38,361 nt of DNA from Promethearchaeota archaeon (GTDB lineage Archaea > Asgardarchaeota > Lokiarchaeia > Sigyniarchaeales > SOKP01). Within the stretch, counting starts at the first letter, position 1, and each line of letters starts with the position of its first letter. The stretch lies in assembly GCA_048939995.1 (NCBI GenBank), contig JBHLOY010000016.1, positions 1 through 38,361 of the forward strand. Direction: 5' to 3'. This document shows positions 1 through 38,361 of the stretch, one piece after another. Made by a program: the position numbers and the translations under genes. The notes under the pieces are model-generated. The model ran no database searches and was not told the origin of the DNA. It was given only the letters and a program-made list of their open reading frames with translations.

Positions 1-396
1 ATTACAAATTTTTTCTTCTTGATTGTTTTTTTCAATTGTGCTATTTTTTCTTTCAAAAAATAATTCTTTAATTTTAAAAGGTCTTCCTTTGTTAGAAAGA
101 AGTTTTATTTTATCTCCATACTCATCAGTCGTAATTAGAAATGTCATCCCTAGTTGGGCATTTTCTCTAAATGATAATTTCCTTTCTCCGAGCTTAAAAT
201 GAAGCAAGTAAAACGATTTCATTCGTTCTAGATATTCACTTTTGACATCTAAACCATCTTCTAATTGTTTTGTTATAATGTTTTTATTATAATTGTAATC
301 TTCATCGTTTAGGAAAACTTGTTTATCCCACTCTTTCATTGCCTTTACTAATTTGTCCCTAATGTTAATATCTATAAATTTAATTTTTTCAAACAT
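1..396 (-). CDS. Hypothetical protein, partial (runs off the left edge); shares a domain with the 2616..3482 protein
   Basis: Not in the ORF track. ATG at 396 opens MFEKIKFIDINIRDKLVKAMKEWDKQ...IKLLSNKGRPFKIKELFFERKNSTIEKNNQEEKICN with no stop before base 1. Confidence 0.75.
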   Translation of the reverse strand, partial: MFEKIKFIDINIRDKLVKAMKEWDKQVFLNDEDYNYNKNIITKQLEDGLDVKSEYLERMKSFYLLHFKLGERKLSFRENAQLGMTFLITTDEYGDKIKLLSNKGRPFKIKELFFERKNSTIEKNNQEEKICN

Positions 397-466
397 AAAA
401 ATCACTTAAAATATTACTTTATTTAGGTTTTAAAGAAAATTATATAGATTTATCTTCTAACAGCTT

Positions 467-516
467 CTTACAAAACTGTATATATTATCTATTCTCTATA
501 TTTAAATTTGACGATA
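467..516 (-). repeat. 50-bp exact direct repeat, copy 1; contains a TATA-like box on the minus strand
   Basis: cttacaaaactgtatatattatctattctctatatttaaatttgacgata is identical to 2421..2470. The minus strand reads ...CAAATTTAAATATAG..., upstream of the minus-strand gene starting at 396. Confidence 0.9.
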
Positions 517-709
517 GCTGGCTTTGATTGCTGGTAATTTTGATAAAGATATAAATAATTAGTTACTATTACTTTTTTGTATAAAATTTACAATTTATTT
601 TGTGAGGTTTCTAAAAATTCACGCAGATAGAGCATTAAGTTATATCTTTAGAGCGATTGACAAAGTTAAGGATGATAATCTTAACTGGTTAAAAGATACA
701 ATTAAATAA

Positions 710-1228
710 TTGGTTGAAAATATCGCAAAAAAATCAATATATCCTTCTCAAGATGAAGAGAATTCCTTATTCTTTGTTGAGTTAATCATAGATCCTATGA
801 TATCTATTTTTGAAGATTATAAAGGAAATAATTGTATGGCAATAAATCTGGGTTACAATTATTTTTATGACGAGAGTATCGAAGAACTAAGGATGGAATT
901 ACATACTCAGTTAGACGTAAACATCGGGAAAAGCCTAATGGTCTTCATATCTACCGAATATCATTGTTCTACATATGGTTTTGGATATTGTCAAGACAGT
1001 TCATATGTTGCATATTTCAAAAGGAAAGAATTTGGATTAAGTTCAATTCAGGCGATATTTGGAACTAACGATGAACTTGATAAGTATTACTGGATCATTT
1101 TTCTTAATCAGCAGCTAGTTCCTATGGATTCTGCAATTATTTATTCTATATTTCCTAAAGACAAAATAACGTTACCAAGCAAAGAAATACCTCGAGTAAT
1201 AATAGATCCTTCAAAGTTAAAAGAATAA
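710..1228 (+). CDS. Hypothetical protein (172 aa)
   Basis: Open frame with a TTG start; no recognised motif; start position uncertain. Confidence 0.6.
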   Translation: MVENIAKKSIYPSQDEENSLFFVELIIDPMISIFEDYKGNNCMAINLGYNYFYDESIEELRMELHTQLDVNIGKSLMVFISTEYHCSTYGFGYCQDSSYVAYFKRKEFGLSSIQAIFGTNDELDKYYWIIFLNQQLVPMDSAIIYSIFPKDKITLPSKEIPRVIIDPSKLKE

Positions 1229-1336
1229 GTTAATGAATAAGGAGTAAAAGCACTAGACAATATTTCGAATTGCTAATATTTATAATAAATAATTTTTATC
1301 TATTTTCTAAAAAAAAATTTGGAGGGTGTTTATAAC

Positions 1337-1705
1337 ATGATAAACCAAAATGTTATAGATCTAGATAGGGTTTTTAATTCAAGAGGTGCTAATTTTTTAT
1401 CGCATATTATGGATAAATTTATGGATAAGTTGTTGCCAATTTATATGGCAGGAAAAAGTAATGGCAAGATCTCTGACTCTGGGGGGAAGAAAGTAATGGA
1501 TTGCTGGTATTATTTATGCAAATTTCTAGATTCTTTAGGGATTTTGTTTTTCGATAAACATGAAAGGATACTCGAAGAGGGTAAGAAGTATGGAATAACT
1601 CAATTAGCCGAAAGAATGGAACAATGGCGAGAAAATCGTCGCCGAGATGCATTAATCTTTTTAGTAAAAAATTTTGGCCCTGATGAATTAAAAGATTTAA
1701 AATGA
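1337..1705 (+). CDS. Hypothetical helical protein
   Basis: ORF track gives 1319..1705. GGAGG at 1321-1325 favours the ATG at 1337 (MINQNVID...). Confidence 0.65.
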   Translation: MINQNVIDLDRVFNSRGANFLSHIMDKFMDKLLPIYMAGKSNGKISDSGGKKVMDCWYYLCKFLDSLGILFFDKHERILEEGKKYGITQLAERMEQWRENRRRDALIFLVKNFGPDELKDLK

Positions 1706-1763
1706 AATTTTGTTCTCAGACGGCGGTTCCATGAAGAATAGCTTTCGATCTGATAATCTTAGG

Positions 1764-2405
1764 TTAAAACATGGAATTTTTCAATTTATCGAAGAATTTA
1801 AATTGATCTGGAATTACTTTAATTTGATTTTCTTGCAAGAACATTTTTACTTCTGAGTCACGTATTGGACCCATGACAATAAAATTATTTCCTAACATAG
1901 CTTTTATATTAAGAACTTTTTCTTTCAATCGTTTTTTATTCAAGATATCAAACGCATAAACTATGCCAAAAGGTTCTTTTACATTGTTCAAAACCTTAAA
2001 AATTTCTTTATCTTCTTTAAAAAGGTTTTTTAATTTATCTAATCCACTTGTAATCATTAAATCTATCTTTTCTACTTCAAAAAGACTGTCCTCATCTCTC
2101 TCTATATAGACTTCATGTGTTCCCATATTTCGAAATCCAATAAATAAATTATAAAACTCCTCAAGATCTATAGAATAAACATTTTTTTGATCTTCTTTCT
2201 TGAAGCCTAAATCTGGATTTGGTTTGTCATCATGAGCGGTTCTAATAAATAATTTATTATCTCCCACCCATAATTTATCAGCATAAAGATATAAGGGTGG
2301 ATCATGATCTTCATCCATAATTTCAAAATAATTTCTTATATTCCAAACAAAACTGGATTCTTCTTCTCTATCTTTTACCGGTGCCATAAACTTATCTTTC
2401 TCCAA
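1764..2405 (-). CDS. Hypothetical protein (213 aa)
   Basis: Long ORF directly downstream of the duplicated TATA-containing element; no recognised family. Confidence 0.7.
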   Translation of the reverse strand: MEKDKFMAPVKDREEESSFVWNIRNYFEIMDEDHDPPLYLYADKLWVGDNKLFIRTAHDDKPNPDLGFKKEDQKNVYSIDLEEFYNLFIGFRNMGTHEVYIERDEDSLFEVEKIDLMITSGLDKLKNLFKEDKEIFKVLNNVKEPFGIVYAFDILNKKRLKEKVLNIKAMLGNNFIVMGPIRDSEVKMFLQENQIKVIPDQFKFFDKLKNSMF

Positions 2406-2420
2406 ACAGTATCTTACAGA

Positions 2421-2470
2421 CTTACAAAACTGTATATATTATCTATTCTCTATATTTAAATTTGACGATA
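2421..2470 (-). repeat. 50-bp exact direct repeat, copy 2; probable promoter of 1764..2405
   Basis: Identical to 467..516. Confidence 0.9.
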
Positions 2471-2615
2471 AATACCTTTTTAAAGCCTAGGAAACCTTAT
2501 TGGTAACTAATCTTCCGAAGAATACTAAAAAAGATTAAAAATAGGTAGTTTTATAATGCAATTAATATATAATTTTGTCAAAAATTAATTAACAGATAAT
2601 ATCTGTTAGATTGTA

Positions 2616-3482
2616 ATGTTAGGTAATTCTTTCAATTTGGGTTTTCTTGATTATACTGAGAAGTTCAAACACGCAATGGAAAGTTGGGATATCGTTGGGG
2701 ATAATGATGGCTTAAGAACTCGAGCAGAAGGTCTTATTAAAATTAACTTTAGAATAAATAATTCAGTTACAGCAGTTAAAATTTATTGCGTAGAATCTTT
2801 TGAATTTGATATCTTTATTATGGCTTTAATTGTTGGTAATTTTGATAAAGATAATTTTGAAAAAAGAGTTGAGAAAACTGATAATATATTAAGCATTTTT
2901 GAAACTAAGGCAGAAACATTCTTAATGTGGAATTTTGATGAGAATTTATCAGTAAACCTAAGGCGAGTTAATGGTGATCCCTTAAGATTAAAAGATTTAT
3001 ATCATAGGAAGAAAAGAGAATCAGATTCCTTTTATAAAGCATACAATGAAATATTTTCAAGCGAAAAAGTTGATTCATCAAGCGAGAATGGTGATTTGAA
3101 CAGGTATAACTTAAAACCAATTGATTATTTGAGTGAATTAACAACTGCTATCAAAACGTGGCATATTCCCGAAAGAAAACCAGATGCCGTGAGAGCAGAG
3201 ACAGACATTAGTAGAAAGTTAAAAGGAAAAAGCAAAGTAACAGCTTTAGCGATTGAGAAAGATTCGATTCATACCTCACTTTTTCTTAAAATTGGCGAAT
3301 TCGATTCTAAAGATGCAAACTTATGGGATAAAGATTACATTGTAATTATAGAGAGTTATTTATTTATGGCTACCTCTATTTTTTGGTATAAGAATAAGGA
3401 CACAGGTTTTATTTTAAGAATGACCGAAGGACAGCCGTTAAATATACTGAAATTTTATTCTGATAAATATATTATTGGATAG
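2616..3482 (+). CDS. Hypothetical protein with two internal repeats of an unrecognised domain
   Basis: LGFLDYTEKFKHAMESWD...LRRVNGDPLRLKDLY and LKPIDYLSELTTAIKTWH...LRMTEGQPLNILKFY. Confidence 0.75.
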   Translation: MLGNSFNLGFLDYTEKFKHAMESWDIVGDNDGLRTRAEGLIKINFRINNSVTAVKIYCVESFEFDIFIMALIVGNFDKDNFEKRVEKTDNILSIFETKAETFLMWNFDENLSVNLRRVNGDPLRLKDLYHRKKRESDSFYKAYNEIFSSEKVDSSSENGDLNRYNLKPIDYLSELTTAIKTWHIPERKPDAVRAETDISRKLKGKSKVTALAIEKDSIHTSLFLKIGEFDSKDANLWDKDYIVIIESYLFMATSIFWYKNKDTGFILRMTEGQPLNILKFYSDKYIIG

Positions 3483-3502
3483 GATATCATTGTTTATGTT
3501 AG

Positions 3503-3820
3503 GTGCTAAAAGTGGATGAAAAAAAAGTATCAATTAGAGAACTCTTAGATCAAATACCAGAACCAAAAATGAAACCTCCAACAAAAGTCTGTTTATCTTA
3601 TAACCCAGAATCTGATGGAAAATGTAGTTATTGGAGAGGGCGATGTGATGCCGTCATGCATAGTAGAGCTTCTGTTGAGAGCTTAGGAGATGATTATTTT
3701 TGTCCTCACATGCCTAATTTTCATAAAGACAAAAAGAAAGCTCTTATTGAAAAAGAAATTAGTAAAAAATATTGGACTACATATTGGGAAAAAAAGCTGG
3801 GAGAATCTGACAAACAATAA
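3503..3820 (+). CDS. Small Cys/His-containing hypothetical protein, possibly zinc-binding
   Basis: GTG start 20 bp after the previous stop; four Cys plus a CPH motif. Confidence 0.6.
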   Translation: MLKVDEKKVSIRELLDQIPEPKMKPPTKVCLSYNPESDGKCSYWRGRCDAVMHSRASVESLGDDYFCPHMPNFHKDKKKALIEKEISKKYWTTYWEKKLGESDKQ

Positions 3821-3882
3821 TAACTAAGTTTATACAACTTAGGATAATAATCCCAAGAAATATAGCCCCCACACTTAATACA

Positions 3883-4253
3883 TCTAGTTTTACTAATTCT
3901 CAATACTTAAACCATTGGAGTATCTTCAATATATATTTGGTTATAAATCTTATTTAAATATTTATGATAAGGCACTATTCTTTAGAATAGTTTGATTAAT
4001 GAAAATAATTATTTGGAATTGAAAAAAGTAGAGTTATCTAAATCTAAATCTTGAATTTAAAGAGACAAATAGAATGGAAAAAATTTTAAGAGAAATTTAG
4101 TGCGTTCTATTGTGACAATAATAATTCATTCTACAAAATCTTGATAAGGAAATCTATGGTAATTTCGTCTCCGATTTTAGAAATGGTTTGTAGTGAGGAA
4201 TGTTTTATCCGAAAGGGTAATTCAATTAAGAGAATTTTTTCAAAGTTAATCAT
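3883..4253 (-). pseudogene. Decayed, internally deleted relic of the 11541..12500 segment (HEAT gene fragment plus start of the 321-aa gene)
   Basis: 4253..4131 translates to ...ELPFRIKHSSLQTISKIGDEITIDFLIKIL*NE, versus ETSFRIKRSLLQAISKIGEKTTIDFLIKILQNE in the HEAT protein. 3883..3915 matches 11541..11573 at 24/33 nt and has an in-frame TAA. Confidence 0.8.
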
Positions 4254-4418
4254 TTAAAAATGTGAATGAATTTCAAACTTAAATACATTTATATAAGCGT
4301 TGTTTTTTCTTTTTTTAAAGGAATAAGAGTATATTATACCCTTTTGTCTAAGTATTTGATAAAGCTTACTTTATAAGTTTATTCTTTATTTATCTGAATT
4401 CAAAGAGTTGATAGAAGC

Positions 4419-7400
4419 ATGATAAGAAAAAGGTATCATAAGCGAAGCAAATTTTGTTATTTAGTATTTTTTATCCTCATTTTTAATATTATTTCGATTT
4501 TTTTCCTTCCAATCAGCGATATCAAGGAATTGAATTATGAAAATTCTATGGACAGCCCAGAATCCTTAATTCAATCCTCTTCAAGCAGTCTTCCTAATAA
4601 GCACTATTTCAAGTATTATAAGGTAATATCGATTGACCATACCAAGGTTTCTGGAACTAGTAGTCATAATAATTTTCCTGTGTTGATTTCTATTTTCGAT
4701 TCAGACTTACATGATGATGTTCAATCAACCGGGAATGATATTGCATTTGCTAAAAATACTGAATGGTTAGATCATGAGATTGAATCATTCGAACAGGAAT
4801 TTAATTCAACTCATGCTAAGTTAGTTGCATGGGTTCGAGTGCCATCTCTCTCAACGTCTTTCGATACAATAATATATCTATATTATGGAAATGCTACAAT
4901 GAGCTCTAGAGAAAACCCTACAGGCGTATGGGATACAAATTATAAGGGAGTCTGGCATTTATCAGAAGATCCTCCAGGAACAATATATGATTCAACTTCC
5001 AACAACCATGATGGGACTACTCAAGGTAGCATGAATTCAGGAGATCAAATAGACGGTCAAATTGATGGGTGTTTGAATTTTGATGGGAATGATGAATATG
5101 TTGATTTCGGTAATCCTACAGAACTGCAAATAACAGGGGCTATAACAGTTGAAGGGTGGTTTAAAGCTGATTACTATGGGAATACTTATTTAATATCTAA
5201 AAACGGACCATCCCATCAAAGAGGTTGGGATATAAGTTTTGATCCAAAAAACTTAACTCATGGTTATTTAATATACCGCTATGCTAGAAATGGTGAGATT
5301 CATGCTGATGACGTTGGCAATGTAACAATTACTATCAATCAATGGTATCACGTTGTTGGTGTGTTTGAACCTTCAATTTATTCAAGAATGTTCCTTAATG
5401 GTCAGAAAGTAGATGAAAATGCAACAGGTATTATATCTTCTCAATATGATGCACCAAATCCTGTAAGGTTTGCCACTAGAGGAGATGAGCCTCCACCTAA
5501 TTATTATAATGGAACACTTGATGAAGTCCGTATCTCAAATATCGCTCGTTCAGCTGATTGGATCAAAACTGAATACGACAATCAATTCGATCCAAATTCT
5601 TTTTATTCAATTGGAAAAGAATACAGTGTTTCAGATCATCCTCCTGAAGCTCAACATTTCCTATATTATAAAGAAATAACAATAGATCATACACTGGTAA
5701 GTGGTCCAGATGATCTTCTTAACTTTCCACTTTTGTTCTCTTGTTTTGATGAAGATTTACATGACAACGTTCAACCAGATGGTGATGATATCGCATTTTC
5801 GGACAGTACGTCTTGGTTTGAACATGAAATTGAACTCTTTAATAAGGCCTATAACTCAACTCATGCTCAACTAGTTGCTTGGGTTCGGATACCGAAACTT
5901 TCGACTTCAGTGGATACAATTATTCGTATGTATTACGGGAATTCAACATTGGGATCGCGAGAAAACCCTGAAGGGGTATGGGATAGCAATTATAAGGGTG
6001 TGTGGCATTTAAGCGAAGACCCTACGGATTCCAGTCCAGCATTTAAGGATTCAACTCCCAATAATAATGATGGCACAGATTACGGAAGTATGACAAGCGG
6101 TGACCAAGTGCCAGGACAGATCGACGGTAGTTTAGATTTTGACGGGGGTGATGATTATTTAGAGGCAAATGATTCCTCCTCGCTTACCATTCTAGGTTCC
6201 TTTACAGTTTCAGCTTGGATAAATACCAATGATTTGCCCCCGGTTGGAGATTTACGGAGCGTAGTGGGGAAGGGCATGTCCAGCGATGACCCCGGTGAGA
6301 ATCACAATTATGGAATTATGCTTGAGAACAAAATTCTAACTGCCGGTCAGGCGATTGAGGTTTATTATGAACCCTCTACGGGATTTAGTAATGTGGTTGC
6401 AGCCAGCTGGGTAACATCGCTTAGTTTAGGCCAATGGTATCATGTAGTAGGAGTGCATGATGCAGGTGCGGACACCCTAACCCTTTTTGTCAATGGCGTT
6501 CAGCGCGCTCAAAACACCGGTGCCACGGCAACGCCTGATACAGGTAACGCGCCCTTGAGGATAGCAGATGTAAATGTTGATATTTACCCGAATAAATTTA
6601 ATGGTCAGATTGATGAAGTCCGTATCTCAGATAAAGCAAGAAGTGGAGATTGGATTAACACTGAATTTGATAACCAAAATAATCCAAACTCGTTTTATTC
6701 AATCGGGAAAGAGTATCCTTTGTCAGGTATTCCACCTAATGAGCACTATTTCAAGTATTACAAAGAAATAATTATAGACCATAAAAAAGTAAGTGGTTCA
6801 CATGACCTTTTTAATTTTCCTTTGCTGATTTCCACTTTCGATGAAGATCTACATGATAAAGCTCAAGGAGACGGTGATGATATCGCATTTGCGTATAATG
6901 GTGCATGGTTAAACCATGAAATAGAACTTTTTAGTCAAAACTTTAACAGCAGTCATGCTCAACTTATTGCTTGGGTTTCTATACCAAGGCTCTCAACCTC
7001 TTCAGATACTACTATTCGAATGTATTATGGAAATGCGACAATATCAGATCAACAGAATCCAACTGCTGTTTGGGGTAAGAATTATAGAGGAGTTTGGCAT
7101 TTATCTGAAATAAGTGGTAATTCAATGGATTCTACCACTCATGGAACTGAAGGAATACCCTCAACTGGAGTAACTCAAGGTGTAAGTGGTTTGATTGGTA
7201 ACGCATACGATTTTGATGGAATATCTGGCACTAAGCTTGACTATGGAGACCCCGTTGACGATCATTTAGATGTGGGAACAAGTAGTTTTACTGTTAGTGT
7301 GTGGATTAAGATTGACCAAAATACTGGCACATTTCAAATGCCCTTGTATAAAGGTGGGACGAGTAGCGGGAATGTAGGCTATACTTTAGAAGTAAACAAT

Positions 7401-10400
7401 GGTATGACAAGTTCGTTTTATGTTTCAAATGGAACTCAAGCAAGCTCAGTAGGATGGCCTAGTATAACTTTGGATGCTTGGAAGTTTCTAGTTGGAGTTG
7501 TAAATAGAACATCAGGGAAAATGATCATATACAGAGATGGATCTTTTTACAATGATGCGAATGTTGTATTTGGCAACTTATCTTCAGATAAAAACTTATT
7601 GGTATCCAATAATTTTTACCCTGTTGATGGGATAATAGATGAGCCTAGAATCTGTGCTGTAGCTCGTTCTTCTGATTGGATTGCTACTGAATACAATAAC
7701 CAATTTAATCCAAAATCTTTTTTGACTGTAGCTGAGGAAGTATCGTTTGATATTACCCCTCCTAAATATTCTAATCCAACAGAAAGTTCAGATCCATTAG
7801 AACTAGGCGAAACAGAGGTTATTACTATAAATGTTTCAGATCCTTCAGGTATTAAACAAGTGAAAATTGAATACTCCGGTTCAAATCATTCCATGACAAA
7901 TATTGGAGACGATACTTGGCAATATGACTCCTGGACTCCTACTAGTGTAAATAATTATACATATACAATATGGATAGAAGATAATTATCATAACTGGAAT
8001 TTTACCATTGGCACAATCGAAGTGATTGACACTATTTCACCAACTTATTCAGATCTTATTGAAAGTGCAGATCCTTTACAATTAGGGCAAAATGAGACAA
8101 TTACTATTAAGGTCTATGACTCTCCAGGTTCCGGGGTGAATCAAGTTCTTTTAGAATATGGGTCTTCAAACCATACTATGATTTTTATGGGAGGAAATAC
8201 TTGGATGTGGTCTAATTGGAATGCATCCTTAGGACCACATTCATATACCATCTATATGCAAGATATGGAGAATAATTGGAATATGACCAGCGGAACGATA
8301 ATGGTAGTATCTACGACTGCACCTACCTTAGAAAATCTTACTGAGAGTGAGGATCCTTTAGAATTAGGAAATTACATTACTATTGGAATTGATGTTTATG
8401 ATAACGAGTCTAGCGTAGACGTAGTATTAATTGAGATAGAAGGTACTAATCATACGATGATTAACACAATCGGATTTAGGTATGAATTTAATTACACCAT
8501 ATCCTATGTTGGCACTTTTTATTACACTATATATACTAATGACACAGACAATAACTGGAATTCATTAACTAATAGCTTTGACATTGTAGACACAATTTCC
8601 CCAACTTTTTCAAATCCTATTAAGAGTGAAGACCCCTTAGAATTTGGGGAAACAGTTGTAATCTCTGTGAATTCAACTGATTTATCAGATATTAACCAGG
8701 TTAAAATTGAGTTTGAAGGGGGTAATCATTCGATGACAAATATAGGAGGAAATGAGTGGCAATATAATCTATGGAACCCTTCTGCTACGGGAAATTGGTC
8801 ATACACGGTATGGGCTGAAGATAGTAATGGTAATTGGGGCTTTATTACTGATTCGTTTATCGTTCGTGATACTATCCTTCCAAAATATTCAGATTTAACT
8901 GAAAGTGAGAGTATTGTTGAATTAGGAGATCTTTTGACTATTTCTATTAATGCGACTGATCTAGCAGGTGTTAAAGAGGTTCTAATGGAGTTCGAAAATT
9001 CTAATCATTCTATGATAAATATTGGTGGGAACATATGGCGGTTTAATTCTTGGGGTCCAAATTCAATAGGAAATTATACTTATACGATTTATATTACTGA
9101 TATAAATAATAATTTGAATTCTACAACTGGTTCAATACTATTTCAAGATACAATACTCCCGACTTACTCTAATTTTTTCGAAAGTGTTGATCCTCTGGAG
9201 TTGGGGGATACAGTGATTATCAGAATAGATAATTACGATTATGCTGGTATTAATCAATCCTTAATAGAAATTGAAGGAGCAAATCATTCCATGACAAACA
9301 TTTATGGAGACACATGGCAATATGATTCATGGATACCAAATAATTGGATTCTTTATCAATACAAAATATATATAGAAGATATGAGTGGTAATTGGAATTC
9401 TATGACAGCTAACATTACTGTTCAAGATACCCTTCCTCCCCTACCACCGGTATTTACCAACAACCCAGTTGGTGAAGTGAGTGGTATAATTGTTTTCGAT
9501 TGGTTGGATGGCAGTGATCCCTCGGGTATCTCATATTATATTCTGATTATCGATAATGAGATTGATCCACTCACAACTCCAGGATATGTATATTTCTTTA
9601 ATATTACTAATGTAGGACCAGAGAGTAGTTATTTCATATTACCTCAAAATCTTACAATTGGGGATTATTTTTATTTCTTAGCTCAAATTGATGGAGTAGG
9701 TCATCAAAGTAGTTATACAATAGGAGCTTTCACAATTATTCAGACTGGCGATGGCGAGCCTGGTAATAATAATTTGATTACTATTATGATAATCTTAGCA
9801 AGTGTAGTTGGTTCTTTAATAGCAATAGTTATAGTTCGAAAAAGGTTAAAAAAGGACATGAAACCAAAACGTAAAAAGATAGCCCTTAAGATAATATCCT
9901 CCCATATTAGCAAGATATCAAGTCCACAGCCTGTGAACCAAGCAATAGAATTTCAAGATATGATATTCGATGATACGCAAGATCAATCTTTATTTGGTAA
10001 AGAATTAACCAACGAGCAAGAACTCGAAACTCGCATTAATGAGATAAAAAATATGGGAGAGCAACTATTCACTGAAGGAGCTTATTTAGAGGCCCAAAAA
10101 CAATTTAAGCTTGGAAGGGATCTTCTTATTAACTTAGAGAGAGAAGATGAAGCAAAAATATTTTCAGAATTAATTGCTGGAATTGAAGGTCTATTAGAAG
10201 AACGCGATAAAAGATTAGAACTTCTGGATCAATCAAAAAGTGAGGGTGACTCTGTGCAAGTATTTCAAGTATATCAGGATCTAATGGATATATCAAAAAA
10301 ATTAAGAGATTCAGATTCATCTAGTTATTACCAGTCGGAATTAATTGATTACTTTCAAAAGAATAGTTTGAAATTAGAAAATTTAGAAAAATATAGATTT

Positions 10401-10586
10401 GAATTAAATCAAAATGCAGAAGTATCATACAGTAATAATTTCTTTGAAGAGGCAGCTACACTATATGATAAATGTGAACGGATTTCCCAATTGTTAGTAC
10501 AACTAGAACGAGAAGAAGAAATAGCCAAAATTGAAGAATTTAGATATAAAAAGAATGAGTGTTTAAAAAAAATAAATAATAACTAA
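4419..10586 (+). CDS. Giant single-pass surface protein: 3x (DUF2341 + LamG/ConA-like lectin), 6 Ig-like repeats, FN3-like domain, TM helix, TPR-like cytoplasmic tail
   Basis: N-terminal hydrophobic segment; three copies of NFPxLxS...DIAF...HEIE...AWVxxPxLS...YYGN; LamG motifs (WYHVVGV, GxxDEVRIS); six ESxDPLELG-type repeats; TM ITIMIILASVVGSLIAIVIV followed by RKRLKK. Confidence 0.9.
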   Translation: MIRKRYHKRSKFCYLVFFILIFNIISIFFLPISDIKELNYENSMDSPESLIQSSSSSLPNKHYFKYYKVISIDHTKVSGTSSHNNFPVLISIFDSDLHDDVQSTGNDIAFAKNTEWLDHEIESFEQEFNSTHAKLVAWVRVPSLSTSFDTIIYLYYGNATMSSRENPTGVWDTNYKGVWHLSEDPPGTIYDSTSNNHDGTTQGSMNSGDQIDGQIDGCLNFDGNDEYVDFGNPTELQITGAITVEGWFKADYYGNTYLISKNGPSHQRGWDISFDPKNLTHGYLIYRYARNGEIHADDVGNVTITINQWYHVVGVFEPSIYSRMFLNGQKVDENATGIISSQYDAPNPVRFATRGDEPPPNYYNGTLDEVRISNIARSADWIKTEYDNQFDPNSFYSIGKEYSVSDHPPEAQHFLYYKEITIDHTLVSGPDDLLNFPLLFSCFDEDLHDNVQPDGDDIAFSDSTSWFEHEIELFNKAYNSTHAQLVAWVRIPKLSTSVDTIIRMYYGNSTLGSRENPEGVWDSNYKGVWHLSEDPTDSSPAFKDSTPNNNDGTDYGSMTSGDQVPGQIDGSLDFDGGDDYLEANDSSSLTILGSFTVSAWINTNDLPPVGDLRSVVGKGMSSDDPGENHNYGIMLENKILTAGQAIEVYYEPSTGFSNVVAASWVTSLSLGQWYHVVGVHDAGADTLTLFVNGVQRAQNTGATATPDTGNAPLRIADVNVDIYPNKFNGQIDEVRISDKARSGDWINTEFDNQNNPNSFYSIGKEYPLSGIPPNEHYFKYYKEIIIDHKKVSGSHDLFNFPLLISTFDEDLHDKAQGDGDDIAFAYNGAWLNHEIELFSQNFNSSHAQLIAWVSIPRLSTSSDTTIRMYYGNATISDQQNPTAVWGKNYRGVWHLSEISGNSMDSTTHGTEGIPSTGVTQGVSGLIGNAYDFDGISGTKLDYGDPVDDHLDVGTSSFTVSVWIKIDQNTGTFQMPLYKGGTSSGNVGYTLEVNNGMTSSFYVSNGTQASSVGWPSITLDAWKFLVGVVNRTSGKMIIYRDGSFYNDANVVFGNLSSDKNLLVSNNFYPVDGIIDEPRICAVARSSDWIATEYNNQFNPKSFLTVAEEVSFDITPPKYSNPTESSDPLELGETEVITINVSDPSGIKQVKIEYSGSNHSMTNIGDDTWQYDSWTPTSVNNYTYTIWIEDNYHNWNFTIGTIEVIDTISPTYSDLIESADPLQLGQNETITIKVYDSPGSGVNQVLLEYGSSNHTMIFMGGNTWMWSNWNASLGPHSYTIYMQDMENNWNMTSGTIMVVSTTAPTLENLTESEDPLELGNYITIGIDVYDNESSVDVVLIEIEGTNHTMINTIGFRYEFNYTISYVGTFYYTIYTNDTDNNWNSLTNSFDIVDTISPTFSNPIKSEDPLEFGETVVISVNSTDLSDINQVKIEFEGGNHSMTNIGGNEWQYNLWNPSATGNWSYTVWAEDSNGNWGFITDSFIVRDTILPKYSDLTESESIVELGDLLTISINATDLAGVKEVLMEFENSNHSMINIGGNIWRFNSWGPNSIGNYTYTIYITDINNNLNSTTGSILFQDTILPTYSNFFESVDPLELGDTVIIRIDNYDYAGINQSLIEIEGANHSMTNIYGDTWQYDSWIPNNWILYQYKIYIEDMSGNWNSMTANITVQDTLPPLPPVFTNNPVGEVSGIIVFDWLDGSDPSGISYYILIIDNEIDPLTTPGYVYFFNITNVGPESSYFILPQNLTIGDYFYFLAQIDGVGHQSSYTIGAFTIIQTGDGEPGNNNLITIMIILASVVGSLIAIVIVRKRLKKDMKPKRKKIALKIISSHISKISSPQPVNQAIEFQDMIFDDTQDQSLFGKELTNEQELETRINEIKNMGEQLFTEGAYLEAQKQFKLGRDLLINLEREDEAKIFSELIAGIEGLLEERDKRLELLDQSKSEGDSVQVFQVYQDLMDISKKLRDSDSSSYYQSELIDYFQKNSLKLENLEKYRFELNQNAEVSYSNNFFEEAATLYDKCERISQLLVQLEREEEIAKIEEFRYKKNECLKKINNN

Positions 10587-10607
10587 GTTTATTAAAAAAA
10601 TAAAGAT

Positions 10608-11573
10608 TTAAAGAATTGGATTATCTTGTTTTTGATTATTTAATGTGAAAATTGTATCATCGAAGTTGAATGTGCCTTCGATTTCACCTTCTCCGATAAG
10701 ATTATAAATTAAACCAATGATTTCTTCACGGGCTAGTTTGATAAATTTCTCGATATAGTCTAAATTTACTCTTTTCTTTGATTTTATAATTCCTAATAGT
10801 CTGTTTTTAATATCAGTTATTGTGATTTTTTGCTCTAAAGGAGTTTCTTGGGGCGTTCCAAATATCTTATCTGTAACCTTATCAGCGGCGTATTCGGTTA
10901 CTTTAGCGATTCCTTTTTCCGTTAACTTTCCGGCAAGTTCTCCAATATTTGTATTACCAGTTAGTTGAGTTAATTGCTTTGTTACCTCATTTCCCGTTGC
11001 TTCAGAGATTTTATCTCCTATAGTTTCTACTGCTATTTTACCCGCTGTTTTTCCAATTATTTTAAGCCCTTTTTTCACTTTTTGAGCTTTTTCACTCTTT
11101 TCTTTTATTTTCTCTTCTAGATCAATATGTTCTGAAATGTGAGCAACTTCTGTCCGAGTAATTCTGTCGCTTAAAAAGCTTTCAATGGTTATCAGAACCA
11201 AAATAGCTATTGTAAAATAGAGCCCCAAATCAATGGAGAAACTAGTGACAGAACCAGCTATAGCCAATACTATCGGAATACTAATTATACAAGAAGCAAA
11301 ATTACCAAATAGAATATAAAATCCAAGCTCTCCAAAGATTTTAAAAATTCTTTTCTTATTGGTTATTTTAAAGAAGTTTAGGATGACCCCGAAAACAGTT
11401 ATGAATTCAAATATAAAAAAGAATAAATCTTTGCTTGTATAAGTGAATCCAAGATAAATAATTTGATACATCGGAAAAATTAAGGTAAGAACGGTAAAAA
11501 TTATTATTAAAGGCTTGGTGACAATAAAAAGAATAAATTTTCTGGTATTTCTAATTTTCATTGTTTTTACCAT
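10608..11573 (-). CDS. Membrane protein (about 4 TM) with a C-terminal PCI-like winged-helix domain
   Basis: Four hydrophobic segments; the C-terminus RVNLDYIEKFIKLAREEIIGLIYNLIGEGEIEGTFNFDDTIF fits the PCI winged-helix pattern. Confidence 0.7.
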   Translation of the reverse strand: MVKTMKIRNTRKFILFIVTKPLIIIFTVLTLIFPMYQIIYLGFTYTSKDLFFFIFEFITVFGVILNFFKITNKKRIFKIFGELGFYILFGNFASCIISIPIVLAIAGSVTSFSIDLGLYFTIAILVLITIESFLSDRITRTEVAHISEHIDLEEKIKEKSEKAQKVKKGLKIIGKTAGKIAVETIGDKISEATGNEVTKQLTQLTGNTNIGELAGKLTEKGIAKVTEYAADKVTDKIFGTPQETPLEQKITITDIKNRLLGIIKSKKRVNLDYIEKFIKLAREEIIGLIYNLIGEGEIEGTFNFDDTIFTLNNQKQDNPIL

Positions 11574-11727
11574 CCATTATGAATAAAAATTAATAAATTA
11601 ATATTTGACAAAAATATAAATCTATCTTATAATAAGGAGCATAAGGCTTTCTTCTATGTATAAGGAAAACTCCATTTTTTATGAAAAAAATAGGTAAATT
11701 ATCAATAAGTTAATTAGTATTTAATTT

Positions 11728-12984
11728 TCAGATGATTAGTTTCATTAAACCAAATGTCCTGGCTAATGTACTCCTATATGTTTCCCAACCTCTGTTTGGG
11801 ATGATTTTTCCCGATTTATTTTTTAAATTTATTAGACCTTCTTCATCCGTATGTTCCATTATAGCGATCATCATCATTTTAAATTGTCTTTCCTCACTCT
11901 TATCAGCTAATATTAATAATAAACGTTCATTCACTGAATCATTATTGAACAAAAAGAGAGCTGCCACACATTGGAGTCGAACGGCATCATAAACGCTGTT
12001 GAGACAATTAAATAAGAATGGGATCGCTTTTTCATTTCCAAGTCGCCCTAATATTCTAATGATGACTAATATAAACCGAGCAGGATCACTCAGCTTTTCC
12101 AATCCTCCAATAAATTGAAGATCTTTTAGGGTTGGAAATGATAAAATTTTGCTTTCAAATTCAAGCTTGCATAATTCGATTAGGAAGTCAACTGTTCTTT
12201 CCTCATTAATAAAGGCTAAGGATTCAATCAATCTAATTCTAAGTTTTGATGATGGAAACGAGACAAATCCAGTAGACATGCTGATCTTAGTTATATCTTT
12301 ATTTATTACAGATGTTATCGAAGGAAATGCTTTTGGACTGCCTGATTTTGCTAGCGCTAGAGCAGCTTGGTATCGTAGCTCAGTCGCCTCGCGCTCGTTT
12401 TGTAAAATCTTGATTAGAAAATCTATAGTAGTTTTTTCTCCAATTTTAGAAATAGCTTGTAACAAAGAACGCTTTATGCGGAATGATGTTTCAGTTTGAT
12501 ATTGTTTTATAAAAGATTCAAGGAGAACTTTATGATCTAATTCTCCTATTGCTTGGATTGCTATGGATCGTACCAGATCGCTCTCATCATTGAGTTTATG
12601 GAGAAAATAAGGCAGAAGTTCCTCCCTTGCCATTTCCTTTAATAGTTGTATTGCTTTTTCCCGGATTTGAGGGAATTCATCATCTATCAAGTCTAATAAG
12701 TATGGAATGAGGGTTTCACCAGGGATGCTAGATGGTTTTAGATTATTAACCGCATTCTCTCTCACAGAACCAGACTTATCTTTAAGAGCCTTCAAGATGG
12801 CTATTTGAGCTCGATTGTCGCTTTTTCTAGATAATTGATTGATTGCCTCTAATTTTTCGTTTTCATTTTCACTTGTTAGGAGAATTTTTTCTAAAATTGA
12901 GATCCTATCTGATTTAAGATCAATATCCTTCATGATGTATTTATAATCTAGATATATTTTTTCATTAATATTTATATCTCCCAA
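11728..12984 (-). CDS. HEAT-repeat (PBS lyase-like) protein
   Basis: Repeated LxDxxxxVRxxAxxxL motifs (KDKSGSVRENAV, NDESDLVRSIAIQAIG, ELRYQAALALAK). Confidence 0.9.
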   Translation of the reverse strand: MGDININEKIYLDYKYIMKDIDLKSDRISILEKILLTSENENEKLEAINQLSRKSDNRAQIAILKALKDKSGSVRENAVNNLKPSSIPGETLIPYLLDLIDDEFPQIREKAIQLLKEMAREELLPYFLHKLNDESDLVRSIAIQAIGELDHKVLLESFIKQYQTETSFRIKRSLLQAISKIGEKTTIDFLIKILQNEREATELRYQAALALAKSGSPKAFPSITSVINKDITKISMSTGFVSFPSSKLRIRLIESLAFINEERTVDFLIELCKLEFESKILSFPTLKDLQFIGGLEKLSDPARFILVIIRILGRLGNEKAIPFLFNCLNSVYDAVRLQCVAALFLFNNDSVNERLLLILADKSEERQFKMMMIAIMEHTDEEGLINLKNKSGKIIPNRGWETYRSTLARTFGLMKLII

Positions 12985-13144
12985 TCATCTAACCGGGTAA
13001 ATTATATATGCAGATAGTATCGATAATACTCTAGTCTCTAATATCTATTCATTAAGCTTAAAGTAACAATATGCTCTGAAATTTTTTTACAAAAATGAAG
13101 TAAATATAAATAATTCAATTATTATTATTAGTTTTGGTATAAGG

Positions 13145-15400
13145 ATGCGATTAAAAGCTAGAACGAAATATGTGATAAGCTTCTCAATTCTATTTTTTTT
13201 CCAGATATTGATCTTTATGAATCCTAGTAAAGCTCAAACTCAAGCTCCAGATTTACAAATAAATACTTCTCTCATTTTAACTGAATATGCTAATAATTTT
13301 GGTGAAAAAAGTAATGATTCTTCCGTAAATATCGATATTCCATCATCTACATGGAATTTATCGTCAGTTGTAATTAATTTTACAAGTATTAAAATGGGTA
13401 GGGAAACAGTTACAATAGAAGATCAAGAATCTGGATTTGAGACGATCCGCCGAAATGATTATGAAATTTGTGGTATGCAATTAAATATTACCGAGCAATG
13501 TACTATTTTTGCTGTGGATATTTTTGGTTATAAATATCAAGGATCAAGCACTCCTGGGCACGTGTATGTAAGGATCGAAGGGTGGAATTCAATATCTCAC
13601 AGACCGGATGGAATTGTATATGGACAGCAAGTTGAATTAAATATTAGTTTAATTCCTAGTTGGTACACACAAACTTTTGATTCTCCGATAGTTCTTTCTC
13701 CAGGATATTACTGCCTAGTAATAGATGGATCAGATGCGGATTTTTGGGATAGATATTACTGGTATATTAATAATCAAAATGAGAATTCTTCGCTTTATAT
13801 GTGTAGATACGATGATCATTGGCACCAATGGGAAAACAGGTTCGGTGATGTTTTTCTACATAGAATTAAGCAGCAAGTTAATAAATCTTACTATCCAGAA
13901 GAAATAAATATGACTGCTCGAATTGGTGATAACTTATATCAAGTTCAAAATGGAGGAGTTATAGGAATTGGAGAATTTTCGGCTTCAAACCTGAATTTTT
14001 GTCCAGAAAGTTATAGTTTGAATATTTTTATTTCAAATAATATTTCAGTCGAGTTATTATTGAATTATAATTTCCGCGTATCAATTCATAATAATTTTAT
14101 TGAGAAAGCTACAGGTTTAATTAGGAAAGATTCAAATATTCAATGGATCTTGCAGCCTTCGATCACCAGATTTTCATATAATTACTCGATGACATTTAAT
14201 TTTCCTAATAATTGGGATAATTTTTCAGTATTACGGAACTCTCTAAACATCACTTCTCAAGTTTCTGTAAACTATTCTAGAAGAGTTTTATATTTACCAA
14301 ACATGACAATTATAAATGGTGCCTCTTGGGAAATTCTTTCGAGTTCACCTAATATTAATTTTCCCTTAAATGTTCCTAAAGATACCTTTGGACCTCAACA
14401 AAATATATTTTTTTCCATTCAAGACCCTGCTATGCCGGGAAACTATACCATTTTCCTTTATAATTCATTAGGATTTTTAATTGACAGTAAAACCTTACGA
14501 ATACCAGGGGATCCTAATTTATATCAATATAGTCTATCTGCTAATCCAGAAGAAGGAATATATATGAGTTATGCATTCTGGAATAACGCGACAGACGCTG
14601 GATTGGTAACTTATGAATTCCATATTGAAGTCCCATTTACAATTTCAATAGAAGTGCTGTATGGTATCCTTATTTTGTTATCTATTATTATCATAACCAC
14701 GATATCATCATTTACGTTGGCTAAAAGAACTAAAAGGATAAAAGCAAAAAGAAGAGAAAAAATTTATAATGAATATATGGATGCTTTAAATATAGATTAC
14801 TTTATCGTTTCAGATAAAAATTCTGGCTTATGTCTTTATGATCAAATAATAGCAGGGGAAGAAATTGATTCCACTCTTGTATCAGGATTTCTTCAAGCAA
14901 TTAGAGGTTTTGGGATAGAACTTACCAAAAGTAGAAACGAATCCCAGACAATTAAATTAGAATACCAAGATTCTAAGATATTAATGTCAGAATTTAAAGA
15001 TGTCAGATTAGTTTTTATTATGAAGGGTAATCCTTCAGAAGATTTTATAAAATCGGTTGATTCATTGTCCCTGGACATTGATGATAGGTTTGGTAAAAGT
15101 ATAGAGAAATTTGATGGAGATTTAAGTAGGTTCCAAAATATTCGTATTATCCTTGAGAAACATTTACAAATAGCTTTAATATATCCGTTAAAAGTTGGAA
15201 AGAAGGAACACATAAGAATAACCCAAAATGAAAGATCCATTATCAATCGGGCTTTAAAAGTAATGGAACAGAGAAATTCGGATCATTTTTATGTTTCAAG
15301 CCTATTTGAAAAGAAAAGTAAATTTCAAGTTAAAGACGCTGAAGATATACTGAAGCTAATCAATAAGAAGATTTTTGTACCAATTGTTATTGCCTCATAA
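13145..15400 (+). CDS. Single-pass membrane protein with a large extracellular domain and a cytoplasmic longin-like domain
   Basis: Signal peptide; NxS/T-rich ectodomain; TM VLYGILILLSIIIITTISSFTLA; then FIVSDKNSGLCLY...DSTLVSGFLQAIRGFGIEL...FDGDLSRF, typical of Asgard longin-like domains. Confidence 0.8.
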   Translation: MRLKARTKYVISFSILFFFQILIFMNPSKAQTQAPDLQINTSLILTEYANNFGEKSNDSSVNIDIPSSTWNLSSVVINFTSIKMGRETVTIEDQESGFETIRRNDYEICGMQLNITEQCTIFAVDIFGYKYQGSSTPGHVYVRIEGWNSISHRPDGIVYGQQVELNISLIPSWYTQTFDSPIVLSPGYYCLVIDGSDADFWDRYYWYINNQNENSSLYMCRYDDHWHQWENRFGDVFLHRIKQQVNKSYYPEEINMTARIGDNLYQVQNGGVIGIGEFSASNLNFCPESYSLNIFISNNISVELLLNYNFRVSIHNNFIEKATGLIRKDSNIQWILQPSITRFSYNYSMTFNFPNNWDNFSVLRNSLNITSQVSVNYSRRVLYLPNMTIINGASWEILSSSPNINFPLNVPKDTFGPQQNIFFSIQDPAMPGNYTIFLYNSLGFLIDSKTLRIPGDPNLYQYSLSANPEEGIYMSYAFWNNATDAGLVTYEFHIEVPFTISIEVLYGILILLSIIIITTISSFTLAKRTKRIKAKRREKIYNEYMDALNIDYFIVSDKNSGLCLYDQIIAGEEIDSTLVSGFLQAIRGFGIELTKSRNESQTIKLEYQDSKILMSEFKDVRLVFIMKGNPSEDFIKSVDSLSLDIDDRFGKSIEKFDGDLSRFQNIRIILEKHLQIALIYPLKVGKKEHIRITQNERSIINRALKVMEQRNSDHFYVSSLFEKKSKFQVKDAEDILKLINKKIFVPIVIAS

Positions 15401-15401
15401 T
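15315..15401 (+). repeat. 87-bp direct repeat, copy 1 (3' end of the longin-domain gene)
   Basis: Matches 18071..18157 with 5 mismatches; weaker similarity continues past the stop codon. Confidence 0.9.
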
Positions 15402-15662
15402 ATTGAGGGACGATTTTTCTAATGAAAAATCCTAAGATGATTCTTCTAGTTATTGACATAAATGTTAAATAATCAGATGTACCACTTCTTTTTCAGTTCT
15501 ATACTTTTTATTCACTCTTTTTATAAGGAAAAAGCTGGAAATTTTAAAAGCTTTAAGTTGAATCCATTTGGGTTTTACACATCAAACAGAAAAGCCCTTG
15601 CTTCCCAATTAGCTAAAATGTCTTATAGTTGTTTTCATTTTTAATCCAAAAATGATTTATTG

Positions 15663-15700
15663 ATTGGAAATAAAAGCAACTGCATCTACATTTACATTAT
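15663..15700 (+). promoter_or_regulatory. 38-bp upstream element shared with 19637..19674
   Basis: attggaaataaaagcaactgcatctacatttacattat; 3 mismatches to the second copy; both copies precede plus-strand genes. The regulatory role is inferred. Confidence 0.55.
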
Positions 15701-15814
15701 GTTTTTTTGCTATATCTAAAAGTCCTGATTATTTTTCATAAAGATCAATTTTAAATAAAATACATTGATAAAAAACATCAAATAAAATATATAGATAAAA
15801 AAGAGGATTAGGAA

Positions 15815-17827
15815 TTGAAAAAGAAGATTTATTTTTCCTTATTAACAATCCAATTGCTATTTGCCGTTGTACTTGCTTCAGGAATTATACGCCCAGTTTC
15901 TGCTGCAAAACCAGTGCCGATGGACTTCCCAACACTAGATCCCCTTACGATACCAAAGTTTGTTAACCAATTGGTTAAACCTCCAGTATACGTGCCTACA
16001 ACTGTTAGTGGAGTTGATGAATACACAATTAGTATGACTAAATTCACACAGCAAATAATCCCCCCAAATACACCGAATCCAGTAAATCCAGGTCAGCCAT
16101 TCCCAATGACAGAGGTTTGGGGTTATGGAGGCATAGTGGATTTAAACCCACTTACTGGACAAACAAATGAATTTTTCAGATTTGCACCTGGTCCTACGTT
16201 TGAAGCTATTAGAGGAACTCCTGTCAGTGTAAACTGGCAGAACTATATAACCTCCTCACACATGTTCGCTGTTGATCCAACACTACATTGGGCAAATCCC
16301 AATATGATCCCTATGGATCCTCCATTACCTTGGCCAACTTTTCCTCCTGGTTTCGAGGGCGCGCAAAGCCCTATCCCATTAATCCCACACTTGCACGGTG
16401 GTGAAGTTCATTCTACTTCTGATGGACATCCCGAGGCCTGGTTTACTTATGATGGAATTCGAGGTGATGCTTTCGACGTAGATACCGTTGGAACAGAAAA
16501 CCCTAATGAAGCGAAATTTTTTTACCCCAACCAACAACCTCCCACAACCCTCTGGTATCACGATCACAGTCTCGGCATAACCCGTATTAATGTGATGTCG
16601 GGTCTAGCAGGTTTCTATCTGCTCAGAGATCCTACTGACACTACACCCCTACCTTTTGGTGATTATGAGTATCCTATAGTGATCCAAGATCGATCATTTA
16701 ATAATGATGGCTCAATGTGGTTCCCAAAAATTGGTCTTGACCCTATGGTTCATCCCTATTGGCAACCAGAGTTCTTTGGTAACACAATCATGGTCAATGG
16801 TAAACTCTGGCCCAATCTCAACGTTGAACAAGCTCAGTATCGTTTCCGTCTTTTGGATGGTTCAAATGCTCGCTTCTATACTCTATGGTTTCAAGTAAAA
16901 CCCGCGAATCCGCTATTGAATCCACCTCCCTTAATGTTTTATCAAATCGGAACAGATGGAGGCTATCTCTCAGCACCCGTTCCACTCACCCGCTTGACGA
17001 TGGCACCTGGCGAGAGAATGGACATACTCATCGATTTTTCAATGCTTTCCCCAGGTGATAGAGTGATCATGAGGAATAGTGCTAATGCTCCGTTCCCGTC
17101 AGGTACTACATCAGATCCAAAGACTGTTGGTACAATAATGCAATTTACTGTCAATGGTCCACTCAGCGACCCGAATCAACCCACTACAATTCCGCTAACA
17201 CTTCCCAGTTCAATACCGACACTAGTTAGTAATGCGCCAAGCAGAACATTGACACTTATCGAGAAAATGGGAATGCTCGGACCAACAGAAATATTCCTTG
17301 ATGGACAAAAATGGGCAGGAAATCAAATCCAAGCAATTTCAGAAGAACCACTTGTTGGATCGACCGAGGATTGGATTATTGTCAACCCAACAGCAGACAC
17401 TCATCCCATACACCTACATCTTGTACAATTCCAGGCCATCAGCCGCCAGAGATTCGATGTCAATAAGTACCTTATTGATTGGTATGGGGTGAATGGTGTA
17501 GTAGATCCAATGACGGACTTGCCTTTTACTAGCCCGACGATAAATGTAGGAGCGCCTGCAACAGGTCTCGCTGCTTTGATTCCCTACCTAAAGGGAAAAC
17601 CTATGCTTCCCGCTCTGAACGAAATGGGCTGGAAAGACACTATTCAAGTAAATCCTGGTGAAATTACTATCATACGGGTTAGGTTTGCACCTTTGGATGT
17701 CGATACATATATTCCATTTATTAACCAATATCCCTTCGATCCCACTACTGGTCCTGGATACGTATGGCACTGCCACATTCTCGATCACGAAGACAACGAA
17801 ATGATGCGACCTTTTATAGTAAAGTAA
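15815..17827 (+). CDS. Secreted multicopper oxidase (CotA/bilirubin oxidase type)
   Basis: Copper motifs HLHG, WYHDH, HPIHLH and WHCHILDHEDNEMM; N-terminal signal peptide; GC content visibly above the flanks. Confidence 0.95.
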   Translation: MKKKIYFSLLTIQLLFAVVLASGIIRPVSAAKPVPMDFPTLDPLTIPKFVNQLVKPPVYVPTTVSGVDEYTISMTKFTQQIIPPNTPNPVNPGQPFPMTEVWGYGGIVDLNPLTGQTNEFFRFAPGPTFEAIRGTPVSVNWQNYITSSHMFAVDPTLHWANPNMIPMDPPLPWPTFPPGFEGAQSPIPLIPHLHGGEVHSTSDGHPEAWFTYDGIRGDAFDVDTVGTENPNEAKFFYPNQQPPTTLWYHDHSLGITRINVMSGLAGFYLLRDPTDTTPLPFGDYEYPIVIQDRSFNNDGSMWFPKIGLDPMVHPYWQPEFFGNTIMVNGKLWPNLNVEQAQYRFRLLDGSNARFYTLWFQVKPANPLLNPPPLMFYQIGTDGGYLSAPVPLTRLTMAPGERMDILIDFSMLSPGDRVIMRNSANAPFPSGTTSDPKTVGTIMQFTVNGPLSDPNQPTTIPLTLPSSIPTLVSNAPSRTLTLIEKMGMLGPTEIFLDGQKWAGNQIQAISEEPLVGSTEDWIIVNPTADTHPIHLHLVQFQAISRQRFDVNKYLIDWYGVNGVVDPMTDLPFTSPTINVGAPATGLAALIPYLKGKPMLPALNEMGWKDTIQVNPGEITIIRVRFAPLDVDTYIPFINQYPFDPTTGPGYVWHCHILDHEDNEMMRPFIVK

Positions 17828-18070
17828 AAATTCGCGGATTAACAATTTTTATTGTTGACAAAACCAATTAGTAAATCTAAATTTTTTTTCATTTTTTTTT
17901 AATAGAAACAGTATTCATTAAGCATAATATAACACAAACTAAACTTTTTTTTATTCCATCAATTGGAATTAACATTTTAACCATTATTTAGCATGGAAAA
18001 TCTTAATCCATTATTTTTTTAATTTAAAATTGCCACCGATATTAGAGTAAGGAATGAATCGCAGCTTATT

Positions 18071-18157
18071 AAAGTAAATCTCAAGTTAAAGATGCTGAAG
18101 ATATACTGAAGCTAATCAGGAAGAAGATTTTTGTACCAATTGTTATTACCTCATAAT
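18071..18157 (+). repeat. 87-bp direct repeat, copy 2 (orphan copy of the longin gene 3' end)
   Basis: Encodes QVKDAEDILKLIRKKIFVPIVITS* versus QVKDAEDILKLINKKIFVPIVIAS*. Confidence 0.9.
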
Positions 18158-18705
18158 TTGAGGTTTCTAATGAAAGAACTTCCATAGGATGACTTTTTTG
18201 TAATTCTTTATATAATTGAAATACATAGTTAGTTACTTGGAGCACAATTTTAGACAAATCAATCAAATAGGAAAAAGGTGTAATCCCCATAAATTACTCT
18301 TATTTTCATTTTTGAAGGATTAGATCTCAAACTCTTATTATACTTTTTACAAACTACTTTTATAAGTAGAAGACTGCTTTGGCTAACAAATTCTACTATA
18401 ATTATAATTTATAGCTTTTTAATAATGCGAAATTGATTCATGTTGATTTTTGAATATGCGACAAAAAGTATTTTATTCCCTTTTTAGTTAATATCTCTCA
18501 TAATCTCATTTATTTTTAGTCATGGGAAAAAAGGGAATTAGAATTGATAGATTTAAATACCTTTATTATTATAATATTTAGGGGTACGTATTAGGTAGTA
18601 GTTTATCAAGAAAACTCTTCAGTTTTAGTTGTTAATATCTTTTCAGGTCAATTTTAGCGTCAACTAGCTTAAACACTTTATAAATTCAAATAAAGAGGTA
18701 TTTAA

Positions 18706-19221
18706 ATGAGTTTTAATAGAATCTTGTATGGAAAAAAGATGATTGAGGATTTTTTAAGCGAAACTAAACCAGTAAGTTCAACTCTACATAGAAAAACTAT
18801 TAGACATAAGAAAAAGCAATTCATAAAGTGGATATTAAATCGGTGTCCTGCTCAAAATGAGGTTAACATATTAGCTAAATTCTTTTTAGAAAGAGGTTTT
18901 ATACCTATAAATAATGATTCTCGTCGGTTTCAGTTTAGAAAGTTTTTTGATAATGGGACCTCAGTACATGTTTCTATTTGGAAAAAGCATTATGGATTCA
19001 ATATAGACGCTCATATTGATTTAAGTCCTCATGGGAATGTAATCTTCACTTTAGTCACCCTCAGACTACTCTCTGCCTTGTATATCTATTTACAATCGAA
19101 GTATGGTTCCGTTTTTCTTCTTCCTCGGCAAAAGAAAGAATATCAAGGATATGTGTCAAACTTTTTGCCCCTAGAAAGAGTTATTCGAAAGAAAAATAGG
19201 CCCAAACGAAAGCTAAGATAA
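18706..19221 (+). CDS. Basic hypothetical protein (171 aa)
   Basis: ATG preceded by GAGGT; no recognised family. Confidence 0.65.
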   Translation: MSFNRILYGKKMIEDFLSETKPVSSTLHRKTIRHKKKQFIKWILNRCPAQNEVNILAKFFLERGFIPINNDSRRFQFRKFFDNGTSVHVSIWKKHYGFNIDAHIDLSPHGNVIFTLVTLRLLSALYIYLQSKYGSVFLLPRQKKEYQGYVSNFLPLERVIRKKNRPKRKLR

Positions 19222-19365
19222 TATCTCGATTTCCTTAGAAAATTACTCGAAAAGTACTTATGAAAATATCAATAGAATCTTATTTTATCTTATTAAGCGT
19301 ATGTCTTCTGTTGAAAATATGTAATTTTTATAAAACTAAGATTAAAATCTTTTAATTTAGTTGAT

Positions 19366-19563
19366 ATGAATGGTAGATTTATTAAATTACTAGAAATAAT
19401 TATTATGATAAGAGCTAAATACCAAACAGGCAATAAAAGAGATCAATCCTTATATTATTATCATCATAATTTAAGAGATTGTATAGACAGAAATCGTTTC
19501 ATTAAGGAAACTCGAAAAAAGCTAAAAAGAAGAAAATTAACGGATGTTTTGGGCTGTGATTAA
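19366..19563 (+). CDS. Small basic hypothetical protein
   Basis: Short ORF only; start uncertain. Confidence 0.35.
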   Translation: MNGRFIKLLEIIIMIRAKYQTGNKRDQSLYYYHHNLRDCIDRNRFIKETRKKLKRRKLTDVLGCD

Positions 19564-19636
19564 AACCATTTATTTCTACCATAAAACATTAAACTTGCTT
19601 TTATAATTATTATGGTTTCTTATTTCTCTTTCATTT

Positions 19637-19674
19637 ATTGGAAATAAAAGCAACTGCATATACATCTACTTTAT
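19637..19674 (+). promoter_or_regulatory. 38-bp upstream element, copy 2
   Basis: attggaaataaaagcaactgcatatacatctactttat; 3 mismatches to 15663..15700. Confidence 0.55.
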
Positions 19675-19711
19675 AAAAACATTTATAAATAAAATCCTTG
19701 ATAATTTTATC

Positions 19712-19927
19712 ATGAAACTAAGCGATTTTATTATAATTTTAGGTATTCTTATTTTAGCCCAATCGTTGTTATGGCTTGTTGAAGACATAGCATATATTTT
19801 AGGATGGATATTGGGAGAGTATTCAGGACTCTGGACTATAACCGATACATTCCGTCTTAGTTTTGAATTTGCTTTACCTATCATAATACTAATTATTGGT
19901 TTTATCGTGAGAAAGAAAGATAGATAA
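19712..19927 (+). CDS. Small membrane protein (about 2 TM)
   Basis: Two hydrophobic helices, basic C-terminus, TTTATAAA box upstream and a T-tract downstream. Confidence 0.65.
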   Translation: MKLSDFIIILGILILAQSLLWLVEDIAYILGWILGEYSGLWTITDTFRLSFEFALPIIILIIGFIVRKKDR

Positions 19928-20101
19928 AACTAAATTTTTTTTTGATTTTTTTTTGATATGAAATTTTAACTTATTGCTCTTTGCAAATAAGAGAAGTTAT
20001 AAATAAGTAGTAGCTTAATGTATATATACCAAAAAGTATCCAGATTAGAGACTTTCTAATTTTTAATTGTTTAGAGTGAGTAATTAGTAGGAGGACACCA
20101 A

Positions 20102-21571
20102 ATGGAAAAGTCAGTGAGCATACGGTTATTAGGTGGTGTAAATGAAGTAGGGGGAAACATCATCTTCTTGGAAGACTTTAATTATGGCGTGAAATTAATT
20201 TTGGACTTTGGTGTAAATATCAGAAGATTTAAAGGATTATATGAAAAGGGAGGGCATCCATCGTCTATTGAAGAATTGATAGCATTTCATGTAATTCCGA
20301 GCGAAAAGAATCTTCTGATTGAGAATTTCTATACGAAACAAGTTGGACCTTATAATCAAAGGCTCAAAGATAGAGATTTCCCTACAAATTTGGATGCAAT
20401 TTTAATCTCACACCCCCATAAGGACCATTTTTTGGGGCTAGCATTTATAAACCGTGAAATTCCAATTTACACGGGTGTTGTTACCAAAAAAATCATTATG
20501 GCTTTCTATAAGTCGACTAAGAAAACATTAGAAAACAATTTTAAAGGACTGAATTGGCACACGTTTAGGACCGGGGATACATTGGATATTAATGGCGTGA
20601 AAATAGTCCCTTTTCACGTGGATCATTCGATCCCTGCGGCATATGGCTTTATAATTTATAGTTCAGCGGGGTCTATAGTTTATACAGGTGATTTTCGAAT
20701 GCATGGCCCTTTATCCCATATGACAGAAGAATTTCTTGGGGAAATTGGCTCTAATACGCTGTATTTATCTCAACCAGATTTAACCGAAGAAAACAAGAAT
20801 TTAATCTCAAGTGGAGTCAAAGTTTTGATTTGCGAGGGAACAAAGATTAACAAGGGAGTGGTGGAATCTGAAGAATCGGTCAAATCAAATCTACAAAGAT
20901 TATTCAAGAGAAATCCTTTTGATTATATTTTAGTGAAGTATGATCGAATCGATTGGGATCGATTTAGGACGTTTTCAGATATAGCTAGAGAACATGGTTG
21001 GAAGTACATAATTACCGAAAGAGATGCATATTTCTATTATCTTTTGAATAAGGATGCAATTCATGAAACAATGATGGATCCTAATATTCTAAAGGATGAG
21101 CATATTTATATATTAAAAAAGGGACAGGCAAGATATAATTGGCAGAGTAATATCCGTCAAGCAATCTACAAACAAAGACAAGAAGAACGTTTTCTTCAAT
21201 ATAGTCAACTAAATGATTTAAAGAAGAATTATTTTATCTACATTACGCATCTTTATGATGATTTGATGAAGAACCTAAATTTTAAGCTGAAGGGGTTATT
21301 TATTTCATCGAGTATTGACCCATATGTTGAAGAGTTTTATGATAATACTAATACCATTTGTAATCGATTGTTGAATATTGGAATACCTGCATATCGGATT
21401 CATGCATCAGGGCATGCGACGTCTCATGATTTGATTCATTTCATAAATAAAGTCAATCCTCAATATCTTATTCCGATACATACAGATAATAGTGATTTCT
21501 TTATGAAATTCTTTAAAAATTCAGAGATTGATGTTATAATACCTGAATTAAACAAATCCTTAGAATTCTAA
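20102..21571 (+). CDS. MBL-fold beta-CASP metallo-hydrolase (RNase J-like)
   Basis: GGVNEVGGN, LDFG, SHPHKDH, VDHSIP, YTGDFR, CEGT, HASGHA and PIH motifs; GGAGG ribosome-binding site. Confidence 0.9.
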   Translation: MEKSVSIRLLGGVNEVGGNIIFLEDFNYGVKLILDFGVNIRRFKGLYEKGGHPSSIEELIAFHVIPSEKNLLIENFYTKQVGPYNQRLKDRDFPTNLDAILISHPHKDHFLGLAFINREIPIYTGVVTKKIIMAFYKSTKKTLENNFKGLNWHTFRTGDTLDINGVKIVPFHVDHSIPAAYGFIIYSSAGSIVYTGDFRMHGPLSHMTEEFLGEIGSNTLYLSQPDLTEENKNLISSGVKVLICEGTKINKGVVESEESVKSNLQRLFKRNPFDYILVKYDRIDWDRFRTFSDIAREHGWKYIITERDAYFYYLLNKDAIHETMMDPNILKDEHIYILKKGQARYNWQSNIRQAIYKQRQEERFLQYSQLNDLKKNYFIYITHLYDDLMKNLNFKLKGLFISSSIDPYVEEFYDNTNTICNRLLNIGIPAYRIHASGHATSHDLIHFINKVNPQYLIPIHTDNSDFFMKFFKNSEIDVIIPELNKSLEF

Positions 21572-21586
21572 TTAAAAGGCTTTTTT

Positions 21587-23050
21587 TTAAAAAAAACCTA
21601 GTCCAGATAAAACTCGAAGTATTAATATGCTTAAAGAAATTAGTGGTGAAAGAATTACAAATAATGTTCTTTTCATTTTATTTGGAAAGTCATAGCTCCA
21701 AGTTCCAAGAGATTTAACATTTTCAATATTCATTTCGATTCTTGAAATATCATTCAAAATTACACTTCTTGACTCCCATTCTAGCTTATCATCCGGAGAT
21801 CTTTGATCTAACATCATTATATAATACAAATACTCAAGACGTGAAGCCAAAGTATAATATAAATCAATTAGCTCGTTTTTAAATTCCTTTAAAATTTTAT
21901 GAATATACCACTGGGGAAAAATGAAAATTATGACTGCAATGAATATTAAAATAGTTGCTAATATAGTAAATAAATTAAAGTAGAAAATGACAAGTGAACT
22001 TTGAATAAAATTTAACCAATTTATTACACCAAGTGCCAATTCAAATAGTATTAAGAAAATAATTAATGATATTGAAATGTTAAATAAAAATTCTCCAATC
22101 ATCCTATTAGCTCGTTGGAATTCAAAATAAGTTTTTCCACTAAATTTGAGATTTTGATGAGTTTCTTGCCCAGAAAAATGCTCTTTTTCCTTTGTAATTA
22201 AGTTAATACTTTTTTGATAGTTAAAAGCGTCTATTACTTTTTTAATAATGGATATTAACATCTCTTTATAAGGAGTTATACTAAGACTTATTGGGTCGTG
22301 ACCAAGACTCCCTAAATGAAACAACCCATAGATTAACGCTCCGAAAAATGTTATTGTTTGAAATATGATTAAATCTATTCCTAAATTACGTAGCAGATTA
22401 AAAACTGTGGTCCATTCTGGTAATGGTGCTAAAAGCATACTAAGATAAAAGGGTACATTAGTCAGCATAATAATATCATATATTAATTTTCCAACAAAAC
22501 AAATAAATCCTAGATATACCCAAACAGCACTATAAACCTTTTCAAAAGATCGCACTGAAAATTTAACAAATTCCAATTTATTAATAAATAAGCTCATGAT
22601 CTTTTCTTTTTCTTTACCATATGGTCTTAAAAGATTATCAAATTTATTAAGAGAATATCCTATTAATTTTGTTATAAATATTGTAAATATTGTAAAAAAC
22701 AAATATAGCCAAAAATCATTCCAGAATGCAACCCACATTAATTGTGGATATCCATATATCAAATACAATAGAGGATAAGCTATAAGAGGGATTCCAAAGA
22801 AAATTATTGCTAAAACAATAGTGGGTTTCAATTTCCAACCTATCCCAACTTTCCTATAAGGCGACCAATCCTCACCTGGAGCAGTATCAAATCTCCAAGC
22901 ATGATGAAAAGGTTTTTGGGGAACCAACTTAGCAATCTTTCTAAAATCAGTACCGTATTTCTTATCATCCTCTCGCTTTTTCACATAATTTTCAAATGTT
23001 TCGTTATCTTCAAGGCGAATTTCTTGAAACTTTCTGTCTCTCTTTCTCAT
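21587..23050 (-). CDS. Polytopic membrane protein of unknown function
   Basis: About 7 hydrophobic segments in 487 aa. Confidence 0.8.
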   Translation of the reverse strand: MRKRDRKFQEIRLEDNETFENYVKKREDDKKYGTDFRKIAKLVPQKPFHHAWRFDTAPGEDWSPYRKVGIGWKLKPTIVLAIIFFGIPLIAYPLLYLIYGYPQLMWVAFWNDFWLYLFFTIFTIFITKLIGYSLNKFDNLLRPYGKEKEKIMSLFINKLEFVKFSVRSFEKVYSAVWVYLGFICFVGKLIYDIIMLTNVPFYLSMLLAPLPEWTTVFNLLRNLGIDLIIFQTITFFGALIYGLFHLGSLGHDPISLSITPYKEMLISIIKKVIDAFNYQKSINLITKEKEHFSGQETHQNLKFSGKTYFEFQRANRMIGEFLFNISISLIIFLILFELALGVINWLNFIQSSLVIFYFNLFTILATILIFIAVIIFIFPQWYIHKILKEFKNELIDLYYTLASRLEYLYYIMMLDQRSPDDKLEWESRSVILNDISRIEMNIENVKSLGTWSYDFPNKMKRTLFVILSPLISLSILILRVLSGLGFF

Positions 23051-23239
23051 AGTGGATTTCGGGATTAAATAATTTTATACAATATTGTGAAATTACCTAA
23101 ATTAATATATAAATTCTTCGATTTATAGTATACTATTCAAAACCGGTTCAAATGGAAACTCAAATTCTGTAGGTTTATTCGTGTTTAAGGCTTATATCAA
23201 TGGAGTAGATCCTAAGGTTAGAACAAAAAGTAATACGCT

Positions 23240-23746
23240 TCAAAAAATAATAGGTGAAGGGAAATCATTTCTTAATACCACGGTTTCTCCTAGATCAATG
23301 CTATGTTCATTTAGCCACGATTCAGGTAGCGCAATCCTCATTTGGTCGCTTTCTTCTTCCTCAAATTCCAGTAATACTTCTAGTTTTAATTTGCTTTTGT
23401 TAGTGCTTGCTTGATAAAAGCAGCTCATTAATTTAATTATTTGGCTGATATATTCTTTATCAAGATAATGATATGTATTATTAGCAAGTGATTGGATTAC
23501 ATCTCGTAAAAGCCAGTAATTATTGGCAATTTCTTGGAAATATGGTAGGAGGATGAATTTATCCAAAAATCTCTTGTTAGATTGATCTTGAAAGAGGCTG
23601 CTTATTTTGATATATCTACCAGGTAATAGATCATATTTCTTGATAGTTTCTTGGTTGACAATAACTATATTCTCAAAATTTATGATACTAGCAGTTACTT
23701 TGGCTAGAAACCAACTATATTTCCGAGAAATTATACTTCCTTTCAA
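23240..23746 (-). CDS. Hypothetical protein, possible double-psi beta-barrel (CDC48 N-domain-like)
   Basis: Two pseudo-symmetric motifs, VIVNQETIKKYDLLPGRYIKI and IALPESWLNEHSIDLGETVVL. Confidence 0.55.
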   Translation of the reverse strand: MKGSIISRKYSWFLAKVTASIINFENIVIVNQETIKKYDLLPGRYIKISSLFQDQSNKRFLDKFILLPYFQEIANNYWLLRDVIQSLANNTYHYLDKEYISQIIKLMSCFYQASTNKSKLKLEVLLEFEEEESDQMRIALPESWLNEHSIDLGETVVLRNDFPSPIIF

Positions 23747-23808
23747 TCCAAGTTAAATAATCCTATTTCATGTATATAAATTTATTTGTTTATTAAAAAA
23801 AGAAAAAA

Positions 23809-23967
23809 AATGTAGGGATCTAACAGAATTCATTGATAAAATATAAAATTATATTATTTCAACTGTTTGTTGAAATTTTATAAAAACTTATCATTTGTTA
23901 TTAACATCAAAAAATTGTTGCTCTTTTATGATTTAAATTTTCGAACTTCTTTTTGCACCCCTACATT
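23809..23967. repeat. Nested inverted repeat (MITE-like or transposon-end structure) upstream of tnpB
   Basis: aatgtaggg (23809-23817) / ccctacatt (23959-23967); inner arms tgataa/ttatca, tataaaat/attttata and atttcaac/gttgaaat. Confidence 0.55.
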
Positions 23968-24052
23968 AATTCTTAAAATGCCATGAGCATTAAAGTCAAC
24001 AAAACATCGGAAACATTTTTCTTTAAAAAGGTTGAGGAAGAGAGATAAATAG

Positions 24053-25573
24053 ATGAAACAAACTACAAAATTTCGATTAAATCCGACGGTCTCGCAAGAG
24101 AGTAAATTATGTGAAATCTTTACTATTTATAATAAAGTAAAGCGAGTTGGATATAAATTATTTTATGAATTAAGAGATATGGATTTATCTAAAAATGAAA
24201 GACGTAAAATTATCCAACCTCAATTAATGGAACTTTGCCGGAATAATCCTTATGTAAATAGCATTCTAATCGACTGTGAGACAAAGTTAACTCAACAAGA
24301 AGCATGGCTTGAAAAGCGAGAAAGGTTCCTCACAAATCAAATCGAAACAATTAAGAAGAAAATAGCGAGGATTTTGGAAAAGGATACCAAGGATAGACGG
24401 TTAAAAGGACTTTATTCTCGGTTATCCTCTGCTGAAAACAAATTAATTACCATACAATTCAAACCTGTGTTATTTGGTACAAAGAGACTATTCAGAAAGC
24501 GACTATTACGAAAAATAAGTAAAGTTGAGTTTAGAATTCGAAGAGACTCATCGTTTTGTTGTGTAGGCAAAAGGAAAGGAGTTAATCTGAACTTGAAAGT
24601 CCTTCCCGACATGGCTTTAAAAGTAAGGACATTCTCTAAAGAGAAAGGAAAGAAATGGTTAATAATTCCCTTTACAATCAATTTCACTCAAGAAAAGTGG
24701 TTCAATGAAATACTTGGTTTAGAACTCTACAAAGTAGAAGTGATAAGGAGGCTCTATAAAGGAAGAGTCCGCTATTTTGCACATGTTTCCTACGAGACCG
24801 CAGAAGAAGAGCCTCTCCACGGTTTTGAAAATGGAGCGATTGGGCTTGACATGAATTACAATTTTGTTTCCCTTAGTAATGTGGATATACATGGGAACTT
24901 TAAGAGTTATCATGAAATAAAATTTGGAAATTTACATTCTTATCGTAGTAATAAGCGAAATGATTTTATTAGCTATAAAATGAACAAAGTGGTGAATTAT
25001 TGTATTCATAAAAATAAAGGATTGGTTATTGAAGACCTTTCTTTTGAACAAGAGTTCTCTTATGGAAAAAAACGCAATAGAAAATTAAATAATTTTAAAA
25101 CATCAGCATTAGATTTGTTAGAACGAAAATGCCTTAAACGAGGTGTTGCAATCAGGATAATACATCCTGCATACACTTCTTTAATTGGCAAGTATAAATA
25201 TTCACGTTTATATAACTTCTCTACTCATGTATTGGCAAGTTATGTAATAGCTCGAAAAGGTTTGGAGTTTAAGGAAGAGATTCCAGTCCGCTACAAGTGG
25301 TTGCTTGCACAAGTCGGGGACGCCATAAAACCCCGTTTGAAACCAAACAGTCCCTACCGTGAATGGGCTAAATTTCATGATTTTTTCAAGCATAGCAGGA
25401 TAACGTCCTTCAAGACTTCCGAAGTAATGAAAAAAGTATTACAAATGAAGTATGTCTTGAATTCGGTGACGAACGCACAGCCTGATAACCTTAGGGCTGG
25501 TCTTTCCACTACCGGAAAGATTGATGATTGGAATAAATTTTGGAATTTTGTAGAAATTGCCAATTTTTTATAA
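24053..25573 (+). CDS. tnpB: TnpB-family (IS200/IS605/IS607-related) RNA-guided nuclease-like protein; variant lacking the zinc finger, with His at RuvC-III
   Basis: RuvC-I IGLDMNY; RuvC-II LVIEDLSF; HPAYTSLIGKYKY...STHVLASYVIARKG; no CxxC pairs; no adjacent transposase. Confidence 0.9.
   Translation: MKQTTKFRLNPTVSQESKLCEIFTIYNKVKRVGYKLFYELRDMDLSKNERRKIIQPQLMELCRNNPYVNSILIDCETKLTQQEAWLEKRERFLTNQIETIKKKIARILEKDTKDRRLKGLYSRLSSAENKLITIQFKPVLFGTKRLFRKRLLRKISKVEFRIRRDSSFCCVGKRKGVNLNLKVLPDMALKVRTFSKEKGKKWLIIPFTINFTQEKWFNEILGLELYKVEVIRRLYKGRVRYFAHVSYETAEEEPLHGFENGAIGLDMNYNFVSLSNVDIHGNFKSYHEIKFGNLHSYRSNKRNDFISYKMNKVVNYCIHKNKGLVIEDLSFEQEFSYGKKRNRKLNNFKTSALDLLERKCLKRGVAIRIIHPAYTSLIGKYKYSRLYNFSTHVLASYVIARKGLEFKEEIPVRYKWLLAQVGDAIKPRLKPNSPYREWAKFHDFFKHSRITSFKTSEVMKKVLQMKYVLNSVTNAQPDNLRAGLSTTGKIDDWNKFWNFVEIANFL
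25315..25521 (+). ncRNA. Candidate omega-RNA scaffold overlapping the tnpB 3' coding region
   Basis: Stems cgggg/ccccg, gtttg/caaac, ttcg/cgaa, cagcc/ggctg and tctttcc/ggaaaga in a locally GC-richer stretch. TnpB omega-RNAs are known to overlap the ORF 3' end. Boundaries are a guess. Confidence 0.4.
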
Positions 25574-25709
25574 ATAATTAGAAGGTTATCAAGCTTTCCA
25601 GATCTTACAAAAAAATTCAATAATTATAAATTAGAATATTTTCATTATGATTAAAAAGGGCTAGAGAAAGTAGCCTCTTAGCAATAGTAAAGTAAAAAGT
25701 GAGATAAAT

Positions 25710-26108
25710 ATGGCAGTTTTGTGTAAAAGATGTGGGAGAGTTTTGAAATCAGCTAAGAGTATTGAATTAGGATATGGTCCCACATGTTATAAAATTATAA
25801 ATCTTCAAGATAATCCCATTAATGTACAAGAAGAAATCAAATTTTTAAAAATGGAAATAAAATTAGTTAAGAATATCATGAGGGAGTTAAGAACCAATAA
25901 TTTTACATCTTGTCAGAATTCCCCAATAATAAAAATAAGAAAAGAAGAAAAAAGACCTGAAAGGGAGATAAATAAAGGTCAAATGATAGAAGTAATTCAA
26001 GAATTAAAGACTTGTTTTCAAACTTGTGATGGAGATGTGAAAAACTTATTGAGACCAATCCAGATTGAACCAAATCTTAACAAATCTTCTCAGTTAGCTA
26101 TTGTTTAA
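25710..26108 (+). CDS. DUF6011-type zinc-finger protein with a coiled coil
   Basis: CKRCGRVLKSAKSIELGYGPTC matches the CxxCGRxL...S...GxGPxC pattern. Confidence 0.8.
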   Translation: MAVLCKRCGRVLKSAKSIELGYGPTCYKIINLQDNPINVQEEIKFLKMEIKLVKNIMRELRTNNFTSCQNSPIIKIRKEEKRPEREINKGQMIEVIQELKTCFQTCDGDVKNLLRPIQIEPNLNKSSQLAIV

Positions 26109-26116
26109 TGGGATTC

Positions 26117-26130
26117 TTTTTTTTTTTTTT
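26117..26130 (+). terminator. Oligo-T archaeal terminator candidate
   Basis: Long T run just after the DUF6011 stop codon. Confidence 0.5.
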
Positions 26131-26358
26131 ATAAATTCACTATATTGTTAATGATTTCATTTTATAAAACATGAATTAAGTACAAACTAAGTATAATTAT
26201 GAAGGATTTTTCTCGTTCCTTTAAACCGAATTTAATTACGGTAATCGAATTTTAAAAAAAGAGTAAAAATCCTAGCCACTAGATTTTAATAAGAAAGTTG
26301 CAATATATTTGAATAATATTTAGCATTGTAATATTTTATAAAGAGGAGTAATGATCTC

Positions 26359-27021
26359 ATGTCTTATGTTTACATGAAATCTTTAGAACATAAAGCTGAG
26401 AAATACGATAAAGGAATAAAATTGTTAACTTTGGGTAAACTAATAAAAGTTGAACAATATCTTGTTGAGAATTATCTTCTAAAGAATGATATTATTTTAG
26501 ATATTGGAATGGGAACCGGAACTCTGGCAATCTTAGCTGCTAAAAAAGGGGCTAAAGTCATAGGGATAGACAATTCAAAAAAAATGTTAGAAGTAGCCAG
26601 TAAAAAAATATCCGATGAAGGATTAAATCAAGAAATCGAGATTATGCATAAATCCGTAATAGAAATGGATGATACGTTTAATACCAAATCTTTTGATAAA
26701 ATAGTTGCCATTTTACTCTTTAGTGAATTATATGAAAAGGAACAAGAATTTTGTTTAAAACAAATAAATCGAATTCTAAAGGATAATGGGGAATTTTTTT
26801 TGATTGATGAGGTGAAACCAAAGAGGCTATGGAAAAAGGTTATTTATTTTATGATACGGGTTCCCTTAGCACTTATAACATTCCTTAGAACGCAATTAAC
26901 AACATCAGCTTTAGTAAATTTTGAAAAAAAATTAGCACAAAATGGATTTTCAATTGTAGAAGAAAAATTGTATCTCTTAGATACTTTAAAATTAATGAGA
27001 CTTAAGAAAGAAATATATTGA
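26359..27021 (+). CDS. cpaM: Class I SAM-dependent methyltransferase (corrinoid-protein-associated, CpaM-like)
   Basis: ILDIGMGTG motif I, VIGID, SFDKI; N-terminus YMKSLE...YDKGIKLLTLG; lies directly upstream of a corrinoid protein. The symbol comes from recall of this family and its context. Confidence 0.8.
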   Translation: MSYVYMKSLEHKAEKYDKGIKLLTLGKLIKVEQYLVENYLLKNDIILDIGMGTGTLAILAAKKGAKVIGIDNSKKMLEVASKKISDEGLNQEIEIMHKSVIEMDDTFNTKSFDKIVAILLFSELYEKEQEFCLKQINRILKDNGEFFLIDEVKPKRLWKKVIYFMIRVPLALITFLRTQLTTSALVNFEKKLAQNGFSIVEEKLYLLDTLKLMRLKKEIY

Positions 27022-27057
27022 AAAAATCAAATAAAGATCAATTTTTGAACGAAAAAT

Positions 27058-28155
27058 ATGAAAGTTGGAAATAGTTTAAAATTAATAGGGAGCTTTCTTT
27101 TTAGGTGGATCGGTTTTCCTATTGAGCCTCAATTAATGAAAATCGGGAACCCTAATAGTGAAAGTCCTGTTTTATTAACATGCAACTTTGCTTTAACTGT
27201 TAAGAGAGTTCTAAAAGCTATTCAGGGGCTAAACTGTTATCTTTTAATTGCTCCCTCTAATGGAATTAACGTCTGGTGTGGCGCATGTGGTGATGATTTT
27301 AATACAGATTCAGTTTTGTCAATTATTAAGACAAGTGGAATTGATAATTTAGTTTCTCACAGAAGCTTAATTCTACCTCAATTGAGTGCGCCAGGAATTG
27401 ATCCTATTATTATAAAGGAAAAAGTTGGATGGGAAGTCAAGTTTGGTCCTGTTTATGCTATAGATATTCCAGAATATATTGAAAGCAATTATCACAAATC
27501 AGATAATCAGAGTATTGTAAAGTTTCCTATTTCCCAAAAATTAGAGATTGGAACGATGTATTTTTTTACTTTATTTCTGCTATTTTCAGTGGTTTATTGG
27601 ATTTTAGCCACTTTTTTGCCAATTCTAAATATTATCCTATATATATCTAGTCTTTTTATTTTTATAGGGATTATTTATGGTTCTCTAATAATATTACCTA
27701 GCATTCAAACGAAGACGGGGAAGTTAAAAATATGGATATATGAAATAATAATAATCATATTAATCCTTACATTCAATTTATTCATAATCAAATCTCTATT
27801 CATTCTTATCTGGGAATTGCTTCTATCCTTGTTTTTAACATTAATTATGGCAGAAGATTTTCATGGTTTAACTCCTATTTATAAGAGCGAATTAGGGGAA
27901 AAAAAATGGAAACAAGGTAAAAAGAAGATGAGATTTCTATTTGAAGAATATAAGTTACAACCTTATGGACAAATCTATATTGAGAGAGAAAAATGTATTG
28001 GATGCAGATTATGTATTGAAGTATGTCCAAGAAGCGTATATCTCTTTAATGAAGAAAATAAGAAGGCAATTTTACAATTTCCATCTAAATGCATCAATTG
28101 CAATGCCTGTATAAATAGATGTTTAGCGAATTGTTTAAGTCTGAAATTGCCTTAG
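27058..28155 (+). CDS. hgcAB: HgcAB-like fusion protein: HgcA/CdhD-type corrinoid domain + TM helices + 2x[4Fe-4S] ferredoxin
   Basis: IGNPNSESPVLLTCNF, GINVWCGACG, LILPQLSAPGI, FGPVYAIDIPEY; about 4 TM helices; CIGCRLCIEVCP and CINCNACINRC. Mercury methylation is not established. Confidence 0.9.
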   Translation: MKVGNSLKLIGSFLFRWIGFPIEPQLMKIGNPNSESPVLLTCNFALTVKRVLKAIQGLNCYLLIAPSNGINVWCGACGDDFNTDSVLSIIKTSGIDNLVSHRSLILPQLSAPGIDPIIIKEKVGWEVKFGPVYAIDIPEYIESNYHKSDNQSIVKFPISQKLEIGTMYFFTLFLLFSVVYWILATFLPILNIILYISSLFIFIGIIYGSLIILPSIQTKTGKLKIWIYEIIIIILILTFNLFIIKSLFILIWELLLSLFLTLIMAEDFHGLTPIYKSELGEKKWKQGKKKMRFLFEEYKLQPYGQIYIEREKCIGCRLCIEVCPRSVYLFNEENKKAILQFPSKCINCNACINRCLANCLSLKLP

Positions 28156-28203
28156 GGGGGTTTAGATTGATTATTTCTTGAAAGTGAGGGAGTATCCTAC
28201 ATT

Positions 28204-30225
28204 CTAATCAAGGTTCTTCAATTTTTCTTGTTCTTTTAACTTCTTTTTTTCTAGTTTTTTCTTTTGTTTTTCCAATTTTTTTTGTTTTTTTGCCTCTTGT
28301 TTTGCTTCTTTTTCTTTTTGTTTTCGTTCTAGTTTTAACCTTTTAAGTTCTTGTTTCTCTCTTTCAATAGCTTCTAGTTCTGCTTGTTCTTTTTTTAATC
28401 GTTCTGTTTCTAATCTTAAAGCTTCTTCTTTCTCTCTTTCAATTTTTTCCAATCGTTCTCTTTTCAAATGTTCTTGGGCTAGCCTTTCCTTTTCTACACG
28501 CATTTGTTCCAGCCGCTCCATTTCTTTTCTCTGCATTTCTTGTCTTTCTCGCTCTTTTCTTTCCCGTTCTAATCTTTCTAATCTTTCTTTCTCCAAACGA
28601 GCTTTTTCTATTCGTTCTTTTTCCAACCTTTCTCGTTCTGCAATCTCAAAAATCCACTCATCGATTTTTCGAGACAAGTCCCCTTTTTCTTTTTCTGACA
28701 ATCCAAAACCCGGTTCTTTTTTAATATAAATATTAGTATATTTACTCATTTCCCAGATTTTCGCTTGGTGTAGCGTGGTTGAGCTTACTCCCATTTGTCG
28801 TGCACTTTCTCTCGCAACCTCAAAAGCTTGTCCGATAGATGGCATATCATAATTTTCTGCGATTACTTTTTTTAAGTAGAGAAGTATTTGGTTAATATCT
28901 GGGTTAGGTGGTGGCGGTAATGGTTTAAGTTCCACAGTTTCAGATTTTAAAGTTTCTAATTCAAATGCTTCTTGTTCCATTTCTCGTATTTCCGTTCGTA
29001 TTTTGGAAATATCGGGAGCTTTCGCATCAATTTGTTCCCAGTTTGAGGGTGATTCTACAAGTTTGGGTAATACTTTAGATTCTTGTTTTGCTTTTCTCTG
29101 AAATTGAATAGGCCAACTGATAAATGCATAAAGACGATCTTCAGCCGAGGCAAAAACCGATGCTTTAGAAGTACCTGAGTCTCGTTTTGAAGAAATTGGT
29201 GGCATATTCGATCTTAAATTTAATCCTGCTTGTTCTATTATGGAGAATAGATACATAGGATCAAACTCAAGATTAGAATAAATCCTTTTTAAGGTTTTAA
29301 TATTATCCTCAATAATGCTGAGGTTCATATTAGAGATTGTTGCATCTAAAAGTGCATCTGCTGTAAATTTAATCCCATATAACCCTGCTGTTGGGTTGAG
29401 GTAAGCTGAGTCTCCACTGGTTCTCATTTTATCAGAAACCAAGATTTGGTTATAATAATCCCAATGTGCACTTATAATCTTATGACCTTCAATTGAGATG
29501 GGATATGAATCCTCTTTTCGTATTTGTTCCATCATTTCCAAAAAGATATCCTTATGAGGTATAAACACATTTCGCATTAGCGCCCCCTTTATGAAGGTTA
29601 AGTGGTCCTCTGATTTATTAGACAAATCAACAGGGACTTTTATCACTTTTTCTGCTATAATTACGTCGGGATCTTCTTCTAAAGTGATATTTGCTGAAGT
29701 AGCCATTAAATCATACGCGAAATCAGGTAATACTAATCCAGTTAATATTCTCTTATCAGTCACATATTTGCCGGACTCTAATTCAAATTTAAGAAAGTAA
29801 TAGCCTATGCCAAATAAGTAATGAAGAGTTCCTTTATTAGTTTCAATTGAATAATCATACCCACTAAAAAAGATAACGCCATCTGTCTCAATTTTTGAGA
29901 CGGGATGATTAACATAGGTTCCTAGTGCGGGATAGCCTAATAAATCACTCCAACTAGGGATCATAAAGAGTGAGTTATTGGGATATAATTTGCTATCCAT
30001 TTTCAGTTGTTCAAATCGTTCTTTTTGGAGCCTTTCTCTTTCAAGTCGTTCCATTTCAAGTCGTTCCATTTCAAGTCTTTCTTTTTCAAGTCTTTCTTGC
30101 TCTAGTCTTTCTTGTTCTAACCTTTCTTGCTCAAGCTTTTCTTGTTCAATTCTTTCTTTTTCAAGGATTTCCTCTTCTGACTCTTCTCTTTCCCATGGAT
30201 CTTCAATTGATTTATCAAACCCCAT
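28204..30225 (-). CDS. Hypothetical protein with E/R/K-rich helical repeats at both ends and an unknown globular core
   Basis: (LEQER/LEMER)n near the N-terminus; long ERLEKE-rich C-terminus; PLPPPP motif. Confidence 0.85.
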   Translation of the reverse strand: MGFDKSIEDPWEREESEEEILEKERIEQEKLEQERLEQERLEQERLEKERLEMERLEMERLERERLQKERFEQLKMDSKLYPNNSLFMIPSWSDLLGYPALGTYVNHPVSKIETDGVIFFSGYDYSIETNKGTLHYLFGIGYYFLKFELESGKYVTDKRILTGLVLPDFAYDLMATSANITLEEDPDVIIAEKVIKVPVDLSNKSEDHLTFIKGALMRNVFIPHKDIFLEMMEQIRKEDSYPISIEGHKIISAHWDYYNQILVSDKMRTSGDSAYLNPTAGLYGIKFTADALLDATISNMNLSIIEDNIKTLKRIYSNLEFDPMYLFSIIEQAGLNLRSNMPPISSKRDSGTSKASVFASAEDRLYAFISWPIQFQRKAKQESKVLPKLVESPSNWEQIDAKAPDISKIRTEIREMEQEAFELETLKSETVELKPLPPPPNPDINQILLYLKKVIAENYDMPSIGQAFEVARESARQMGVSSTTLHQAKIWEMSKYTNIYIKKEPGFGLSEKEKGDLSRKIDEWIFEIAERERLEKERIEKARLEKERLERLERERKERERQEMQRKEMERLEQMRVEKERLAQEHLKRERLEKIEREKEEALRLETERLKKEQAELEAIEREKQELKRLKLERKQKEKEAKQEAKKQKKLEKQKKKLEKKKLKEQEKLKNLD
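30030..30160 (-). repeat. Imperfect 15-bp coding tandem repeats (LExER pentads)
   Basis: ttcaagtcgttccat x2 followed by degenerate copies. Confidence 0.75.
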
Positions 30226-30398
30226 AATATCAACTCTAAATGTAAATTTTCATTAAAATTGTTTTACTGCCTAGTATAATAAAGTCCATCATATTATAGT
30301 TTTTGGACGTTATATTGTAACATAATTATTGACAATAATGTGAAATATATATATTCAATTAGGTTAAGATATTATGGGTTGTTCTAAAAGGGATTATT

Positions 30399-31238
30399 AT
30401 GAAGCGATCGAGATTAGGAAATTATTTGTGCATTACAAGTCTTTTAATAGTAATTGTTTCTCTGATCATATTGATTATAGTAAATGCAGAATATATATCT
30501 GAATTAATAGCTTTTTTAGTCATTATTCTAATACTACCACTTTTAAGCGGCTTTTTAGGTATTCTAGTAGCCATCATATATCGTGATTTTATACCTCGCA
30601 AATCTATGGAATATCCGATTAGAATGATTAGAAGGGATTCAAAGGAACCAGAAAAAATGAGAATGAAAATTTCATTATTAGGGGATCCTGTTTTAGGTAA
30701 TGGATTACTCCGGAAGTATCGTTCCGGTCTTTTCCTGGCAAATAATAAATTAATCCTTGGGTTTGATCTCTATACTAAGATCTTTTATCAACAAGATAAA
30801 AATTCTTCATTGAGGAGAACAATACAGTTAGAAATATGGGATATGACAAGAATAGACAAGAGTAAATTTATTGAAATGTTAAAATATTATATTTCTGGTT
30901 CACAATGCGTTATTATTGTGCATGATGTTACAAATCTAGAAGCATTGGAGCGTTTGCCTTTTTGGTTACAAACTATTCGAGAAATTAGTCGTAAGATCCT
31001 CGTTTTCTTAATAGTTAATAAAATTCATTTAGTAGAGACTGACAAAGTAATTAAAGAGGAAGGTATTGAAACCACTAATATGTATAATCTATCGCATTCC
31101 ATGAAAACGTCTTCAAACGCTAGCCAAGATATTGAAAAATCATTCAAATCTTTAGTTGAATTGATAATTCAACTACGTACTCAAAATAGGGTGAAAGAGA
31201 ATATAACAAATAAAGGCTCCAATGATTTCCAGAATTAG
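30399..31238 (+). CDS. Membrane-anchored Rab-like small GTPase with degenerate motifs (probable pseudo-GTPase)
   Basis: Two N-terminal TM helices; KISLLGDPVLGNG (G1), IQLEIWDMTR (G3), IIVHDVTN, LIVNKIHL (G4), KTSSN (G5). Confidence 0.85.
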   Translation: MKRSRLGNYLCITSLLIVIVSLIILIIVNAEYISELIAFLVIILILPLLSGFLGILVAIIYRDFIPRKSMEYPIRMIRRDSKEPEKMRMKISLLGDPVLGNGLLRKYRSGLFLANNKLILGFDLYTKIFYQQDKNSSLRRTIQLEIWDMTRIDKSKFIEMLKYYISGSQCVIIVHDVTNLEALERLPFWLQTIREISRKILVFLIVNKIHLVETDKVIKEEGIETTNMYNLSHSMKTSSNASQDIEKSFKSLVELIIQLRTQNRVKENITNKGSNDFQN

Positions 31239-31317
31239 AGGTAAATTCTTATATTAAAGAAATACTCGTTATATTAGAGAATTCTAAATTTAAATTGTAA
31301 AAAATAAATGAATAGTT

Positions 31318-31719
31318 ATGACAGATTATGTAGAAAATCTGATAAGAGGGCTTCCAGGAGAGGCGTTAATTATTGTCGCGTTTAGTGAAGCCTTTATCAA
31401 ACAAAATATTGAAAATATCTCAAGCAGTTTTCTGCCAATTTATGGTATTGTTGTATTGATCGCAGTATTTATCACTACCTTCATTTTGAAATATTTTGCG
31501 ACTGGAATTGCTAAATTTGATGGATTTAAAGCCAATAATGGAGCGATGGTTGGCTTAATTTTTACACTAATAGTTTCGTTTCAGGCTGTTAGTTATACTT
31601 TAGTAGTAGTTGGAAGGTATATTATTTCAAATACCGATATTCTAATACTGGTGACCTTTCTAAGTATCATTATAGGGTTAGTATTGAGCGCTGTAGCAAC
31701 AATTTTCCCAAAATCTTAA
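31318..31719 (+). CDS. Small membrane protein (3-4 TM)
   Basis: Hydrophobic 133-aa ORF followed by a T-tract. Confidence 0.7.
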   Translation: MTDYVENLIRGLPGEALIIVAFSEAFIKQNIENISSSFLPIYGIVVLIAVFITTFILKYFATGIAKFDGFKANNGAMVGLIFTLIVSFQAVSYTLVVVGRYIISNTDILILVTFLSIIIGLVLSAVATIFPKS

Positions 31720-31960
31720 TCAACTTTTTTTTATTTTTTATTATAAATATCTGTTCTAATGATATTCTTTACTTGAGTTTGAATAATAGATGTTAAAATT
31801 TGAATCACTTTTTTGGATTTTCTTTAATTTGAGAGGTATTTTTTAGGGTTTTTGATCATTTATTTTATCTAAAGTTTTTATTTTGGTAAATTGTTGAAAA
31901 TTATATCGGAATGAGTATTTTCCCGTAAAAGATTAAGATTAAGGGATTAAAATTTAATCC

Positions 31961-32013
31961 TAGAGAAAGTTTTTTATATTAAAATGTAAATTTGTTACTT
32001 ACAATATTGTATA
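31961..32013 (+). promoter_or_regulatory. BRE/TATA-like element plus palindromic operator TGTAA-N9-TTACA, copy 1
   Basis: tagagaaagttttttatattaaaatgtaaatttgttacttacaatattgtata; near-identical to 35706..35758 except in the N9 spacer. Confidence 0.7.
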
Positions 32014-32064
32014 TAAATTATATGAACCATTATCAAGAAATCTAATTAAAATTTAAGAGAGGGA

Positions 32065-32553
32065 ATAAAAATTTCACTTGAGGATACCTTTAATGGAGCA
32101 AAAAATGCATTTATTTTACTCGATGCGTTTATAGGTACGGTGGTAAAGCAAATTGGAGAAGAGAAAACGTATAATATGATTGAAACTACTTGCCAGAACA
32201 TGGGAGCCCTACAAGGTAGAATGTCAAAGAGTCAAGCGAGAAGGGAGAAAATTAAAGAGATGACTCCAAAAAACGCTTCAATTTTAGCTTCAGGCGCTAT
32301 TAAGGGATTTGGTATTAATTCAGAAATACTAAAAGAGAGTGATGATAAGGTTAGCATGAAAGTAGGGAAATGCCCCGTATATGAAGCCGCTATAATGATG
32401 GGTTTAAATCCGGAGATGTTTTGCCGACGGAGTGCTATACCATTTATGGATAGTTTAGTGAAGGAATTAAATCCTGACTTACAATATGAGCTGGAAAAGT
32501 TTAGAAAAGGACAAGATGATTTTTGTGAAGAGTCAATTGCATTAGTAAAATAA
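32065..32553 (+). CDS. V4R/H-NOX-superfamily-like ligand-binding protein (ATC-hydrolase-like family)
   Basis: KVGKCPVYE...FC...LNP...FCEE cysteine pattern. The frame is open upstream of the GTG at 32140 (ISLEDTFNGAKNAFILLDAFIGT), with ATA 32065 and ATT 32071 after a purine-rich site. Confidence 0.7.
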   Translation: MKISLEDTFNGAKNAFILLDAFIGTVVKQIGEEKTYNMIETTCQNMGALQGRMSKSQARREKIKEMTPKNASILASGAIKGFGINSEILKESDDKVSMKVGKCPVYEAAIMMGLNPEMFCRRSAIPFMDSLVKELNPDLQYELEKFRKGQDDFCEESIALVK

Positions 32554-32627
32554 GTTCAATAAACTAATTTTTCTTTTTTATTTTTATTTCAATACAGCTG
32601 AGAGTAGAATCTATTAAAGAGGGAGTA

Positions 32628-32933
32628 ATGAAACCGTTAAACGATAAAGAGTGGAAAGAATTTCAAAATAAAATAAAGAAAGCAGATATGCTACAAAATA
32701 CCGTAGGAGTTAATCTGTTTATAATACGGATGACTATCTTTAAAGCTTCGGATGGATCTATTTATTTAACTAAAAAGGAAGAATATCAGAAACTAAAACA
32801 AGAAACGAAGTTTGTGGGGGAATTCCCCAAAAAACAAAAAAGGAATTATAAGGTCTTTGAAGCAGCTTATTATATATTCATTTTTGGTTTAATATTTGTA
32901 ATATTTATCCTTGTTATTATTTTCTTAAGTTAA
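32628..32933 (+). CDS. Small tail-anchored hypothetical protein
   Basis: GAGGGAG ribosome-binding site; single hydrophobic helix at the extreme C-terminus. Confidence 0.7.
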   Translation: MKPLNDKEWKEFQNKIKKADMLQNTVGVNLFIIRMTIFKASDGSIYLTKKEEYQKLKQETKFVGEFPKKQKRNYKVFEAAYYIFIFGLIFVIFILVIIFLS

Positions 32934-33249
32934 ATGTTAAATCAAATTTTATCTAACAATAAAATTATTTTGAAAAAGTTAATCGTTAGAAACCAGTGAA
33001 TTGACCTTCTTTTCTATTGTATCTAATCTGTCCAGAATTAATATAAGGATGGGCTTATAGTAGGAATCTGCATCTATTTGATGGAATCGTACATTCCGCG
33101 TTTAATTATCTCATTTAATAAAATTTTATTAATAGAATTATTATAGAAGGTAGGAATAAAAAAATAAAATATATAAATAATTGGATTTTTTTGTCAATAA
33201 TTGGCAAGAATAAATAATATAAATAAAAAATAAATTAAATCTTTTAGGG

Positions 33250-34662
33250 GTAAATCCGATCATAGTAATTTGTCTGGCTATAACTGGATTAGCTCTTATA
33301 TTAGTTTTTATTTTACTCTATTTCATTTTCGAGCGCGACATAAAAAATCGAAAGAAAGTTATCAAAAATGCTTTTGGTGCACATTGGATACGTGCTAATA
33401 TAGGAGTAAAAAAGGCAAATGTAGTAGATGCTCTCAACGTAGGCATACCAAATGTAGTAGATGCTATCAACGCAAATTGGATTCAACATAATAGACTAAA
33501 TAGGTATAAATCACCTCCTTCGCTTGAAAAAAAAATCAATCAATATATAACCCTTAGATTGGAGAATGGCAGAACTTATATTTATATTAATGGTAAGAGG
33601 TTTATTCAATGTATTCGATTAATCTTAAACATTTCAAAAGCCGACATACCTCTATATGATGAGATAGATTCAATTGATGAAGCAGCAAAAATATATACTA
33701 GGCATTTACATCAAAATAGAATCGTGACTGGTCCTATGGCTTTTCCTGTGCGAGATCAGTATCACACAATTACACCAAAACAAGAATTTTGGGGGCATTG
33801 TTCAAACATTCAAGCCTGGGTTGAACACGACTATGATACGAGGATTTTAATGAGCAATATTTCTTTTCCAATGCTAAGAGAATTGGCTAAAGCGGGAGAT
33901 GTTAAGGCTCGAAAAGTGTTTAAAGAAGAAATTGCATTAAGGCTTGAAAGTGGATATCCTTCTGTCGTTCAATATCTATTTGCTCAAGGTTATATCAAAG
34001 AATTTACACCCGATGAGTTACAAACAATTTTAGAGTCATCTAATCTTATTGAGAAACTCTCATCTCAACCTAAGATTTTATTATGGCTTTTAAAAATTTG
34101 CATCCATAAAATTCCAACTTTAACTGAAGATATTTTATTAAAAATATTAAATCTTCCCAATGGTAAAAACACACTTCTTTTAATTATTCAAAGACAAGCT
34201 ATAACACCCTTTATTCCAAAATATGTGCTAAAATATGGAATATGGAATAATGCCCACTCTTTATTGACTCTTAAATCAGCATTAGAAAATCTATTTAATA
34301 GAGTCGATGAAAAAACCGGTGAGACTATTCTAGACTGCATTCAAGAGATTAATAATCAGCTAGAATTGCAAAAGCCAGGAATAAACACAGCAGATATAAT
34401 TGGGAATATGGTTTTGCAAAATAAGGTTTTAGATGAGAAACAGAAGCTTAAAATCATGGAAAATTTGTTAAAGAGGCAGAAGAAATGCTCATATTGCGGG
34501 AAAGTAATTCCAAAGGATAGAGACATCTGTGAATGGTGTGGACATAAAAAAGACGATGATGAAGGAGGATCTTTTCCATATCCATTTATTTTTAAACCTC
34601 CTGGAGGGGGTGGAGGTACAATGAAGGGAGTGGCAGTAGTTCCAGTTAAAGTTAAAACTTAA
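33250..34662 (+). CDS. Lokiarchaeal-type domain protein with N-terminal TM helix and C-terminal zinc ribbon
   Basis: ORF track gives 33559..34662, but the frame is open from 33223. Contains KINQYITLRLENGRTYIYINGKRFIQC and EFWGHCSNIQAW motifs, CSYC...CEWC, and a FPYPFIFKPP tail. Start uncertain. Confidence 0.75.
   Translation, partial: VNPIIVICLAITGLALILVFILLYFIFERDIKNRKKVIKNAFGAHWIRANIGVKKANVVDALNVGIPNVVDAINANWIQHNRLNRYKSPPSLEKKINQYITLRLENGRTYIYINGKRFIQCIRLILNISKADIPLYDEIDSIDEAAKIYTRHLHQNRIVTGPMAFPVRDQYHTITPKQEFWGHCSNIQAWVEHDYDTRILMSNISFPMLRELAKAGDVKARKVFKEEIALRLESGYPSVVQYLFAQGYIKEFTPDELQTILESSNLIEKLSSQPKILLWLLKICIHKIPTLTEDILLKILNLPNGKNTLLLIIQRQAITPFIPKYVLKYGIWNNAHSLLTLKSALENLFNRVDEKTGETILDCIQEINNQLELQKPGINTADIIGNMVLQNKVLDEKQKLKIMENLLKRQKKCSYCGKVIPKDRDICEWCGHKKDDDEGGSFPYPFIFKPPGGGGGTMKGVAVVPVKVKT
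33416..33472 (+). repeat. In-frame 33-bp-period duplication (NVVDAxN x2)
   Basis: caaatgtagtagatgctctcaacg / caaatgtagtagatgctatcaacg. Confidence 0.8.
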
Positions 34663-34775
34663 TCCTAAAACAAAAATTTTAGAGTGAGGTAATTTGATTA
34701 GAAGGGGAGACAATGATTATCTTTATATACTTGTTACAATATAAAAAATAGAATAAAGATAAAGCTAAGCCTTTA

Positions 34776-35696
34776 TTATTCATTCTTAGGAGTTTTCTGT
34801 TTAATTTCTTTTTTCTCCTTGCTAACTTTTTCTTTCAATTTTGATGCACCTTCTTTAATTTTCGCTTTCCCTCGATTTAACCTTGCTTTAAACTGTTCCG
34901 GATTCTTTTTATAGTAATATAAAGTGATGCCTCCTAATGTAGATAAAATACTTAGAGTTACAACCACCCCAATAATTGTGTTGATAAGATTACTATCAAA
35001 AGCCCCATTAGTACCACTACCACTAACTAAACTAAACTCTAGTGAAAAATCATTAAGGCCTGAGACTATTTCGTTATAAGAACTATAATTAACTCCATCT
35101 CCATAATTTAATCCACATGCATAGATACTTACATTTTCTAATATATCATAATTAAAGACAATATCACCATTATTGTATAAAATAGTTTCAAAGGAGCCTG
35201 TAAATGAACCATTATCAAGATTAAAATTTTCCCAAGCAGCTACCCAATAAGAACTAAAATTTTTAATATACATTTGCCCTGAAGATCCATCCAAGTTAAC
35301 CCAGTATGGGGCAATAATGTTTTGATGGTGTGGATGACTTGAAGGTATTGTTCCACTTGTTTGAACGGACTTAAATGAAAAAGTTAGATAACCCTCTGTT
35401 ACAATATGGATTTTTATAAACTCACCGTCATAAAAGGTGAAATTAAATGGCAATGTAGTTGACACAGAATTATCATCACCTAGTATCAATTCAGTTCCAC
35501 TAGAAGCATCAACCCAATTATAAGGATGACCTACAATAAGTTTATACCTATTTGGGCCTGCACTTGTATTAATTTGAGATGTGCTTTGCTGTATCTGATT
35601 TTTATATGGAGCAATAGATATTAATAATGCTGAGATTAGAAAAAGCAGTATAAGTAGATATCCAAATTTTGAATTGATTCTACTCATAATTTTCAC
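34776..35696 (-). CDS. Membrane-anchored surface protein with a nidogen-like (NIDO-type) domain
   Basis: Signal or TM helix; DD...LPFNFTFY...EGYLTF...IAPYWVNL...FETILYNNGDIVFNY; C-terminal TM and Lys-rich tail. Confidence 0.75.
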   Translation of the reverse strand: MKIMSRINSKFGYLLILLFLISALLISIAPYKNQIQQSTSQINTSAGPNRYKLIVGHPYNWVDASSGTELILGDDNSVSTTLPFNFTFYDGEFIKIHIVTEGYLTFSFKSVQTSGTIPSSHPHHQNIIAPYWVNLDGSSGQMYIKNFSSYWVAAWENFNLDNGSFTGSFETILYNNGDIVFNYDILENVSIYACGLNYGDGVNYSSYNEIVSGLNDFSLEFSLVSGSGTNGAFDSNLINTIIGVVVTLSILSTLGGITLYYYKKNPEQFKARLNRGKAKIKEGASKLKEKVSKEKKEIKQKTPKNE

Positions 35697-35705
35697 GTCT
35701 AATAA

Positions 35706-35758
35706 TTAGAGAAAGTTTTTATATTAAAATGTAAGTTGATGATTTACAATATTGTATA
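35706..35758. promoter_or_regulatory. TATA-like element plus TGTAA-N9-TTACA operator, copy 2
   Basis: tagagaaagtttttatattaaaatgtaagttgatgatttacaatattgtata; lies just upstream of the minus-strand gene starting at 35696. Confidence 0.7.
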
Positions 35759-35827
35759 AAAATGAAATAAAGTTGTAGAAGTGAAAGCAATGAAATGAAA
35801 CTTAAGTAGTTCAAATATGCAAAGCAA

Positions 35828-36364
35828 TTATCTATTTTGAAGATCCTCTACAACTTTTTTATACTTTTCATGAATAAGAGTCTTATCAAAATCCCAAAAC
35901 TCTTGGAGCATCTTATTTTGTTCTTCGTTGGTGAAATATTTCATTACAGGAATAAAAAAATGCTTGTCTTCTTTCTCTATATGCTTTGGGTAAAAAGTAG
36001 TTAATTCACCTATTAGATCAACAATTTTATTTACTACATTTTTATTACCATTTACGTATAGATTTTTAGCCTCCACTAACTTACCGACTGTAGATCTTGC
36101 CCAGATATGTTCTTGTACAAGCTCTTCCATTATCTTGTTATGATTCGGAGAGATTTCTTTCTTTTCGAGGTCTCGAAAGAGAATATCTTCTTCTTTTCCA
36201 TGATGGGTTCTATCAGCATACATTCTAATAAAGTCTACAGCAATGTTAATGAAAATAGGATTTGCTTTGTTATATTTCTTCATTTTGATGATCTCCTCAT
36301 CCATAAGGGCGATCATCTTTTCAATTAATCGATGTTCTGTCATTAATGGCCCAATTGGCATCAT
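35828..36364 (-). CDS. Hemerythrin/HHE-domain protein
   Basis: LMTEH, HHGKEEDILF, LVQEH and HIEKEDKHFF di-iron motifs. Confidence 0.92.
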   Translation of the reverse strand: MMPIGPLMTEHRLIEKMIALMDEEIIKMKKYNKANPIFINIAVDFIRMYADRTHHGKEEDILFRDLEKKEISPNHNKIMEELVQEHIWARSTVGKLVEAKNLYVNGNKNVVNKIVDLIGELTTFYPKHIEKEDKHFFIPVMKYFTNEEQNKMLQEFWDFDKTLIHEKYKKVVEDLQNR

Positions 36365-36585
36365 TTTCTATTTTATCTCATAAATGATTATTTGAAATTT
36401 AATAACACAAATGACTGAGAGTAAATAATACTAATTTTTATAAAAAAAAGGAATAAGTGAACAGTTCTTTATAATTCAGTTGCAAAAATTGTCCCAAAAT
36501 CTTAACCAACACTATGTTAATATCTGTAATACTTTTTTTTTTCAAATTTTGAGATTAATATTCTCCTGAACAAATAATGATTACC

Positions 36586-38361
36586 TTATAATGATGAAAA
36601 AAGAATATATCCCCAGTTAACAATTCCTCCAATAAGTAAAGCTATGGCAATTTCCATTGCTGAAATCTTTAGTGCATATTTCCAATTTGTCTGTTTAGCA
36701 ATAATGATAATAGTTGCGAAACATGGAATATAAAGCATTGTTACTAAACTAAACACAATCATCTGAATAGGAGTTAAAAGTTCTAAAAGAGAAAGTCCCA
36801 AATTCCCTGCGAAGATAGCTAGAAGAACAAGTGTCAATTCTTTACGTAAGATTCCATATATTAAAAAAATACCAGCGGCAGCAGGCAATCCTAACCATAA
36901 TACGGATATTGGGGAAACTATCAGATTTATTGGTTCCAACGCATTAAAGATCAACAGAATTTCTAAAACTATTCCTAAAATAACTATTATTGGAAGTGCT
37001 CTAAAAATAAATTCTTTACTTCTTAGCCATGTCTGCTTTGCTATAACATTATGATTTGGTATACGATAATCATGCATTTCCATAATTAATTCTGTACATT
37101 CTCCGGGCATTATTTTATTTAGAATTCTACCAACAATTAGGATAACTGCAAAATTTATAGCAAAAAGAAAGACAACCCATCCAAATCCCAAATATCGTCC
37201 AACCAGTCCCATAACCACAGTCATTGTTGCAGCACACGGTATCAGAGAAGTCAAAACAATAGAAATTTTCTTTTCCCTTTGTGTTTCCATAATTCTGCAG
37301 CCTGCACAAGCAGGTACGTTACAGCCAAACCCTAATATCATTGGAATTATGGTTTTTCCGTGGACTCCAATTATATGCATAATTCTATCCATTAAAAATG
37401 CTGCTCGTGGTAAATATCCAGAATCTTGTAAAACTTCAATTATGAAGAAAAATGGGATCACATAAACTAAAACGCCTCCAATTGCCCCTATTAATCCTCC
37501 CATCCCTCCATCCCAAAGTATTTTTATAATTAAATTATTTTCTCCAAATAATGAATAAATTCCATTAGTCCAAACAACATACCAACTATCAACCATCTCA
37601 CCAAGAAAATCACCTATTGTAAAAGTAAACATATAGATTCCAATTACTACTAAAATTAAGATAAGATAGCCAAATATGGAATGAGTGGTAAGATGATCAA
37701 TTTTATCAGACATTGATAATTTTTTAGCTTGCTTTCCTGATTTTACAATTAAAACCTGGTGTATAACTTTATTAATGTTATTATAAATTTCTGAAGAGAT
37801 TATAGTACTAATATCTTCACCATGAAGTTCTTCAAGTTCATTCCTTAAGTTGTTAGCTATTTGAATTACCTTCGATGATATTTCATTATCTAGAAATAAT
37901 TTTTTAATTTCTTCATCATCTTCTAGGAGCTTTATTGCTAAAAATCTTAAAGGATAATGAAAATTAGATAAAAAATCTTGATTGGCATTAAAATACTTAG
38001 CAAGTTCTTTAATTTTTATCTCAACTTCTTTTCCAAAAGAAAGTATATTTGATAATTCGGGGAATAAAAATTCATGATTTAATGGAAATTGTTTTTTAAC
38101 CTTTCTATGAAAATAGCTCTGATTATAATCATGATGATATTCTTTTCTCCGTTTGCTTCTACCGTTATGAGGATGTGAATGGGAAGGATAATTTATTTTA
38201 GGGTGATTCACTAGCACTTCTATTGCCTCTTCAAGAAGTTGATGAACTCCTTTTCCATGTACAGCAATTACGGGTATAACTGGTATTTGAAAAAAATCTT
38301 CTAATTTTTTAAAATCCAAATCAATATTTCTCTTGTGTAAGAGATCCATTTGATTGATTGC
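36586..38361 (-). CDS. feoB: Ferrous iron transporter FeoB, partial (N-terminal G domain is outside the window)
   Basis: AINQMD G4 motif at the window edge; QDSGYLPRAAFLMDR, GFGCNVPA, IPCAA, MEMHDYRIP, RKE and LYIPCFAT motifs. Confidence 0.95.
   Translation of the reverse strand, partial: AINQMDLLHKRNIDLDFKKLEDFFQIPVIPVIAVHGKGVHQLLEEAIEVLVNHPKINYPSHSHPHNGRSKRRKEYHHDYNQSYFHRKVKKQFPLNHEFLFPELSNILSFGKEVEIKIKELAKYFNANQDFLSNFHYPLRFLAIKLLEDDEEIKKLFLDNEISSKVIQIANNLRNELEELHGEDISTIISSEIYNNINKVIHQVLIVKSGKQAKKLSMSDKIDHLTTHSIFGYLILILVVIGIYMFTFTIGDFLGEMVDSWYVVWTNGIYSLFGENNLIIKILWDGGMGGLIGAIGGVLVYVIPFFFIIEVLQDSGYLPRAAFLMDRIMHIIGVHGKTIIPMILGFGCNVPACAGCRIMETQREKKISIVLTSLIPCAATMTVVMGLVGRYLGFGWVVFLFAINFAVILIVGRILNKIMPGECTELIMEMHDYRIPNHNVIAKQTWLRSKEFIFRALPIIVILGIVLEILLIFNALEPINLIVSPISVLWLGLPAAAGIFLIYGILRKELTLVLLAIFAGNLGLSLLELLTPIQMIVFSLVTMLYIPCFATIIIIAKQTNWKYALKISAMEIAIALLIGGIVNWGYILFSSL

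Follow-up and report, generated by a model that had tools for sequence, protein, structure and literature searches.

The window analyzed here, a 38,361-nucleotide stretch of a Promethearchaeota archaeon genome (contig JBHLOY010000016.1), contains two co-oriented genes that lie 36 bp apart (Table 1). The first, cpaM, encodes a class I SAM methyltransferase (Pfam Methyltransf_25/31/11), and the second, hgcAB-like, encodes a corrinoid protein that is continuous with a membrane domain and a ferredoxin. Since both proteins exceed the cut-offs of curated families and have hundreds of homologues, this gene pair is not a product of chance. The spacer between the two genes ranges from −1 to 116 bp in homologous loci. 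A possible TATA-box-like element, TTTATAAA, is found approximately 17-24 nt 5′ of the cpaM start, and an oligo-T run (26116-26131) falls after the upstream gene and before this element. The initial annotation of this DNA was right in every detail of what it saw in the sequence: the coordinates of both open reading frames agree, the CdhD-type corrinoid domain, four helices, and two CxxCxxCxxxC clusters are all present in the 365-aa protein, the cap helix reads GINVWCGACGDD, and there is no vicinal CC at the C-terminus, where the protein ends in CLANCLSLKLP.

Table 1. Features of the cpaM and hgcAB-like locus, with positions numbered along the window.
Feature	Position	Strand	Basis
TATA-box-like element TTTATAAA (putative)	26335-26342	+	Read from sequence
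cpaM: corrinoid protein-associated class I SAM methyltransferase, 220 aa	26359-27021	+	NF043040, Pfam
Spacer between cpaM and hgcAB-like, 36 bp	27022-27057	+	Read from sequence
hgcAB-like fusion gene, 365 aa: corrinoid-binding domain, 4 TM helices, 2x[4Fe-4S] ferredoxin domain	27058-28155	+	NF043039, AlphaFold2 model
Corrinoid-binding (Rossmann-like) domain, residues 20-145	27115-27492	+	Pfam CdhD, PDB CFeSP alignments, AlphaFold2 secondary structure
Cap-helix segment GINVWCGACGDD, residues 69-80	27262-27297	+	Motif, alignments
Cys74, predicted cobalt ligand	27277-27279	+	Aligns with Thr of CFeSP VLT triplet
Cys77, clade-specific second Cys of cap helix	27286-27288	+	Present in 60/99 family members
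Four predicted transmembrane helices, residues 158-266	27529-27855	+	AlphaFold2 helices
HgcB-like dicluster ferredoxin domain, residues 290-363	27925-28146	+	Pfam Fer4_10/Fer4_7

The HgcAB-like protein scores 361 bits against NCBIfam NF043039 (HgcAB-like fusion protein, curated cut-off 285 bits), with residues 10-360 aligned to profile positions 4-349 of 350, and a six-frame search of the genome with this model recovers the window gene at 360.6 bits. The architecture that defines the family is found here in one chain: an NVWC-capped corrinoid domain, followed by a membrane domain and, at the C-terminus, a 2x[4Fe-4S] ferredoxin. Pfam assigns residues 23-136 to the C-terminal, B12-binding portion of PF03599 (CdhD) and residues 306-358 to a 4Fe-4S dicluster domain, with cluster motifs formed by C313/C316/C319/C323 and C345/C348/C351/C355. 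The AlphaFold2 model (pLDDT 96.4, pTM 0.91) contains four long helices (158-186, 192-215, 221-244, and 247-266) that separate the corrinoid domain from the ferredoxin domain, bearing out the "about 4 TM helices" of the initial annotation. The structure closest to it is 9a0b_A/B, a published computational model of HgcAB; a sequence search for an experimental HgcA structure found none, and 9a0b is the only match. The corrinoid domain superimposes on CFeSP large subunits with an rmsd of 1.6-2.2 Å over ~126 residues, and the cap helix lines up with the helix of CFeSP that is turned toward the lower face of the corrin. Among 99 members of the HgcAB-like family, the invariant positions belong to the Co-ligand motif (G69, N71, W73, and C74) and to the cluster cysteines, seven of which never vary (C316 is present in 85/99), while C77 occurs in only 60/99. 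An extra cysteine past the second cluster motif, Cys359, is shared by 63 of the 99, mostly together with C77.

CpaM matches NCBIfam NF043040 at 254.2 bits (curated cut-off 180 bits), with residues 2-216 covering profile positions 1-215 of 216. Membership in this family is tied to a position beside, or fused with, an HgcA-type corrinoid protein, and the window gene lies immediately upstream of one. Motif I reads LDIGMGTGT, and the family invariants are M6, L9, E10, Y16, D17, L47, G50, G52, D71, M76, S122, E123, L140, and P154; no cysteine is conserved across 21 CpaM-type sequences. The nearest family by sequence is UbiE/MenG (66.8 bits) and the nearest folds found by Foldseek are PmtA (8ys9), Coq5, and CmoA. 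These relatives act on small molecules and lipids, as in UbiE/MenG, Coq5, and the phospholipid N-methyltransferase PmtA, so CpaM could have an organic substrate of its own. Identity with ArsM was considered and rejected, with ArsM-type models scoring 32-39 bits against cut-offs of 263-575 and no conserved As(III)-binding Cys. Our literature search found no mention of CpaM, nor a biochemical study of any member of the two families.

The initial annotation had staked its interpretation on a conserved linkage of the two genes across genomes, and this linkage is pervasive. In 400 Asgard genomes, cpaM is directly upstream on the same strand in 76 of the 82 HgcAB-like matches above the cut-off, the other 6 being at contig ends or undecidable, and the same holds for 32/33 named loci, including that of the cultured Promethearchaeum syntrophicum MK-D1. 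All 4 testable distant members (31-37% identity, without the second cap Cys) likewise have a class I methyltransferase of ~220 aa as their immediate upstream neighbor. A canonical hgcA-hgcB locus used as a control has no methyltransferase neighbor. In 14 genomes, all three modules are found in a single CpaM::HgcAB-like open reading frame of 587-652 aa, one of which is predicted to fold into a compact body (pLDDT 93.7, pTM 0.92), and methyltransferase-fused forms occur at no fewer than 3 separate places in the tree. All-against-all clustering of open reading frames from the 33 loci revealed no third conserved gene, only these two being universal; a 177-aa open reading frame is found downstream in 13/33 but is absent from the window. 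One distant member has radical-SAM and hydrolase genes around it. There are also relatives of ~470-500 aa with a different N-terminal extension, in which no Pfam domain was found; the one such locus that we looked at starts at the gene.

A second system in the same genome contains the same three modules divided differently. On contig C11, a 556-aa CpaM-like::HgcA-like protein, whose N-terminal methyltransferase matches CpaM at 147.6 bits, is followed by a separate HgcB-like ferredoxin, an arrangement conserved in 20/20 further loci. Here it is the methyltransferase that is joined to the corrinoid/TM protein, while the ferredoxin stands apart and has a Cys-rich tail; the cap reads NVWCAARG, and in the tree the protein is placed beside true HgcA (support 93). 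This system adjoins ACR3 and DUF166, and we considered a link to arsenic, but ACR3 is nearby in only 3 of the 20 related loci, CpaM has no conserved cysteines, and the window contains no arsenic genes. The near-obligate adjacency, the recurrent natural fusions, and this second, differently cut system together argue that the methyltransferase and the corrinoid-membrane-ferredoxin protein form one functional unit, as the initial annotation had proposed.

How this unit relates to known corrinoid proteins can be seen from what it shares with each of them. With HgcA and HgcB it has in common a corrinoid domain of CFeSP type under a Cys-bearing NVWC cap, together with a membrane domain and a dicluster ferredoxin as partner. 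However, the window protein reaches only 156.5 bits against the HgcA model NF040863 (cut-off 275) and 43.4 bits against the HgcB model NF040864 (cut-off 99), and its cap has GACGDD where HgcA has A(A/G)GK. The high-stringency Hg-MATE rule for the HgcA cap is N[VI]WC[AS][AGS]GK (10.1101/2022.03.14.484253), from which the window departs with NVWCGACG followed by DD and no GK. A vicinal CC is absent from the last 25 residues of all 120 homologues, and it is this CC (C94/C95) that matters for Hg methylation in HgcB (PMC11588087). In a quick tree of 140 columns with many unresolved forks, the GK-motif HgcA sequences form one clade (SH-aLRT 98), and the window protein falls elsewhere, with P0089 and P0120-P0123. 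Taken together, the missed HgcA cut-off, the cap without GK, and the position outside the GK-HgcA clade bear out the earlier view that this is not a true HgcA. The window protein also has four predicted TM helices versus the five reported for HgcA, an even number that would return the fused ferredoxin to the side of the corrinoid domain. The CFeSP large subunit (AcsC/CdhE) of the Wood-Ljungdahl pathway contains a homologous B12-binding domain (2h9a/2ycl/4djd, E 7e-11 to 4e-9), but only ~125 residues are common to the two, the N-terminal cluster and TIM-barrel domains of CFeSP are lacking, and CFeSP has Thr at the position of Cys74. The match to NF003195 (AcsC/CdhE) reaches 87.9 bits against a cut-off of 306 and is confined to positions 324-448 of 450; a separate CdhE-type gene is present in the same genome.

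The reading that we favor, and consider reasonably probable, is that the products of cpaM and hgcAB-like together make up a single corrinoid methyltransferase with three modules and a membrane anchor, which moves a methyl group from SAM to Co(I) in a Cys-on state and then to an acceptor other than mercury. In the chemistry that we infer, the C-terminal 2x[4Fe-4S] domain would supply low-potential electrons to generate Co(I), CpaM would bind SAM and catalyze or assist methylation to methyl-Co(III), Cys74, invariant in the cap helix, would provide the lower axial thiolate as the corresponding Cys does in HgcA, and the methyl group would be handed on, at or within the membrane, to an acceptor. 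This acceptor is probably not Hg(II), since both the Cys-rich tail of HgcB and the GK cap signature of HgcA are missing. SAM-dependent class I methyltransferases are effectively irreversible, so flow in the demethylating direction, which the initial annotation had allowed for, is implausible through CpaM. Loading of a SAM methyl onto the corrinoid, which it had also suggested, is the most economical reading, given that SAM is the established methyl donor of true HgcAB, in which cobalamin is methylated via methyl-Co(III) with Co-S ligation (PMC11588087). The earlier interpretation holds up as to the functional unit, the loading of the corrinoid, and the distinction from true HgcA, but not as to reverse flow or the meaning of the cap motif.

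The same precedent also offers a complication. The window pair has a dedicated methyltransferase partner, which the canonical hgcAB locus does not, and in true HgcAB SAM is used with no separate methyltransferase (PMC11588087). The task of CpaM might therefore be one other than loading the corrinoid. If CpaM acted as the terminal methyltransferase on an organic or lipid substrate, with the HgcAB-like protein carrying out separate corrinoid chemistry in the same pathway, such as reductive dehalogenation or some other reduction, then SAM would never methylate cobalt. The relatives of CpaM that act on quinones and lipids would fit such a role, as would the report in a 2026 preprint that HgcAB dechlorinates CCl4 (10.64898/2026.04.26.720869) and the radical-SAM and hydrolase neighbors of one distant member. 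We nonetheless regard this division of labor as unlikely, because no further pathway gene is conserved beside the pair in 33 loci, and because the methyltransferase has repeatedly become covalently fused to the corrinoid domain, in a form predicted with confidence to fold compactly, which suggests that the two work directly together on a single cofactor. Another role for CpaM would be repair only, the reductive re-methylation of inactive Co(II), with the catalytic methyl group coming from another donor. Methionine synthase reactivates its inactive cofactor in this SAM-dependent way. A built-in ferredoxin and a SAM-binding partner are what such a step would require, and corrinoid methyltransferases do need reductive reactivation (PMC11588087). 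On the other hand, strict stoichiometry and repeated fusion are not expected of a repair factor, and no MtrH/MeTr-like or MttB-like methyl-donor methyltransferase is linked to the pair in the 33 loci, which makes a purely restorative function quite improbable.

Least probable of all, and in our view very doubtful, is a role of the module in mercury methylation itself, as a variant of fused HgcAB that has its SAM site on a separate subunit. The features held in common with HgcAB, namely the NVWC motif with its Cys ligand, the membrane domain, and the dicluster ferredoxin, speak for this proposal, and the failure of P. furiosus to methylate Hg is no proof of an inactive enzyme (Podar et al., PMC4646819). 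Against it stand the subthreshold HgcA score, the loss of the cap GK demanded by the high-stringency rule, the lack of the HgcB-type CC in all 120 homologues, and the placement of the window protein in our coarse tree, and neither of the two tested cultured carriers of fused HgcAB yielded methylmercury.

Returning to the SAM-driven methyltransferase that we favor, the cap helix itself says less about the acceptor than had been thought. The initial annotation read the extra Cys of NVWCGAC as a sign of a different acceptor and called for a survey of its co-occurrence with the methyltransferase. NVWCGAC is the majority motif of the Asgard clade (98/120 close homologues), the second Cys is replaced elsewhere in the family, triple fusions included, by G/A/S/T/R/V/E, and the methyltransferase partner is present whether or not this Cys is. 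The motif alone therefore cannot indicate a different acceptor, nor does it mark a special subfamily tied to the methyltransferase. Given the lower-face position of this helix in the CFeSP alignment, it is more likely that the second cap-helix Cys tunes or gates the Co-S ligand than that it binds substrate. An extended version of this idea, which we offer as an outside chance, would have a SAM-driven, Cys-on cobamide methyltransferase with a non-mercury membrane acceptor in which the CxxC pair of the cap helix (C74/C77) and the co-occurring Cys359 of the ferredoxin tail act as a thiol switch or relay to gate the Co-S bond in the Asgard/Bathyarchaeia clade. If this were true, the methyltransferase-linked relatives rather than HgcAB would represent the original function of the superfamily, with mercury methylation as a side branch.

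Existing records show that the system is not a new one. NCBIfam already names both proteins and their association (NF043040 and NF043039), a protein 98% identical to the window HgcAB-like is labeled "HgcAB-like fusion protein" at NCBI, and an Asgard clade of fused HgcAB has been published (10.1101/2022.11.21.517362). The window pair is the "fused HgcAB" of Podar 2015, Gilmour 2018, and Lin 2023, with CpaM, and differs from it in no material way; its architecture, gene order, and spacing match those of hundreds of homologues. It is thus an ordinary, already annotated copy that adds no new kind of system, a typical two-gene form in which CpaM is unfused and the cap helix carries NVWCGACG, the most frequent variant in the Asgard clade. 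A wider point for mercury biogeochemistry is the natural function of the HgcAB superfamily: its methyltransferase-linked HgcAB-like branch occurs broadly across Asgard archaea, Bathyarchaeia, and bacteria, and it confounds counts of mercury methylators made from metagenomes.

Both genes of the pair, which lie on the same strand 36 bp apart in an AT-rich window (G+C approximately 27-35% around them) of a 3.75-Mb genome in 38 contigs, belong to families with curated NCBIfam cut-offs. By these cut-offs, the first ORF, a class I SAM methyltransferase (Pfam Methyltransf_25/31/11), is a corrinoid protein-associated methyltransferase, CpaM (NF043040, 254.2 bits versus 180), and the second is an HgcAB-like fusion protein (NF043039, 361 bits versus 285), while it falls below the thresholds for HgcA (NF040863, 156.5 versus 275), HgcB (NF040864, 43.4 versus 99) and the CFeSP large subunit (NF003195, 87.9 versus 306). 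The nearest database protein, 98% identical and from an Asgard MAG, is already named "HgcAB-like fusion protein" at NCBI, and the approximately 100 matches after it, 355-375 aa long, come from Promethearchaeota, Odin-, Thor- and Bathyarchaeia. NCBIfam already lists the two families under these names and associates them with each other; no use of the name CpaM was found in the literature searched. Fused HgcAB proteins have likewise been published as a clade with Asgard members: the family was described in 2015 (PMC4646819) and an Asgard sub-clade has been noted (10.1101/2022.11.21.517362). The window copy is a typical member of a known module.

Coordinates of the gene pair, its neighbors and related features
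Feature	Location	Strand	Product	Remarks
ORF	24053-25573	+	506 aa	weak N-terminal HTH_OrfB_IS605 match, E 0.007
DUF6011 gene	25710-26108	+	132 aa	N-terminal zinc-ribbon-like motif CKRCGRVL...GPTC, Pfam E 2e-10
cpaM	26359-27021	+	220 aa	
hgcAB-like	27058-28155	+	365 aa	
C77 codon	27286-27288			
C359 codon	28132-28134			
Repeat protein gene	28204-30225	-	673 aa	ERLEQ/ERLEK-type charged repeats at both ends
Ras/Roc-family small GTPase gene	30399-31238	+	279 aa	Pfam Ras, E 1e-17
Second system of the genome (G000), contig C11	L009:9109-12979	-	556 aa, 104 aa	DUF166, ACR3 arsenite efflux gene, CpaM-like::HgcA-like, HgcB-like
Insert between cpaM and hgcAB-like	L036:1657-2648			about 1 kb
Insert between cpaM and hgcAB-like	G140:C78:1657-2678			about 1 kb

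The initial annotation had described two genes, the second with a corrinoid domain, about four TM helices and two cluster motifs, and every element is borne out by the ORFs, Pfam and an AlphaFold2 model. In the second ORF, the C-terminal B12-binding part of PF03599 covers residues 23-136, the cap-helix segment GINVWCGACGDD residues 69-80 and a 4Fe-4S dicluster domain residues 306-358, with CxxCxxCxxxC motifs at 313-323 and 345-355 and no CC pair at the C-terminal end of the protein. The model, which draws on 99 homologues, reaches very high confidence (pLDDT 96.4, pTM 0.91). Besides a Rossmann-like domain and a ferredoxin fold at 290-363, it has one short helix (72-77) and, within 158-266, four long ones. 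In structural comparison it comes closest to a published HgcAB model, likewise computational (9a0b, chains A and B), and its corrinoid domain superposes with CFeSP large subunits at 1.6-2.2 Å; a search of known structures turned up no experimental HgcA structure. Five TM helices are reported for HgcA, whereas four are predicted here, so the fused ferredoxin would be back on the corrinoid-domain side.

The partnership of cpaM with hgcAB-like is near-obligate. When 400 Asgard-phylum genomes were searched with both family models and the coordinates of matches paired by hand, 76 of the 82 HgcAB-like genes above cut-off proved to be preceded on their own strand by an immediately adjacent CpaM match, in most cases at a distance of 35-120 bp; the other 6 lie at contig ends or are undecidable. 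In a species-representative genome collection searched by tblastn, cpaM is upstream in 32 of 33 named loci, including that of Promethearchaeum syntrophicum MK-D1; the lone exception has just 147 bp of upstream sequence. Genome G143, which by its coordinates appears to be that of MK-D1, is classed in the same taxonomic order as the window genome. Four distant members (31-37% identity; caps NVWCASAG, NVWCAATG, NVWCAAGA and NVWCAAGM) all follow immediately on a class I methyltransferase of 218-242 aa, and none was found beside the one canonical hgcA-hgcB locus taken as a control. The possibility raised at the outset, that the linkage is not conserved, therefore clearly fails. Clustering of all flanking ORFs of the 33 loci gave no further conserved neighbor gene. 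Two genomes carry an insert between the genes, which are approximately 40 bp apart elsewhere, and at the locus of P0190, a distant HgcAB-like protein (L084), the pair follows an alpha/beta hydrolase gene and two genes of the radical-SAM (HemN-like) type, surroundings that, for some lineages, hint at a biosynthetic setting.

CpaM and the HgcAB-like protein share one open frame in 14 genomes from at least 3 family-level groups, and the sequences retrieved confirm this: each is one uninterrupted ORF of 587-652 aa that contains the SAM motif, the cap helix and the two cluster motifs. The window genome itself encodes a second system. In it, a fusion protein matches CpaM over its N-terminal half (147.6 bits) and continues in its C-terminal half as a corrinoid/membrane protein of HgcA-like type (cap NVWCAARG); next comes a stand-alone HgcB-like ferredoxin whose tail is rich in Cys. 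This pair is kept in every one of 20 other Asgard loci. One set of methyltransferase (MT), corrinoid/membrane (A) and ferredoxin (B) modules thereby occurs as MT apart from A-B (the window), MT-A apart from B, and MT-A-B, which argues that the modules work together and is strong comparative evidence for their cooperation. ACR3 is near just 3 of the 20 related loci, so the arsenic link that its adjacency, with DUF166, might suggest for the second system is weak. Separately, in P0255 (724 aa), which came from the search for family representatives, a GK-motif corrinoid/membrane protein of true-HgcA type is covalently linked to an N-terminal domain of an arsenical-type permease family (ArsP_1, PF03773, E 1e-40).

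In a quick maximum-likelihood tree of the corrinoid domain (140 columns, 133 rows, the genome's own CdhE as outgroup), in which many forks lack resolution and fragments make up many of the A-only rows, the HgcA sequences with a GK motif group in a single supported clade (SH-aLRT 98), with the MT-A forms, including the genome's second system, as nearest neighbors (support 93). The window protein groups apart from them with other C-containing caps (support 94), and methyltransferase-fused AB forms appear at 3 or more separate places.

The likeliest reading, which we favor with some reserve, is that reduction by the ferredoxin domain would form Co(I), that CpaM would then transfer a methyl group from SAM to the cobalt of a cobamide ligated by Cys74, forming methyl-Co(III), and that the methyl would pass to an acceptor, probably not mercury. 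For true HgcAB, a 2024 study showed that SAM methylates the cobalamin, with Co-S ligation (PMC11588087). If CpaM instead had its own substrate and the corrinoid protein did other chemistry, its nearest folds, the phospholipid N-methyltransferase PmtA (8ys9), Coq5 and CmoA, would sit comfortably, but the recurrent fusions would not, and we regard this as unlikely. That CpaM serves only to repair oxidised cofactor we rate slightly lower still. A genuine mercury methylase, for which the match to the HgcAB model might speak, is very improbable: the two tested cultured carriers of fused HgcAB, Pyrococcus furiosus and Methanococcoides methylutens, made no methylmercury (PMC5893877), HgcB C73, C94 and C95 matter for mercury methylation (PMC11588087), and the Hg-MATE protocol sets fused forms aside, defining true HgcA by N[VI]WC[AS][AGS]GK.

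The NVWCGAC cap, initially singled out as distinguishing, is the norm in its clade: 98 of the 120 closest homologues have NVWCGACG and 13 more NVWCASCG. From a library of 1.84 billion proteins, 150 representatives were taken at 50% identity; their second-Cys position holds C, A, T, G, S, R, V or L, and the MT-A-B fusions also vary there (C, V, E). The true HgcA cap is NVWCAAGKG[TS]. G69, N71, W73 and C74 are invariant in the 99-sequence family alignment, while C77 is present in 60%. Published work on CFeSP and HgcA places the helix bearing C74 as a cap below the corrin, on its lower face, and in the CFeSP alignment C74 falls at the Thr of VLT and C77 at the Ala three residues on. The second Cys is present as annotated, but rather than signaling a different acceptor it would, by this analogy, more plausibly modulate the Co-S ligand than bind substrate. 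C77 and C359, the latter four residues past the last cluster ligand, just beyond the second cluster motif, are both present in 57 and both absent in 33 of 99 related members, with 9 discordant; since the sequences are related, this is only a lead, and the cause may be common descent or a thiol pair with a function. A sub-clade of approximately 470-500 aa (P0176, P0195, P0212, P0220, P0233, P0236 and P0266) has a distinct cap, N[VI]WCSSLA, and an N-terminal extension of approximately 140-150 aa with no Pfam match, which may replace the methyltransferase module.

Across 21 CpaM-type sequences (stand-alone proteins and the N-termini of triple and MT-A fusions), what never varies is the M..LE.....YD signature at the N-terminus, the SAM motif I pattern L.[IL]G.G and the residues D71, M76, S122-E123 and P154. 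In contrast to ArsM, they have no conserved Cys. A conserved hydrophobic segment at approximately 155-182 aligns with a long helix (164-185) in the model of a triple fusion; fold and helix are compatible with action at the membrane surface and name no substrate.

An ORF for what is possibly a TnpB/OrfB-type transposon-associated protein lies just upstream of the DUF6011 gene and the cassette; a long stretch of oligo-T comes after the DUF6011 gene. The downstream repeat protein has no Pfam match; three further loci encode a homologue close to the cassette, and with the window the cluster counts 4 loci. The GTPase beyond it has an N-terminal hydrophobic extension that is probably membrane-spanning; this is typical of Asgard genomes.
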